64,000 nucleotides of DNA from Candidatus Bathyarchaeota archaeon (lineage in GTDB: Archaea > Thermoproteota > Bathyarchaeia > Bathyarchaeales > Bathycorpusculaceae): NCBI GenBank assembly GCA_963733095.1, contig CAVTBV010000013.1, positions 160,001 to 224,000 on the forward strand, given 5' to 3'. Below, in pieces: positions 1 through 64,000 of this stretch. The number at the start of each line of letters is the position of its first letter. The first letter of the stretch is position 1. The notes beneath the pieces were generated by a model. That model was not told the DNA's origin. It saw only the letters and a program-made list of their open reading frames with translations, and ran no database searches. The translations under genes were made by a program, and so were the position numbers.

Positions 1-1240
1 TCCTATAATTTAGTAAATACTCAAAAATTTCGCTTTTACTTTCAGGCAATTTGTTTTCATTTTGCTCAAATAACTTTACAAGACGTACTAAGTAAAATGG
101 TATCTTCAATAAAGCACCAAGGTAGCCGTTTTGAACAGCATCAAAAAAAACTTCTGCCTTTTTTTCGAGTACCGTTCCGACATATCTTTGTATTTCTTGA
201 TAATCTAAATCGAGAAGGACATAAGACAAGAAACCATTTATTGTTCCTGATTCTTCACCTTTTTCTTGATTATAAAAATTATTTCGACTCGAAATAAGTA
301 TTTTACAAAATTGATGCTGTTCCGCAAATAATTCTATTTTTCGAACTGCATCATTTTTATTTTTAGCTTCGATTTCATCTAAGCCGTCAAGGATAACCAG
401 AATTCTATTTTCAGGGTTTGTTGTCCAACCATCTCCAAGTAATTCAGAAATATCTTGATTTACATATTTGTTTAATGGTAAAAAGAATGGAACTAAGGGT
501 GAATCAGTCATTGAAAAGAACCCTTCTATTCTTCTCAGCTCCGTTGTTTTTCCTATTCCCGCGTCACCCAACAGAACTATTCTATTTTGCTTTTCAACAA
601 TATCAGGAAGATCTCCGGATTCACTAGGCAGAAATAATCCAAAAGAGTTGTAGTCTTTTGTAGACACGACTTTTCTTTGAAGATAATTTTTATTTTCTTC
701 CTTTGGCTTTCCAAAATGAACACTAGTCAATGAGAACCAATTTACTATTTTGTAACTAATATCTTGGTGAATTTTCTTCCTAAATTCCTTCGCTTCGAAA
801 TCTTTGTAAAGTCCTAACGGTTTGAGTTTTTCCTTAAATTTCTTTACTGCAAAAATTTGTTCCGTATCATCCTCTGGGGAATCATTAGTTTTGAAATATA
901 CGCTAATCAATGGCTTTCTTGTGTTATTATAACGATTGAATGCCCTGTCAAACTCTTCTTCAGTCGGTGTGAGCCCATTCGCTTGTTTTATTCCGAAATG
1001 TTTCCATAAAATACCAATGTAAATGTCATAATCGTCCCTGATTTGCTTATTTATTACTGACTGTGCTCCTTCTCCCGTTATTAGAGAAACAGTGTTTTGC
1101 TTCCATTCAACAATATCAAAAATATATCGAGATGAGAATGTACTCTCTATTTTTTTGCATTCTTCAATTGCAATTAGTTTTTCCTTTTCAACATCTTCTG
1201 GGTAAGAAATAAATATTCTAATTAGCGTTTTAGGGAGCAC
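1..1240 (-). CDS. DUF4062-like N-terminal domain + NACHT/STAND NTPase; runs off the left edge; absent from the ORF track
   Basis: Manual translation from GTG at 1240 stays open to the window edge: MLPKTLIRIFISYPEDVEKEK...YDIYIGILWKHFG...GLTPTEEEFDRA (DUF4062-like), Walker A LLGDAGIGKTT, Walker B ILVILDGLDE, ILISSR. AT-rich. Confidence 0.85.
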   Translation of the reverse strand, partial: MLPKTLIRIFISYPEDVEKEKLIAIEECKKIESTFSSRYIFDIVEWKQNTVSLITGEGAQSVINKQIRDDYDIYIGILWKHFGIKQANGLTPTEEEFDRAFNRYNNTRKPLISVYFKTNDSPEDDTEQIFAVKKFKEKLKPLGLYKDFEAKEFRKKIHQDISYKIVNWFSLTSVHFGKPKEENKNYLQRKVVSTKDYNSFGLFLPSESGDLPDIVEKQNRIVLLGDAGIGKTTELRRIEGFFSMTDSPLVPFFLPLNKYVNQDISELLGDGWTTNPENRILVILDGLDEIEAKNKNDAVRKIELFAEQHQFCKILISSRNNFYNQEKGEESGTINGFLSYVLLDLDYQEIQRYVGTVLEKKAEVFFDAVQNGYLGALLKIPFYLVRLVKLFEQNENKLPESKSEIFEYLLNYR

Positions 1241-1478
1241 TAATATCTCTTCAAGTCTTTAATTAGACGAATTTTAACTTAAAAAGTATCCCATACTAAA
1301 CTTGATATGCTGAATTTGTTAAGTTTGATTAAAACATTGAGATTACCGTTAGAAGAAACAACAAGGCGCTTCTTCTTTCTAACTCTAAAATTGCTTGTTT
1401 TTAGAACTTTTTAGCCGTCATTCCTATAAAGGCGCATCCGGACAACGGACACGTATAATTCGTGGAGGTCAAAAAAAA

Positions 1479-1760
1479 ATGGTTGGAGAAATAAACACAA
1501 TAATCGAATTAAACCCTGAATTGGCAAATTTAGCATATGAAATAGGTTTAAATCCATCTAAAATATGCGAAAGTGCCATAAAATTGGCAATACGGCGTCT
1601 AAAGGGCTTAAATGTTGAGAAATTGATGGTGGACGAGGCGGGATTTGAACCCGCGACCTCCACGATGCCAACGTGGCGATCATGCCAGACTGATCTACTC
1701 GCCCAAACTATCTGGCTTCTACATTCTAATTCGGCTCGTTTAATAAGCGTTTCTTATTGA
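1479..1760 (+). pseudogene. Probable int(N) fragment of an SSV-type tyrosine integrase, reading antisense into tRNA-Ala
   Basis: GGAGG SD at 1464-1468 and ATG at 1479. MVGEINTIIELNPELANLAYEIGLNPSKICESAIK (RHH/CcdA-like) is followed by VDEAGFEPAT, encoded by the tRNA complement. Confidence 0.55.
1627..1704 (-). tRNA. tRNA-Ala(GGC), CCA encoded
   Basis: GGGCGAGTAGATCAGTCTGGCATGATCG-CCACG-TTGGCAT-CGTGG-AGGTC-GCGGGTTCAAATCCCGC-CTCGTCC-ACCA forms a cloverleaf. Confidence 0.97.
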
Positions 1761-2134
1761 GGGATTTCGTTTATTATTGGGGTTTCCAACGTTGGACTTT
1801 GGGGTTCATCGGGTTGCTGGCTAAACGGTGTGCCTCAGTAGCACTTGTTTTAGGGCGCCTCCAATAATTCTACTTCTAATCCACGATAATCCAAGTAGCT
1901 TTCCAAGAGTTCTTTATAGATCTTAACTCCAGAAATGATGCCAGATAACCTCAGTATCTCGCCTTGTCCAAGCCTGGTGTTTCCAGCCCCCCCAACGTGG
2001 CACAAAGCTTCTTTAATTCTTCTTCGATGCTGGGTAATTCTTTGGGGATTTCTAGTGTGGTAGAACACTCATGAAAGACAAGCCATCGAAGTACCGAAGG
2101 CACCTAAGACTTACCCTAAACCAGCAAATCACCT

Positions 2135-3178
2135 CTATCCATTTAAAGACTTAAGCTTTTTGGCATACCTCACCTCATCAACCGACTCATACGGCTCCTT
2201 TCTAGTCAACATAAACCAAATAATCTTTAGCATCTTATTCGCAACAGCAACCACCGCCTTCTGATCACCACGCCGCTTAGCAACACGCTCATAGAAAGCC
2301 TTCATCCTTGGATCAAACACAGACCCAACCCTAGCAGACTCAACCATAATCCACCTAAGCATAGTGCTGCCCTGCTTTGTAATATTGCCATGATATTCGA
2401 TATCGCCTGACTGATGCAAAGACGGTGCAAGTCCAGCCCAAGAAACAAGCTTCTTATAATCGCTAAACCGCTCAATACTGCCAATCTCTGACTTAATCAG
2501 CAAAGCACTATACACGTTAATTCCCTTCAAACTCAACAGTAGCCTAACGTCACTATCAAAAGAAGCCCTCGACGTAATCTCCGCATCCACACGCTCTATC
2601 TGCAAATCCAGGTTCTCCAAATGCATCAAATAGTTATCCAGCATCAACCGATCAAGCCCAGACAACTCCAAAGACTTCAACCACTGTATTCCCGCTTTGC
2701 CAAACAAATCACTAAATTCATGTTTGAGGCCATTTCGATCAATCAAAGCATGAGCCTTATTCTTCACCATCGTACGCAACTTAACAATTGATAATCGATG
2801 ACGTACTAAGCTTCGTATTTCTCTCATTTCTTTAGGCGGAACATAGCACTCTGGAATCAAATCAGTCCTCAAAAGATGCGCCAGAATCCTAGCATCAACC
2901 TTATCACTCTTAATTCTAGCTGAAGCTATCGCTTTAGTTCTCAACGGATTCGCCAACACCACAGGAATATGCAGCTCATCTAATTGATTGTATAGGTCCA
3001 GCCAATAAGGTCCAGTGGACTCCATTACAACCTTATCATCCATCGACAGCAGCAGAGTTAGGCTAGCTATTCCATCGGAATTGTTGTTGAAATCAAGCTC
3101 TTTTACGATTCTTCCTTGAGGGTTCATTATTGCTGCTCGGCACTTTTTCTTTCCAATATCTACTCCTACATACTTCAT
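2135..3178 (-). CDS. IS110 family transposase (DEDD RuvC-like bridge recombinase)
   Basis: GVDIGKK, VMESTG, KSDKVDA (DEDD) and C-terminal GLAPSLHQSGD serine motif. Likely start is ATG 3178. Confidence 0.96.
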   Translation of the reverse strand: MKYVGVDIGKKKCRAAIMNPQGRIVKELDFNNNSDGIASLTLLLSMDDKVVMESTGPYWLDLYNQLDELHIPVVLANPLRTKAIASARIKSDKVDARILAHLLRTDLIPECYVPPKEMREIRSLVRHRLSIVKLRTMVKNKAHALIDRNGLKHEFSDLFGKAGIQWLKSLELSGLDRLMLDNYLMHLENLDLQIERVDAEITSRASFDSDVRLLLSLKGINVYSALLIKSEIGSIERFSDYKKLVSWAGLAPSLHQSGDIEYHGNITKQGSTMLRWIMVESARVGSVFDPRMKAFYERVAKRRGDQKAVVAVANKMLKIIWFMLTRKEPYESVDEVRYAKKLKSLNG

Positions 3179-3184
3179 TTCTAG

Positions 3185-3325
3185 TTTCCTGCTGGTTTCA
3201 GGCTGCATTCACTCATACGGGCGTTTGGCCCAGTTCTTTAGCAGCTCAGGATTCGCCCAGTCAACAACGCGGTCGCAAAGACCATGTTCTACCACGGGCT
3301 AACCAGCCAGTACAAGTTGGCAGAA
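3185..3325 (-). ncRNA. Predicted IS110 bridge RNA (target-binding loop 3255-3299, donor-binding loop 3202-3245)
   Basis: Two stem/internal-loop/stem units whose loop strands match the flanks and the element ends. Transcript ends are approximate. Confidence 0.8.
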
Positions 3326-3700
3326 GTCTTTCATAAAGTCAACAACAATTGGAATTTTTTGGGTGTTGTTGTTCTTTCAGAAGTCCTATTTTTATGAGTT
3401 TTGGCGAACCGCTTCTTCAGTGTATTCTCCGTTAAAGCTGAAGGGTAAGACGCCAAGATCAGTGGTTCCATACTTGTACCAGTCTTGAAGTTTATGCTCG
3501 TCGTCTGCAGGCCATTGCTTCCCTTTTGGCATGTTTTTTGCCCCACAAATAATCCAACTATTGTGCCGCTTGTCATGTCTGAACCTGAGCTTTGTCCTAC
3601 TGATGCTTCGCCCAACTCTTTTTTCGGTGATTTGTGGTCCTAACTCTTTTTCTAATCTCTCTCAAAATTATTTGTTTTGTAGGTCAATTTACCGTTTAGC

Positions 3701-6700
3701 TCATTGGGGGGGCAAACGTATACTGAATTTTGTTCCTTTTCCTACTTGGCTTTCAAAAGCTACCGTGCCGCCTAAAGCTTCAGTCATACGCTTAATTACG
3801 GCTAAACCAAATCCCTGACCTTTAGCTTTAGTCGTGAACATTGGCGTGAATAATTTGTTTTTCACGCTTTCAGGTATGCCAACGCCTGTGTCTTCTACTG
3901 TTATGACCGAATCATGTTTTTTCTTGTCTCTGAAAGCATGTATCGTTAATTGGCCGCCTTCCGGCATTGCTTGAACCGCATTATTAACCAAATTGAACAT
4001 AATACGATTAATGAAACAAGAGTCAGCCATAATTTTCCTAGCATCAGTTTCCACTGCGACACTTATGCTAACATTCTCAGGCCAACCGTTCTTTGCTATC
4101 AACTCATCCACTACTAGCTTAAGGTCGGTTTCCTCAACTCGAGGGCTAAGTGGTCTGGCAAAATCTTGCAAATCCTGAACGATCTTGTTGATGTAAGTGA
4201 CGTTCTTTTCAATCTCGCTCAAACTTTCTAAAGTATTCTTTTTCTCTTCGCTCTCAGGCGTCAAAGCCAACTCTGCCTTGGCCAAATAGACATCGCTAGT
4301 TATAGCCTGTAAAGGGTTTCGAATATCATGACCAACCATCCCGGCAGTCGTTCCGATGGCGGCTAAACGTTCAGAATCTCTAAGCTGGATTGTTCGCTCT
4401 TCGACCAGCTTTTCTAAATTTCCACTATATTCTTTGAGCTTATCTTGTATTGCCTTGCGTTCGGTAATATCCATGAATAAAGACGCAAACATCCCTTTAT
4501 TTGGACTAAAAGAATAAACTTCGTAATATCGACGGGTGTTTTGGTTATAACTTTCAAAATGAGCGGGTTCACCAGTCAACGCGACATTACAATAAGCTTG
4601 GACCCAACTATCCTCAAGCCCGGGAAGAGCCTGTTTTATCGTTTTCCCCATCAGTTCAGTTAGCTTAAGACCTGTTTGCTTCTCAAAAGCATTATTTGCT
4701 TCAATTATGCGAAAATCAACAGGAATTCCTTTACTATCAAGGATTGGTTCACCTAAAAAGAAGGCTTCGTCCATATTAGCAAAAAGGGTACGATATCGCA
4801 GCTCGCTGTCACGCAGAGCCGATTCTATTTTTTTGCGTTCAGTATTGTCTGTGAAGGTTAAAACAGCGCCATCAATTCTTTTCTCTTCACTTAAATACGG
4901 ACGGATTCTAATTTCACATAGTCTGTCTCCACTGAGTGCAACTTCTCGATCGACAGCCTTTAGTTTAGTGATCGAATCCAGAATTGCGCCTTCTAAATCT
5001 GCACCCTGAACACCTATGTTTACTTTAGTTATTGGCTGCCCCACATCGGATGGAGAAATTTTCAAGTAACTTTGAGCAGAAGATGTAAACCGCCTAATCT
5101 TCAGGTCGTTATCTACAATAACCACTGGCAAATCAATATTTGTTTGCAGATTAGCTAAGTCATCATTTAGGCGTCCAAGCGCCAAATTTCGGTTCTTGAG
5201 CTCCTCATTAAGTGTCTGTAGTTCCTCGTTTCCAGACTGCAGCTCCTCTTTTGCCGTTTCCAACTCTTCATTGGTGCTCTGTAATTCTTCATTGCTGGAT
5301 TGCGCTTCCTCCATGGTTGATCGCAATTCTTCATTTGTTGCTTCTTGCACTTCAATAATGGTCTGCAAAGACTGCTTGGTTGACTCCAATTCCCCTTTAA
5401 GATCATTAATTTGTCCATCTTTGATGGACTTCTTTTCGCCAGGTATTTTTGTAGTTTCAGTTTCCTGAGATAAATTATAAAGTTGTATTGTGGGTTCTTG
5501 GAATGTTACAATGAAAAAGGGTTCTTCATAATCCGTTGTTTTCAAGGGTTTAACTTGGATAATTACGGTTTTCTGTTCCCCGTCGCTTTTGAACTGAATG
5601 GTTTCTTTTTGAGTTTTGTTTTCTTTTCTTGCTAAGTAAACTGAAGTTTGAACGTTGGTCCTCAATTCTTTGCGAACCATTTTTGTCACATTTAAGCTTG
5701 CGGTTCCTGATTCATGCCTTAGGTATGGGTTAACTTGTCCGCGGAAAAAAAGAATATCCAAATTATTACTTACAAGTAGAGTTGCGGGAACATACTCAGC
5801 CATTAATAGACGGTCGACATCTTCTTTGAGCGAAACCATAGAATTGGGCTTCTCAGATTGCTTTTCCAGTTTTTTTTGGAAACTGTAGGGAACAAATGTT
5901 TCTGGATGCGAAAAGGCCTGGGGCTGGGATCGTTTCTTTTTGTAGATTAAACCTTTGGTGGTGACTGGTTCGAATAGGTAACTGAATTTGCCTATGCTCT
6001 CCGATTCGCCTAAAACAAGAAAACCGTTAGACTTCAACCCATAATGAAAGATTGGAAAGACTCTTTCATGCAGCAAAGAATCAAAGTAAATCAAAACATT
6101 GCGGCACATTATCAGGTCTAGGTTGGAGAAGGGTGGATCGCTTGTTATGTCCTGCTTTGCGAATATGCACATGTCGCGGATTAGTTTGGTTATATGGTAG
6201 TTTCCATTTTGCATGCTAAAGAAACGTTTCAGTTTGCTCTCAGAAATATTTTCTTCTATGGTTTTGGGGTATATTCCTTGGCGAGCTTTGTCTATGTTTT
6301 TTTCATTTGCGTCAGTGCCAAAAATTTGAACCCGAATTTCGGGTTTGGCTTTTTCTTCTAAGAATTCCTGAACTGCTATAGCAATGGAGTAGACTTCTTC
6401 ACCCGTTGAACAACCTGGAACCCAAACTCTAATAGATTCATTAGCCACGCGGTTTTTGATCAGCTCGGGAAAGACTTTTTCTTCTAAAGCCTTGAAGGTT
6501 TTTGGTTCTCTAAAGAAACTTGTAACCCCTATGAGAAGGTCATCAAACAACGCAAGGATCTCGTTTGGGTGGGTTCGTAGAAATGCCACGTATTCTTTGT
6601 TGTTTTCTATTTTGTTTATTACCCTGCGTCGTGTGATACGCCGGTTTATAGTTGTTTCTTTATAGTGGGTAAAATCAACGCCGTATGAGGCCTTAAGCAT

Positions 6701-7357
6701 CATGAGGATTCTTTTAAGGTCAGTTTCACCTTTAGCTTTCTGTAGAGCTTCTGAAGGGGGAAGCGCGAGTTGGGGGTTCCTGGCGAGTCTAACTAATTCT
6801 TTTGCTATGTTTTCGGGAGAGAGAATAAAATATGCTGTTTCAGCATTTATGGCGTTTTTGGGCATGTCGGGGTATTGAGCTGTCTCGGGGTCTTGAACGA
6901 AAGTTATGCCTCCTTCAACTTTGATTGCTTTTAGTCCTTCGGTTCCATCATTTCCCGTTCCTGAGAGTACGATTCCGATTGCTTGGGTTTTTCGCTCTGA
7001 GGATAAGGAAATCATGAAGTCGTTGATTGGTTTGAGAGCTTCACCTTTAGGAACAAGTTTAAGGAGACCTTTTTTTAGGGTCATAGTTGTTGCTGGGGGG
7101 ATGACATAAACTTGGTTCTTTTCAACTTTCATTCCAACGGTGACTTGTAGAACCTTCATTTGGGTGGATCTGGAGAGGATTTCTGGAAGCATGCTTTCTT
7201 GTCCTGGGGCTAAATGTTGGATGACAACAAACGCCATACCTGTATCTATGGGCAAGGTTTCTAGCAGTTTCCTGATGGGATCTAATCCGCCTGCAGAAGC
7301 TCCAATCCCAACAATCGGAAACTCGTTTACAGCTCTGGTTTCAGAAACGCTTTCTAT
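3701..7357 (-). CDS. CheB-CheR-coiled coil-PAS-PAS histidine kinase fusion
   Basis: FPIVGIGASAGG, IQHL, SGTGNDG (CheB); WVPGCSTGEEVYS, CRNVLIYF (CheR); GHDIRNPL and GQGFGL (kinase). The frame is open upstream of 7255 to ATA at 7357. Confidence 0.92.
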   Translation of the reverse strand: MESVSETRAVNEFPIVGIGASAGGLDPIRKLLETLPIDTGMAFVVIQHLAPGQESMLPEILSRSTQMKVLQVTVGMKVEKNQVYVIPPATTMTLKKGLLKLVPKGEALKPINDFMISLSSERKTQAIGIVLSGTGNDGTEGLKAIKVEGGITFVQDPETAQYPDMPKNAINAETAYFILSPENIAKELVRLARNPQLALPPSEALQKAKGETDLKRILMMLKASYGVDFTHYKETTINRRITRRRVINKIENNKEYVAFLRTHPNEILALFDDLLIGVTSFFREPKTFKALEEKVFPELIKNRVANESIRVWVPGCSTGEEVYSIAIAVQEFLEEKAKPEIRVQIFGTDANEKNIDKARQGIYPKTIEENISESKLKRFFSMQNGNYHITKLIRDMCIFAKQDITSDPPFSNLDLIMCRNVLIYFDSLLHERVFPIFHYGLKSNGFLVLGESESIGKFSYLFEPVTTKGLIYKKKRSQPQAFSHPETFVPYSFQKKLEKQSEKPNSMVSLKEDVDRLLMAEYVPATLLVSNNLDILFFRGQVNPYLRHESGTASLNVTKMVRKELRTNVQTSVYLARKENKTQKETIQFKSDGEQKTVIIQVKPLKTTDYEEPFFIVTFQEPTIQLYNLSQETETTKIPGEKKSIKDGQINDLKGELESTKQSLQTIIEVQEATNEELRSTMEEAQSSNEELQSTNEELETAKEELQSGNEELQTLNEELKNRNLALGRLNDDLANLQTNIDLPVVIVDNDLKIRRFTSSAQSYLKISPSDVGQPITKVNIGVQGADLEGAILDSITKLKAVDREVALSGDRLCEIRIRPYLSEEKRIDGAVLTFTDNTERKKIESALRDSELRYRTLFANMDEAFFLGEPILDSKGIPVDFRIIEANNAFEKQTGLKLTELMGKTIKQALPGLEDSWVQAYCNVALTGEPAHFESYNQNTRRYYEVYSFSPNKGMFASLFMDITERKAIQDKLKEYSGNLEKLVEERTIQLRDSERLAAIGTTAGMVGHDIRNPLQAITSDVYLAKAELALTPESEEKKNTLESLSEIEKNVTYINKIVQDLQDFARPLSPRVEETDLKLVVDELIAKNGWPENVSISVAVETDARKIMADSCFINRIMFNLVNNAVQAMPEGGQLTIHAFRDKKKHDSVITVEDTGVGIPESVKNKLFTPMFTTKAKGQGFGLAVIKRMTEALGGTVAFESQVGKGTKFSIRLPPQ

Positions 7358-7553
7358 GTTTATACCCCTTTTATGTCTTTACTTGTAAACCATATGTAAT
7401 AAATCTGAACAATCTTAACTAAAATGGATGTGCAAGCATAATTTAAAGCTTCAATATCAATTGAAGGTAAAAAGCAGAATTTTTCAGGCAAAAACTTTCC
7501 AGATGCCTGCAAACGTTGAACACGTAAATAATGAATGTTGGCAAGATCGTTTG

Positions 7554-8558
7554 TTAAGGTACTAGTATTGCTCTCCCCACGATCTTACCCTGCTTAAGCT
7601 TGATTAATACATCCTCAGCATCGCCAAGTCTATACGACGTATAATCCACCCTTACCTTGCCCATAGATGCCAACTTCAAGGTCTCATTCATCTCCTTTCT
7701 GGTGCCTATGAAACTTCCAATAACCGAGTACTCTTCTGGAAAACTAATGTGAGTATTCCCAATAATGCCCATGAGGACAATTCCGCCGCGCTTAACTATT
7801 CGTAATGCTTGCTCAACGGCTCTCTGGGATGGTGCATGGACCATAACTACCTCTGGCCTGCCCGTATTCAGAATGTAATCGTCAAGTTCCATTGGAGTTA
7901 AGGCATGGTCAGCACCGATATCTTGGGCCAACTTTAGCTTTTCCTCAGAAGTGTCGATGGCGATAGTTTCTGCCCCCGCTAACTTGGCAAACTGTAGCGT
8001 CATATGTCCCACGCCGCCGATGCCTATGATGGCAACTTTTTGGCCAATCCGCACCTTCGCCCTCTTAACCGCATGGTATGCCGTGATACCGGGGCAAAAC
8101 AGCGACGCACTCTCCTCAAACCCCAAGTTATCGGGCAAATGATAAACAAAAGCAGCAGGCGCAACCATGAACTCAGCAAATCCTCCATCAACGACTTCAC
8201 CAGTGGTTAGCCTTTTTACACAGAGATTTTCTCTTCCACTCAGACAAAACTCGCAAGTTCCATCAGTCTTCCAAAGTACCTGTACACCCACCCTATCACC
8301 CCTCTGGAATCCCTCTGCCAAACTGCCAACTTCCACAATTTCACCAGTGACTTCGTGTCCTGGAATGATGGGTAGTTTAGCTGGGACTCCGAACTGCTTT
8401 AGTTCACCCTCTATCATGTGCAGGTTGCTGTAGCATACACCGCATGCTTTGATTTTGATTAGGACTTGGTCGCTTTCTGGCACGGGGTCTTTGACGGTTG
8501 TGTAGGTTAACGGGTGGTTTTCTATCTTGTCAATTCTTGTGAGTAGTTGGGCTTTCAT
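7554..8558 (-). CDS. Zn-dependent alcohol dehydrogenase (MDR family)
   Basis: CGVCYS, GHEVTG, CEFC...C, GIGGVG. Likely start MKAQLL at ATG 8558. Confidence 0.92.
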   Translation of the reverse strand: MKAQLLTRIDKIENHPLTYTTVKDPVPESDQVLIKIKACGVCYSNLHMIEGELKQFGVPAKLPIIPGHEVTGEIVEVGSLAEGFQRGDRVGVQVLWKTDGTCEFCLSGRENLCVKRLTTGEVVDGGFAEFMVAPAAFVYHLPDNLGFEESASLFCPGITAYHAVKRAKVRIGQKVAIIGIGGVGHMTLQFAKLAGAETIAIDTSEEKLKLAQDIGADHALTPMELDDYILNTGRPEVVMVHAPSQRAVEQALRIVKRGGIVLMGIIGNTHISFPEEYSVIGSFIGTRKEMNETLKLASMGKVRVDYTSYRLGDAEDVLIKLKQGKIVGRAILVP

Positions 8559-8911
8559 ATTGGGTTCCTTGACAATGGTTGCTTGTGCTTTAGGACTCAA
8601 TTTGACGGAATCTAATAAGAATGACTGTTGATGTGCAAATATTTAGTTTATGTCAAGAATCCAAATCCACCTATGTCCTGATGTTTCCATCAAACGAGCA
8701 ATAGGTAATAAAACCCTCTTAGCGACAGATTCACACACTTGATGTGAACATTAAACCTAGTACCGATTCTTCTTATTTCATTTAGCTGCAAATAGTCGCG
8801 GCTGTTTTTTGTGATCTATTTTGGACTTAAATTCTATTTCAACAGTTTTATGCGGCGTATCTTTTTATACGGCAAACGCAAATAGAGAACCCAAGCAAGG
8901 TGCAAAAAGCT

Positions 8912-9964
8912 ATGCCTAAAGTTAAAGTTGCATTAATCGGCGTTGGAAACTGCGCCTCATCCTTCATCCAAGGCATCCAATACTATGGAAAACTCGACAA
9001 ACCCAAAGACAGCGTTGGATTGCGCAACCCCGTTTTAGCGAATTTGAGCCCCAAAGACATAGAGGTGGTCGCAGCGTTTGATGTCGATGACCGCAAAGTT
9101 GGCAAAGATCTCTCTGAAGCAATTTTTGCTCAGCCAAACAACACCCTAATAGTATCTGATGTTCCTTCAATGGGCGTTATGGTTTCTAAAGGTCAATTGC
9201 TTGATGGGGTTGGGACATCAACACAAGCCCTCGTTCAAGTAAGCAAGGAACCAGACGCAGACACAGTTAAAGTCCTCAAGGCAGCTGGCGCGGAAGTCAT
9301 GATTAATCTGCTTCCAAGCGGAGCCACAAAAGCCACACAGTACTACGCAGAACAAGCCCTAGCCGCAGGATGTGCTTTCGTGAACGTTACACCAAACTTC
9401 ATCGCAAGCGACGCCGCATGGGCAAAAAAATTCGCTGACGCAAAACTTCCACTCGTCGGCGACGACTTAGTCGACCAAGTCGGCTCAACCGCACTACACA
9501 AAACCCTGCTTAAACTGCTCTCAGACAGTGGAGTCCGAATAAATGAAACCTACCAGCTCGACGTTGGCGGAGGAACCGAATCCGCAGACACCATGGACCG
9601 CACACGCGATGCAAAACGCTACATCAAAACCGAATCCGTAGCCGCATCAATACCCTACAAAGCCGAAATCGTCGCAGGCTCAACTGACTACGTGGATTTC
9701 CTGAAGAATAAACGCGACAGTTACTTCTTCATCAGCGGCGTCTACTTCTGTAATACACCCATGAAAATCGACCTCAAATTCCAAACTGTTGACGCCCCGA
9801 ACGCGGGGTCAGTTCTGTTTGATGTTGTGCGAGCAGTGAAATTGGCTTTAGACAAAAAACTTGTGGGTGCAGTGGAGCCAGTTTGCGCTTACGGGTTTAA
9901 GCGTCCACCGCAAATGGTTTCGATAGAAGAAGCAGAAACAATGTTCAAAAAATTTGTAGCTTAA
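8912..9964 (+). CDS. ino1: myo-inositol-1-phosphate synthase
   Basis: ALIGVGNCASSFIQG, VGDDL, YQLDVGG, DAPNAG. Confidence 0.88.
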   Translation: MPKVKVALIGVGNCASSFIQGIQYYGKLDKPKDSVGLRNPVLANLSPKDIEVVAAFDVDDRKVGKDLSEAIFAQPNNTLIVSDVPSMGVMVSKGQLLDGVGTSTQALVQVSKEPDADTVKVLKAAGAEVMINLLPSGATKATQYYAEQALAAGCAFVNVTPNFIASDAAWAKKFADAKLPLVGDDLVDQVGSTALHKTLLKLLSDSGVRINETYQLDVGGGTESADTMDRTRDAKRYIKTESVAASIPYKAEIVAGSTDYVDFLKNKRDSYFFISGVYFCNTPMKIDLKFQTVDAPNAGSVLFDVVRAVKLALDKKLVGAVEPVCAYGFKRPPQMVSIEEAETMFKKFVA

Positions 9965-9965
9965 G

Positions 9966-11105
9966 CTAGATTTTTTCTAGCTCACCCAATATTTTATCTT
10001 TAACCCCGTTCTGTTCAAGAGTACTTTTTAGCACAGTTATGGTTTTTACTGGTGTGGGGTCTGCTCCACGCAAAATGGCTAGGTAGACACTTGTGAAGTC
10101 TCCGACTAAGATAGTTGACAGCATTTTCGCCAACGGGGTTGTTCCCTGGGCTTCCAAGTCAATCATAACCAAACCCGCACGCTCCATAATTTGCTTAGAG
10201 ATTTCAATTCGACTCTCGATTTCCACAGGCTCATCGACATCGCGGATCAAAACTATCGTGAACCATTTGCATTGTTCGCCTCTGCCTTCCCAACCGACAA
10301 TCTCGTTATGATCCAGCTCAGAAAAGTATTCCCATTTGGCGGCGGATTTGCTGTTCTCGTTAAACTGCTGCTTAAACCGCTGAGCCACGCTCCGGTAGAA
10401 GCCAAACCCATAGATAATCGGGGTTGATTCACCGATGTTTTGAGCTAAGCCCTTTGCAAAATTCTCGTTAGCCTGTTTTTCCGGGCCATTGTCTTGGCTG
10501 ATTTTTTCGAGAAGACTGAAAGTTTCTTTTAATTCTTCTTTTACGCCTTTAGCTAAGCCTGCCTTTTCCATGTAAACTAGAAGCGGCAAAAGCATATACG
10601 GCAATGCTGCGCGCGGAGGCATTCCGCTGGGAACCTGAAGGTGCGGCACTTTGTGTTTTCGGGCGTATTTTAAGAGTGCACCACCGCTGGTTATGCAGTA
10701 AATCATGCATTTGCGTTTCAGTGCATCAAGGTAACTGCTTAGGGTCTCTTCTGTGTCGCCTGAATAGCTTGTGATGAAAACAAGTGTTTTTTTGTTGGCG
10801 TATGCTGGTAACTTGTATTCTCGGCTAACTTCAACGGGCACGGAAAGTTGGGTTTTTGCCCAGTCTTTAAGCAAGTCGCCGCCGATGGCTGAACCGCCTA
10901 AACCAGCCACGATTATATTGTCGGGTTTAGGGTAATCAACGACGATTTTCTCAGCGTTTTCGGCAGCTTCACGGTAATGTTTAGCTGCGTTAACAGAAAA
11001 ATTTAGCATACCACTCTTATCAACGGCGTTTATTCTCTCAACATTATCCAAAAGTGCTGTTGGCAACTTTGAGTCCTCCAAATAACACGCAGTTTTATAT
11101 CTCAT
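9966..11105 (-). CDS. Bifunctional phosphoglucose/phosphomannose isomerase (SIS)
   Basis: GLGGSAIGG, SYSGDTEET, NENSK, ELDHNEI. Confidence 0.92.
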   Translation of the reverse strand: MRYKTACYLEDSKLPTALLDNVERINAVDKSGMLNFSVNAAKHYREAAENAEKIVVDYPKPDNIIVAGLGGSAIGGDLLKDWAKTQLSVPVEVSREYKLPAYANKKTLVFITSYSGDTEETLSSYLDALKRKCMIYCITSGGALLKYARKHKVPHLQVPSGMPPRAALPYMLLPLLVYMEKAGLAKGVKEELKETFSLLEKISQDNGPEKQANENFAKGLAQNIGESTPIIYGFGFYRSVAQRFKQQFNENSKSAAKWEYFSELDHNEIVGWEGRGEQCKWFTIVLIRDVDEPVEIESRIEISKQIMERAGLVMIDLEAQGTTPLAKMLSTILVGDFTSVYLAILRGADPTPVKTITVLKSTLEQNGVKDKILGELEKI

Positions 11106-11154
11106 CCCACCCTTTTAAGGACAACGCACACAACAACCGCAGAGGCACGACCAT

Positions 11155-12009
11155 ATGGATAAAAAGAAACTTGCAATCGCCATACCCGCATCCACAATCT
11201 CCGACACACCCCACCTTAGAGAAAAAACTGCAAAGATCGGTTTAATTGGACGTGCAGCAGCAATTTTTCGAGTAGACGAAATCATAGTTTACCCCGACAG
11301 CCCAAAAGTTGACCAGCGACGCGATTTGGATTTTATTGCTCTTTTGCTTAATTATTTGGAGACTCCCCAGTACCTGCGGAAAACCTTGTTTAAGCTTGAC
11401 CCAGATTTGGAGTATGCAGGGATTCTTCCACCGTTGCGTACGCCGCATCATCCGTTGAGTGGCAAAACTAAGCATTTGCATGTGGGCGAATACCGTGAGG
11501 GCGTGGTTTTATCTGAGGTAAAAGAGGGCTTGGTGGTTGAAATTGGGGTTCAACAACCAGCGCTTCTGAGACAAAAAGGATTCTCTGTGGGCGAACGTTT
11601 AACTCTGCAAGTAGTTAATGTTGGCAAGCAAATTGAGGTTCAGACTGCAAGTCGCGAGGACGTGCCTGCTTACTGGGGGTATGAGGTTCGCGTGGAGAAA
11701 CGTTCTTTTAGAAAAATGATGGCAGACGCCGAGTTTGATTTAAAGATCGCCACTGCACGGATAGGTGACAACTTTATGGAGGTCGCCTCCAAGATAAGTG
11801 CGCAATGGGCTAAGAGCCAGCAGGTCTTAGTGGCGTTTGGGGCTCCTTCGCGTGGTTTACATGAGATTGTGCAGGATGAGGGCGTGAAACTGGAGGCGGT
11901 TGCGGATTTTGTGGTAAACATGGTTCCATGTCAAGGGACAGCAACGGTTCGCACAGAAGAGGCACTTTTGGCAACATTAGCAATTTTAAACGTTCAATTT
12001 AGCTGTTGA
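11155..12009 (+). CDS. SPOUT RNA methyltransferase (DUF171/MTH1-like)
   Basis: GRAAAIFRVDEI, YLETPQYLRK, GILPPLRTPHH, QGTATVRTEEA. Confidence 0.9.
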   Translation: MDKKKLAIAIPASTISDTPHLREKTAKIGLIGRAAAIFRVDEIIVYPDSPKVDQRRDLDFIALLLNYLETPQYLRKTLFKLDPDLEYAGILPPLRTPHHPLSGKTKHLHVGEYREGVVLSEVKEGLVVEIGVQQPALLRQKGFSVGERLTLQVVNVGKQIEVQTASREDVPAYWGYEVRVEKRSFRKMMADAEFDLKIATARIGDNFMEVASKISAQWAKSQQVLVAFGAPSRGLHEIVQDEGVKLEAVADFVVNMVPCQGTATVRTEEALLATLAILNVQFSC

Positions 12010-12059
12010 CCTTTGCCTTGTTTTTTTAGAGTTTTTTGACAAACAAATAAAAGCTACTT

Positions 12060-13223
12060 TTGTTTATTGTGGAGTCTATGCCCTCTCTTGACCTTGCCAT
12101 GCCCATTGCCCTATTGACCGTGGTAACTGTTGCGATGCTTCTAAACAAACGTGTGGAAGGCAAATTGATGGCGACAGTTGAAGAAAAAGAGTTCAAGACA
12201 CGCGACATAATCCTGCTTGTCGTCTTCATCTCCATCGCGATTACGGTCATAGCCTTAACGACGATGTATGCTCCAGGGCAAGTTTTCCAAAACATCCTCA
12301 TGATAGTTTTCCTCTCATCCTACACAATGTTGCTGTTCACATTCTCATACGTGTTTTCTAACCTTACCAAGATGAAGGCACAACTGCTCTCCGTCGGTTT
12401 CGGTATTGTCAGCTTAGTCGTTGCGTTAGCAAGCCTTTCGGGTCCACTCAGCGACAATTATTCAATTTATCGTGCTGCCGCCTTCTTTGCATTATCCGCC
12501 TTCTGCTTTGGCGCCACACTATTTGAGCAGAAAAAGACCCTTGAAAAGAAATCCCGCTGGTATGTTGCTGCTCAGCCACCCGCATTGTTTGTGTTGCTCT
12601 TCGTGTTATTCAATTTCATCTACGGCGGCACCCTCCAAGTATGGTATCCTATTCTTATGGATGTTTTCGGCTTCACCTTTGCCATCCTCATTATCCTCTA
12701 TCTTTCCTCGTTGTTTAGCTGGAAAACTGTAGGCTTATTTGCGGTTCTCCTAACAATCATGGACATTATTCTGGTAATTGGCACTGGCACGATGGTTACT
12801 GCAGCCAAGCAATTCACTGGGCTGGGTCTTCCTGTCCTAGTTTATCTGCCAAATGTTCCGTTCATCCATTCTGCTACGGGTGCCCTTTTGAGTCGAGGTT
12901 TAGGGTTAGGGGACTTTTTCTTTGCAGGCGTCCTTGCTGTTCAAACATTCAACAAATTTGGTAAAAAAACTGCGTTTGTTGCGGCTATTGCGATGGCGGT
13001 GGCTTTCGGTATTTGGGAAGCGTTCTTGCCAGACATCATAAATGGGCTCATCCCGATTGTTGGAAGAAACATCCAAGGGTTCCCGGGTACATTGATGATT
13101 ATTAGCGGTTGGGCACCTATCGTAGCTTTGAAGTTGCTTTTTGACAGAAATAAGGTGGCTGAGGTGTCTGCGGTTTCGGAACAACCTGAAACACCAAAAG
13201 ACCCAAGTTTACCTATTCAATAA
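12060..13223 (+). CDS. Presenilin/signal-peptide-peptidase-like GxGD intramembrane protease
   Basis: Multi-TM; TIMDII, GLGLGDF, and FPG at the PAL-equivalent position. Confidence 0.65.
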   Translation: MFIVESMPSLDLAMPIALLTVVTVAMLLNKRVEGKLMATVEEKEFKTRDIILLVVFISIAITVIALTTMYAPGQVFQNILMIVFLSSYTMLLFTFSYVFSNLTKMKAQLLSVGFGIVSLVVALASLSGPLSDNYSIYRAAAFFALSAFCFGATLFEQKKTLEKKSRWYVAAQPPALFVLLFVLFNFIYGGTLQVWYPILMDVFGFTFAILIILYLSSLFSWKTVGLFAVLLTIMDIILVIGTGTMVTAAKQFTGLGLPVLVYLPNVPFIHSATGALLSRGLGLGDFFFAGVLAVQTFNKFGKKTAFVAAIAMAVAFGIWEAFLPDIINGLIPIVGRNIQGFPGTLMIISGWAPIVALKLLFDRNKVAEVSAVSEQPETPKDPSLPIQ

Positions 13224-13314
13224 AGTCTTCAAAATGAAAATTTCTTAGGAATTAAATGTAAAGATAAAATATTTTTGGGAATAATAAGATTAAAAATAAG
13301 AAAAAAGGCTTAAT

Positions 13315-13632
13315 TTACCCGAATAGGGCGCCTAATCCTTCTAATGCTGCTTCTTCCTTGGCTTTCTCTTCTTCAGCTTTCTTCTTCTTGTCCTCTGGTG
13401 GAGCTGCTGCTGATTTCTGTTCTGCTGGAGCTGCTACTGGAGCGGCTGCCATCATTGCTGGTGCGGCTTTGATAGCTTCATCAATGTTTACTTCACTGAG
13501 TGATGCTACGAGTGCTTTAACTTGAACTGCATCAACTGTGACACCTGCTGCTTCGAGAACTTTTGTTACTGAAGCTTCGTTGATTTCTTTACCTGCCTTG
13601 TGAAGGAGCATTGCTGCGTAAATATTTTCCAT
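13315..13632 (-). CDS. rpl12: 50S ribosomal stalk protein P1/L12
   Basis: [17 protein letters not shown]..., Ala-rich hinge, EGLGALFG. Confidence 0.97.
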
Positions 13633-13916
13633 ACCTTTTCACCTCTTCCAACCTCTACGTCGGGGTATTTTAACCTTTTTAGGTGGTCTGACCTTCCTCC
13701 AAGATTGGAAGCTGGTCGTTACCTGAAATGGCAATTACTTTTGCCGTTTTCTTGCCGTTTAGAAGATTGCCCTTTACCTTAAGAACCTTTCGCACATGGA
13801 TAAGTCAAGTAATAATTCACATTTTTCTTTCCCTACCAACCAAAAATTAATGCTCAACCAACAACACTTATCTTGCAGAACAACTTCATTGCGGATAGTT
13901 TACTGGGTCGGTACTA

Positions 13917-14888
13917 ATGGGAAACATCACTGTAGCCATTCTGGGTGCTTTAGATTACGGTGGCAACCTTGGCAAAAAAGGCACCTCCACAGATATAACC
14001 CTCTACAACCTCAAAAAAGGCGAAGACACCATTACCTTCATTGAGCCCACACGTTACCCCGAACGGTTAGCGCCACTGTTCTATGCATGTGCGTTAGCTA
14101 AAGAAGCCATAATAGTTGTGGATGAACTTAACGCTACCTTTGGAGAACAACTGGTCATGGTCCAGTGTTCAGACATAAAGAGCGGCTACTTCGTTTTGCG
14201 CAATTATATTCCTAAAGAAAAAATCTTGCCCATAATCAAAGGCACAAGTCTTGAAACTTTTGAGTTTGTGGCTGACGATGCCAATGTGCTGCGGGAGAAA
14301 CTCTTAGCAGATGCCGCCAAACAACAACCCGCCCAAACTCCACAACCAGTCGGAACGGTTCCCGTCGATCACGCTTTTAACGTAAAAGGCGTCGGCGTAG
14401 TCATTTTAGGCATAGTCGCATACGGTTCAGTGCAAAAACACACAACCTTAAACGTTCTCCCAGCCTCAAAAACTGCCCAAGTCCGCTCAATACAAAAACA
14501 CGACGACGAATTCGACCTAGCAAGCGAAGGTGACCGCGTTGGGTTAGCACTAAAGAACGTAGACGTTGAAGACCTCGACCGCGGTACCATCCTGACAAAT
14601 GACCCTTCCATCAAAACAGCAACTAAGCTCCAGGTGCAGGCTTCGCTGGTGAAATATTGGCAAACCCCGCTCAAAGTGGGCATGGTTGTTCATGTTGGGC
14701 ATTGGACCCAATTTATAACCGCAAAAGTAGAAGCCGTTAGTGATGTGGGTGACCCTAAGAAACCAACTTTAACATTAACATTGGAAAAGCCTCTTGCTTA
14801 CCGGCCTAACGACAAAGCAGTGTTGATGTATCTTGATGGTGCCAAACTGCGGGTAGCGGGAACAGTTACGCTATCTTGGACGCGCTAA
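13917..14888 (+). CDS. EF-Tu domain II / SelB-II-like protein with degenerate GTPase domain
   Basis: LGKKGTSTDIT, VDHAFNVKGVGVV, RSIQKHD, GDRVGLAL. Confidence 0.8.
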   Translation: MGNITVAILGALDYGGNLGKKGTSTDITLYNLKKGEDTITFIEPTRYPERLAPLFYACALAKEAIIVVDELNATFGEQLVMVQCSDIKSGYFVLRNYIPKEKILPIIKGTSLETFEFVADDANVLREKLLADAAKQQPAQTPQPVGTVPVDHAFNVKGVGVVILGIVAYGSVQKHTTLNVLPASKTAQVRSIQKHDDEFDLASEGDRVGLALKNVDVEDLDRGTILTNDPSIKTATKLQVQASLVKYWQTPLKVGMVVHVGHWTQFITAKVEAVSDVGDPKKPTLTLTLEKPLAYRPNDKAVLMYLDGAKLRVAGTVTLSWTR

Positions 14889-15033
14889 TTTGGGTAACGA
14901 AGGTTTTTGATGCGCAGTCTTGTTCTTGTATCTTGCAGGTTGGGCATACTGCTTACCGCACCATTAGCATCTTAAGCCCGAACTACAAGGAAAATGATAA
15001 GTTCCTGTTTAACGAATGATTATTGGTTGCTGT

Positions 15034-16134
15034 ATGAAGAAAACAGCATTATCCCACGCATTCATTTTGATACTGCTCATCTCTGCAGTCTTTGTAGTTG
15101 GCTTTGCAGATGCGGCACCAACATATCCTATTCCAACCGGACCCTTAACTCCACCCGCTATATCGATGGAGTCGCCTGTAAGCAGGACTTATGTTTCATG
15201 GTTTGTGCCGCTTCAGTTTTCGGTGAACGGCAATTGGGATGGGTATGTGAATCATCTTTCCGTGGAGTTCAGTGTGGACAGCGGGGCACAGTATATTATC
15301 TATGATTCTCACTTTCGCCTAAACGAGATAGGCCAAAACTTTTCAATAACTTTAGGTCCCCTCTCAGAAGGAATGCACCATATCCAAGTCTTTGCAACAG
15401 TCGGCGGCGTCTACCAAACCACTCCAAACTCAACCACACTCAGCATCAACGACTTTACCTCCCAAACCTCAGTATACTTCACCGTAAACACAACCGGGCA
15501 AGCTAAAATTGCAATTCTCTCACCCCAAAACCAAACCTATAACCTAAACAAGGACATACCAGTGGAATTTAATGTAAACACGACTTCTTCAATCGAAAGC
15601 ATGGGCTACACTTTAGACACCCAATCAAACGTTACCATCCCCCGAAACACCACATTGTACGGACCAATACCTGACGGCACGCATACACTCAAAGTCTATT
15701 CAGTATTCAGCGACATACTCCCAGTTTCTTCAACCATCAACTTCACTGTTGACACCACTCCGCCAAACGTCTCCATTCTATCATTAGCAGATGAGACATA
15801 CAACACATCCAAGATACCCTTAGTGTTCACAGTTAACGAGACAACTTCGCTAATCACCTATATCCTTGATGGAAAAGTGTACACTATTGATGGAAACACA
15901 ACCTTGACCGGTCTGCAAAACCAAGCGCACAAGATAACAGTCTACGCAACCGATGAAGCTGGAAACGCTGGAGCTTCAGAAACAATCGATTTTAACGTCC
16001 AAGTGCCAATTCCTTCCCAAAGGGCTCTTGCAATTCTGCCGCCTATGGCAATAGTTCTGATTGGCGGTCTAAGTATCCTTATCTACCTTGAGAGACGCAA
16101 GCAAACAGCTGCCAAAAATCGACAAACAATCTAA
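15034..16134 (+). CDS. Secreted Ig-like repeat protein with C-terminal membrane anchor
   Basis: Signal peptide, repeated SPxNxTYN...FTVN modules, DEAGNAGAS, C-terminal TM followed by RRK. Confidence 0.8.
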   Translation: MKKTALSHAFILILLISAVFVVGFADAAPTYPIPTGPLTPPAISMESPVSRTYVSWFVPLQFSVNGNWDGYVNHLSVEFSVDSGAQYIIYDSHFRLNEIGQNFSITLGPLSEGMHHIQVFATVGGVYQTTPNSTTLSINDFTSQTSVYFTVNTTGQAKIAILSPQNQTYNLNKDIPVEFNVNTTSSIESMGYTLDTQSNVTIPRNTTLYGPIPDGTHTLKVYSVFSDILPVSSTINFTVDTTPPNVSILSLADETYNTSKIPLVFTVNETTSLITYILDGKVYTIDGNTTLTGLQNQAHKITVYATDEAGNAGASETIDFNVQVPIPSQRALAILPPMAIVLIGGLSILIYLERRKQTAAKNRQTI

Positions 16135-16207
16135 ATCGCATGGACAAATAGAATTATTAAAAAAAGAAATATTCCCAAAAAAAGAGCGTTATTGTCTTAT
16201 GTGTTTT

Positions 16208-16436
16208 CAATTACCCTGAGTTGGTGAGCTGGTTACGCCGGCTATTTGTCTTATGCGTGATTTAGTTATGTCTTTTAGCTTGTCAACGGAGTTGGCTTTG
16301 ATTTTGATTAGAAGGTCGTATATACCGTATAGGGTGTATGCTTCTTAGACGCCTTCAATCTGTCTTAGGTTTTCTAATACTTTATCTTGGGAGCCTAAGT
16401 TGGTATTTACTAAGACTACTGCAAAAAATTATACAT
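16208..16436 (-). pseudogene. Lrp/AsnC ligand-binding-domain gene with internal stop
   Basis: AVVLVNTNLGSQDKVLENLRQIEGV*EAYTLYGIYDLLIKIKANSVDKLKDIT...IRQIAGVTS. Confidence 0.75.
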
Positions 16437-16776
16437 TAAACCTATGTGTTCTCCTCTGCTCTTTGCAACATAATTAAGGCTACATGGTTGCATGAAAGAG
16501 CCATCAAGACAGTTCGGTCAAAAAATCCTTTGTCTTTAACTGAAAGAAGCTTTGCGGTCGCAGAACCCCTAACTGACTCTTTGTGTACCAACCTATTAGA
16601 ATCCTAATAACAGATTATTGCAGAAACTGTAGAAGGATATTTCATATTGACTTAAAACAGCCGCATTAGCATGTTGAAAATCTGGATTATTCGTCTATTG
16701 GTCTGCTGGAAGGGTGTCGGCGGTTTTGCGGGTTTGGTTGCAATAATCCATATATCCTGAGGCGTTTCATCAAGGC

Positions 16777-17919
16777 ATGATGATTATGTATCGGACTGGC
16801 ATGGCAAACTTGCCCCTGCATGGAGGGAAGGCTCCTTCTTGGCTTACTGGGCGCATGAGGAAGATGGCTAAGGAAATCGCCAGTATAATCATCGAGGAGC
16901 AGGGCACCGCCAAATTTATTGCGCGGTTGTCGGATCCTTTTTGGTTTCAAGCTTTCGGGTGCGTCCTCGCTTATGACTGGCACAGCAGCGGCGTAACCAC
17001 CGTTGTAACAGGCATCCTCAAAAATGCGCTGTCAGCTGAAGAGCACGGGGTTGTTGTTTGTGGTGGGAAAGGTAGGACTTCGCGGAAAACTCCTAGTGAT
17101 ATAGCGGCGGCAGGCGAAAAATTCGGGTTCTCCGAACAAACCATTGAAGACCTCACATACACAAGCCGCATGACTGCTAAAGTTGACAACACCGCTATCC
17201 AAGCAGGATACCAACTCTACCACCACACCCTACTGGTAACAAGAGAAGAGAAGTGGGCTGTTATTCAGCAGGGTATGAGTGATGAGAACCGTTCGGCGAG
17301 GCGGTATCATTGGCTAAGCGAAAACACCCGGAGTTTCGTTGAGGAACCCCACACTGCAATCGCATGCAACATTAAACGGGAACGTGCCCTTAACATGGTT
17401 GCTCAACAAAGCGAGGCTGCCCGCAAAGCATCTGTCGACCTCTCAAAGGAACCTACACGAAAACTCATGAATCTAATCCAATCTGCCGCTAAACCCATCA
17501 ATCAGGCATCGCTTCAAGATTGGCTTCCTAAATCATCTGACCCATGGCAGATAACCCAAACAACACTCAACATGCCTCGCAACATCAACTGGGACACCCT
17601 TGCCCGAGTCTACGAGTTTCAGCCCAACAATTATGAGGAACTGCTCAGCGTCAAGGGCGTCGGACCTGCAACGGTGCGGGGACTTGCGTTGGTTGCTGAG
17701 TTGGTTTATGGTGAAGAACCCAGCTGGGAAGACCCTGTCAAATTTAGTTTTGCATACGGCGGCAAAGACGGCGTCCCCTACCCAGTGAATCGTCAAGCAA
17801 TGGATGAATCAATTGAAATCCTGCGACAATCGGTGCAGGAAGCAAAAATGGGTGACAAAGAAAAACTTCAATCACTCCAAAGATTGCGCCGTTTTGTTAC
17901 AGCGGATGCAAATTCTTAA
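16777..17919 (+). CDS. DUF763 family protein
   Basis: LPLHGGKAP, DPFWFQAFGCVLAYDWHSSG, FAYGGKDGVPYPV. Confidence 0.9.
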   Translation: MMIMYRTGMANLPLHGGKAPSWLTGRMRKMAKEIASIIIEEQGTAKFIARLSDPFWFQAFGCVLAYDWHSSGVTTVVTGILKNALSAEEHGVVVCGGKGRTSRKTPSDIAAAGEKFGFSEQTIEDLTYTSRMTAKVDNTAIQAGYQLYHHTLLVTREEKWAVIQQGMSDENRSARRYHWLSENTRSFVEEPHTAIACNIKRERALNMVAQQSEAARKASVDLSKEPTRKLMNLIQSAAKPINQASLQDWLPKSSDPWQITQTTLNMPRNINWDTLARVYEFQPNNYEELLSVKGVGPATVRGLALVAELVYGEEPSWEDPVKFSFAYGGKDGVPYPVNRQAMDESIEILRQSVQEAKMGDKEKLQSLQRLRRFVTADANS

Positions 17920-17945
17920 AACTAAAACCTGCCAAATAGACATGT

Positions 17946-18545
17946 ATGTCCGACTCCAACTTTACCAAACAGAGAACGGGTGCAGTTTCAGGCATAATAG
18001 CGCCCATAGTTGCCTTCATCTGCATATTATCTGCCATCGCATCTTACCCCTCGTTCAGCTGGACAAACAACGCCTTAAGCGACTTAGGTGTGGTACAGGG
18101 CATAACGGCGGAGCTCTTCAATTTTGGGCTTTTTGCCAGTGGACTTTTAGCCTTTAATTTTGCGGTGTTCGGTTTGTTCTCGTATCTGGGAAAAAGCTGG
18201 GTGGGCAAAATCGGCTCCGTGGTCTTTGCAGCTGCAACCTTAGCGCTTATTGCCATCAGCGTGTTCAACGAGCATTATTCACCAACCCACTACCTGGTTT
18301 CGGTAGCTTTCTTTACTTTAGCGCCTATTGCGCTTTTCATCTTAACCGCCGGGTTTTTGCTTTGTCATATGCGATCAATGGCGGTTTTTACGGTTGCAGT
18401 TGGAATCGCGGCGGCGCTCCCTTGGCTTTTGTTGTTTGCATTCAACTATGTTCCAAACGTTGCTATTCCCGAGTTTTTGTCAGGACTCACCGTTTCCGTT
18501 TGGGCTATTGTGGTCGGCAAAAAGATGTTAAGCGCTACGGTTTGA
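17946..18545 (+). CDS. DUF998 family membrane protein
   Basis: FSWTNNALSDLG, H..VSVAFF, IPE. Confidence 0.85.
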   Translation: MSDSNFTKQRTGAVSGIIAPIVAFICILSAIASYPSFSWTNNALSDLGVVQGITAELFNFGLFASGLLAFNFAVFGLFSYLGKSWVGKIGSVVFAAATLALIAISVFNEHYSPTHYLVSVAFFTLAPIALFILTAGFLLCHMRSMAVFTVAVGIAAALPWLLLFAFNYVPNVAIPEFLSGLTVSVWAIVVGKKMLSATV

Positions 18546-19536
18546 TTGCGTCAACGTACATTTGAGCGCAACAAAAAGATGAAAAAACGGTTCCATAACC
18601 CATGTTTTTTGCGTATTCAACTGCTTCTTCGCTTGGAAACGCGATAGCGTCAACCCCTGCTTTTAGGGCTAAAACATCTGTTTCGCCGCGGCTTTTCCCT
18701 TTGGGACGCATACAACCCAACACGAGGGGTGTTTGGGGAAACATCTGTCGCGCCAGCGCCGACACCTTGGCTATATCTGCTGGTTTGGGCGGCAGAGTTG
18801 TTGCCATGATTGTTCCGTGGATGGGCATGAACGCAATTATCACGAGTGCTGAGGGTTTGATTTGCCTTATCATTTGGAGCGCTTTTAGTTCGCCGTCGAG
18901 TTTGCCCTCATTTAACCCAACAATAACGTGGGGAACAATGCTTAATTCGGCCTTTTGAAGTGCTTTGAGTGAGTCGGCGTAGTCTTGGACGGTTACTTTG
19001 AGGTTGTAGATTTTCTCGACAGTTTCCGCGGAGCCGATAACATCGATTAATGCAGCGTCAACTCCTGCAGTCTTAAGAGCCATTGCGGTTTCCTGCTTGA
19101 TTATGCCTGTATGGACAAAAACTGTTAAGCCTAACTCTCGCTTAAACCTGCCCAGCACGGGCACAAAATCGTCCAACGGCACCGAACCGTCAGGTAAGCA
19201 TCCGCCACTGACTAAACAACCCACAGCGCCATTCTGCTTGAGCTTGACACCCAACTCTAAGAGCTGCTCAGGCGAGAGTGCAGGCTGCATGGTTTCGAGC
19301 ACTTTGCCGCCGCAGTGCTTACAGTTCAAGGCGCAGGTGTTACCTGTAACAGAGATTGTTGGGAAGTCAGTTGTCGAGGAGCAGTAATGTTTGGTTTTGT
19401 AATAGGTGAAGCTGGGTGCGTAAAAGTGAATTTGGTTTCCTCTTGATTTAAAAGCTTCTGAGTCGAGCAAATCTAAGAGTTCTTCATCTTTTAAGTTCCA
19501 AATCGTTTCTGTGGACAGCTGTACCATATTTTTCAA
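18535..19536 (-). CDS. Radical SAM protein, LipS1-type archaeal lipoyl synthase subunit
   Basis: CALNCKHC, SGGC, GCMRP and C-terminal CC motifs. Confidence 0.75.
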   Translation of the reverse strand: MKNMVQLSTETIWNLKDEELLDLLDSEAFKSRGNQIHFYAPSFTYYKTKHYCSSTTDFPTISVTGNTCALNCKHCGGKVLETMQPALSPEQLLELGVKLKQNGAVGCLVSGGCLPDGSVPLDDFVPVLGRFKRELGLTVFVHTGIIKQETAMALKTAGVDAALIDVIGSAETVEKIYNLKVTVQDYADSLKALQKAELSIVPHVIVGLNEGKLDGELKALQMIRQIKPSALVIIAFMPIHGTIMATTLPPKPADIAKVSALARQMFPQTPLVLGCMRPKGKSRGETDVLALKAGVDAIAFPSEEAVEYAKNMGYGTVFSSFCCAQMYVDAIKP

Positions 19537-19646
19537 GCCTAAAGATATTTATCTTGCTTAATAGGGTAGCGCAACCCAGCTGTTTAAACGACTAAGGAAA
19601 AAAAGTGATCTTCTCAAATGAAACGACTCTGGGTTGCCTCGAACAT

Positions 19647-22439
19647 TTAGGTGTGGTCATGTCTGCTTGGATCTTCTGTTGTTTTGCCGAATCGTCTAAT
19701 GAATAGCTTGCGGATTTCCTCAGCGAAGACAACCACGAGCGCCAGCGAAATTAGAAATGCCCAGTCTGTTAAGCCCAACGCTACTGTACCGAAAACATCC
19801 TGCATCAAAGGCACGTAAACAAGCACAGCAAGAATCGAAAGCTGCGCTATTATGCCTGCGATGATCCATTTGTTGGTTTTGAGGCTGGTTTTGAAGATGG
19901 ATTGTTTGCTTGTTCTACATGCTAAGACGTTTCCTGCTTGCGCAACAACTATGCTTGCGAAAGTCAGCGTTACACCTTTTAGGTATATTGGGTTGTTGTT
20001 CGGTAGGTCACCGCCCCAATGCCAGTCGATAGGTACGGGCATTCCAATATGCCAGCCGCCAGACGCCCAAATGCTCAAGCACCCCATCATCGCGCCAATC
20101 GCTATGATTACACCGATGAATAGTGAACGCCCGAAGACTCTGCCCGTAAACAATCTTTCTTTTATGCTTCTTGGCGGCTCCTCCATGATGCCTATTTCTG
20201 GTGGCTCACGGCTAAGAGCTAAACTTGGAATGACATCAATTGCTAAGTCAATGGCTAAAACCTGAACGACAAGCAACGGCAAAGGCATTCCTAATAGTGC
20301 ATAGAGTATAAAGGGAATTAGCTCTGCCCAGTTATGGGAGAATACGTAAACGATGAATTTGCGGATGTTCTCGTAGATTGCTCTGCCCGATTCGACGGCT
20401 TTTACGATAGAGGCAAAACTGTCGTTGAGCAAAACTATGTCTGCAGCTTCACGGGCAACGTCTGTGCCTGAAGCTCCCATCGCAACACCAATGTCGGCTT
20501 CCTTTAGTGAGGGGGCATCGTTTGCTCCATCACCCGTAACTGCAACAATCTCGCCGCTTCCTTTGAGAACCTTAACTATGCGAAGCTTCTGCTCTGGAGA
20601 AACCCGCGCAAAAATAACGTTTCCCTTTTTAACCTCATCCACGACGGCTTGATCACTTAGGTCTTCAAGGTCTACGCCTCGTATTACTTGAGCGAATCCT
20701 TTTTCGACTATGCCGACATCCTGAGCTATAGATTGAGCAGTTGGACCATAATCGCCTGTAATGATGACTGTTTTGATTCCTGCTTGCTTTGCTTTTTCAA
20801 CTGCATCTTTAACTTCTGCTCTAGGCGGATCACGCATGCCAGCTAAACCAACGAAGATAAGATCTTTTTCAACTTCTGTACCCTTCTTGTACTCTGTTTT
20901 GGGCAATTGCTTATACGCTACTGCTATAACGCGCAAACCCGCATTTGCAAACTCGTGAATTCTTGCTTCAATCCAAGCCATGTTTTGTTCGTTTAAATCT
21001 TCAATTTTACCTTCAACGAGTACTCTACTGCAAACATCTAGGATGTTTCTGGGTGCACCTTTCGTATAGATTAAGACGTTGCCATCTAGTTTATGAACAG
21101 TAGTCATGCGTTTACGTTCAAAACTGAAAGGCAAAACATCCAAAATTGGTTTGGCGGCTAACGCATCCTGAATGTTCACACTTGATTTGAGTGTGGCAAC
21201 AAGCAAAGCTCCATCTGTGGGGTCTCCAATGACGTTCCAGTTTTTGTTTTTGTCCGATGGGGGGTCAAGTTTCGCGCCGTTGCAGAGGGCTGCAATCTCG
21301 AGAAGTCTCTCCAAAGAAGCTGTTTGTCCGCTTTCCAGTGGCTGACCATTTATCGTGAAATTGCCCTCGGGCTTATACCCTGCGCCGGAAACGTTAACTG
21401 TGTAGTCAAAAACCCACAGCTTGTTGACTGTCATTTCGCCTTTAGTTATTGTTCCGGTTTTGTCGGTGCAAATAACGGTGACACTGCCCAAAGTCTGCAC
21501 AGCAGACAACCGCTTAACCAACACGTTCTGCCTAACCATCTTGAGCACATTAATGGCTAAAGCACTGGAAACCGTGACCTGCAAACCTTCAGGAACACAA
21601 CATACCATCACACCAATCATGAAAAGAATACTGGTTGCCAACGCAACGTGTAAGAAAAGAAAGCTAGCCATGAAGAAAATCGTGCCAACGGCAATAGCTA
21701 TGATAAAATCATACCTTGCCATCAACGCAATCTCTTTATGAAGTGGGCTTTCTTCTTGGCGAATTGTCTGAGTTAAACTGGCAATTTTGCCAAACTGTGT
21801 TCCCATACCTGTAGCATAAGCAACCGCTTTGCCGCTTCCCTTAGCCACGCTGGTGCTCATAAAAATAAGGTTAGGCGCATACAAATACGCCTTCTCCACT
21901 GTTTTGACTGTTTCAGCAACTCTTGGCTGAGGCTCAGATTCCCCTGTTAAGGGAACATTATTTGTCCACAAGTCATAAGCTTCAATTACTCGTGCATCTG
22001 CCGGTACCCGGTCGCCTTCCTCTAAAACAACGATGTCGCCAGGTACTATTTCTCTAACCTGAATTTTCTTTAATTCGCCGTCACGGATAACTTTGGCGTA
22101 TTCAGGCATCCAACTCTTCAGGGTTGCCATAGCTTTTTCGGCACGTGACTCTTGGAATATGCTGACGAATATGTTCACGAAAACTACGGCTAAAATGATT
22201 AAGGAAAGCTCTGGGTTGGAGAAATACGAAAGAAAAGCTGCTACTAAAAGCAAAATCCCAAATAAATCCCTGAGATGGTGGATGAACTTGTTTACTAGTG
22301 GGATTTGTCTTCTTTCGGAAAGTTTGTTGTAGCCGTATTTTTTTAAGCGCAGTTTAGCCTCTTGGCTTGTTAATCCGTTTGCTGTTGTGTTTAGGTCTTC
22401 GAAAACCTTGTCAATAGGCATAGACGCAGCTTTTTCCAA
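19647..22439 (-). CDS. Cation-transporting P-type ATPase (type II)
   Basis: TGES, VPEGL, DKTGT, KGAP, GDGANDAP. Confidence 0.96.
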   Translation of the reverse strand: MEKAASMPIDKVFEDLNTTANGLTSQEAKLRLKKYGYNKLSERRQIPLVNKFIHHLRDLFGILLLVAAFLSYFSNPELSLIILAVVFVNIFVSIFQESRAEKAMATLKSWMPEYAKVIRDGELKKIQVREIVPGDIVVLEEGDRVPADARVIEAYDLWTNNVPLTGESEPQPRVAETVKTVEKAYLYAPNLIFMSTSVAKGSGKAVAYATGMGTQFGKIASLTQTIRQEESPLHKEIALMARYDFIIAIAVGTIFFMASFLFLHVALATSILFMIGVMVCCVPEGLQVTVSSALAINVLKMVRQNVLVKRLSAVQTLGSVTVICTDKTGTITKGEMTVNKLWVFDYTVNVSGAGYKPEGNFTINGQPLESGQTASLERLLEIAALCNGAKLDPPSDKNKNWNVIGDPTDGALLVATLKSSVNIQDALAAKPILDVLPFSFERKRMTTVHKLDGNVLIYTKGAPRNILDVCSRVLVEGKIEDLNEQNMAWIEARIHEFANAGLRVIAVAYKQLPKTEYKKGTEVEKDLIFVGLAGMRDPPRAEVKDAVEKAKQAGIKTVIITGDYGPTAQSIAQDVGIVEKGFAQVIRGVDLEDLSDQAVVDEVKKGNVIFARVSPEQKLRIVKVLKGSGEIVAVTGDGANDAPSLKEADIGVAMGASGTDVAREAADIVLLNDSFASIVKAVESGRAIYENIRKFIVYVFSHNWAELIPFILYALLGMPLPLLVVQVLAIDLAIDVIPSLALSREPPEIGIMEEPPRSIKERLFTGRVFGRSLFIGVIIAIGAMMGCLSIWASGGWHIGMPVPIDWHWGGDLPNNNPIYLKGVTLTFASIVVAQAGNVLACRTSKQSIFKTSLKTNKWIIAGIIAQLSILAVLVYVPLMQDVFGTVALGLTDWAFLISLALVVVFAEEIRKLFIRRFGKTTEDPSRHDHT

Positions 22440-23077
22440 TGTTATTCCGCCAAAATCTTTGTTATTGTCTGTTTTATGTCACCCTCGACAGTATCTGGAG
22501 ATGAATGGTGCTAAGGGCGCTTGGAACAATCCATTATTTTGATGAACAGGAACAGCTTGATGGTTCATTAATATCCTCGGTCGCTGATTTTACATCGCCA
22601 ATTTTGACGATTTGTTTTGGGGTTATTATTGTTTGTTGCATTTAAACTAATCGCAGGTAAAGCTGTATTTAACTCGCAAGAAATGGTGCAGACTGATGAA
22701 TTGTATGCAAACGGATTCCTATCCATTTAATATTTTTGCTCCTTTAAGCGCCGAATTCTTGCTAAATAAAAAAATAAAATGGATTTATTCTTTTTTGCGA
22801 ATTAGCCTTAACCGTTTTGCAAAGTCTAATTAACCGCTCGCTTTTTAACCGAATTGTCCACGAACAAGTATTTTCTAAGAAAAAACCTCTCAAAAAGTCA
22901 TTGACCATCAATTTTCTAACTCAACTATTTTCAAAGAATCATGCCATAAAGTTAATAGGCTACAAACTCAACTTCCATGTAGTTTACCCATTTCATGAGA
23001 GAGTAAATAATGCTTCAAATAATTAAAAAGGAAGTCTTTCAAGTAATAAATTCAATTAAATTGGAGATCGAATAATT

Positions 23078-25294
23078 ATGGCGCGTTATAGGCAAACAGA
23101 CGAAATTGTAAAACTAATGGAAACCCCGACATACATACGCAACACCAGCATCATCGCCCACGTAGACCACGGAAAAACCACCCTATCCGACAGCTTACTC
23201 GCCGCGGCAGGCATCATCAGCACCCAAACAGCAGGACAAAAACTGTTCCTTGACTCCTGGGACCTTGAGCAAAAACGTCAAATGACCGTTTTCGCCTCAA
23301 ACGTCAGCTTAGTCCACACATACCAAGAAAAAGATTACTTAATCAACCTAATCGATACACCCGGTCACATCGATTTTTCAGGCGCAGTAACAAGAAGCCT
23401 GAGAGCCGTCGACGGCGCACTAGTAGTCGTCGACGCCGTTGAGGGACCAATGACTCAGACAGAAACCGTTTTGATGCAGGCTCTACGGGAACGCGTTAAA
23501 CCAATCCTTTTCATCAACAAAGTTGACAGATTAATCAAAGAAATCAAACTAACACCACAAGAAATCCAAAAGAAATTTGCCAAGATTCTCCTAAGAGTCA
23601 ACAATCTAATCGAGAAATATGCACCTGCCGAACACAAGAAAGACTGGCAAGTAACAATCGAGGATAGCCGTGTTGCATTCGGCTCAGCTCTTCACAAATG
23701 GGGCTTAAACCTCGATCACATGAAAATGAAGAAAGTCAGCTTCCAAGACATCATTGACGCCTATACAGGTGACCCGATAGATGTAGGTCGAAAAGTCGAT
23801 GAACTAAGCAAGAAGGCGCCTTTACCCGAACCAATTTTGGACATGTTCTGCAAACACTTACCAAACCCATTTGAAGCACAGCCTTACAGGCAGCCTCAAA
23901 TTTGGCCAGGCGACGTAGAAAGCCCAACAGGCCAAGGAATGGCAAAAGTTGATCCTAAAGCACCGTTGCTCATGTGCATATCCACAATCGAAGTTGACCC
24001 ACACAGTGGAACTGTTGCAATCGGCAGAATCTTCAGCGGCTCAATCGAGCGAGGCAAAACAGTTCAACTCGTCAGCAGCAACAACAAAGGCACTATCCAA
24101 CAGGTCTTCATGAGTATGGCAACCGACCGAGTTCTCATCGACCGTGTTCCAGCAGGAAACATTGGAGCCATCTCAGGTTTACCATCCATCCATGTCGGCG
24201 AAACCATCGCTGAAGAAGGAATCGAAGTACATTCCTTCGAAGGCTTACGATACGTTTCCGACCCAGTCGTAACCGTCGCCGTGGAACCAGAAGACGTCAA
24301 AGACCTCCCCCTATTCGACAAAGTCATGCACAAACTCACAACTGAAGACCCCAACCTGCACTTTACCATGAACAAGGAAAGCGGTGAGTTCCTCCTGTCT
24401 GGTATGGGTGAACTTCACCTTGAAATTACTGCATACCGAATGCAAGAAGCAGGCTTAAAAGTTAAACTCAGTAAGCCAATCGTGATCTTCAGAGAAACCA
24501 TCAGTCACGATTACAGGGGTCCCGCAATCATGGGTAAAAGCCCAAACAAACACAACAAACTCTGGATAACCATCGATAGATTATCTGACGACGTAATTGA
24601 AGCAATAAAGTCTGATAAAATCAATGACATGCAAAGCAGAGACGAACGAACCAAAGTGCTCAGGTCACTTGGCTGGTCACCTGACGAAGCCAAAGGCGCG
24701 GTTGCTGTTGAAGAAAACAACATTCTCGTTAACCGTATCAGAGGGCGTCAGTATGTGGAAGAAATTATTGACCACATAAAGACTGGATTCCGTGAAGCAG
24801 TTCACACCTCACCGCTCGCTAAAGAACCCGCATATGGCCTAAAAATTAACCTAGAAGACATTGTCTTGCACGAAGACCCAGTGCACCGCGGACCCGCACA
24901 AGCAATCCCCATGACTTGGAGACCAATCTACTGCGCCATCCTCCTTAGCGACCCCAAACTGCTTGAACCGCTTATGAGCTTCGAATGCAAAGTCCCAAGC
25001 GAATTCGTCAGCAACGTCATCACAATGCTCAACAAACGACGCGGCAAAATCCTCGACATGCCCTCAGAAGAAGACATGATAACAGTCAAAGCTGAAATGC
25101 CAGTATCCGAATCCTTCGGAATCGCCGACGAACTCCGCAGCAGCACACAAGGCCGAGCTTTCTGGGCAACACAGTTCAGCAGATGGGCACCAGTTCCAGA
25201 ACAGATGCAGGCAGAAACCATAAAGAAGATTCGCGAACGCAGAGGCTTACCACCTATTCCACCAAAACCAGAAGAATACTTCGAGAAAGAATAA
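23078..25294 (+). CDS. fusA: Archaeal elongation factor 2, probably the divergent paralogue aEF-2p
   Basis: AHVDHGKTT, DTPGH, NKVD, HEDPVHRGPAQ. Switch I reads RQMTV instead of RGITI. Confidence 0.9.
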   Translation: MARYRQTDEIVKLMETPTYIRNTSIIAHVDHGKTTLSDSLLAAAGIISTQTAGQKLFLDSWDLEQKRQMTVFASNVSLVHTYQEKDYLINLIDTPGHIDFSGAVTRSLRAVDGALVVVDAVEGPMTQTETVLMQALRERVKPILFINKVDRLIKEIKLTPQEIQKKFAKILLRVNNLIEKYAPAEHKKDWQVTIEDSRVAFGSALHKWGLNLDHMKMKKVSFQDIIDAYTGDPIDVGRKVDELSKKAPLPEPILDMFCKHLPNPFEAQPYRQPQIWPGDVESPTGQGMAKVDPKAPLLMCISTIEVDPHSGTVAIGRIFSGSIERGKTVQLVSSNNKGTIQQVFMSMATDRVLIDRVPAGNIGAISGLPSIHVGETIAEEGIEVHSFEGLRYVSDPVVTVAVEPEDVKDLPLFDKVMHKLTTEDPNLHFTMNKESGEFLLSGMGELHLEITAYRMQEAGLKVKLSKPIVIFRETISHDYRGPAIMGKSPNKHNKLWITIDRLSDDVIEAIKSDKINDMQSRDERTKVLRSLGWSPDEAKGAVAVEENNILVNRIRGRQYVEEIIDHIKTGFREAVHTSPLAKEPAYGLKINLEDIVLHEDPVHRGPAQAIPMTWRPIYCAILLSDPKLLEPLMSFECKVPSEFVSNVITMLNKRRGKILDMPSEEDMITVKAEMPVSESFGIADELRSSTQGRAFWATQFSRWAPVPEQMQAETIKKIRERRGLPPIPPKPEEYFEKE

Positions 25295-25436
25295 GCCCAA
25301 AACTCTTCTCTCTTTCTATTTTCTTTTATTTTATATTTTAAAAAACGACTTTTACTTTTCTCTCTTGCCTCTTTATTCCAAGGCAGAAAGAGGAAGGCTT
25401 TAAAGCAAAATCCAAGTTAACGTTTAGTGACTGCTT

Positions 25437-26027
25437 ATGATAATTGGAATCTGCGGTAGCCCCCGAAAACAATCAACGGAATACGTCCTTGAAGAAGCCC
25501 TAAAGATGCTGTCGGAGAAGGGTTTTGAAACTAAACTCTGGACGGTTAGGGGTAAATGGGTAGATTACTGTGCACACTGCGATTACTGCCTAACAAACAA
25601 GGAATGCGTTGTCCAGGATGATTTGCAAGAACTCTATGCGTTGCTTACTGGAGCCCAAGGCATAATCTTCGCTTCTCCAGTCTATAACGGTGGAGTCAGC
25701 GCTCAAACCAAAGCTGTAATGGACAGAATGCGGGCGGCAGTTGCGGCAGACAAGAACTTTTTTAAGGGCAAAGTCGGCATGGGCATCGTTACAGGCGGCG
25801 ACAGAAATGGCGGCCAAGAATTTGCTCTTATGCAGATGCATAGTTTCTTTATTATAAACGGTATGATTCCGGTGGGCGGTGGATTCTTTGGTGCAAACTT
25901 GGGTGCAACCTTCTGGTCCAAAGATACTTTGGAAGGCGTCAAGTTAGATGAGGAAGGTTTCCGTAGCCTAAAGAAAACCACTAAAAGATTCGCTGAGTAT
26001 TTGGAGCTTTACAGTAAAAGTAAGTGA
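25437..26027 (+). CDS. Iron-sulfur flavoprotein (NADPH-dependent FMN reductase family)
   Basis: GSPR, CAHCDYC...C, SPVY, GGDRNGGQE. Confidence 0.9.
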   Translation: MIIGICGSPRKQSTEYVLEEALKMLSEKGFETKLWTVRGKWVDYCAHCDYCLTNKECVVQDDLQELYALLTGAQGIIFASPVYNGGVSAQTKAVMDRMRAAVAADKNFFKGKVGMGIVTGGDRNGGQEFALMQMHSFFIINGMIPVGGGFFGANLGATFWSKDTLEGVKLDEEGFRSLKKTTKRFAEYLELYSKSK

Positions 26028-26033
26028 AATTTT

Positions 26034-26618
26034 ATGGCTGAAGTAAAAGTTAAGAAAACAAAAGTTGCCTGGGGCATCACAGGTGCCGGCGACAAAATCG
26101 CTGAAATCATCGAAACCATGAAAGACCTAAAACGGCAATCCGAAGGCATAGTTGAAGTTGACGTTTACCTCTCAAAAGCAGCTGACACTATGCTCAAATT
26201 CTACCGCTTAGACGAGGAAATAAAGAAAAGCTTCGCCAAGGTGGCAGTTGAGTCGAATTCGAATTCACCTTTTCTCGCAGGTATGATGCAGAGTCACAAA
26301 TACGAGTTTCTGCTGATTTTTCCAGCATCTTCCAATACAGTAGCTAAACTGGTTAACGGCATTGGAGACACCCTGCTCACGAACTCGGCGATTATGAGCC
26401 TCAAAGCATTCGTGCCCGTCTGGGTCATGCCAGTAGACTACAAAGAAAGCGTCATCTCAACCAAACTGCCCAACGGCAAAGAGATGAAAATTCGTGTACG
26501 CAAAGAAGAAGCCGAGCAGGTGCGCAAACTAGAGCAGACAGAAGATGTACGTGTGTTTGAGAACCCTGCAAAGGTGCGTGAGGGGTTTTTAGAGTGGCTA
26601 AAAACCGTTAAACCCTAG
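26034..26618 (+). CDS. afpA: Archaeoflavoprotein AfpA family (HFCD fold)
   Basis: VAWGITGAG, PASSNTVAKLVNGIGDTLLTN, PVD. Confidence 0.82.
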   Translation: MAEVKVKKTKVAWGITGAGDKIAEIIETMKDLKRQSEGIVEVDVYLSKAADTMLKFYRLDEEIKKSFAKVAVESNSNSPFLAGMMQSHKYEFLLIFPASSNTVAKLVNGIGDTLLTNSAIMSLKAFVPVWVMPVDYKESVISTKLPNGKEMKIRVRKEEAEQVRKLEQTEDVRVFENPAKVREGFLEWLKTVKP

Positions 26619-26707
26619 CTTACTTTTGATGAGTTATTATCCTATATTTTTTAAAAAATATTCAGGGCGGGGTGGCGGATTGAACCCGTCGTCTCCTGTT
26701 TGTTTTG

Positions 26708-27571
26708 TTAGTTGAATTCTTTTCTTTCGAATAAAATCAACCCTAAGATTGCGGTGACAGCGAAGTATATTGCCATGATAGCGAGTCCTTCAGGAATTGT
26801 GGCATTGTATGTGTTCAATGTGGGTCCGCCTCCGCCAGGACGTAGGCTGACTGAATCTATGTGTGGTGGATAGGGCGATGTTAATACGTTGCCGACTATT
26901 TGGGAGCCATACGTCAAGATGAACCAAGGCTCAATTTGGACAAGTCCAGCAACAAGTTGTTGTATTAGCGTGAAAACGAACAAGAACAATATAGCTGTAA
27001 GAAGGATAGACATCGAGCTGCTCTTGAACAGCGAGCTAAAGAAGAACGTGAAGCCAAGAACCGCAACTAAATACAGCAAAGCGAACAACAGTGACTCGAC
27101 GAATTGGTATGGCACACCTGAGAAGTAGTATAAGCCGTTCCCTAATGTGACGACTGTGAAAACACCCAGGATAGCAATTGATGCCATGAATGCCGCGATC
27201 CATTTTCCTATATAGATGGATGAGCGCCTGATTGGGTTGGGAACTCCGAAATACCCTGTCTTGTTTTGAAATTCACCTGAAATTGCGTCGCCGCCAAAGA
27301 AAATCCCCGAAAGAATAATCACAAAAGTAACTGAATTGCCCCACCAACTATTGTAGAATCCAAGCTCGGAAGATAGAAAGCCAGCTGGACGGTAATATCC
27401 TACAAGAACCGTGAGAAGCAAACTTATCAGCGCTGTTATAATCAGCATAATAAAGAACCGTCGGGACCTTATGTAGTCTAGAAGAGTGTACTTGGTGATT
27501 ATGCCAACTTGGGCAATGCTGCTTGGTACAACATTTTTTGATGCAAAGTTTGTTTGAGTCATATCTATCAC
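26708..27571 (-). CDS. ABC-2 type transporter permease
   Basis: Multi-TM, DAISGEFQNKT...PIRR...GK; adjacent to an ATPase. Confidence 0.88.
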   Translation of the reverse strand: MIDMTQTNFASKNVVPSSIAQVGIITKYTLLDYIRSRRFFIMLIITALISLLLTVLVGYYRPAGFLSSELGFYNSWWGNSVTFVIILSGIFFGGDAISGEFQNKTGYFGVPNPIRRSSIYIGKWIAAFMASIAILGVFTVVTLGNGLYYFSGVPYQFVESLLFALLYLVAVLGFTFFFSSLFKSSSMSILLTAILFLFVFTLIQQLVAGLVQIEPWFILTYGSQIVGNVLTSPYPPHIDSVSLRPGGGGPTLNTYNATIPEGLAIMAIYFAVTAILGLILFERKEFN

Positions 27572-28509
27572 AACGTAGCGGTTATGAGTTTAAGGTAAAC
27601 ATCTTCAAGTTCAGATGATGCAGCTTTATAGCTGACAACGCCGATGTTTAGTTTGACAATGTCGTTTAGGAGCCGCTCCTGTACTTCTAAGCCTCCCTTG
27701 AAGATTATCTTTAGGTCTTTGTCATCTATTTTTTCTGCAGCAACAACATCTGGCAAAGCTGCGATGGTTTGGGTTACAATTTTAGTGTCCATTGAACGTC
27801 CTAATCCAACTTCAACCACGTTGTTTCCTCCGGAGAACTTTGCTGTCACATGTGGCAGGGTGTCGTAAATGATTAGTTTCCCGTGGTTTATCATGGCGAC
27901 TTCGTCGCAGACATCAGAAACCTCGCTTAGGATATGTGAGCTCATGAATATAAGGCGCTTTTTGCCTTTGAGCCCTTTGATTATGTCGCGGACTTCACTC
28001 ATGCCTCTAGGGTCAAGTCCAGTGGTAGGTTCATCTAAAAGAACCACGTCTGGGTCACTTAGCAAAGCAGAAGCGATGCAGATTCGTTGCTTCATGCCCT
28101 TCGAAAACTTGCCTACACGCTTATCAATCCATTCTTCCATGCGCAATTCCGCGGTGACTTCTTCTACACGTTTCTTTCTCTCAGCATGCGGTATTCCACG
28201 TATCTCCGCAATCATGGTTAAGGCTTCTCTTGGCGTAAGTGAAGAATAGATTTCTGGGGTTTCAATGAGGGTGCCTACGCTTTCGAGTGCTTTTTTCTTG
28301 TGGGTGTGCACGTTTACGCCGTTGATTAGAGCTTGTCCTTTGGTCGGTTTGATTAGGTCGGTGAACATCTTTAGGGCGGTTGTTTTTCCTGCCCCGTTGG
28401 GTCCCAGAAAACCGACGCATTTTGTTCCCTCAATCTTCAAGTTTAAATCCGAGAGAGCTGCGAATGCGCCATATTCTTTTGTTAGATTAACTGCTTCTAT
28501 TGATGGCAT
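27568..28509 (-). CDS. ABC transporter ATP-binding protein
   Basis: GPNGAGKTT, FSKGMKQR, LLDEPT. Confidence 0.95.
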   Translation of the reverse strand: MPSIEAVNLTKEYGAFAALSDLNLKIEGTKCVGFLGPNGAGKTTALKMFTDLIKPTKGQALINGVNVHTHKKKALESVGTLIETPEIYSSLTPREALTMIAEIRGIPHAERKKRVEEVTAELRMEEWIDKRVGKFSKGMKQRICIASALLSDPDVVLLDEPTTGLDPRGMSEVRDIIKGLKGKKRLIFMSSHILSEVSDVCDEVAMINHGKLIIYDTLPHVTAKFSGGNNVVEVGLGRSMDTKIVTQTIAALPDVVAAEKIDDKDLKIIFKGGLEVQERLLNDIVKLNIGVVSYKAASSELEDVYLKLITATL

Positions 28510-28745
28510 CGATTATCTCTTCTTCGAGAAGGTTACGAAAGTGTGGCTTAAAAGGTATACTCACTACAAGGAGATATCTGCAGCACAGGTTCGCAGCCGC
28601 AACTCTGGAAATTTAAGTACCCGCTTCCAAGAATTTAATTTTGGTTTGAAGAAAGTATTTTAACCCAGCGTTTTTGTACTTGAGAGTAGGCTGGTACCGA
28701 AGGTTCAGTGGATAATGAAGATTCAATGCCTAAAGCTAAGGTAGG

Positions 28746-29300
28746 ATGTTTGCTATGCTATTTCAGAGTGCAGTAGAATATGTTGGGAGCAGATTTCTCC
28801 GCTTGTTCACCCGGTTGCCTGTGAGGGGGCTTATTCATTTGATTTCGCAGCAAGCAACGTTTACAGATTATTTTGTGGGCTTTGAGAGAAACCGTGCGGT
28901 TCAGGGAATATTTGGAGAAGAAACAGAATCCATTCTCAAAACCCTCAAGATGGATTTCATCTGGTTTGGTTACATGGGTGTGAGCGATGCTGACGGGCAC
29001 TTGATGGTGAACAAACGTTATTTGAGCACTGGACGCAAACAGGACATCTACCTTGATGTTATCCATGAACTCTGCCATGTAAAACAGCACATGGAAGGTC
29101 GCGAACTCTTTGACCCCCGCTACGACTACGTGGATAGACCAACAGAAATTGAAGCATACCGCTACGCGGTGCAGGAAGCCAAACGAATAGGACTGAACAC
29201 AGAGGAAATTCGCGTGTACCTTAAAACTGAAATGATGAGCTCCAAAGCTTTGGACAGGCTGATTAGAAATATGGATGTAGACCTTCAAGAACCCAGATAG
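28746..29300 (+). CDS. Hypothetical protein with HExxH zincin-like motif
   Basis: IHELCHVKQ...EIEAY. Start uncertain. Confidence 0.6.
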   Translation: MFAMLFQSAVEYVGSRFLRLFTRLPVRGLIHLISQQATFTDYFVGFERNRAVQGIFGEETESILKTLKMDFIWFGYMGVSDADGHLMVNKRYLSTGRKQDIYLDVIHELCHVKQHMEGRELFDPRYDYVDRPTEIEAYRYAVQEAKRIGLNTEEIRVYLKTEMMSSKALDRLIRNMDVDLQEPR

Positions 29301-29395
29301 CTTTACTCGGCAACCGTAAACCAAGGATAAATAGAGTTGCATGCTAGAAAACCTTAATAGAAAAATTAAGCAGTGCAGGATGTCAGTGATGCAAT

Positions 29396-29833
29396 GTGCG
29401 TTTAGACGAATTCTTACTTCTTCTATCGGTTATTGTCTTTGCCGCCGTCGCCGTGTTTTTAGCCCTCAAATCTAAAGCCAACCCTCACACGACCCTCACC
29501 CGACTAATCGCAGCAAACATAGTTTTAGACATAATCGCAATAGCAATTTGGGCGTTCCCTGCTACGCAGTGGAGCATCTATCGGTTGGGGGTAATGGTCG
29601 CTGGCACGGAAGCAGCTTTGGCGGCAGTGCTGTTTGCGTTAACGCTCTTTGGGCTGAATAAACGGAGAATGTGGGCGCCTATCCTTGCAATCGCGTTGAC
29701 CGTAACACAGAGGGTCTTCGCTACTTACATATTCTTCCCCAGTCCTGCATTAGCTCTTACCTTGATCTGGAGTCTGGTTATAGTTACCTTCGCTTACAAA
29801 GACATAAAAACCAAAAGACATAACCCAAGCTAA
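29396..29833 (+). CDS. Hypothetical membrane protein
   Basis: Five hydrophobic segments. Confidence 0.7.
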   Translation: MRLDEFLLLLSVIVFAAVAVFLALKSKANPHTTLTRLIAANIVLDIIAIAIWAFPATQWSIYRLGVMVAGTEAALAAVLFALTLFGLNKRRMWAPILAIALTVTQRVFATYIFFPSPALALTLIWSLVIVTFAYKDIKTKRHNPS

Positions 29834-30071
29834 AATCGGACCAACTTAGACTGATGTTTCCGCATTGCACTTTTTAGATAGTTTGATGAGGGCTTTAGGA
29901 AAATATTGCCTCTTGTTTATTTATTTTGTTTCTCTAAAACATTTCTGATAAGTGTACAGCGATTTTGGGGTTACACACTGCCATGAGCTAATTATTTCCG
30001 CCACGAATGATGCGGTTATTTAAGATATATGGCGTAATAGTAATTGTTACCCGACGCGAAAGGATAAAGAA

Positions 30072-30950
30072 TTGATGAGCAGCCAAATATTCAGATTGCC
30101 AGATAAACGCCAGCTTGGATACGCAATGGAAGGCGAAGGCAAACCCGTTATCTATTTTCATGGCACCGCAAGCAGCCGACTTGAAATTCTTCTCTTAAAA
30201 GAATTCGCTTATGCAAACAAGTTCCAGTTGATTGGCATAGATCGACCCGGATATGGCTTATCCACTTATAGAGCCGAAATCGGTTTGTGCGACTTTGCCC
30301 AAGACGTCAGGGTGCTCACTGATTACTTGAAACTGCGCAGTTTTGCGATTTTGAGTTGGTCAGGCGGTGGACCCTTCGCATTAACTTATACTGCACTTTT
30401 TCCGGAGCAGGTAACTCACACAGTCGCTGTTGGTTCACCCGCCTTGCCCTTCGATACCTCAGAGGCACACAACGGCAATCTGCTCGCTAAAATCGCAATG
30501 AAAAACCGCTATTTTGCGACCTTAGGCCTTAAGTTCTTCCGAAAATCTATTCTCCAAGCAAATCAGAACATCGATGGGTACATGAATTCCCGTAGTGGCA
30601 AAAACATGGTTGCAGATTGGCCTAAACCTGATAGAAAATTCTTTTCAGATGCAGCTTGGCTAAAGAGGATGTATGCTGCGATGGCAGAGGGTTTTAGACA
30701 AGAGAGTAGTGTTAAAACGATATTCCAAGAGCATCAATTGTTCCTAAAGTCTTGGAACTCAAGTATAGGGCGGATTCCAATAGGGAAGCTGACTCTTTGG
30801 CAGGGCGTTCAAGACAAAACGTGTCCAGTTGACAATGCACAAAAAATCGCTAAAGTTGTCAAAGGTACACACGTTAAGATATTTCCAGGTGAAGGGCACT
30901 GCGTCATGTTCAGCCAAATACAAAAACTCGACACCGCCCTCACACTGTAG
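30072..30950 (+). CDS. Alpha/beta hydrolase
   Basis: FHGT, DRPGYG, SWSGGG, QGVQD, EGH. Confidence 0.9.
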   Translation: MMSSQIFRLPDKRQLGYAMEGEGKPVIYFHGTASSRLEILLLKEFAYANKFQLIGIDRPGYGLSTYRAEIGLCDFAQDVRVLTDYLKLRSFAILSWSGGGPFALTYTALFPEQVTHTVAVGSPALPFDTSEAHNGNLLAKIAMKNRYFATLGLKFFRKSILQANQNIDGYMNSRSGKNMVADWPKPDRKFFSDAAWLKRMYAAMAEGFRQESSVKTIFQEHQLFLKSWNSSIGRIPIGKLTLWQGVQDKTCPVDNAQKIAKVVKGTHVKIFPGEGHCVMFSQIQKLDTALTL

Positions 30951-31067
30951 CAATAACTTTCGCTTTTAACCATTATTAGTTTAAAGAAAAAAGGATTCAA
31001 GAAAACATGGAAATAGCCTGTATTATAAAAATACTCTCCATTTGTAATGGATGGATTTGTGTTAATT

Positions 31068-31244
31068 TGGTGGGGCCGGCCGGATTTGAACCGACGACCT
31101 TTACCCAACTCTGGCGCATAGTCCAAAGTTTACGGGTTTCTTCATGACCGCTCCGGAAATTCGTCATTCTCCTCGCGGAGTCAGCAAACCCGTGTGTGTT
31201 TGCTTTCTGGAGCCCGTCGTCATACCTGTCTAGACTACGACCCC
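31068..31244 (-). tRNA. tRNA-Trp(CCA) with two introns: 69 nt at 37/38 (31138-31206) and 31 nt at 43/44 (31101-31131)
   Basis: Removing both introns gives a 77-nt cloverleaf GGGGTCG...ACGGG-CTCCAGA-CCCGT-AGGTC-GTCGGTTCAAATCCGGC-CGGCCCC-ACCA. The second intron forms a BHB (helix ACCC/GGGT). Confidence 0.9.
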
Positions 31245-31337
31245 ACCGGTCCAGACACAAACCAAATAAGTTAACCCTCACGCATAAAAATATTTCATTA
31301 ACCCACTGTACTTTGAAACAAACTAAAGAAGGGCGAA

Positions 31338-31670
31338 TTATTTGACTGATACCAACTCAAATTTCTTGAGTTGTGAACCCGATTGCTTCATAACTTGTAG
31401 ACTGTGCCGAAGTTTAATGTCCTTCAATGACAACTCAGTTAACTGTCTCTCAAGCGCGCTGTTGAGTTCGGCAGTGAACACTTTGATAGTTGCACGGTAA
31501 ATCTTTGCTTTCTTTATCTTGTCCAAATCGAGCCCTATTTGGGCATCAAGACTAAGGGGGATTCCGTCATCTATGTTCTGTGCATCAACATTGCGATCTT
31601 GACGATTGACTTTCATAACCCGAATCCTTCTCTGGACAGTTTCAGCATACTTCCACTCAAGACCAGACAT
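31338..31670 (-). CDS. Hypothetical protein
   Basis: Protein-like ORF from MSGLEWKYAE; no recognised motif. Confidence 0.6.
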   Translation of the reverse strand: MSGLEWKYAETVQRRIRVMKVNRQDRNVDAQNIDDGIPLSLDAQIGLDLDKIKKAKIYRATIKVFTAELNSALERQLTELSLKDIKLRHSLQVMKQSGSQLKKFELVSVK

Positions 31671-32046
31671 GCGAATCAACACCATAAGCCTCACACTTGC
31701 ATTTTACCTTAACTGGACGCCTCTGCAACATCAGGTATGCCCCCTTCTGAGGAATCCAGCATTCAGTTTGAATGCGCTTTTTCGCTGTTATCCAGTTGAT
31801 TGGTTTAATTGTCAATCCTTTTTCCGTTAGGGTTTGGCGGGTTGGTTTGATAAGGGGAGCCAGTGTTTTCATTCGGGGGTTTATTCTTTGATCCAAAAGG
31901 AATTGGCCTATTTGGATGCTATTGGTGGTTTATCGCAGAAATCATGAGGTATAGGCCGTGTTGGAAATTTCCCCCGCGATAGCATGTTGAAAATCAAAGC
32001 TTATCGCTTGTTTCCACAAAGAGCCGGAAAATTGTTGGATGCTGTT

Positions 32047-33336
32047 TTATTCGTTGGGTTGTTTTGTCTTGCCCTTGCCGAACTTTAGCTTTGCGGTCAG
32101 TATCTTTTCCGTTGCAAACAGCCGTGACGCGATGTACATGATGACGACGGTGAAGATGGCGACGTAGACTATGCCGAAGATGACTGTTCCGTAGTCGCCC
32201 GTTACGACTGCTTTGGCTGCGAGGATAGGGTGGCTGTAGGGGATGGCGTAGAAGATTGCTTTGACTGCGAGAGGGAGTGTGTTGACGTCGAGGTAGATTA
32301 GTGCCATGGCAGGTAGAAAGATTAGTGGGTAGATGTAGCCGACGAGGGCTTGGGCGCCTCGGTCGTTTTCGCTGAAGGCAGACATAACCACTGCCAACGC
32401 CAGGGCAGAGAGAAGAGTGAAGAAGAGGCTAATGCCCAGCAATGCGTAGCCTCCTGCCGAAGGCACCAAGCCCAAAGCGACTAAATCCACGCTTCCACCT
32501 GAGCTGCCTGCGATTCCCGTCGACAGCGAACCAATCATATAGTTATAGCCTATCAAGACTGTGACTGCGGCGACGCCTGCAACGATGATTGTGCTTGAGA
32601 CTTTACCCATCAAAATCGCAAACCTATCCACCGGAGTTGTCAACAATGTTTCTAGTGTTTTTTCTTCTTTCTCCATTGCCACGCTGGTTGCAGCAATCTG
32701 CATAGCATAAGTCAACATAACCATGATAGTAATGGGCAAAGCAATCGACTGCGTCAACAACAAATTCGACAACACATTCACGCTAACGCCGTTGGTAATT
32801 TGGCCTTTGATGACGCTTGATTCAGAAACCGAAACCAAATCTGGCGCGACTGCCCGGTTGAATCCGTTGACCACGGCGGTTACGGTTGAGCCGCTGACGC
32901 CGCTGAATATGCCTCCTCCTCCGTTGAAAACGCCGTAGGTGTCCACGGTGCCGGTGATGTTCCATTCGCCAGCGTTGTGCCGCGTTAAATTTTCGCTGAA
33001 CCCCGCGGGAATAACCAAAAACGTGCTGCTGTTATAGTGGGATAAGAGTCCTTTGTCTACGACGGTTTGCGGAGAGGTGTTGTTGATGGTGTTAACGTTC
33101 ATGGTGCTGTCGAGGTAGCCCACGAAGATTTGACTCCAATTCCTGCAGTCGTTGTCGACCACCAGCAAGGTTGCCCTCTGTGCCTCGCTCTGCGCTGTCT
33201 GCACAGCAAAACCCATAACTAACCCGAGCACTGGGAACATGATTAGGGGCAAAACTATCATACCGATTAAGATTTTTGGGTCGCGCATTAGTTCTTTTAG
33301 TTCTTTGATGAGAATAGTTGTGAAGCCTTTAAGCAA
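32047..33336 (-). CDS. ABC transporter permease (NatB-like)
   Basis: KELKELMRD, EKEEKTLETLLTTPV...GK. Probable TTG start at 33336. Confidence 0.88.
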   Translation of the reverse strand: MLKGFTTILIKELKELMRDPKILIGMIVLPLIMFPVLGLVMGFAVQTAQSEAQRATLLVVDNDCRNWSQIFVGYLDSTMNVNTINNTSPQTVVDKGLLSHYNSSTFLVIPAGFSENLTRHNAGEWNITGTVDTYGVFNGGGGIFSGVSGSTVTAVVNGFNRAVAPDLVSVSESSVIKGQITNGVSVNVLSNLLLTQSIALPITIMVMLTYAMQIAATSVAMEKEEKTLETLLTTPVDRFAILMGKVSSTIIVAGVAAVTVLIGYNYMIGSLSTGIAGSSGGSVDLVALGLVPSAGGYALLGISLFFTLLSALALAVVMSAFSENDRGAQALVGYIYPLIFLPAMALIYLDVNTLPLAVKAIFYAIPYSHPILAAKAVVTGDYGTVIFGIVYVAIFTVVIMYIASRLFATEKILTAKLKFGKGKTKQPNE

Positions 33337-34060
33337 AGCCAACCACCTTCGCAAAAACCTCTTCCAAGTTTTCGCTGCTGTATTTTTCTTTGAGGGCTTT
33401 GGGTTCTCCTTCAACCACCAGCCTGCCCTTATGCACTAGCGCTACGCGGTTGCAGAGGTATTCGACTTCCAGCATGTTGTGGCTGCTGAGCAGAACCGTT
33501 ACACCGTGTTCGTTAACGTATCGTTTAATGATTTCACGAATATGATACGCATACAAAACATCCAAGCCACTTGCAGGTTCATCCAGCACCGCTAACTTAG
33601 GATGCGTCATCAACGATCGCGCCACGAGTAACCGTCGCTTCATGCCTTTGCTGTAGGTTTTCGCCTTATCTTTCAATCGCTCGTTGAGTCCGCAGATTTC
33701 TGCACCTTCATCTACTGTGGCTTTGAGGTTGGTTTGCGGGGTGCTCTGGAGCTTCGCCATAAAAGTAAGGTATTCTAAACCCGTAAGGTTTGGGTAAGCA
33801 CCCGATTCCTCGGGTAAATAACTGATGATTTGCCTTGTTTTTTCGGGGTGGATGGTTGCATCTTGCCCAAAAATCTTTATTGTGCCCGAGGTCGGTTTGA
33901 TTAATGTGCAGATTGTTCGCAGAGTGGTTGTTTTTCCTGCGCCGTTGGGTCCGATTAACCCATAGATTTCCCCAGGTTTAATGTTAAAACTTACACCATC
34001 AAGGGCTCTTACTTGACCAAACTTCTTGGTTAGTGATACTGCTTCAACAGCTAAACTCAA
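33329..34060 (-). CDS. ABC transporter ATP-binding protein (NatA-like)
   Basis: GPNGAGKTT, YSKGMKRR, LDEP. Confidence 0.95.
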   Translation of the reverse strand: MSLAVEAVSLTKKFGQVRALDGVSFNIKPGEIYGLIGPNGAGKTTTLRTICTLIKPTSGTIKIFGQDATIHPEKTRQIISYLPEESGAYPNLTGLEYLTFMAKLQSTPQTNLKATVDEGAEICGLNERLKDKAKTYSKGMKRRLLVARSLMTHPKLAVLDEPASGLDVLYAYHIREIIKRYVNEHGVTVLLSSHNMLEVEYLCNRVALVHKGRLVVEGEPKALKEKYSSENLEEVFAKVVGFA

Positions 34061-34163
34061 AGTGCCCCGCTCTCTTGGTTGTTAGACTAGCAATTCTTAT
34101 TTAAGTTTTAACCAGCCGCCCAAAAAGTGAGAAAGGAAAAAAGGGTCTTTTCCTTTTTGATGT

Positions 34164-35393
34164 TTATTTGCAGTCAGTGCTTTCTGGCAGAATCCGCAGC
34201 ACGCGAAGGATTTTCATGAATTCTTCCTCTTTAAGCGATGCTCGGCGACCACTGGCGTACATGTCTTTGACTGTATCTACGACTGCGGCGACGGTTAGGT
34301 CATCCGGAACATTTCCCGATAGTTCGGTGATTTTGTGTTTGATTATGCCTTTTCCGGATTGTTTGCCTATGGTTAAGCGTCTTGTGTTGCCAACTAGTTC
34401 CGGTGGGTAAGGCTCATAGGTCCATGGGTCGTTGAGCACGCCATGAGTGTGGATGCCTGATTCGTGCGCAAAACCGTAGTCGCCAACGATTGCCTTGTTA
34501 GGTGGAACTGTGTAGCCTGTGGCTTCGCCAATGTAATCTGCAGTTAGTTTCAGCTTTTCCGTTTTGCCCATGTACTTCTCGACACCATAATGCAAGTACA
34601 AATTCAACAGAACCTTTTCAGTTTCAGCGTTGCCTGCACGTTCACCAATTCCAAGGTAAGTGGTGCTGGCGTACACTTTATCCCAAACACCTGAAGCTGC
34701 TTTAATCGCCGCCATCGAGTTCTCAACAGCGTTGCCAAAGTCGTCGTGCGCATGAATCTCTATAGAGCCTATTCGAGTTTCCTTCTTGGTGGCTACTACT
34801 TTTGCTGGAATGCCATGGGGTAAAGGCGCGTTAGGATCTGATAATCCAATGCCGACGGTGTCGCATATTCGATAACATTCTGCACCTGCATCGGCTATCG
34901 CATTGATGAATCGTTTTTCAAAGTCCCAGTCTGCGCGGGTGCTGTCTTCACCGTGAACGAAAGTTCTCAGCCCACAAGTTTTAGCTGCATATTCGGTCAC
35001 GTCAACGACGTTGGCTAAGATTTGTTCTTGGGTTTTCTCTGGCCATTTAGCCTTGAAATGTATGTCTGAAACAGGGTGTGATATGCCGACTTCTTTTAGC
35101 CCACATGCAACGGCGCTGTCGATGTCTTCTTTGACCGCTCGGCACCAACCAGCAACTCGCAAATCAAGGTTTAAGTCCCCGATTAGTTTGGCTGCTTTTT
35201 TGTCTGGTTCCTGATAGTGGAATAGTTCGATTCGTTCGACGCCTACTTCATTGAGCATTCGGGCGATTTTTGCTGCGTCTTTGGGTCCAACTGCTAACCC
35301 CGGCATTTGGATGCCGTCACGGAGGGTAGTGTCGTCTATGATGGGTTCGGTTTTTAGGGGCTTGAGTTTGAAATAGAAGTCTTTTATGTCCAT
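34164..35393 (-). CDS. DRE-TIM metallolyase (homocitrate/isopropylmalate/Re-citrate synthase family)
   Basis: DDTTLRDGIQ, HAHDDFG, GIGERAGNA, HESGIH. Confidence 0.88.
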   Translation of the reverse strand: MDIKDFYFKLKPLKTEPIIDDTTLRDGIQMPGLAVGPKDAAKIARMLNEVGVERIELFHYQEPDKKAAKLIGDLNLDLRVAGWCRAVKEDIDSAVACGLKEVGISHPVSDIHFKAKWPEKTQEQILANVVDVTEYAAKTCGLRTFVHGEDSTRADWDFEKRFINAIADAGAECYRICDTVGIGLSDPNAPLPHGIPAKVVATKKETRIGSIEIHAHDDFGNAVENSMAAIKAASGVWDKVYASTTYLGIGERAGNAETEKVLLNLYLHYGVEKYMGKTEKLKLTADYIGEATGYTVPPNKAIVGDYGFAHESGIHTHGVLNDPWTYEPYPPELVGNTRRLTIGKQSGKGIIKHKITELSGNVPDDLTVAAVVDTVKDMYASGRRASLKEEEFMKILRVLRILPESTDCK

Positions 35394-35575
35394 TTTTTAT
35401 GCTCTCTTGTCTGGTTTTGCGTTTCTAAAACGCATATTAGTAATGCTAAATAACGCTTATGCGTAATTGATAAACGTTTCTGCACTATTTATGTAAGTTT
35501 GTCCAAAAGAATACGAGACTTAAATTCAAAATGTCTTGTCTTAATGTAAACAAAACCTTTACATTCAAAACAAAA

Positions 35576-35890
35576 TTAGCCAACATTCGTGTACAGCGCC
35601 TTAAGCGTCCCCGAAACAGCCAAAACATGCAACGACGCAACCTTACCCGCTACCGCCGTCACCGTAGCCAACGAAGCCCTCACCATAGGAAAAGACACAA
35701 GCGAAGTGCGAACCACAAAAATCTTGCGTTCCCCATCAAAATTAATCAAAGCCAATCCCGCAAAACTCGCCCCAACCTCACCATACAACTTGGTAACCGC
35801 AGCCCAGACCGCATCCATAAACTCGCGTTCAGACGGCAAATCTTCACAATCCAATTGCAGGGCAAGGTAACGACGTTTAACTCGTTTCAA
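35576..35890 (-). CDS. rnp2: RNase P protein Pop5/Rpp14
   Basis: KRRYLAL...LYGEVG...VSGTLKAL. Confidence 0.9.
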   Translation of the reverse strand: MKRVKRRYLALQLDCEDLPSEREFMDAVWAAVTKLYGEVGASFAGLALINFDGERKIFVVRTSLVSFPMVRASLATVTAVAGKVASLHVLAVSGTLKALYTNVG

Positions 35891-36621
35891 ACGTTGTTCC
35901 CCTCCTTAACAACGCTGATGCCCGGCGCAATGAACCTTGAACTGAGCTTCTCTCGGTTACGCAGAACAATTGAGGTAGGATTCGTTGAAACCGCATCTAA
36001 AGCCTGTGATTCATCCATCCCAAATAGGTAACCTAAACTCGCTAAATCCCGCGGCATACGCATCAAACTCTCCTCGCCAACACCGCTCGAAACAACAACA
36101 GGCACATGGAATTCAAGCGCAACTGCCACTTCACGTCGCAAACTCGAAAGTAACCTAACCCGGGGCGGACCTTCCATAACAAGCAAGGATTTAACATCAA
36201 TCTCCAAACCTGCTAAACTGCAGCTGGCAAGTTCCGCTTCGGCACGGTCAAAAAATCGTTTATGATAATCAAGACTTGGAAAACTGAGCAAGTCCACGCG
36301 TCTGTCTTTGGCAGCTTGCCGCGCTACCTCCTTGTTGTCGCAAACTATGCATATAACTTCGAATTGGCGCCTGAACTTCCGGAGAAAACGCATGAGGTCT
36401 TCTTGGGTTCGTGGCTTAAAATCTGCTCGCAATACAAAATCTATACTTGCCTGAGTGCCAGCCGCCCTGAAGGATGATACTTCAGATTGCTGTATACCAT
36501 TGGCGAACGGTATACTAATGTAGTAGTAACCCATTCGGGCTGCTTTGGTGATTAGCTGTTGGGCAGTTTGTTGGTCTTTGGGGTTTATGCGCAGATGTAA
36601 ATCAGCGAAGGCTCGGGTCAT
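35887..36621 (-). CDS. rnp3: RNase P protein Rpp30
   Basis: FADLH, RQAAKDRRVDLL, MRMPRDL. Confidence 0.9.
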   Translation of the reverse strand: MTRAFADLHLRINPKDQQTAQQLITKAARMGYYYISIPFANGIQQSEVSSFRAAGTQASIDFVLRADFKPRTQEDLMRFLRKFRRQFEVICIVCDNKEVARQAAKDRRVDLLSFPSLDYHKRFFDRAEAELASCSLAGLEIDVKSLLVMEGPPRVRLLSSLRREVAVALEFHVPVVVSSGVGEESLMRMPRDLASLGYLFGMDESQALDAVSTNPTSIVLRNREKLSSRFIAPGISVVKEGNNV

Positions 36622-37064
36622 GGTAGCAACCCAGCTTGCCTTGAAAACTCTGTTATTTCCTGTACCGTCTTGTTTTTGAAGTGGATTTTTATGTGAATAG
36701 AGTCATTTTGAGATATCCTTGCTGTGCCCAAAAAAGCGGATTGCTTGTCGAACCTTAGGTAAAGGTTGCCTTTTTCAAGGTGCAGTTTGATCTCGCTGTT
36801 TAGTTCTTCCTTATCAAGCGTACCTAGATCTTTTCCGATTTTCTCCACTGCGGTTGGGAGTAGTTTTTTGTCCATTAATTTAGCAGTGAAAAGAATGATG
36901 GGGTTCCCGTGGTGTCCCGTGCATGCCGTTTTTTCGAAAACAAGGGTTTGGGCCAGTTCTTCTGGCAACAAATTTTGTACGGAGGTTTGAACTTTGGCGG
37001 GGTCTTCAGTTGCGTGAGCGAAGACGCGGATATCTATGTAGGCTATTGGCGGTTTAGTAGACAT
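36618..37064 (-). CDS. Predicted RNA-binding protein (DUF54/COG1325)
   Basis: HATED, GHHGNPI, YLRFDKQ. Confidence 0.9.
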   Translation of the reverse strand: MSTKPPIAYIDIRVFAHATEDPAKVQTSVQNLLPEELAQTLVFEKTACTGHHGNPIILFTAKLMDKKLLPTAVEKIGKDLGTLDKEELNSEIKLHLEKGNLYLRFDKQSAFLGTARISQNDSIHIKIHFKNKTVQEITEFSRQAGLLP

Positions 37065-37097
37065 TGGACACCGGGTTTGATTGAGGGTTTGTGGCTT

Positions 37098-37337
37098 TTA
37101 GCTTTTCTGTTTGAACACTGGCTTGGGCTTTGATGTTTTTGGCGTTGTTTTTGCGTGTGCTTTTATGCAGTCGACGTTTTCTTGGTGTGTGGATTTGCGT
37201 TTAACGTCGATGCGTAGGCCAAGTTGTTTGGCTTGCTGTTTGTTTACGCCTGCTTCTTTGAGTTCATTTGGGCTAAAGCCTTGACCGACGCTTTGTCGAC
37301 CGTTCTGTTTGGTGATGACGATTTTTAAGTGGTGCAT
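37098..37337 (-). CDS. rpl13e: Ribosomal protein L13e (short archaeal form)
   Basis: GQGFSPNELKEAG...IDVKRKSTHQEN. Confidence 0.85.
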   Translation of the reverse strand: MHHLKIVITKQNGRQSVGQGFSPNELKEAGVNKQQAKQLGLRIDVKRKSTHQENVDCIKAHAKTTPKTSKPKPVFKQKS

Positions 37338-37341
37338 TTAC

Positions 37342-37950
37342 TTATTTTCCTCCTTTCTTTTGGTGGTCGCCGTGGCGTCCTGTGTTGCCGATTCTGCGGC
37401 TTGGGCGAGCTTTTTCTGAGCCTCTGCCGCGGTGGTGGAGTCCTCGGACGTTTTTGCCTGCGCTGGTCATGCTGCGGAAGACTCTGCTGGTGTGCTGTGG
37501 TTCTGTTACCCAGCTGACATCTTTGTCTGTTTTGATTGTTGGTGCGTTGGGGTCGAGGAGGATGATTTCGAACCATTTGTGTTTGCCATCTTCGCCTACC
37601 CAGTAGCTGTTTAAGACTTCCAGGTTGGGGAAGTGTTTGGCGGTTCGTTCTTCAGCTATAAGTCGGATGCTTTTTCCTGGTTTAAATTTGGCGACACCCA
37701 TACGTTTGGGTCGTCGTCCTGATCGTGGACGTAGTTTTCTTAATCCGCCTCTGCGGACTTTTGTTCGGGCAACTACGAAGCCTTGTTTTGCTTTGTAGCC
37801 GAGTTTTCTTGCGCGGTCGAGTCTTGTAGGGTGCTCGATGCGTAGTACAGTTGGTTGTTTGCGCCACTGCACTAAGCGTTGGCGCATAAGTTCTTCAACG
37901 AAGCTTTTTTCGGGCTGAGCCCATTCTTCTGCAATATATTTGTATGCCAT
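37342..37950 (-). CDS. rpl15e: Ribosomal protein L15e
   Basis: PTRLDRARKLGYKAKQG, VLNSYWVGEDG. Confidence 0.97.
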   Translation of the reverse strand: MAYKYIAEEWAQPEKSFVEELMRQRLVQWRKQPTVLRIEHPTRLDRARKLGYKAKQGFVVARTKVRRGGLRKLRPRSGRRPKRMGVAKFKPGKSIRLIAEERTAKHFPNLEVLNSYWVGEDGKHKWFEIILLDPNAPTIKTDKDVSWVTEPQHTSRVFRSMTSAGKNVRGLHHRGRGSEKARPSRRIGNTGRHGDHQKKGGK

Positions 37951-37982
37951 CTAAATTTTTTCTCCTGTGTATTGTTTGCTTA

Positions 37983-38030
37983 CGGTTCAGTCCCAAAGGA
38001 CCACATCCCAACGGACTATGTTTGTCCGCC
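37983..38030 (-). promoter_or_regulatory. Structured 5' leader of rpl15e (candidate r-leader)
   Basis: Hairpins GGCGGAC-AAACATA-GTCCGTT and GTCC-TTTG-GGAC followed by TGAACC, just upstream of the start. Confidence 0.5.
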
Positions 38031-38245
38031 TGCAATTTCACATCATAGTGCCCTGCCATGAAATAAACCTTTCCAGCGGAACAGTTGGTTCAAGTGTATT
38101 TTTTTTGTTGTCTTGCTCTTCTTTTTTTTGAGGTGATTAAGAATTTAGTAATTATGGAATTTGATGTATTGAATGATGAAGCACGACTTATATTGAATAA
38201 TCTGATGCCGTAGTTATATTGAAGCTGAAACAAAATGCCAGAAAA

Positions 38246-38941
38246 TTACTCGAGTATTATTCTCGCATCAACTGTCTTTGCGCCTTTTGGATAAGCCATT
38301 ACAGGGTTTAGGTCCAGTTCCTTGATTTCTGGATTATCCATGACAAGCCGCGAAACAGAACAGAGTATGCTTGCCAGGGCTTCAATGTCTGCTGGTGGTG
38401 AGTTCCTGTACCCATTCAACAATGGGAAAGCTTTGAGCTGGGTAATCATTTCTTTGGCGTCTTCCGCGGCTAAGGGTGCAACACGGAAGTTTACATCTTT
38501 TAATAATTCGACGAATATACCGCCGACCCCAAACATTACTGTTTGCCCGAACTGGGGGTCTTTGATTGCGCCCACGATGACTTCGGTTGATTGCGGAGCC
38601 ATCTCCTGAACCAAAATGCCGACAATCTTTGCATCCATCTTGTATTTGGTGACGTTTTCTATTATTTTTTTGTAGCCGCTTGCGACGTCGGCTGCGTTTT
38701 TGAGGTTAACCATGACTCCTCCTGCTTCTGTCTTGTGGATGATGTCTGGGGAGACGATTTTTAGTACGATGGGGTAGCCGATTTGGTCGGCTTGGGTTGA
38801 GGCTTCTTTCTCGTTTTTTGCGAGATTAAACTTTGTGACTGGGATTCCGTATTCGGTGCAGATAGTTTTGGCTTCGGTTTCTAGGAGTGCTTTTCGTCCT
38901 TCTTTTTTGGCTTGGTTGATGATTTTTGCGGTTTGGTTCAA
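38246..38941 (-). CDS. ADP-forming acyl-CoA synthetase beta subunit (ATP-grasp)
   Basis: LKIVSPDIIHKTEAGGV, DPQFG, ELDLNP. Confidence 0.92.
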   Translation of the reverse strand: MNQTAKIINQAKKEGRKALLETEAKTICTEYGIPVTKFNLAKNEKEASTQADQIGYPIVLKIVSPDIIHKTEAGGVMVNLKNAADVASGYKKIIENVTKYKMDAKIVGILVQEMAPQSTEVIVGAIKDPQFGQTVMFGVGGIFVELLKDVNFRVAPLAAEDAKEMITQLKAFPLLNGYRNSPPADIEALASILCSVSRLVMDNPEIKELDLNPVMAYPKGAKTVDARIILE

Positions 38942-39127
38942 TTGTATTCTTCCTTGGCGTATTGGTGTATGTCATGCTTCGAGGGTTAAAAATCGTTTTG
39001 TTCTTTGTTGGGTTTTTGGTTGGTTGTATAGTTGTTGGACAGATTTACAATACTGTGTAGTGAGACATAATACTTAATAGGATTGTGCACTCCAAATAGT
39101 TTTCAAAGAGAGCAAAGAGACTTACAA

Positions 39128-40888
39128 ATGCCCAAACTAACCCTCAAAAAAAAATTCGAAAAAACAACCGCAGACTTACAAAAATCAGCTAACGATTCTA
39201 CCAACAAACCTAAACGAGGCTTTAAATTAAACTTCAAAAAAACCAAAAAAAACCCAGACCCCTCCAAAAAAAGTTTTAAACTACCCAAACTTTCAAAATT
39301 TAATTTTAAAATCAACCTAAATCCTAAAGAAACCAAACCAGAACTCGAAATCGAAAAAACCCCTGTTGCAAAGAGTGTAGCAAAGGGCACAAAAATTGTC
39401 GACAAATATCCACTCTACGAGCCTTTCGCCCAAGTTGCAATAATTCAAGACCCCAAAACAGGCGAACACAAATACGTCCTCGACGAGCTCCAGCTTGACC
39501 AAATGGAACGTGGTATCTACCAACACATCTTGGAAATCCTGCTCGCCGAGATAGAATCCCCAAAAGAAGAAATCACTGATCCAAGAAAGTTTTTCGCACA
39601 AGAAGCCAAAAAAATCGTGGATAAATACCGAATTAGCCTAGGTTGGCTTCCTGATGTCTCTTGGTACAAAATTCTCTACCACGCTGAACGCGATTTGGTT
39701 GGCTTTGGCAAAATCGATCCCTTAATGCGTGATCCCAACATAGAAGACATTTCCTGCGACGGAGTGCAAAAGCCAGTTTACATTTGGCACCGCAACTTCG
39801 AAAGCATAGAAACCAACCTTCAATTTGAAAACGACGAAGACCTCGACAACCTTGTCGTCAAACTAGTTCACATGGCAGGTAAACACGTCAGCAGCGCTTT
39901 CCCCATCGTTGACGCATCGCTCCCGGGAAAACACCGCTTAGCCGTAGCGTATAGACGAGAAATTACACCGTTTGGCACGGCTTTCACTATCCGAAAGTTC
40001 CGTGAAGACCCCTACTCAATTATCGACCTCATCAATATCGGCACCTTTACCGAAGAAATGGCCGCTTACCTTTGGATTTGCCTTGAGAACCGTGCTTCAG
40101 TCATGCTTTTAGGTGGCACAGCAGCGGGCAAAACCACTGCGTTGAACGCTTTAGGCTGTCTCATTAAGCCAGGCAGTAAAATCATGACTATCGAAGAAAC
40201 AGCTGAGCTCAACTTGTCCCATGAAAACTGGGTCTCACTGATCGCGCGTCAAAGTTATGGTTTAGGCGGCAGCTCAGTAGGTGAAGTTGCTCTCTTTGAC
40301 TTGGTTAAGACTTGCATGCGGCATCGCCCTGACCTGATGATTGTAGGAGAGGTTCGAGGCCAAGAAGCTTACGTCCTTTTCCAAGCTCTAGCAACCGGCC
40401 ACGGCGGCATGTGCACTATGCATGCTGAAAACGTTCAGTCAGCAGTTAGACGTCTCACCCAAAAACCCATGGACATTTCGCCAGCCTATATCCCACTAAT
40501 GAACATCGTCATGTCGGTTCAGCGTGTGCATTTAGTTAAGAACGGCGAAAAGAAAGCTTATCGTCGTGTCCTCTCAGTCAATGAAATTGTTGATTCAGAA
40601 AAATTCATCGAATCCTTCAAGTGGGACCCGATTAAAGATCGGCAAGAAATTAATTTGGAAGGCAGCTTTTTACTTACAAACTTTTCACAGCGACTCGGCA
40701 TAACGCGTGAAAAACTCATCGAAGAGATGAATCGTCGCACTGAGGTACTTCGTTGGATGCGCAAGGGTAACATTCGAAGCTACAGAGAAGTAGCCACCAT
40801 AATCGCTGAATACTACGCTAGACCAAAAGAATTCCACCGAAAAATACACGAAAACGAAGAGGTTAAGCCAATTGCCGCTACTAGATAA
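39128..40888 (+). CDS. Type IV pilus/secretion ATPase (VirB11/FlaI-like)
   Basis: GGTAAGKTT, IEETAEL, VGEVRGQEA, TGHGGMCTMHA; Lys-rich N-terminal extension. Confidence 0.93.
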   Translation: MPKLTLKKKFEKTTADLQKSANDSTNKPKRGFKLNFKKTKKNPDPSKKSFKLPKLSKFNFKINLNPKETKPELEIEKTPVAKSVAKGTKIVDKYPLYEPFAQVAIIQDPKTGEHKYVLDELQLDQMERGIYQHILEILLAEIESPKEEITDPRKFFAQEAKKIVDKYRISLGWLPDVSWYKILYHAERDLVGFGKIDPLMRDPNIEDISCDGVQKPVYIWHRNFESIETNLQFENDEDLDNLVVKLVHMAGKHVSSAFPIVDASLPGKHRLAVAYRREITPFGTAFTIRKFREDPYSIIDLINIGTFTEEMAAYLWICLENRASVMLLGGTAAGKTTALNALGCLIKPGSKIMTIEETAELNLSHENWVSLIARQSYGLGGSSVGEVALFDLVKTCMRHRPDLMIVGEVRGQEAYVLFQALATGHGGMCTMHAENVQSAVRRLTQKPMDISPAYIPLMNIVMSVQRVHLVKNGEKKAYRRVLSVNEIVDSEKFIESFKWDPIKDRQEINLEGSFLLTNFSQRLGITREKLIEEMNRRTEVLRWMRKGNIRSYREVATIIAEYYARPKEFHRKIHENEEVKPIAATR

Positions 40889-42593
40889 ATTTGAAGCCTT
40901 GTCATTTCGCCTCTTCGGCCGTTTCTCACCGTACATCTTAAAGAAGGTCTTCCCACAGATCAAAGGTGCCCTCGAAAAGGGGCGCGTAAAAATTTACTCC
41001 GAAACCTACGTTTCATTAATGTTCTTTATAGCATTATTGACTTTGCCAGTTTCAGTTTTAGCTGGAACTGCAGCTTTAATCTTCGGTTTTCTGCCTCTCT
41101 TGATATTAGTTCCCCTTCCACTTTTCGTTATTGTTGGCTTTTTAGTTGTTCCCATGAATAATGCCAGCGATAGATCCTCAAGCTTAGAGCGAGAAATGCC
41201 TTTTGCAGCTGCCTACATCAGCGTCATGTCCTCAGGAGGCATAGCGCCCTACACAAGTTTCAAACGGTTAACTCAAGTGGACCTCATGCCCGCGATGAGT
41301 AAAGAAGCAAGAGACATTATCAAAGACGTTGAAATATTCGGTGTTGATCCGCTTTCAGCTCTTGACCAGGCTTCAAAAAAGACTCCGCTGGATATATTCA
41401 AAGATTTCTTAGGCGGTTATGCTTCAACTGTCATCATAGGCGGTGACATCGGACACTACCTTGAGCGAAAGGCAGAAGACATCTTCAGAGCACGTGCTTT
41501 GCGAGTTAAAGCTGCTGCTGAACGTTTAGGGATGTTGCTTGAAACTTTCATTATCGTGATGGTCATGATGTCTTTGTGTTTTTACATTTTGTTTGCAGTA
41601 AACGGCATACAAAGTGGAGCCAACACAAGCGCAGACATATCGCAGTACTCAGGCATATTGCTATACACTTACATCTTTACACCTATGCTCTCGATGCTTT
41701 TCATCTACTTAGCCCACAGCATGCAGCCTAAAACGCCTGTTGTGGACATGCGGCCCTACAAAGTGTTTGCCGTATGCGGTGCTATAGGCATAGTTGTATT
41801 CCTGTTGCTTACAAACTTCATGGGCGCGATGCAGCTTCCACTCTTCACAACTTTGCAAACGTGGGGAGTCGATTTGCCCGTTGCCATAGCAGTTTCACTG
41901 TTCATTTCAACAGCTCCAGCCGCTATAGTGTATATGCGATTAACCAAAGCCAAAAACAGCATGGAGGCAGGCGTCGCAAACTTCCTAAGAGACTTAACTG
42001 AAGTAAGAAAAACAGGTCTGTCCCCAGAAAAATGCATTGAAAGCCTATCCAAACGTGACTACGGAACCTTCACAAAGGAACTCCGAAAAATTAGCTCTGA
42101 AATCTCTTGGGGGATTCCGATTAAACAAGTCATGAACGATTTTCTGCATCGAACACGAAGTTGGATGGTGCAAATCGTCATGTTTCTGCTAGTTGAAACC
42201 ATCGATGTAGGCGGCGGCACAATTCCCATGATTGAATCCTTAGCCCGCTTCAACAACTTAACTCAAGAAGTCGAGAAGGAAAAGAAAATGTCCGTTCGCC
42301 CCTACGTAATGATGCCTTACCTGGCATCAATTCTGCTAGTGGCAACCACCGTAATGATGATGGGATTAACCACTGGAATTGCTGTACCTGGTGCTGCCGC
42401 GGCTCCATCAGATAACGGAATGATGCAGACAATATTCATGTCAGCAGTCATATTCAACAGTTATCTCATTGGAATCGTTGCAGGAAAAATAAGCGAAGAA
42501 TCCGTCGGAGCAGGTTTCAAGCACGCATCTATCCTTGTGCTAATTTCAGTAATAGCTGCCAAAGTGATTCCGCAATTCATAAAACTCGGATAA
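40872..42593 (+). CDS. TadC/FlaJ-like (T2SSF) membrane platform protein, duplicated domain
   Basis: Two T2SSF-like repeats; follows the ATPase. Confidence 0.9.
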   Translation: MPLLDKFEALSFRLFGRFSPYILKKVFPQIKGALEKGRVKIYSETYVSLMFFIALLTLPVSVLAGTAALIFGFLPLLILVPLPLFVIVGFLVVPMNNASDRSSSLEREMPFAAAYISVMSSGGIAPYTSFKRLTQVDLMPAMSKEARDIIKDVEIFGVDPLSALDQASKKTPLDIFKDFLGGYASTVIIGGDIGHYLERKAEDIFRARALRVKAAAERLGMLLETFIIVMVMMSLCFYILFAVNGIQSGANTSADISQYSGILLYTYIFTPMLSMLFIYLAHSMQPKTPVVDMRPYKVFAVCGAIGIVVFLLLTNFMGAMQLPLFTTLQTWGVDLPVAIAVSLFISTAPAAIVYMRLTKAKNSMEAGVANFLRDLTEVRKTGLSPEKCIESLSKRDYGTFTKELRKISSEISWGIPIKQVMNDFLHRTRSWMVQIVMFLLVETIDVGGGTIPMIESLARFNNLTQEVEKEKKMSVRPYVMMPYLASILLVATTVMMMGLTTGIAVPGAAAAPSDNGMMQTIFMSAVIFNSYLIGIVAGKISEESVGAGFKHASILVLISVIAAKVIPQFIKLG

Positions 42594-42606
42594 GAGGCCA
42601 CGAAAG

Positions 42607-43440
42607 ATGCGAAACAACCTCAAAAGTTTACGGAGGAATAAGAGGGCAGCTAGCCCAGCTATCTCCACGGTCATAATTACCGCCGCCGTCGTTGTTATGG
42701 TTATGGTTGCGATGAGTTATGCGGAAAATATATTGTCGATGAAGATGGCGGAGAACGAGTTTAGCAGTAACCAGCAATTCATGCGCACGACTGGTCAGCA
42801 AATAGACGATATCGCATGGATGGTGGGTCGCACTCAAACTGTCAGCTACTCTGGCAGGTATGGACAAGTCAGTTTTCTTCCAGATGTTTTGACTTACACA
42901 TTTGAAGTACATACTACATCTTCAGGGTGGCAGCCTGCCCTGTCTTACACTACAGGTATCATAATGTTCAACATGCCTGTAAGTGCACTCTCGAAGGGCA
43001 ACGATTACTTTGAGCGGGTTCCAAATTACGCTAACAGTTCATTTATCCAGTCTGGTTCCTCAGCGCCGGTAGCTCAAGTGTTTTCAATAGAAAAATTGCC
43101 AATGCAAGACGGAAGTTATGTTAGAACAGTGGTTGTTCCAACTGTGCGCGTCCTAGGGTCAGCTGGAAACTTCAAGTTTTATCTTCCAACCCTCGATAAT
43201 GGCACTAACTTGTACAGGTCCCAATCGATAACAATGGTTGGAAACGACATCTCAAAGTTGCCAAAGGTCGAACAAAATGTTGACCAAGTCAGAATCACTG
43301 TAACTTTCGATAAAGCAGATCAAGGTTTCGATTCATATTTCTTCAACTTTAGACAGTTGATCGAAACTCAAGCGCTTTCTGAAAACTCACATGCTGAGAT
43401 CTACGTTGGCAACGTTGTCATCACAATAGGACAGGTGTAG
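42607..43440 (+). CDS. Pilin-like protein with class III signal peptide
   Basis: NKRA|ASPAISTVIITAAVVV. Confidence 0.8.
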   Translation: MRNNLKSLRRNKRAASPAISTVIITAAVVVMVMVAMSYAENILSMKMAENEFSSNQQFMRTTGQQIDDIAWMVGRTQTVSYSGRYGQVSFLPDVLTYTFEVHTTSSGWQPALSYTTGIIMFNMPVSALSKGNDYFERVPNYANSSFIQSGSSAPVAQVFSIEKLPMQDGSYVRTVVVPTVRVLGSAGNFKFYLPTLDNGTNLYRSQSITMVGNDISKLPKVEQNVDQVRITVTFDKADQGFDSYFFNFRQLIETQALSENSHAEIYVGNVVITIGQV

Positions 43441-43451
43441 GAGAGAGTGAA

Positions 43452-43928
43452 ATGGCCCACGTAACCATTGAATACATGATTCTGGTTCCAGTGCTGATCA
43501 TGCAAATTTTTCTATTCCCATTTGTGGCTACCACAATCATGAACACGTGGACAGATCAGCAGAGAACCCTTGAACTTCAAGAAATAGCAGGGCATTTGGG
43601 CAGTTCTGTGCAGCAACTGTACTTTACGATTAACAGGGCATCCGACGAGACAGGTTGTCTCACTTCAACACTTGATACACCCTCAACGGTAGATAATCAC
43701 TTCTACAGCATCTCTTTATGGGATGTTAGTAACCCAAGTTCGTCAGCTAAGGTAATGAAGTTAACTCTCAACATCATCGGGGAAAGCGGCGAATCATCGA
43801 GCCTTATAACATTAGGAAATAATGCTGCCTGGCAAGACGGGGTTACCTTCCGAAGTAACGTAACTTCCATCTCTGCAACTAAGTCATCAGGTTCCATTTT
43901 GCTATCTTTTGAAGGAGGACCCTCTTAA
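43452..43928 (+). CDS. Minor pilin-like protein
   Basis: MAHVTIEYMILVPVL resembles QxSxEF pilin N-termini. Confidence 0.7.
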   Translation: MAHVTIEYMILVPVLIMQIFLFPFVATTIMNTWTDQQRTLELQEIAGHLGSSVQQLYFTINRASDETGCLTSTLDTPSTVDNHFYSISLWDVSNPSSSAKVMKLTLNIIGESGESSSLITLGNNAAWQDGVTFRSNVTSISATKSSGSILLSFEGGPS

Positions 43929-45171
43929 AATGACAAGTGCAGCTATAGACCACATGATTTCCCTTACAGTTTTCATAGCAGCAATAATAATTTTCATAAG
44001 CGTATTTAGCCAAAGCACCCAGACAGCACTTATCTATGAACAACATCGCGTTTTGTCGACAAAAACCAGTGACCTATTAGACACAATGATGTTGAATCCA
44101 GGGGTACCAGTGAATTGGGGAAAAACAGATAACACACCTGACTGTTTTGGATTGCAAGACCCCGATTATCCACAATACAAGCTTAGTGGGTTCTCGCTCA
44201 TGCGGCTGAGTTCTGTCACTAATCCACAAGTTTACTATCCTCGAACTGACACCTACTACAGCAACACATCGGTAGGTTACGGCGGCTACCTGTTGACTCC
44301 AGCCTCGAAGGTCCTGAATTATTCAACTGCGTCCAAGATGCTCGGAATAAATGGATCATACGGGTTCCAACTAACCCTGACGCCCACATTGAATGTCTCA
44401 ACAGCCCAAGTTTCCCCTGACGGAGCACCCTTAACCTTGGGTGTTAGTGTGGATGGTACTGGTTACCCGCTTGCTGATGCGACATTAATTTACAATTTCA
44501 TTTTAGTCAACCAAGACCAGGGCCAATATCCATCGTTCACGATGACAAGTGGCTCAACAACCACCGATGGGACAGGCTACGCTCAAATTACTTTTCCAGG
44601 GGTCAACTCAGAAACTCAGTCTTATGCCTTCGTAGTTTACTCTTATCTGTATGGCCTCAAAGGAATGGGGTACTACGTACATGTGCCCTTGTCATTCACT
44701 AAGAGTGTAGTTCCAATGGTCGATAGTTTTGCAGACAGAAACGTACTGCTTGTTCACAGCAATTCAATCGGGAATTCTGCACAACCAACTGAATATTCCC
44801 AGTTATGTTATAACGCGTCCTTTGGGATTCTAACCGACGAATACACCCTGCGCCAAGTTACCTTAGATCCAGATACCTCAACTGGAACGGTAACGGTTGG
44901 GTCAGGATTGCCCGACTACGCCACAATTAATGTCCCAGACAACGATGGAATACTGCTTGTAACCTACAAAGATACGGTGTCTGGTCAGGTTGGGATTGTT
45001 CTGATGCCTTGGGGGTTAGGCTCAATGGCTTTTCCGATGACGTTAGGAGCTGACCCTAAAGGGCAAGAATGGGTCACAACTGACATTCGCCAAGTAACTA
45101 TAGGGGGCTTTGCCTATGAAGCAAAACTTGCTATGTGGAGTTTACAGGGAGTTCAGGGGTTGCCTAAATGA
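43929..45171 (+). CDS. Minor pilin-like protein
   Basis: MTSAAIDHMISLTVFI hydrophobic N-terminus; PGVPVNWG. Confidence 0.7.
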
Positions 45172-46533
45172 TTCGTACAATCGAAGTTCTGTTTGTTATA
45201 ATTATCATTTCTAGCGCTTTCATAGCCACTTCTTACTTTACTGTTTTGCCGCCTCCCCAGCAGGTTTCACCCATTAACCTTAAACGTCTGTCGTTTACAA
45301 CTTTGCAGATGCTGGATTCAGATTATGATTTAAGCGGAGCCGTCTTCGAGACTGATGATGCTTCAGTTTTGAATGGACTGCGAGTTGCAATCTCGGCATC
45401 GCTTCCCCCCAACATAATCTATAATCTGACAATTTATGAGGTGAACCAAGGATCCTCATTCGACGCAACAGGAGGCTCACTCTACAATCAAGCCACAAGC
45501 ATCTCGAACGCTGAAAACTTGGGAACAACCACCGATCTCTCCACATACATGGTGGCTTCCTCAAACGTAACATTCAACTTCACACCTGAAAAAATAGGTC
45601 AAGCAAACGGGGGAACACTCTACATATTAAACTGCAGCGATGCAAACGGCTGGTGGATCACAGGTTACACGGCACAGAGCCTAGCCCAAGACCTATACAA
45701 CTTGCTTTCACCTTATTTTGTTAACACGATAATGGTGCAAAATACAACTCAGCTTAGACAACTTATCGATAACCAGACAATTTCTGGCTCACCCAGCGAG
45801 CGAGTTCAAAACGCCGTTGTTATCAACACTTTCGGCGAAAGCGTTCCAATGCCTTCGGAATATTATCAAGGTAATTCCCGCGCAAGTCTAGGTTATGATT
45901 CAGGCGCTCCGAGTGGTTACAACTACGTAAAGTACTGTTGGACTTTAGGAAACACTGTTCGGACGTACAATTGGACCTGGGCCAGCATTGTTGGATACCC
46001 CTTTTATTATGTTAGCAACAATGCAGTTTTCTCAAATGGACAGAACAATTGGGGTATTTATGGTATGAAAATGAATAGTCAGGGTGGCTCAAGAGCCTTT
46101 CTTGAAGGTTTAGATAATCAATCGGTATAACTATGATTCCTCTGGCGTCGCTAGTGATGTTGGAGGCGTTACGCTTACAAACCGAGCCATTGTTGCCACT
46201 AATTATTATGGGATTTACCCCTCGCCCTATCAGACATCCACAAGAGCGCTTACTAATTCCATACTATCAAGTTATAATCTGACTATTGGACTTACCGTTT
46301 TCAATCCTGTTGGTACCTATAATCCTGGGGCAATATACAATCATAAAGCTGCTGGTTCGACGAACATTACGGGGTCATTTTTGGCTTTAGGGCTGACCCG
46401 AACACCTGACGTTCGCGTCACGGGTTTGGGTCTGCTTTCGTACTATCAGCCAAGATTGTTCGCTTCAGAATTCAACGCAACGGGTACCAGTCGCGTAGCA
46501 GTTCTGCAACTGGGAATGGCGGGAGGCAACTAA
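45168..46533 (+). CDS. Pilin-like protein (~454 aa) with a +1 frameshift near 46125
   Basis: MIRTIEVLFVII. Continues in a shifted frame YNYDSSGVASD...VLQLGMAGGN* to 46533. Confidence 0.7.
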
Positions 46534-46534
46534 A

Positions 46535-49364
46535 TTGTTGAACCGCAAGGGCCAGTTTTCAATCATCGCTGCTTTGCTGGTTGCTGTAGTCTTGATTGGT
46601 TCAGTAATTACCACTTACTCGATGATTCGTTACAACCCCGTTACCGGTCAACCACAAATTTTAAGTTCAGTGGACGAAACAAACTTGGGGCTTAAAGAAA
46701 TTTTGGGTTTCACAGTTGGTTATTATGGTTCAGTTCTCAAAGTCACCGGCAACCAAACATACGCTTATGACTTAGCTGTAAGCTACCTTAAAAGTGGACT
46801 CGAGCAGACAGGCGATGTCAGACCAGACTGGGGTGCACAGGTCAATTTGACAAGTTTAGACCTAACAACAAGTTGGTTTTCAAACGAGAGCTACAGCCAA
46901 GGCAACATGACAGTCACCTATAACTTGGCAGGTTTAGGCATATCCGGTGTCAGCTACTCTACTTCAACTCGACTAGACGTGCAAGTATCAAAGGCTAACC
47001 AAACCAATCAAGCACAATTGACTATTCTAATGGATGATGGGCAACCATTGATTAATCTGGGAAAAGAAAACTTGCAGTTATACCGTTATGTCTACAATTA
47101 TTCAGATTGGGAATTAGTTGAACCAACCAGCATTGCATCGTACTCAGATGGAACATACGTCCTTGGTCTGCCGCAAGGAGTAAACGCCAGCTCCTATGTT
47201 ATCCAAGTGGAGGATACAAGGGGCCTAATGGTTCTTGCCTCATCTTTTTCTCAAGTTTAACTCCCAATTAACATGGAACTCAAGTTCCTACCAAACAAGC
47301 TTCGATTACGTGGATAATAACAACTTGGACGTTTTGGGAACTCACAGCGACTTTGCCGCCCAACAAAACAGCCCCGACGGCGTCTATGATACTTTAACAG
47401 AAGCAGCCTCAGGAACAACCTACGTACCAAGCTATCCCACAAATTACAACCGCATAGGATCAACAACATTGACAGTGTGGTACACTTTCCAGCCTTCAAA
47501 ATAATGATGGCTCTCGTATGTCATTCGGATCTTATATATCTGGATCAAACCAAATCGTGCAGGTTGAGTTAACTGGCAATTCTGCTACGCCTTTTCCATG
47601 GAACAACCTCAATTGGACAATCGATGGCTCTGCTTCCACCACTGGTGTAACCGTGACTTTCCAACTTTACAACCCAATAACAGGTTTACCCAAACAGTGG
47701 AGACGGATACATGACCACCACATTTGGAACTGGCGATTCAACAATGCAACAGATAATAGCTAACAACACCGCTAATTATATTGACAGTAACGGAAACTGG
47801 AAAGTGAAGGTAATCGCTTTTAAATCCACTTCAAATCAATTTAATCTCAACTTGGACTTTGTACAGTACAGTCCAAACGCCACCAATTATGCACTTAATC
47901 TTCAAGAGCAATGGACAAACGTTAATGCTACGAACCTTCGCCAGGACTTATGCATCAAAACAGGCACTATGAGTTCGGAGCCTCTGTTGGTACAGGTGTT
48001 CGCATGGCGGTTCTTGGCAGAATTTAATGACGCTTACTCCTAACTACTTCAACAACGTGTCGCTGGCACCTTACATAGATTCGTCAACGTTTACCATCCG
48101 ATTTATGGATGGCAACAATGTCACAGACCCAATACAGGACAGCTGGAAAATTGACTCCGTCTATCTGCAAGATGAACCCGACATAAACTTCCTTGTAAAC
48201 CAGCAACAATCCACCTTCACACTTGAGATTCTCCAAAACGGCACGATGCGGTGGCTGGGTCAAAACATGCAAGTAACCACCCAAACCCTTCCCATCCCCC
48301 CAATCTCAGTAAAAGCATTGCACATAAACCAAACCATAAACGGCGTAAATCAGGAAGTTCCCTTTCAAATCGAAGATTGGGCATCCAATTACCAAATCCC
48401 ATTAGGCTTAACCAGTAATACCACGCTTTTTGGCAATCGCCAAATGATTGTTTTCCTATTAAACAGCAAAGTAACTGATTTTACAGTCTGGTGGAACGGT
48501 AGCGATGTGGCGACTCAGACACCCTTAGCATTCATTAGCAAGTATTTCGCTAACGATAACCCAAATGCTAACCCACCAACTCTTACAAATGGCAACGTTA
48601 CTCTTGCATTTGGAAACTTTAACGTTAAAGCAACCGTAGGCACAACATCAAGCACCGCAACTTTCATGCGTATAAACCAGCAAGCAAGCACTTATGGCGC
48701 AGGAGCGGCATACGTGATAAACCACGGTGTAGTAAGAGATATCGTGCAGCAAGAAGCAGAATTTAGCAACGGGGTAACAGGAAGCCCCAACCTCTATGCA
48801 AACATCGTACTGGAGTTACCCGCAAACTCAACCTACTACACATATCAGTTAAGAATAATGTTCATCGATTCCACCCAGGCACGCTCCATATCTGATTTAT
48901 GCCCAATTCAGTTGACAACATCGCTTAGTTCCCCACAGCTACAAACGGAAAATGGCACCCTCGCTGGTTTCCCCATTATCCAGAATGGTACGGGAACATT
49001 CCTCAATTCTTCAAGCGGCAGTTGGACAGCTCATCACTTTAGCCAGTTCATCTCAGCGGATGGTGGAAAGGGCGCTGGAATAATGTTCACAGATTCAGCT
49101 AACCAGAAGCTCTACGCGTTTGATTCCTTCGCTTCAAGCACCTCTAAGGGCGCCTTAAAAGCCAGCAGTGGATTGCTTGAACTGTTGCCTGTGAGTGCCT
49201 CGCAGGTTCAATTTACCTACGCATATGACATCACTTGGCAGGGTGCCATAGTAACGTTTGATGGTACGACGCCTTTATGCAACTTGTACGATGGAACAAC
49301 GCCAATGGGACTTTGGATATTGGCTGAGTATCCGCCATCCTTAGCGGTCACTCCCCGAAGCTAG
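46535..49364 (+). CDS. Large pilin/adhesin-like protein (~940 aa) broken by four +1 frameshifts
   Basis: NRKG|QFSIIAALLVAV class III signal. Five ORF-track fragments join by removing one base near each of 47255, 47475, 47685 and 48001. Confidence 0.75.
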
Positions 49365-49453
49365 CCTTTCCATATCCTTTGTGCGATGTAGCAGTTACCG
49401 ACAAAATCTTATTAGCCTAAACCACCATCAAACAACGCTCATAACAGAAAAGG

Positions 49454-50290
49454 GTGCAAACAGCAATACAATCATTCCAAGCAGGTTTAATTGCAGCAAA
49501 TGTAGCGGTTACTTTAGGTTTTCTATTTTATGCTTCATGGCGAGACTACAAAACAAGGGAAGTCAGCAACCGCGTCTGGGTAATCTATGGTCCCATAGCA
49601 CTTGCCCTATCCCTCTCTGAGCTGCTTTTCTTTGAACCATCCCAACTGCCTCTCTACGGTTTAAGCGTTGGCGTAACTGTTGGTCTTGCGTTTCTTTTGT
49701 TTTATGCTGGTGGCTTCGGTGGTGCTGACTCCAAGGCACTCATGTGCATTTCACTCGCCCTACCCTTCGCTCCCATAGCCCTTTCTATGCCCATGTTAAT
49801 CGATGGTTTATCACCAATTGCACAGTACATTTATCCCATAACAATCCTGGGCAACTCCGTTTTCTTCGCTGCCGCCACAGCCATCTACATGGTTCTACGT
49901 AACGTCGTTTGGCACAAAAAAAACGGAGTACAAATGTTCCCAGGGACGCTAGCATCCGAGTCCGTGGGCAAAAAGTTTCTGGCTATTATAACTGGTTACC
50001 ACATGCCTGTTGATACGCTTAAGAAAAAGCATATGTTCCCCATGGAAGACCTTGAGGAGCAAACCGAAAACCTTGGCAAACGCAAGCTTGTGGTATTTCC
50101 GCAGGATGAGGATGCACAGGACAAAACTATTAAACGTCTATCGACCGCAGTGCAATCTGGAAAAATTGATGCTTACGTTTGGGCGACCCCGGGTTTGCCT
50201 ATGTTGATTTTTGTTACTTTAGGTTTGATTTTTGCCTTAACCTTTGGCGACATTTTGTGGCTGCTGGTTAGGGTTGTTTTAGGTGCCTAA
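49454..50290 (+). CDS. Prepilin peptidase (A24, PibD/FlaK-like)
   Basis: ASWRDYKTREVSN, GGADSKAL, WATPGLPML. Confidence 0.92.
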   Translation: MQTAIQSFQAGLIAANVAVTLGFLFYASWRDYKTREVSNRVWVIYGPIALALSLSELLFFEPSQLPLYGLSVGVTVGLAFLLFYAGGFGGADSKALMCISLALPFAPIALSMPMLIDGLSPIAQYIYPITILGNSVFFAAATAIYMVLRNVVWHKKNGVQMFPGTLASESVGKKFLAIITGYHMPVDTLKKKHMFPMEDLEEQTENLGKRKLVVFPQDEDAQDKTIKRLSTAVQSGKIDAYVWATPGLPMLIFVTLGLIFALTFGDILWLLVRVVLGA

Positions 50291-50307
50291 ACTTAAAATT
50301 GTTAAAT

Positions 50308-50535
50308 TTATTGTAGGATGTTTTTGCTTCGTTTTGAATAAGAAATTGAGGCTGTAACCATGGACACTGATCCAAAACCGACAAAAGCAAGGGCGATTCC
50401 CCGATATGGATAAGCTAAACTTAGGCTTAAGGATTCGTTGTTGCCTCCGCTCTGGTAGGAATAGAAGAACATTGCTACCGCAAACAAAGTAATTGAAACC
50501 AATAGTAAGCTAACTTCAGTTTTAAACTTCGTAAC
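50308..50535 (-). CDS. Small two-TM hypothetical protein
   Basis: Two hydrophobic helices, YPYRG. Start uncertain. Confidence 0.55.
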   Translation of the reverse strand, partial: VTKFKTEVSLLLVSITLFAVAMFFYSYQSGGNNESLSLSLAYPYRGIALAFVGFGSVSMVTASISYSKRSKNILQ

Positions 50536-50624
50536 CTTGCCCCTCTTTAGAATATTATGAATTCATATTCTAAATCAAAAGGTTATTTTAGCTTTTTGGA
50601 AATTACTCTTTAAGGAGCCTTCTT

Positions 50625-51707
50625 GTGTCCTTAGCACAATGCAAAATGGAACTTCAGACCCTTCTAGAACGCCAGCTCAAAGAATGTAAAGTCGTTGTCT
50701 TGCCAGATTTTTTTCTTGACCGACTCATAAACCTTGATTGTGACGCCGCCGAGTTTTCAAAGTTAGTGACAGATGTGGTCAAACGGAAAGGCGGCAGCTT
50801 AGACGGGATTCGCCAAGCGGACCTGCTAGGAGGAAACGCAATAAACGTAGCCTCAGCCTTAGCCAGTTTAGGTGCCACGGTTACACCGATTGTCTGCACA
50901 AGCGAATTTGGCTTGCAACAAATCAAATACCGCCTCCAAAAAACATCCATCGATACTTCCCACATAAAAACTCTCGGTCAAGCCTCAATAACCACAGCCA
51001 TAGAATTCAAAAGCCAAAATGGGAAAACAAACGTTATGCTCCGCGATTTAGGTGCGTTGGTCGATTTTGGACCTGCAGACCTGGATGGCGACGATTTTGA
51101 GTTAATTGAGGATTCGGATTATGTGTGTCTTTTTAATTGGGCAGGAACTTTGAGGTTTGGCACCGAGATGGCTCAAGCTGTTTTTGAATGGACAAAACGA
51201 CTCGGCAAGGGTAAAACTTACTATGATACTGCTGATCCAACTCCCAATGCCAAGGAGATGCCCGAATTAATGGCTAAAGTTCTGATGACTCATAGAGTGG
51301 ATATTTTAAGTTTGAACGAGAATGAGGCAATAACGTACGCAAGCCTGCTCGATGAGAGCTTAATTGAAAAGAAAACGCGGCTGGGCTTTGCGGAGTTAGC
51401 TATGGAGGCTGCAAGAATTTTATCGGATAATTTATCTGCAAGAATCGATTTGCACACTACAGATTTCTCTGCAACATTAAAAGGTAAAAAGGAAGTTGTG
51501 GTTCCCGCCTTCAAAGTTAAGGTTTTACGTGCTACCGGCGCCGGTGATTCTTGGTGCGCAGGCAACCTCTTAGGCGACCACAACGGGCTTTCTGACGAAT
51601 GCCGCCTGACGCTTGCAAACGCGGTTGCCGCCTGCTACCTTTCAGACCCAGAAGGACAACATCCAACCAATCAAAAACTAGCCAATTTCCTAAGAACACT
51701 CAATTGA
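50625..51707 (+). CDS. PfkB/ribokinase-family carbohydrate kinase
   Basis: GGNAINVA, LNENEA, ATGAGDSW. Confidence 0.9.
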   Translation: MSLAQCKMELQTLLERQLKECKVVVLPDFFLDRLINLDCDAAEFSKLVTDVVKRKGGSLDGIRQADLLGGNAINVASALASLGATVTPIVCTSEFGLQQIKYRLQKTSIDTSHIKTLGQASITTAIEFKSQNGKTNVMLRDLGALVDFGPADLDGDDFELIEDSDYVCLFNWAGTLRFGTEMAQAVFEWTKRLGKGKTYYDTADPTPNAKEMPELMAKVLMTHRVDILSLNENEAITYASLLDESLIEKKTRLGFAELAMEAARILSDNLSARIDLHTTDFSATLKGKKEVVVPAFKVKVLRATGAGDSWCAGNLLGDHNGLSDECRLTLANAVAACYLSDPEGQHPTNQKLANFLRTLN

Positions 51708-51769
51708 CACTTGCCAAATTCTTTTTTAAGCTAACTAACACACTACCATGCAATAACAGGTACAGAATA

Positions 51770-53126
51770 ATGGGTAAACTGTTTGGAAGCTCAGGCGTCA
51801 GAGGACTGGCAAACGTAGACTTAACACCTAACTTAGCGTGCAAGGTTGCTTCAGCAGTTGTAACTCATGCCAAAGCAAAAAGAGCTGTGGTCGCGCGTGA
51901 TACGCGGGTTTCAGGGGGGCATGCTTGTGGATGCTTTGGTTTCAGGCTTGGTTTCATGTGGAGCCGATGTTTTGGTTTTGGGTATGGTGCCGACGCCTGT
52001 TTTGGCTTATGTGGCTAAAGCGTTGGGTGCTGATGTTGGTTTTATGCTAACGGCTTCCCATAATCCACCCCAGTACAATGGCATCAAAGTGTTCAAAGCC
52101 GATCTATCGTACACCGATGCAGACCAAGATGCTGTTGAAAAAATAGTGGCTGAAGAAACCTTTGCTTTTTCGGATTGGCAAACCCTCGGAAAAGCCTCAT
52201 CCGCAGATGCAAGTCAGATTTATTTGAATATGGTGCAACAAGCAGTTTGCTTACAGAAGCACTGGAAAGTTGTCGTAGATCCAGGATGCGGCGCAGCTTT
52301 CAATGTTGCTCCTCAAATGCTCAAAACCTTAGGTTGCAAGGTAACCGCTTTTAATGCGCAGCCAGACGGTTTTTTCCCAGCAAGAAAATCTGAACCCACC
52401 GCCGAATCCCTACAAGACCTCGCAAAAACAGTGAAAGCCCTCGGCGCCGACATCGGCATAGCCTTTGATGGTGACGCTGACCGAGTCGCATTCGTCGATG
52501 AAAACGGGGTTTTTGTGAATTTTGACCGATCTTTGGCGGCTTATGGTGCTTTGGCTTTGAAGCGAAATGGCGGCGGAACCGTCGTAACCAACGTGGAAGC
52601 ATCGATGTGTGTGGAAACGATGGCAAGAAAATATGGCGGCAAAGTTCTCCGAACCAAAGTAGGCGATATATACGTTTCCGAAGCCATCAAACGAGACGGC
52701 GCGGTTTTCGGCGGAGAACCATGCGGCGCTTGGGTGCACCCTCAACTCCACCTTTGCCCTGATGGGCCACTTTCTGCAGCCCTGTTCTTGGCGGCTTTGG
52801 AAGAAGAAGGCAAAAGCGTTTCTGGGTTCATGGGTGAAGTTCCCGAGTACATTACACTGCGGGAGAACATCGCCTGCAGAAATGAACAAAAATATAAAAT
52901 TGTTGAAAACCTCGAAGTTTCCCTAAAAGCCACGTTCCCAACATACACCGATTTCTCCAAGGTGGATGGCACACGATTAGCCCTAAAGAATGGCTGGCTC
53001 CTTGTTCGAGCATCAGGTACCGAACCTCTCGTCCGCCTAACAGTTGAAGGCGAATCAGTTGATTCGGCAAAAGATATAACCCAAAAGGCAACAGCACTAA
53101 TACACAAACAAACAGAGGCACAATGA
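51770..53126 (+). CDS. glmM: Phosphoglucosamine mutase/phosphomannomutase; +1 frameshift in G6 run 51914-51919
   Basis: MGKLFGSSGVRG...RDTRVSG joined to TASHNP, DGDADR, VRASGTEP. Confidence 0.88.
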
Positions 53127-53127
53127 C

Positions 53128-54408
53128 GTGAAAGCAGTTCTTTTAGCGGCGGGTGCGGGCGAAAGACTCATGCCCATAACAGCAACACGCCCAAAACACC
53201 TAATCAAAGTGGGCGGAAAACCGATTCTGCAGTTCTGTTTAGAAGCCGTTAAAAGAGCAGGAATAACTGAAACGATAATCGTCACCCATTACATGGGTGA
53301 ATCTATCCGCAGTTACTTTGGTGAAGGGAAAAAACTTGGTTTAAAGATCAATTATGTGGAGCAGAAAGAGATTTTGGGCACAGGAAACGCTGCTGAAGTA
53401 GCCGAACCCTATGTTGATGACGATTTCGTTTTGATTTATGGCGACTTACTTTTCGGTCAAGACGCAGTTAAAGACGTGTTAGCACAATTTAAGAAGAGAA
53501 AAACAGCCGCGGCCATGGCAGTAGTCCCAGTTGACCGACCAGAAAACTATGGCATAATCGAGCAAGACTCAGAAGGCAAAGTCAAACGCCTAGTTGAGAA
53601 ACCTTCGCCTGGAAAAGCACCTTCCAACCTGGCAAATGCAGGAATTTACGCTTTCTCAAAAGATGTCTTCAACAAAATCAAGCAGACCAAAGCCTCAGTC
53701 CGTGGAGAATGGGAACTCACCGACTCAATAACAATGCTCGCGGAGGAGGGCAAGACGGTTTTGGCAGCTCAGCTCTCGAAGGACGATTGGTTTGATGTGG
53801 GCAGGCCTTGGGATTTGCTTGATGCTAACAACTGGGCACTTAAACGTATGGATCACAAAGTTTTGGGCACAGTGGAGCAAGGTGCACACTTGATTGGTCC
53901 AGTTACTGTTTCAGAATCAGCTAGGGTCCGTTCCGGTGCTTACATCGAAGGACCTGTGTTCATCGACGAAGATGCCGATGTTGGTCCCAACTGCTATATT
54001 CGCTCTGGTACGAGTCTTGGTCAAAAAGTCCGCGTCGGAAACGCTTGCGAAATCAAAAACAGTATATTCATGGATGGCGCTCATGCGGGACATCTGTCTT
54101 ATGTTGGTGATAGCATCTTGGGTGAAAAATGTAACTTGGGCGCAGGGACGGTTATGGCTAACTTACGGTTTGATGATGGAAGGATCAAGATGACGGTTAA
54201 GGGCAGGGTTGTGGATACGGGAAGGCGGAAACTCGGTGCGGTTCTCGGGGACAACGTTAAGACGGGGGTTAAGTCATTGTTTATGCCCGGAGTGAAGGTT
54301 GGTGTTAACAGCTGGGTTGGGGCTAACTTTATGGTTGAACGAGACTTGCCAGCGGACTCAATTGCGTTGCTAAAGCAGAACAGCGAATTGAAGCAAAAAC
54401 AAAACTAA
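53128..54408 (+). CDS. glmU: Bifunctional sugar-1-phosphate nucleotidyltransferase/acetyltransferase (GlmU-like)
   Basis: LAAGAGERL...PK and hexapeptide repeats HLSYVGDS. Confidence 0.9.
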   Translation: MKAVLLAAGAGERLMPITATRPKHLIKVGGKPILQFCLEAVKRAGITETIIVTHYMGESIRSYFGEGKKLGLKINYVEQKEILGTGNAAEVAEPYVDDDFVLIYGDLLFGQDAVKDVLAQFKKRKTAAAMAVVPVDRPENYGIIEQDSEGKVKRLVEKPSPGKAPSNLANAGIYAFSKDVFNKIKQTKASVRGEWELTDSITMLAEEGKTVLAAQLSKDDWFDVGRPWDLLDANNWALKRMDHKVLGTVEQGAHLIGPVTVSESARVRSGAYIEGPVFIDEDADVGPNCYIRSGTSLGQKVRVGNACEIKNSIFMDGAHAGHLSYVGDSILGEKCNLGAGTVMANLRFDDGRIKMTVKGRVVDTGRRKLGAVLGDNVKTGVKSLFMPGVKVGVNSWVGANFMVERDLPADSIALLKQNSELKQKQN

Positions 54409-54478
54409 TTGTCTTTTGGGGTTTGTGCATTTCTGTTGTACTCGTAACTGTTGTATATTTAGTCTCAATAAACAATAA

Positions 54479-55750
54479 GTGGGGTTAAACCATGACCAAG
54501 AAGGTAATCCCTTGGAGACCTATAACCACCAAAAAAAGACATTCATACTATTAGTGATGCTATTAATAACGAGCTTATTCTTGGTCTTTCAAGTTAACCT
54601 TCCAAACAACCACGTTATAGCTTCGGGCGATATGGGCACACAAGTAGACGGAACAATAACCAGCGACACGACATGGAAAGCCGCAGACAGCCCCTACATT
54701 ATAACAAGTACAATAATAATCCCTGAAGACGTCAACCTGACAATCGAGCCAGGCGTAACAGTCACCGCTGAGTCCTCAGTAACCACAATGTTCCTAATCA
54801 ACGGAGCCATCACCGCCCACGGCAACCCAACAAATAAAATAACTTTTGATGGAAATGGCAACGCAACCTTCTTTAAAACAAACCACCTTGTATCTGAAGG
54901 ATTCGTAGACTTGGACTACTGCATCATAAAGAATGGGCAGAGTGCTTTTTGGTTCGACAACACTGGCTCTTTTAACCTGACCAACTCAGATTTAAGTGAC
55001 CTATCACAAGAATCCTATTTATGGTACCCATCTCAAGATACATACATTGAATTTAATACTTTCACGAATACTTCCGGCCTAAAAATAGCAACAGGTGATT
55101 ATTCTTCAAATTCTTCCGGAGTAGTTTATGTAAAATACAACCTTTTCATCAACAACCAAGGATACATAATTGACAACTTTGCAAGCTACGGATTAAGCAA
55201 AGCATACGTGAACAATAATTCTTTCATTGACACTTCTGGAATAATCTTAGAAGTAGAAAAAACTATGACCACGGCAGATATGGATGCTTCCCAAAACTAC
55301 TGGGGAACTACCGACACATCCGTTATTGATTCGATGATTTATGACAAAAATGATGATGCTTCTTGTTCAAGTTACATCAACTACTTACCATTGCTCGATA
55401 CACCTGACCCAGAAGTCCCGGTTGCGCCAACGCCTACACCATCTCCTACGCCAATTTCCACAAGCACACCTGAACCTACGCCTAACAATAGCCCCGACCC
55501 ATCCTCAAATCCATCAACTCCCAGCCCAACACCAACGACTACACCTACTACATCGCCTAATTCCCTAACTTCAGATCCATCATCCAACCCAACCACCAAT
55601 CCCAGCACAGCAGCCTACCAAGGCACAAATCCATCAGCCACACCCACTATTCCCGAGTTTTCGCCCATAGCAGTATTGTTGATTTTGATTGTTGCTGGGT
55701 CGGCAATTGGAATAACATTGCGCAAAAAGATCGCTAAATTTTCTCTTTAA
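54479..55750 (+). CDS. Secreted beta-helix protein with Pro/Thr/Ser linker and PEF-CTERM-like anchor
   Basis: LTIEPGVTV, DASQNYWG, IPEFS-TM-RKK. Confidence 0.82.
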   Translation: MGLNHDQEGNPLETYNHQKKTFILLVMLLITSLFLVFQVNLPNNHVIASGDMGTQVDGTITSDTTWKAADSPYIITSTIIIPEDVNLTIEPGVTVTAESSVTTMFLINGAITAHGNPTNKITFDGNGNATFFKTNHLVSEGFVDLDYCIIKNGQSAFWFDNTGSFNLTNSDLSDLSQESYLWYPSQDTYIEFNTFTNTSGLKIATGDYSSNSSGVVYVKYNLFINNQGYIIDNFASYGLSKAYVNNNSFIDTSGIILEVEKTMTTADMDASQNYWGTTDTSVIDSMIYDKNDDASCSSYINYLPLLDTPDPEVPVAPTPTPSPTPISTSTPEPTPNNSPDPSSNPSTPSPTPTTTPTTSPNSLTSDPSSNPTTNPSTAAYQGTNPSATPTIPEFSPIAVLLILIVAGSAIGITLRKKIAKFSL

Positions 55751-55786
55751 ACAGCAGGAATTAAGTTATCCACATGTATTAGTGCC

Positions 55787-56380
55787 TAAGCTAAGTAGGG
55801 AATTTATGCGCTTTGTTCGTTTCATGTATTCAATGTAACTGTTGCCCAATTCGTTTATGAGGACTTTTTCTTCGACAAATATCCTTAACCATAGACTAAG
55901 ACAAAGATTGCAACTTCTACAAGTGCTGCTGCCCAAGACTGAACTGCCAACCCCATCCCAAAGATAAAAACCAGAACACCCGGTGTACGACGGATGCCTT
56001 ATTAATCGGTAGGGTCCCGACTACACGACTTTATGTTCTGCTTGAACCCCTATTATGCCGGAGAAGCATCTGCCAAGCACAGCGATTGCCCATTGCCTAA
56101 CCCCAATTCCCATAACCTTGGCTGCGATGCCAATATAGTCCATCCAGTCAGGTAACAGAGCAAAACCTGCCTTGGCAAAGACTACAGGGAAAGCTAAAAC
56201 TGCGATCCAAGAAATGAATACAATTGTGTTTGAGCCTATATTTCTCCGTTGCACCCTCGCACCGCTTCGTTTTATCCATGGAATAATGACTCCTCCAATT
56301 TATTCGCACACAAAAAAAGCGACCAAAGTAATCACAAACCCTGCAGCAGTATAGTCTGAAGTGAAGATGATTGAAGGCAT
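55787..56380 (-). pseudogene. Isoprenylcysteine carboxyl methyltransferase (ICMT/PEMT) family pseudogene
   Basis: RQWAIAVLG...HKVV*SGPYRLIRHPSY; contains stops and frameshifts. Confidence 0.75.
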
Positions 56381-56674
56381 GTTATCAAATGTATGACAAG
56401 AAACCAGACCTTTATTAATATCTACTAAAATTCCGCGTTCAAAAGCCTAAAATGTTCGAGAAAACAACGAAAAAGACCTAAATTCCGTACCCAGAGGTCG
56501 AAGGGAGCGTCTAATCGCCCTCTTTTTTGGTTCCATTTAAATCAAAGATAAATAGCCAATTCCACCGATTGAGCTAATGCTTGTTTTCATCTTTCATTAC
56601 CACTTAACTCTATGAAGGTATTCCCTCAAGAACTCCGATTGCAGTTAAGAAATAGAAAAATCCTCAATGTTGGT

Positions 56675-56743
56675 ACACCTCAGGTAGCGAGTATTCCTCC
56701 CTATAGGGTACCCCCCCTTGCACCCAAGGACTCTGTTTTTGCA
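56675..56743 (+). repeat. ~72-bp dispersed repeat, copy 1
   Basis: ACACCTCAGGTAGCGAGTA...AAGGACTCTGTTTTTGCA. Confidence 0.9.
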
Positions 56744-56856
56744 CCTTAAGAACGCTTCAAAAGAAATATGGACCGTTGAAAGCTTATTTCTAGTTTGCGA
56801 CATGAACTTCAAAGTTTAAAAGAAAGCCCGCTTTTCTACTAATAGGTGATTTTAAT

Positions 56857-57174
56857 TTGGTTTTAATCAGGAAAGCTACTTTCCATTTTAAAAAAGGAAA
56901 ACGTGAAGAGGGTTTCGCAGAGTTAGACCTAATACTTAACAAAGAGGCGCGAAATGCAAAAGGTTTCCGAGGTTTTGTTTCAATGCTCTCAAAAGATTCA
57001 GAAAATGAAGCATTAATCATGACGTTTTGGGAAGATGAATTGGCACTCACCATGTCAGAAGGTCAAATTCTATCACCTGCGATTAGGAAGGTCTTGAATA
57101 CATTAGAAAAAGAACCTAATGTGGAACATTTCAAGCTATACTCAACAGAAATGTATACACGAAGAGCACCCTGA
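56857..57174 (+). CDS. ABM (antibiotic biosynthesis monooxygenase) domain protein
   Basis: KGFRGF...LIMTFWE. Confidence 0.8.
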   Translation: MVLIRKATFHFKKGKREEGFAELDLILNKEARNAKGFRGFVSMLSKDSENEALIMTFWEDELALTMSEGQILSPAIRKVLNTLEKEPNVEHFKLYSTEMYTRRAP

Positions 57175-57249
57175 AAAAACTTGTTTCCCACCCCAACTAA
57201 GAATAGTGTTCTAGGAAAATAGTTGCATTCACCTTCAGACGAGTTTAAA

Positions 57250-57321
57250 GCAAAAACACCTCAGGTAGCGAGTACATCTCCCTGAAAATACCCCTCTCCC
57301 AAGCAAGAAGTCTGTCTTGCA
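57250..57321 (+). repeat. ~72-bp dispersed repeat, copy 2
   Basis: GCAAAAACACCTCAGGTAGCGAGTA...CAAGCAAGAAGTCTGTCTTGCA. Confidence 0.9.
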
Positions 57322-57369
57322 ATAAACAAGATATTTAAGATGAAATTTGCTATTAGGCGATTGTTAACC

Positions 57370-57921
57370 TTAGTTTAGTTCGTTTATGTTTGTGTCTTTA
57401 AGGCTAAATTCTATATGGTAAGTTTGATCTTCGAAAGCTGTAGTATAGACAATTCTAAGGGGCCACAAAATAACTTTGTCAATGTAGTAGGTTGCGTTTA
57501 TTGCTTGGTTGGTGTAATCGTAGGCTATGCACTCTCGGGTTCCAATGCTTCTCAAGGTTATTTTCGTGTTGTAGGTTCCTGCAAGAGTTTCACCTTTAGG
57601 CTGAAAGGTAATGTTTGTTTTATTGACCCATAAAGTAGTTTGGTCGGTTAATGTTGGCGCAAAAGATGTGACAATTGATGAGTTAGTTTGGATTTGCACA
57701 TGGGTGGCGTTTAAGTCAGTAACTTGCATTGTTTCATTTATGCTAACTGGTATTGAAAGGGCGTCTATTTGGCCTTCGTAATTCGCGTAAGCCCCTTTAA
57801 ACATCCAAGACTCAGCCATATTTTGCTGGATACTATCTATAAATTGGCATCCGATAATCAAAACTAATGATGAAATGGCTAAAACAATAATGAACCCGAC
57901 AATTATCCAACTCTTTCCCAT
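57370..57921 (-). CDS. Secreted/membrane-anchored hypothetical protein
   Basis: N-terminal TM, WMFKGAYANY, LKDTNI. Confidence 0.75.
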   Translation of the reverse strand: MGKSWIIVGFIIVLAISSLVLIIGCQFIDSIQQNMAESWMFKGAYANYEGQIDALSIPVSINETMQVTDLNATHVQIQTNSSIVTSFAPTLTDQTTLWVNKTNITFQPKGETLAGTYNTKITLRSIGTRECIAYDYTNQAINATYYIDKVILWPLRIVYTTAFEDQTYHIEFSLKDTNINELN

Positions 57922-58076
57922 GCTTAGCTACAGAATGTATTGCGATAAAAGGATTATTATTTTTGATGATTTTCAGCTGTTAATTTATTGTAACAGACCT
58001 TTTAAAAGGAATTACTGGAATTACCCTATGTCTGCACAAGAGTAATCAGAAAGCACTAAAGACAAGCTTTAATCTG

Positions 58077-58250
58077 CTACCGCTGTTGTTTCCTTAGCAA
58101 ACCTCTATACCTTGCAGAACACCGCAAACATCTTTTCTGGTCAGCTGGGATTTTACTCCATTCAGGAGTTTTAGAACGCGCCTTAAGTGCTCTCTTGCAA
58201 TCACAACAATAATACTTTACTGCTTTTTCTCTAATCCCAAAAACCTGCAA
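58077..58250 (-). CDS. 57-aa zinc-finger-like microprotein (not in ORF track)
   Basis: GGAGA SD, TTG start; MQVFGIREKAVKYYCCDCKRALK...KRCLRCSARYRG. Confidence 0.6.
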   Translation of the reverse strand: MQVFGIREKAVKYYCCDCKRALKARSKTPEWSKIPADQKRCLRCSARYRGLLRKQQR

Positions 58251-58311
58251 GTATACATCTCCATGCGAATATTTTTCAATTTAGCTACCTTATTTATTAA
58301 TAATTGTCGGG

Positions 58312-58383
58312 GCAAAAACACCTCAGGTAGCGAGTACGCCTCCCTTTAGGGCACTCTCGTTTCAAGCAAGGACTGTTTTTGCA
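58312..58383 (+). repeat. ~72-bp dispersed repeat, copy 3
   Basis: GCAAAAACACCTCAGGTAGCGAGTA...CAAGCAAGGACTGTTTTTGCA. Confidence 0.9.
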
Positions 58384-58401
58384 AAACCATAGAATAATAT
58401 G

Positions 58402-58848
58402 TTATGAATCCGTCTTTTTGGAAGTTGGCAGTTTAAGAACATGTACACTTACACCCACTGCAACAGCTAGCATTGCAATCTGAATTGGGAAAACAAGATT
58501 TGAAGGCAAAAGACGTCCTAGGAAGAATACCATTGAGGTGCCGATTGTAATCCACAGAACTGATAGAGTTGTTATCTTTGTTTTAAGTCCTAACCCTTTG
58601 CTTTCTTTGTAGTTTCTTATATAGCTTCCAAACCATCGATTGTTCAGTAACCAAGAATACATTCTATCAGAGCTTTTGCAGAAACAAGCAGCAGTAGCCA
58701 GAAGAAAAGGCGTAGTCGGCAATATCGGCAACACTATACCTAAAACCCCAAAACTCAAACAAATCAAACCAGCAACCAACCATAAACCTCTGACAAGCTT
58801 ATGCTTATTCCTCTTTGATTGCATAGTCTGGATTAAACCACTGTTCAT
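58402..58848 (-). CDS. YbaN/DUF454 family membrane protein
   Basis: LGIVLPILPTTPFLLA...SSDR...WLL...FG. Confidence 0.9.
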   Translation of the reverse strand: MNSGLIQTMQSKRNKHKLVRGLWLVAGLICLSFGVLGIVLPILPTTPFLLATAACFCKSSDRMYSWLLNNRWFGSYIRNYKESKGLGLKTKITTLSVLWITIGTSMVFFLGRLLPSNLVFPIQIAMLAVAVGVSVHVLKLPTSKKTDS

Positions 58849-58870
58849 AAATAAAAATGATGATGTGCCG

Positions 58871-58913
58871 ACAAAAAGATTCTCCTCTCACACCTAAGGA
58901 CTCTGTTTTTGCA
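58871..58913 (+). repeat. Dispersed repeat, partial copy 4 (right half)
   Basis: CACCTAAGGACTCTGTTTTTGCA. Confidence 0.75.
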
Positions 58914-59036
58914 TTACAAGCTGTTATCGCAAAATTAAGAAAGTAGCATCGCCCCGATACTTGTAGAGAATTGTTGGAAGCGAGCAACCACAAGGGTTGC
59001 CGCCGACTGATTATCTAAATCCCATTTCATAAATAG

Positions 59037-59591
59037 CTAAAACAAATGCTCAATTAAAATCCGTAACCCAATCAAAATCAATATTATGCCGCCTAGAATT
59101 TTTACGCGACTGCCAAAAAGCTTACCTATAGTGCAACCGAAAAAGAAGCCAATAATCGTGAGCCCAAAAGTTATACCCCCGATTATGAGTATAGGTTTAA
59201 GAATAGATGTTTGAAGAAAAGCAAAACTCAAACCAACCATGAGAGCATCGATACTCGTTGCAACAGCCAAAGTCAAAACAGAACTTAGTTTTACGGTTTC
59301 CTCTTGTTTTCCGTTATCTTTCTTTGCAGCGTCATAAATCATTTTAGTGCCAATGAGAGTTAGAAGCCCAAACGCAATCCAATGGTCAACGCCCATTATA
59401 ATATCTTTCAATCTAAGACCAGCAAACCAACCTATCACGGGCATTAACATCTGAAAGCCGCCAAAGAAAGATGCAAGTATTAGTGCAGTTTTTCGCCTGC
59501 TATAGGTTACAGTAATTCCCTTCGCTATAGAAACTGCAAAGGCATCCATAGCTAACCCGACTGCAATAAGGACAATAGTGAGTAAATCCAT
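59037..59591 (-). CDS. mntP: Manganese efflux pump MntP family
   Basis: GLAMDAFAVS, FQMLMP, ATSIDAL. Confidence 0.92.
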   Translation of the reverse strand: MDLLTIVLIAVGLAMDAFAVSIAKGITVTYSRRKTALILASFFGGFQMLMPVIGWFAGLRLKDIIMGVDHWIAFGLLTLIGTKMIYDAAKKDNGKQEETVKLSSVLTLAVATSIDALMVGLSFAFLQTSILKPILIIGGITFGLTIIGFFFGCTIGKLFGSRVKILGGIILILIGLRILIEHLF

Positions 59592-60062
59592 TAATCTGCC
59601 ACTTTTTAACTTGAGCCGCTATTTAGATTATAAGAAAAATAAAGGTATTGTGCTCGGTAGGTAAATATTTTTTCGCATATGCCAAGGGCCTTTCATTCTA
59701 AAAACTTATTACTAAAACCATACAATAGTTGATATCAGTAATTTAGTCCCAGAAAAATTACTTTGCCCTAAGGCGGGAACTTTGAATAGCTAACTTAGCC
59801 AACCGACAAATCACAAACATAGCCTTACCTTTTCACCATTGTCTGCATTAATTTAAATCAACTTTCAAAAGTCCAACAGCATTATTAAGGTTTTGTAGAC
59901 TTGGCTCCAACAAGAGAATTGAGACATTTTTGCCGATTTCAAATGAAAAGACACCCAAAACTAATTGATCATAGTAATAGTTGATGTGTCCTTTTCCCTG
60001 AATTTACCGTTAGGAAGTTATCCATAACTAAAAGGGTGGATTAAAAATTAATTTAAAAAAAT

Positions 60063-60275
60063 CTATGGCTTTGAAACAGTCAAGTAGTTGTGGGTCATTT
60101 TGCATGACAGTGCTCTTTTTCTTACAAATTGTGCAATTGCGAAACGGTCATAATCGCCTCTAATCTGCAATTGATATCCTTCTGGTTCATTGTGTTCAAT
60201 AAGAACTAATCGGGGATTGACAAGATTGTTAGATCCTAATTCATTTAATAAAACTGTTGCCTCTTCCTTTTTCAT
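60063..60275 (-). CDS. Small hypothetical protein
   Basis: MKKEEATVLLNEL...YQLQIRG...LTVSKP. Confidence 0.6.
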   Translation of the reverse strand: MKKEEATVLLNELGSNNLVNPRLVLIEHNEPEGYQLQIRGDYDRFAIAQFVRKRALSCKMTHNYLTVSKP

Positions 60276-60607
60276 GTGCTTTTCCACCACGTCGACTATG
60301 CGCCGTACAAGATTAAGATTATGCGGTTGAATCAAAAAAACTAACGAATTGATTCTCAACTCGAATTGGAGGAAAAAAATTCACAGTGAAGTTAAATGTC
60401 CATCGTTCAGTTGGATTGAATGAGTTGGTTATTTGTGATGGCAGCCGTTTTGGCAAACTAATCCGAACAATAAAGGAAAAATGGAAAGTACCGAGAAATT
60501 GTAAAGCTAAACTGGAGACTTAAAATCCCTTGAGCTTTTTGTACACATTTTGTAAAGGTTGAAATGTTTTTTCAGTGTAGCTTTTAAGCATGTTCCGTTA
60601 ACTAACA

Positions 60608-62197
60608 TTGGAGAAGGTTTACAGTTTGAAGAGAATATGGACTGCTGTATTAGCAGTACTTCTGTTCAGTTCTTTAGCATTCACATTAACTCCACAAACA
60701 GGAAGTGGAGCAAACGAATATACAATTTTGTGGACCAACATCTATGGCAATCCAGTAAACCAAACCTGCTATGACCTATTACAAACTAGCGATGGAGGCT
60801 ACGTTTTGCAATCATCAAATAGCTCATTTCTGTATGGCCAACCCGTTTCCACACAACAAGCGTTAGCTCTCAAGACTGATTCTTCTGGAAATTTGCTTTG
60901 GACTAAGAGTCTCCCTGCGGGTAATTATCGAGGATTAGATGGTTTTGGCATAATTCAGACGTCAGATGATGGGTTAGTTTTTGGTTATAATTCTGGCGCA
61001 CCCCAAACGGTCATGTGTTCTATAATAAAAACAGGCGGTGATGGAAACCTGATTGGGCAAAACACAACTGCTTATTGTGCTGCTAATTTTCTTAGTCAAT
61101 CAATTGATGGCGGATTAATTTATGGAGGGTACTTTTGGATTTCTGGGTTGGTAACTTATCCTTGGCTAAACAAGACTGGTTCTTCGGGCAATCCAATATG
61201 GGAAAAAACATACACAAGCTACAATACATCAGCAGACGGTTCACGGCTTAACAGCATATCTCAATTTAACGACGGAGGATACGCTTTATTTGGACAAAGC
61301 GCTGGGCCGAATGGGTTACTAATTAAAATAGATTCCAACGGGAATGAACTCTGGTATAAAATATACACAATTTTCAAGAACTTCGGCTCATCCATTGCCA
61401 CTACTGATGGTGGTTTCTTAGTTTCCAACGAACCAGGTCTAACTGTTTCAAGCGGTCTACCGGGACTTGTTAAGCTTGATTCTTCTGGAAACATTCAATG
61501 GAACCAAACATATGGAATCAATATTTCTTCATTTGTTCAGACAGATGATGACGGCTATCTTGTTATAGGAGGTAACACCCTATTGAAGTTGGATTCTTCA
61601 GGAAACAGTCAGTGGTCTTACTCATTTACAGGCTCAAGCCTTTCAAGCATAATTAAAAGCAATGACGGAAATTATGCAATCGCAGGAAGCTACTCAAGTG
61701 GAGCAAATACTTACTCGTGGCTAACAAAGATTTCTTTGACGCCAACTCCTACACCCACACCCAGTCCAAGTCCTACGCCAACGCCTTCTCCATCTCCGTC
61801 ACCAAGCCCTACGCCTACATTTTCGCCCAGTCCTACTCCAACAATCTCTCCAACTCCAACGCCAACACCTTCTCCGTCACCAAGCCCTACGCCTGCATTT
61901 TCGCCCAGTCCTACTCCAACAATCTCTGCAACGCCTTCGCCTTCTCCAACACCCTCCGGTACTCCTACGACGACCGTAACATCAACACCTAGTCAAGAAC
62001 CAGCGACAACAATGTCGCCAACATCAACATTCATTCCAACCCCGGTGCCTCCCACCTCAACAACAGAAACAATCAATCCAACAGGCATACCCCAAGGCGT
62101 AACATATGGAATAATAGTCGTAGCATTCGTAGCATTAACCGCCTTAGCAGTGTTATTTCTGAGGTTGAGGAAAAAATCAGTAGCTACCGTCAATTAA
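60608..62197 (+). CDS. Secreted beta-propeller surface protein with PT/PS linker and C-terminal TM
   Basis: Repeated QTxDGGY...KxDSSGNxxW blades. Confidence 0.85.
61796..61927 (+). repeat. Intragenic 78-bp-period duplication encoding [19 protein letters not shown]
   Basis: CCGTCACCAAGCCCTACGCCTRCATTTTCGCCCAGTCCTACTCCAACAATCTCT occurs twice. Confidence 0.85.
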
Positions 62198-62282
62198 GCT
62201 TATTTTTAATTCAGATTCAAACGTCGTAAACCATACTAACTTGAACGCTAAAGAATGATGACCTGACGCAACAACGTCTGAA

Positions 62283-62522
62283 GTGCATAGTATGTCCGCA
62301 GGTTATCGAGACGCTTTCCACGTCGTCGGAATTTCAACACTAATAGGCTCCGTACTGATGATGAGCTGGATATTCTACGACATATCAACACAAGGATACT
62401 TCATTATAGGCGAAAACAACCCTTTCATTAGATGCATAGAAAGCGGACTAGTTGGTTTCAGTGTTATCTACGTATTTTACTTGTTTGCAATGTTTGTGAA
62501 GAAGAAAAACGTAACCCTTTAG
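62283..62522 (+). CDS. Small two-TM hypothetical protein
   Basis: QGYF..GENNPFI...E. Confidence 0.6.
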   Translation: MHSMSAGYRDAFHVVGISTLIGSVLMMSWIFYDISTQGYFIIGENNPFIRCIESGLVGFSVIYVFYLFAMFVKKKNVTL

Positions 62523-62552
62523 GAATTGTACTCGTTGCCTGAGGTGTTTTGT
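62511..62552 (-). repeat. Dispersed repeat, inverted degenerate copy 5
   Basis: Reverse complement reads ACAAAACACCTCAGGCAACGAGTACAATTCCTAAAGGGTTAC. Confidence 0.8.
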
Positions 62553-62654
62553 TTGAGAATTGTTTATCCGTTGTTCAGTTGTGGGTGTGGACACATGATT
62601 AATAATGCTTATTAAGACATAAGACACACGATGTTCTAACGAGGGGGATAAAAT

Positions 62655-63113
62655 ACGCAAAAAATAAAACTCTCCGTCACAGCATCAATACTAGCTTTAG
62701 TTCTAATAGCCACAGTTTTAACAGTCACAACTTTTGCAGCTATAACCACATCTCAAAACCTGTCATCCAATGGCAGAATCTCCACATCAGCAAACTTGGG
62801 GGTCTATTCCAACAGCGCCTGCACCACACCATTAACCACCATAAATTGGGGGAATTTAACCGCCGGAGCAACCATCAACCAAACAATATACATTAAAAAC
62901 ATCGGTAGCGGGCTCTCACTTGCTTTAAGCATGGGGACTACAAGCTGGACTCCAGCAAGCGCAAACGGGCCAATTACCTTAACATGGAATCAAGAAGGCA
63001 CAAGACTAAATCCGAACCAATCAGTAGCCGCAACCCTGACACTGACAGTTTCCTCAGGTATAAATGACGTTACAAACTTCAGTGTACAAATAAACATCGC
63101 CGGCACAAACTAA
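62655..63113 (+). CDS. Small secreted protein; signal peptide requires an ACG (or ATA) start
   Basis: SD GAGGGGG at 62641-62647, then ACG CAA AAA ATA...ASILALVLIATVL...LGVYSNSACT. Confidence 0.7.
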   Translation, partial: TQKIKLSVTASILALVLIATVLTVTTFAAITTSQNLSSNGRISTSANLGVYSNSACTTPLTTINWGNLTAGATINQTIYIKNIGSGLSLALSMGTTSWTPASANGPITLTWNQEGTRLNPNQSVAATLTLTVSSGINDVTNFSVQINIAGTN

Positions 63114-63465
63114 ACAAAAATTCCTACCCTTTTTCATTTAACTTATCTAAATTTTCTTGTTTTGAATTCACGCCCCTTTTACGATTGCAGAAAAATTGTT
63201 AAGCATACTCTTCTGCAAGTTGTTTTTGACATTCAGCCCAAAGTATGCTTGATGCAAAAACAGAGCCACTAATTATAACAATTATAACTAGACGGAATGG
63301 TAATAGTTTTAAGCTGTTTGACGGACTTGGGCAGACATTTTGACCTAATTGGCATTTGTATTATTAACTAAGGCAAAGCTGGAGTTCCGGGAAAATTTGA
63401 ACAAAGAACAATAATGCCAAATACTTTAAGAGCTAAAAGAACCAATATTCTTTTGGGGAGTTATT

Positions 63466-63795
63466 GTGCAAATAAGCAAAGCCTTATTTGATTTACTCGA
63501 TGCCCTCAAAGAAAGCGTTATCGCTTTAGATTCAGAAATGAACATTACTTATGTCAATAATTCACAGGCTGCCATTTTAGACAGTAAGCCAGCTCAAATA
63601 ATTGGAAAGAACATTTACGAAATTGCTCCACAAATCGCCGAAAAAATTCTTAATCAGAAAATTCTTAAAACAATCACCAGACAAGAAATTACAAGCGTCG
63701 AATGGTAAAGTGGTTACAATACTGACTTATGGCGAACAACCATTTTCCCTACAGATGATGGCATAGCAATGATAAGCCGTACGGTTAGAAGTTAG
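63466..63795 (+). pseudogene. Stand-alone PAS domain with internal TAA
   Basis: IALDSEMNITYVN...IIGKNIYE...EW*SGYNTDLWRTTIFPTDDGIAMISR. Confidence 0.7.
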
Positions 63796-64000
63796 AGAAT
63801 AAAAATAAGTGAAATGCATCAACCAACTCAAATGCCAAAGAGTACTCTCTAAAAGTTTATAACTAGAAGCAACGATACAACATAGGACTCAAAATGAGTG
63901 AAGAAACAACTGGTAAAAAAATACTTTGCCCTAAGGCTGGGACGGCGACATCATCCCATAAGGAATCAACATAGTCCCACTGCTTAGGTTTTGTTCCTTA

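What the first reader, a model, noticed from the sequence alone, without database searches (positions are those of the whole stretch)
2057..3346. Archaeal IS110 with a readable bridge RNA that matches its own insertion site
Seen (RNA sense = minus strand): target-binding loop GCCC-GUGGUAGAACAU-GGUC-UUUGC-GACC-GCGUUGUUGACU-GGGC (3255-3299). Its 5' strand equals the left flank plus core GTGGTAGAA-CA (2057-2067, 11/11). Its 3' strand GUUGUUG is the reverse complement of core plus right flank CAACAAC (3340-3346), and the next bases ACU match the donor side (3337-3339), where IS621 has handshake guides. Donor-binding loop GCUGC-UAAAGAACU-GGGC-CAAAC-GCCC-GUAUGAGUGAAU-GCAGC (3202-3245): AUGAGUG is the reverse complement of core plus element end CACTCAT (2066-2072, 7/7), while UAAAG only partly matches the other end (3334-3338). 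Known: IS110 recombinases are RNA-guided (IS621 bridge RNA). Inference: an intact, reprogrammable archaeal bridge recombinase with a CA core and an apparently longer target guide. It combines an upstream RNA with 9-bp subterminal inverted repeats, and its target and donor read on the strand opposite to the RNA.
Basis: partly seen in the sequence, partly recalled or inferred. Interest (0 to 1): 0.85.

Follow-up and report, generated by a model that had tools for sequence, protein, structure and literature searches.

The report
Archaeal IS110 element with bridge RNA
An intact jumping gene in a Bathyarchaeia genome carries a guide RNA whose two loops spell out the DNA site it landed in and its own ends; it belongs to the known RNA-guided IS110/IS1111 family but mixes the layouts of the two described groups.

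Summary
Window 2068-3339 (minus strand) is a 1272-bp IS110-family element. It has an intact DEDD recombinase gene and an upstream 121-nt RNA (3307-3187) folded as a three-way junction with two internal loops. The target loop matches its own flanks (11/11 and 7/7 plus ACU). The donor loop matches the element ends plus the CA core.

In 17 representative homologues the loop strands change together with each element's own flanks. The mean exact runs are 8.2 and 6.7 nt, against 3.3 for loops paired with other elements' flanks. The core covaries in three guide strands.

The target is one arm of a dispersed palindrome. The guide order and the 9-bp subterminal repeats match the IS1111 group (checked on ISEc11). 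The RNA lies upstream, as in the IS110 group. The recombinase is a third lineage, about equally distant from both groups.

The "longer guide" is peculiar to this copy, since 8-9 nt is typical. Transcription and activity are not shown. This is a new variant of a known kind, and the interest is moderate.

The parts
2068..3339 (-). IS110-family insertion sequence (1272 bp), bounded by the CA core on both sides
   Evidence: The boundaries follow from uninterrupted homologous sites and from where copies and contexts diverge in G022, G001 and run X1.
2066..2067 (+). core dinucleotide CA (left copy)
   Evidence: It occurs once in empty sites and twice around the element. It covaries (CA or CT on this strand) with three guide strands in homologues.
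3340..3341 (+). core dinucleotide CA (right copy)
2057..2067 (+). target half-site plus core, identical to the 5' strand of the target loop
   Evidence: 11/11 match; covaries in homologues.
3340..3346 (+). core plus the other target half-site, complementary to the 3' strand of the target loop
   Evidence: 7/7 match, or 10/10 with the element's AGT; covaries in homologues.
2135..3178 (-). DEDD recombinase gene (347 aa from the ATG at 3178; stop included)
   Evidence: PF01548 at 2.7e-28 and PF02371 at 5.5e-21. D7, E53, D92, D95 and S257 align with IS621 D11, E60, D102, D105 and S241.
3187..3307 (-). bridge RNA core, a three-way junction of an outer stem, a target arm and a donor arm
   Evidence: covariance model R1 scores 135 bits here.
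3255..3299 (-). target-binding loop. 5' strand 3295-3284; inner hairpin 3283-3271; 3' strand 3270-3262; ACU tail 3261-3259.
3202..3245 (-). donor-binding loop. 5' strand UAAAG 3240-3236; 3' strand AUGAGUG 3216-3210.
2071..2079 (.). subterminal inverted repeat, arm ATGAAAGAC
   Evidence: I5; conserved in homologues.
3326..3334 (.). subterminal inverted repeat, arm GTCTTTCAT
   Evidence: I5
3364..3375 (.). intact arm TGTTGTTGTTCT of the target palindrome; the other arm (AGAACA, 2062-2067, and ACAACA, 3342-3347) is split by the element
   Evidence: the palindrome is a dispersed repeat in the genus.

Best explanation
Window 2068-3339 is a structurally intact RNA-guided insertion sequence of the IS110 family in a Bathyarchaeia genome.

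Shown by sequence comparison:
- The minus strand encodes an RNA of about 121 nt directly upstream of a DEDD (RuvC-like plus Tnp) recombinase gene.
- The RNA folds into an outer stem that closes two arms, each with an internal loop.
- In the target loop, the 5' strand is complementary to the RNA-sense strand of core plus downstream flank.
- The 3' strand of that loop is complementary to the other strand of upstream flank plus core. It is followed by ACU, which equals the first three bases of the element.
- In the donor loop, the 3' strand covers the last five bases of the element plus the core.
- The 5' strand of the donor loop covers bases 2-6 of the other end.

Inferred by analogy with IS621 and ISEc11:
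- The element excises as a circle that joins its ends through one CA core.
- The RNA bridges that junction and a target of the form GGTAGAA-CA-ACAAC within a recombinase tetramer.
- Strand exchange at the core inserts the element without a duplication.
- The ACU tail pairs after exchange and so favours insertion.

The natural target is one arm of a dispersed palindrome. In layout the element is a third combination: the RNA is upstream as in the IS110 group, while the guide order and the long subterminal repeats are those of the IS1111 group.
For: Family. Both Pfam domains are present, and the catalytic residues align with IS621.

RNA. The five helices are 96.7% paired in 21 homologues. Six pairs show compensatory change, and versions with the 3' partner slid are only 21-43% paired. 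RNAalifold finds the same helices independently.

Guides. In 17 representative elements the 5' target strand shares an exact run of mean 8.2 nt with its own flank, and the run is at least 6 nt in 16 of 17. Against other elements' flanks the mean is 3.3 nt, with 4.8% of 272 pairs at 6 nt or more. For the 3' strand the figures are 6.7 nt (at least 6 in 16 of 17) against 3.3 nt (10.3%).

Core. It is TG in most elements and AG in two lineages (RNA sense). It changes together in the target 5', target 3' and donor 3' strands.

Donor 5' strand. UAAAG, UAUAG and UAAGG follow element starts ACTTTA, ACTATA and ACCTTA.

G001. Its four identical copies sit at four sites that share the half-sites its loop encodes.

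Empty sites. Five uninterrupted homologous sites in other genomes read GGTAGAA-CA-ACAAC (AGAAGAA- in L069), and one in this genome reads GTAGAA-CA-ACAAC.

ACU tail. It equals the element start in 47 of 51 positions and the pre-exchange partner in 6 of 51.

Polarity. It matches ISEc11, read on L075, and the published statement for IS1111 seekRNAs. It is opposite to IS621.

Mobility. A DNA run holds at least three different left-junction contexts, but it may be the source sample. G022 has the element as a collapsed repeat contig with separate junction contigs.
Against: - No direct evidence of transcription. Contigs of two RNA libraries cover the RNA region, but they come from relatives (about 91% and 96% identity), run on into the flank, and could be DNA carry-over.
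- There is only one copy in this genome.
- The donor 5' strand pairs with only 5 nt and does not cover the core. IS621 includes the core in all four guides. Donor recognition may therefore rest partly on the protein binding the subterminal repeats.
- The donor loop's 3' tail shows no handshake signal: 11 of 34 positions match, about chance level.
- Some copies break the rule. L042 (internally deleted) has a run of 2 on one side, L024 has 5, L048 has 5, and L025 has 3 on the 3' strand, which a G-U wobble would repair.
- The single-sequence fold is not more stable than shuffles (z = -1.0).
Confidence: 0.85

Rival explanations
1. The element is a bridge-RNA insertion sequence by descent but is now an immobile fossil in this genome. 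Its RNA and gene are no longer expressed or active.
For: There is a single copy in the genome. At least one other plausible target, GTAGAACAACAAC at C13:107039, is unoccupied.
Against: The open frame is full length and all five catalytic residues are present. Both loops still match the flanks and ends perfectly. All helices are intact. An 89%-identical element is multi-copy in a congener. One DNA run holds several junction contexts.
Confidence: 0.1
2. The internal copies of flank and end sequences act as DNA, for example as protein-binding or synapsis sites. The RNA fold is incidental and recognition is by protein only.
For: The 9-bp subterminal repeats are conserved even in relatives at 37-39% protein identity (Rhizobium). 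This suits protein recognition of the ends. The donor 5' strand pairs with only 5 nt.
Against: Stems keep pairing through compensatory changes (6 pairs, 8), which a DNA-site model does not require. The guide arrangement is the same as in ISEc11 and IS621, where the RNA was shown to be needed. Each loop holds one strand's sequence on one side and the complement on the other, as strand-specific RNA pairing requires.
Confidence: 0.03
3. It is simply an ordinary IS1111-group member in which the non-coding region has moved upstream, like the published exception ISMtsp17, and not a separate variant.
For: The guide order and the long subterminal repeats are of IS1111 type. The seekRNA paper reports a few IS1111 relatives with an upstream non-coding region.
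Against: The recombinase scores 61.5 and 52 bits against ISEc11 and IS5075, which score 206 bits against each other. It scores 61-66 bits against IS621 and ISCro4. It therefore does not lie inside the tight IS1111 cluster. The layout is shared by a whole archaeal clade and by a more distant subfamily.
Confidence: 0.2
4. The matches between loops and flanks are chance matches in low-complexity sequence.
For: The stretch holds other 9-12-nt inverted matches that have no obvious role (I3, I6, I7).
Against: and above all: the matches move with the flanks in 17 representative elements.
Confidence: 0.01

Closest known systems
IS621 / ISCro4 (IS110 group; bridge RNA, solved structures 8wt6 and 9t56)
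   Same: DEDD recombinase with the same five catalytic residues aligned. RNA upstream of the gene. Two internal loops, one for the target and one for the donor. A 2-nt core on both sides with no duplication. A tail after the 3' target guide that matches the donor, at the handshake position. A target in a dispersed palindrome: the title of reference 6 places IS621 in REP sequences.
   Different: Guide polarity is reversed. Here the 5' loop strand pairs with the RNA-sense strand of the downstream flank. [quoted passage not shown] The subterminal repeats are 9 bp against 2-3 bp. The donor 5' strand does not cover the core. An outer stem closes both arms. Protein similarity is only 61-66 bits.
ISEc11, ISPa11, ISKpn4 (IS1111 family; seekRNA)
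   Same: The segment complementary to the top strand lies 5' of the segment complementary to the bottom strand. On ISEc11 in L075 I read ACAGUAUUUU, a hairpin, then GUGAAAA. Long subterminal inverted repeats. Palindromic or repeated targets (ISPa11 in REP sequences).
   Different: In those elements the RNA lies downstream of the recombinase gene; here it lies upstream. Protein similarity is 52-62 bits, against 206 bits within the IS1111 pair tested.
ISMtsp17, ISHvo10, ISAcp5 (exceptions named in the seekRNA paper)
   Same: Described as IS1111 relatives with an upstream non-coding region, or with long non-coding regions on both sides. ISHvo10 bears a haloarchaeal name (my recall of the naming rule).
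   Different: I could not see their sequences, RNAs or guide order, because the supplements are closed. Whether they share this layout is unknown.
Unnamed 'IS110 family transposase' elements of haloarchaea and Alphaproteobacteria (Halanaeroarchaeum, Halobellus, Afipia, Rhizobium)
   Same: These are the nearest annotated relatives, at 37-43% identity and 231-266 bits. The Rhizobium element has the same ATGAAAGA/TCTTTCAT subterminal repeat.
   Different: Model R1 finds no match in the two that I searched, L073 and L074. The Rhizobium element has the longer non-coding region downstream, about 270 nt against about 150 nt, and lies next to GGAG. I did not locate its RNA.

Membership tests
IS110 family in the wide sense (RNA-guided DEDD recombinase elements) | Recombinase with DEDD_Tnp_IS110 and Transposase_20 domains, and the D-E-D-D plus Ser catalytic residues | tested here: met
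   (99 and 75 bits, both over the cut-offs). One search aligns D7, E53, D92, D95 and S257 with the IS621 residues named.
IS110 family in the wide sense (RNA-guided DEDD recombinase elements) | Site-specific insertion with a shared 2-nt core at both junctions and no terminal inverted repeats or target duplication | tested here: met
   Empty sites have one CA and the occupied site has CA on both sides.
IS110 family in the wide sense (RNA-guided DEDD recombinase elements) | Non-coding RNA with loops that base-pair with both strands of the target and of the donor | tested here: met
   Covariation of loop strands with flanks and ends and a covarying fold. The pairing itself is inferred, not observed.
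IS110 family in the wide sense (RNA-guided DEDD recombinase elements) | RNA is transcribed, binds the recombinase, and is required for recombination | not testable with these tools
   Only contigs of RNA libraries from relatives cover the region.
IS110 group (IS621-like) | Bridge RNA in the non-coding end upstream of the recombinase gene | tested here: met
   RNA at 3307-3187, gene start at 3178. The same holds in all 21 aligned homologues.
IS110 group (IS621-like) | [quoted passage not shown] | tested here: not met
   The order is reversed relative to the RNA sense.
IS110 group (IS621-like) | Only a short (2-3 bp) subterminal inverted repeat | tested here: not met
   A 9-bp perfect repeat.
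IS1111 group | Subterminal inverted repeats of 7-17 bp | tested here: met
   ATGAAAGAC/GTCTTTCAT, 9 bp, lying 3 and 5 nt inside the ends.
IS1111 group | The segment complementary to the top strand lies 5' of the segment complementary to the bottom strand | tested here: met
   the same reading on ISEc11.
IS1111 group | Long non-coding region and RNA downstream of the recombinase gene | tested here: not met
   The downstream non-coding end is 67 bp (2068-2134), and the RNA lies upstream.
IS1111 group | Recombinase related over its full length to that of IS1111 and clustering with that group | tested here: inconclusive
   52-62 bits to IS5075 and ISEc11, against 206 bits between those two, and 61-66 bits to IS621 and ISCro4.

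The most novel reading that the evidence does not exclude
This element and its relatives in Bathyarchaeia, Nitrososphaeria and an Asgard MAG form a third, so far undescribed architectural class of bridge-RNA elements. The RNA is upstream (IS110-like). The guide polarity and the long subterminal repeats are IS1111-like. The RNA is a compact three-way junction, and its donor loop reads only 5 + 7 nt and leaves the core unread on one side. If so, RNA position and guide polarity are separable characters. Flipping the near-palindromic donor site would then convert one group's layout into the other's, which would give an intermediate for the proposed move of the RNA between the element ends.
Probability: 0.35. 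Interest if true: 0.55.

Novelty: new variant of a known kind. Interest (0 to 1): 0.42.

Why it matters
The element gives a clean, fully readable archaeal example of RNA-guided recombination. The boundaries, core, both guide loops, the empty site and the natural target repeat can all be read from sequence.

It shows that the two characters used to separate the IS110 and IS1111 groups, RNA position and guide order with long subterminal repeats, do not always go together. This bears on how the RNA moved between the element ends during evolution, and on how much of donor recognition is done by RNA and how much by protein.

The RNA is compact (121 nt) and the recombinase is small (347 aa) and from a distinct lineage. 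That makes it a candidate for testing as a programmable recombinase.

Its significance is limited for three reasons. Bridge RNAs are already known across the family. Archaeal IS110 recombinases have been catalogued: 662. A 2026 survey built 86 bridge-RNA models from bacterial and archaeal genomes, and these may already include this RNA.

Tried and rejected
- Rfam. No family matched the RNA region at E up to 1; only a tRNA at 1630-1704 was found.
- Other copies. I looked in the own genome by DNA, by protein and by Pfam family and found none. Boundaries therefore had to come from relatives.
- Reads. There were no joints, so there is no circle junction and no empty-site allele of this very locus. 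Only contigs were laid, and contigs drop rare variants, so this says nothing about excision. RNA-library contigs X22 (3076-3378, 26 differences in 303) and X24 (3168-3347, 8 differences in 180) cover the RNA region of relatives. They run on into the flank and may be DNA. X23 covers only part of the gene. I do not count any of this as expression.
- Model R1. It found nothing in the haloarchaeal, Afipia, ISEc11 and IS5075 loci.
- Phylogenetic placement. I could not fetch IS621-group or ISfinder sequences, so I used bit scores instead of a tree.
- RNA of the Rhizobium relative. I looked for matches between junctions and non-coding regions. One copy has a candidate in the downstream region, but the 81%-identical second copy does not match its own flank. 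I left this open.
- Donor-loop handshake. None was found.
- Pfam on the interrupted host gene family. Nothing was found.
- A regular-expression parse of the loops missed several elements. I replaced it with an alignment.
- Rows dropped before the own-versus-cross count (21 tabulated, 17 used). L020 has only 6-7 nt of flank held and is near-identical to the window. L024 and L031 have the same RNA as L023, apart from 1-3 nt in the 5' target strand. L042 is internally deleted and its right flank does not match (run of 2).
- Duplicates kept out of the alignment. L032 is a duplicate of L005. L011, L015 and L018 are further copies of L004.
- Borrowed flanks. The right flanks of L036 and L048 were taken from other contigs of the same MAGs (L033, L028). 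That they belong to the same element is an assumption.
- Literature. No paper in the held library describes this layout. The following may bear on novelty: Supplementary Fig. 2 of PMC11187229, Supplementary Table 5 of PMC11208160, and the cluster tables of the preprint 10.64898/2026.10.21.760802.

Papers, and what I saw of each:
- PMC11208160: passages.
- PMC11187229: abstract, passages and section 9.
- PMC11208158: passages.
- PMC13626964: passages.
- 10.1101/2024.06.21.599552: passages.
- 10.64898/2026.10.21.760802: passages.
- PMC13604230: passages, including Table 1.
Full report
THE OBSERVATION

On the minus strand lies an open frame of 357 aa, or 347 aa from the ATG at 3178 where homologues start. 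It carries both Pfam domains of IS110-family recombinases: PF01548 at 2.7e-28 and PF02371 at 5.5e-21.

The 11-mer GTGGTAGAACA occurs twice in the 64-kb window, at 2057-2067 (+) and 3285-3295 (-). 0.03 occurrences are expected by chance. AGTCAACAAC occurs at 3259-3268 and 3337-3346. The 9-bp inverted repeat ATGAAAGAC/GTCTTTCAT lies at 2071-2079 and 3326-3334.

The centroid fold of the minus strand shows the two stem-loops with internal loops at the places given. The single-sequence energy is not unusual, with z = -1.0. Rfam has no matching family.

BOUNDARIES, CORE AND EMPTY SITE

The element is single-copy in its genome, so I used relatives.

- A congener, G022, holds an 89%-identical copy as a collapsed 1285-bp repeat contig corresponding to window 2061-3345. 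Separate junction contigs go with it.
- Another congener, G001, holds four identical copies of a 67%-identical element at four different sites.
- Both flanks of the window's element are homologous to a sequence that is uninterrupted in other genomes of the genus. In G015, G098, G097 and G088 the left-flank match and the right-flank match overlap by exactly two bases. G081 was reached through its right flank only.
- Read out, four of the five uninterrupted sites from other genomes show GGTAGAA-CA-ACAAC. One of these (L068) shows GTGGTAGAACAACAAC in full. The fifth (L069) reads AGAAGAA-CA-ACAAC. A sixth site, in the window's own genome at C13:107040, reads GTAGAA-CA-ACAAC after a 3-nt difference.

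THE RNA

I aligned the region between the left end (RNA sense) and the start codon from 21 elements: the window, two congeners, and contigs of Bathyarchaeia, Nitrososphaerota and one Asgard MAG.

A structure of five helices has 96.7% of cells paired. The helices are an outer stem GCUGG/CCAGC, the closing and inner stems of a target arm, and the closing and inner stems of a donor arm. Six pairs change on both sides, and 0 of 500 shuffles reach the observed covariation score. Versions with the 3' partner slid by 1-3 columns are only 21-43% paired.

RNAalifold, run without my structure, returns the same helices and extends the outer stem by two covarying pairs. The RNA core is window 3307-3187, a three-way junction of 121 nt.

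GUIDES COVARY WITH FLANKS AND ENDS

For each element I compared the four loop strands with its own flanks and ends. The results for the 17 representatives are below; the rows I dropped are listed under Tried and rejected.

| Loop strand | Mean exact run with own flank | Elements with a run of 6 nt or more | Mean run with other elements' flanks | Cross pairs at 6 nt or more |
|---|---|---|---|---|
| Target loop, 5' strand | 8.2 nt | 16 of 17 | 3.3 nt | 4.8% of 272 |
| Target loop, 3' strand | 6.7 nt | 16 of 17 | 3.3 nt | 10.3% of 272 |

- The 5' target strand is compared with the reverse complement of core plus downstream flank. The 3' target strand is compared with upstream flank plus core.
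- Most of the high cross-pair values come from elements that share a target type.
- The core is TG (RNA sense) in most elements and AG in two lineages. The target 5' strand, the target 3' strand and the donor 3' strand (AUGAG-UG or AUGAG-AG) all change with it.
- The donor 5' strand reads UAAAG, UAUAG or UAAGG where the element starts with ACTTTA, ACTATA or ACCTTA. Three other variants are compatible with G-T wobble.
- The four G001 copies sit at four sites that share the half-sites encoded in the loop.
- Exceptions exist. L042 (internally deleted) does not match on one side. L024, L048 and L025 have short runs.

The 11-nt match in the window is the longest seen. Of the 17 runs, 13 are 8-9 nt. 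The 89%-identical RNA differs at the tenth position. A longer guide is therefore not a property of the family.

THE ACU TAIL

The three bases after the core match in the 3' target strand are ACU in all but one element (GCU in the G018 copy L009). They equal the first three bases of the element in 47 of 51 positions. They equal the bases that follow the core in the unrecombined target in 6 of 51.

This is the place and the behaviour of the IS621 handshake guide, which pairs after strand exchange and favours insertion. The corresponding tail of the donor loop shows nothing: 11 of 34 positions match.

POLARITY AND GROUP

The seekRNA paper states that in IS1111-family elements the segment complementary to the top strand comes first, and that the order is the opposite in the IS110 type. 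I checked this on an annotated ISEc11 copy. Its downstream non-coding region reads ACAGUAUUUU, then a hairpin, then GUGAAAA, against the junctions GTGAA| and |AATACTGT. This is the same polarity as here.

The 9-bp subterminal repeat is also an IS1111 character, since that group has 7-17 bp against 2-3 bp in the IS110 group. The RNA, however, lies upstream of the gene, which is the IS110-group character.

The recombinase itself is a third lineage.

| Compared pair | phmmer bits |
|---|---|
| Window recombinase vs IS621 | 61 |
| Window recombinase vs ISCro4 | 66 |
| Window recombinase vs ISEc11 | 61.5 |
| Window recombinase vs IS5075 | 52 |
| ISEc11 vs IS5075 | 206 |
| ISEc11 vs IS621 | 35 |

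The nearest annotated relatives are unnamed IS110-family genes of haloarchaea and Alphaproteobacteria, at 231-266 bits and 37-43% identity. A Rhizobium relative keeps the ATGAAAGA/TCTTTCAT repeat but has the longer non-coding region downstream.

The literature names a few exceptions with upstream or double non-coding regions: ISMtsp17, ISHvo10 and ISAcp5. I could not see their sequences.

THE TARGET

The insertion splits one arm of a perfect 12-bp palindrome, AGAACAACAACA-N16-TGTTGTTGTTCT. The palindrome is a dispersed repeat in the genus. Exact copies of GAACAACAAC-N(8-30)-GTTGTTGTTC number 2 in this genome (plus the interrupted one), 7 in G022, 7 in G062, 10 in G023 and 0 in G061. The reversed-pattern control gave none.

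In G098 the palindrome lies inside a 150-aa open frame, where it is read as KEQQQ...CCCS. The window's copy of that gene is split by the element and is frameshifted as well. No Pfam family matches it. Targeting of repeated palindromes is usual in this family.

SPREAD

- Model R1 finds the RNA in further congeners.
- It finds the RNA in 6 of 151 sampled genomes of the phylum, counting the window's own.
- Two complete genomes hold five and four copies of a more distant subfamily. That subfamily has the same layout and its own 10-bp subterminal repeat.
- In a DNA run that may be the source sample, the element's contig ends at 2062 and 3346. At least three different left contexts join it there. 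This fits repeated insertion into sites that share TAGAA-CA and CA-ACAAC.

WHAT IS NOT SHOWN

- Transcription is not shown. Contigs of two RNA libraries cover the RNA region, but of relatives, and they run on into the flank.
- No circle junction was seen.
- RNA binding and recombination are not shown.
- The mechanism is inferred from IS621 and ISEc11.

NOVELTY

Bridge RNAs are established for both groups of the family. Archaeal IS110 recombinases have been counted: 662 in 2,835 genomes. A 2026 preprint modelled 32,190 bridge RNAs with 86 covariance models from bacterial and archaeal genomes and looked specifically for longer guides.

What may be new is the combination of an upstream RNA with IS1111 polarity and long subterminal repeats, in a distinct and mostly archaeal recombinase lineage. 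None of my four literature searches found it described, but the supplements were closed. I rate it a new variant of a known kind, of moderate interest.

Noticed in passing
window 1951-2067 and 3395-3532 (minus strand); L064:1242-1694: The element interrupts a copy of a small multi-copy gene, which is 150 aa in G098. The coding sequence of that gene contains the target palindrome, read as KEQQQ-loop-CCCS. The loop holds a T/A run of variable length, and several copies, including the window's, are frameshifted there or nearby. No Pfam family matches it.
   Followed up: partly
window 3079-3090 and 3339-3350: There is a 12-nt perfect inverted match (AATTGTTGTTGA/TCAACAACAATT) between the recombinase coding region (codons for FNNN) and the right junction (last base of the element, the core and 9 nt of flank). 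It is probably chance in GTT-rich sequence. I did not check it in homologues.
   Followed up: no
window 2100-2134 (short non-coding end), esp. 2118-2126: Read in RNA sense, the short end downstream of the gene contains GCUGGUUUAGGG. This resembles the start of the bridge RNA (GCUGGUUAGCCC). A GCTGG[CT] motif recurs at this place in homologues. It could be a remnant or a second binding site, and its function is unknown.
   Followed up: no
L093, L094, L098, L099, L101-L105 (G124, G169): A more distant subfamily is present in five and four copies in two complete genomes of the phylum. It has the same upstream-RNA layout and the same TG core. Its ends are different (AACACATGATAACC...GGTTAACATAGA) and it has a 10-bp subterminal repeat, GGGGTGGTTA.
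   Followed up: partly
L077:443-1923 and L080:1501-2965 (Rhizobium jaguaris plasmid): Bacterial relatives at about 39% protein identity keep the ATGAAAGA/TCTTTCAT subterminal repeat. They sit directly upstream of start codons next to GGAG, and have about 270 nt of non-coding sequence downstream against about 150 nt upstream. One copy has a downstream segment that matches its right junction.
   Followed up: partly
window 1630-1704 (-), 2-1240 (-), 3701-7255 (-): The neighbours of the element are a tRNA gene (62 bits), an open frame with a GDAGIGKT P-loop that runs off the window start, and an 1184-aa open frame that by eye looks like a multi-domain sensor kinase. I analysed none of them further.
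   Followed up: no
G000 C13:107039, C7:121889, C13:326836: Three unoccupied sites in the same genome read TAGAACAACAAC. They match 7-8 nt of the 5' guide and all 7 nt of the 3' guide, so they are candidate further targets.
   Followed up: no
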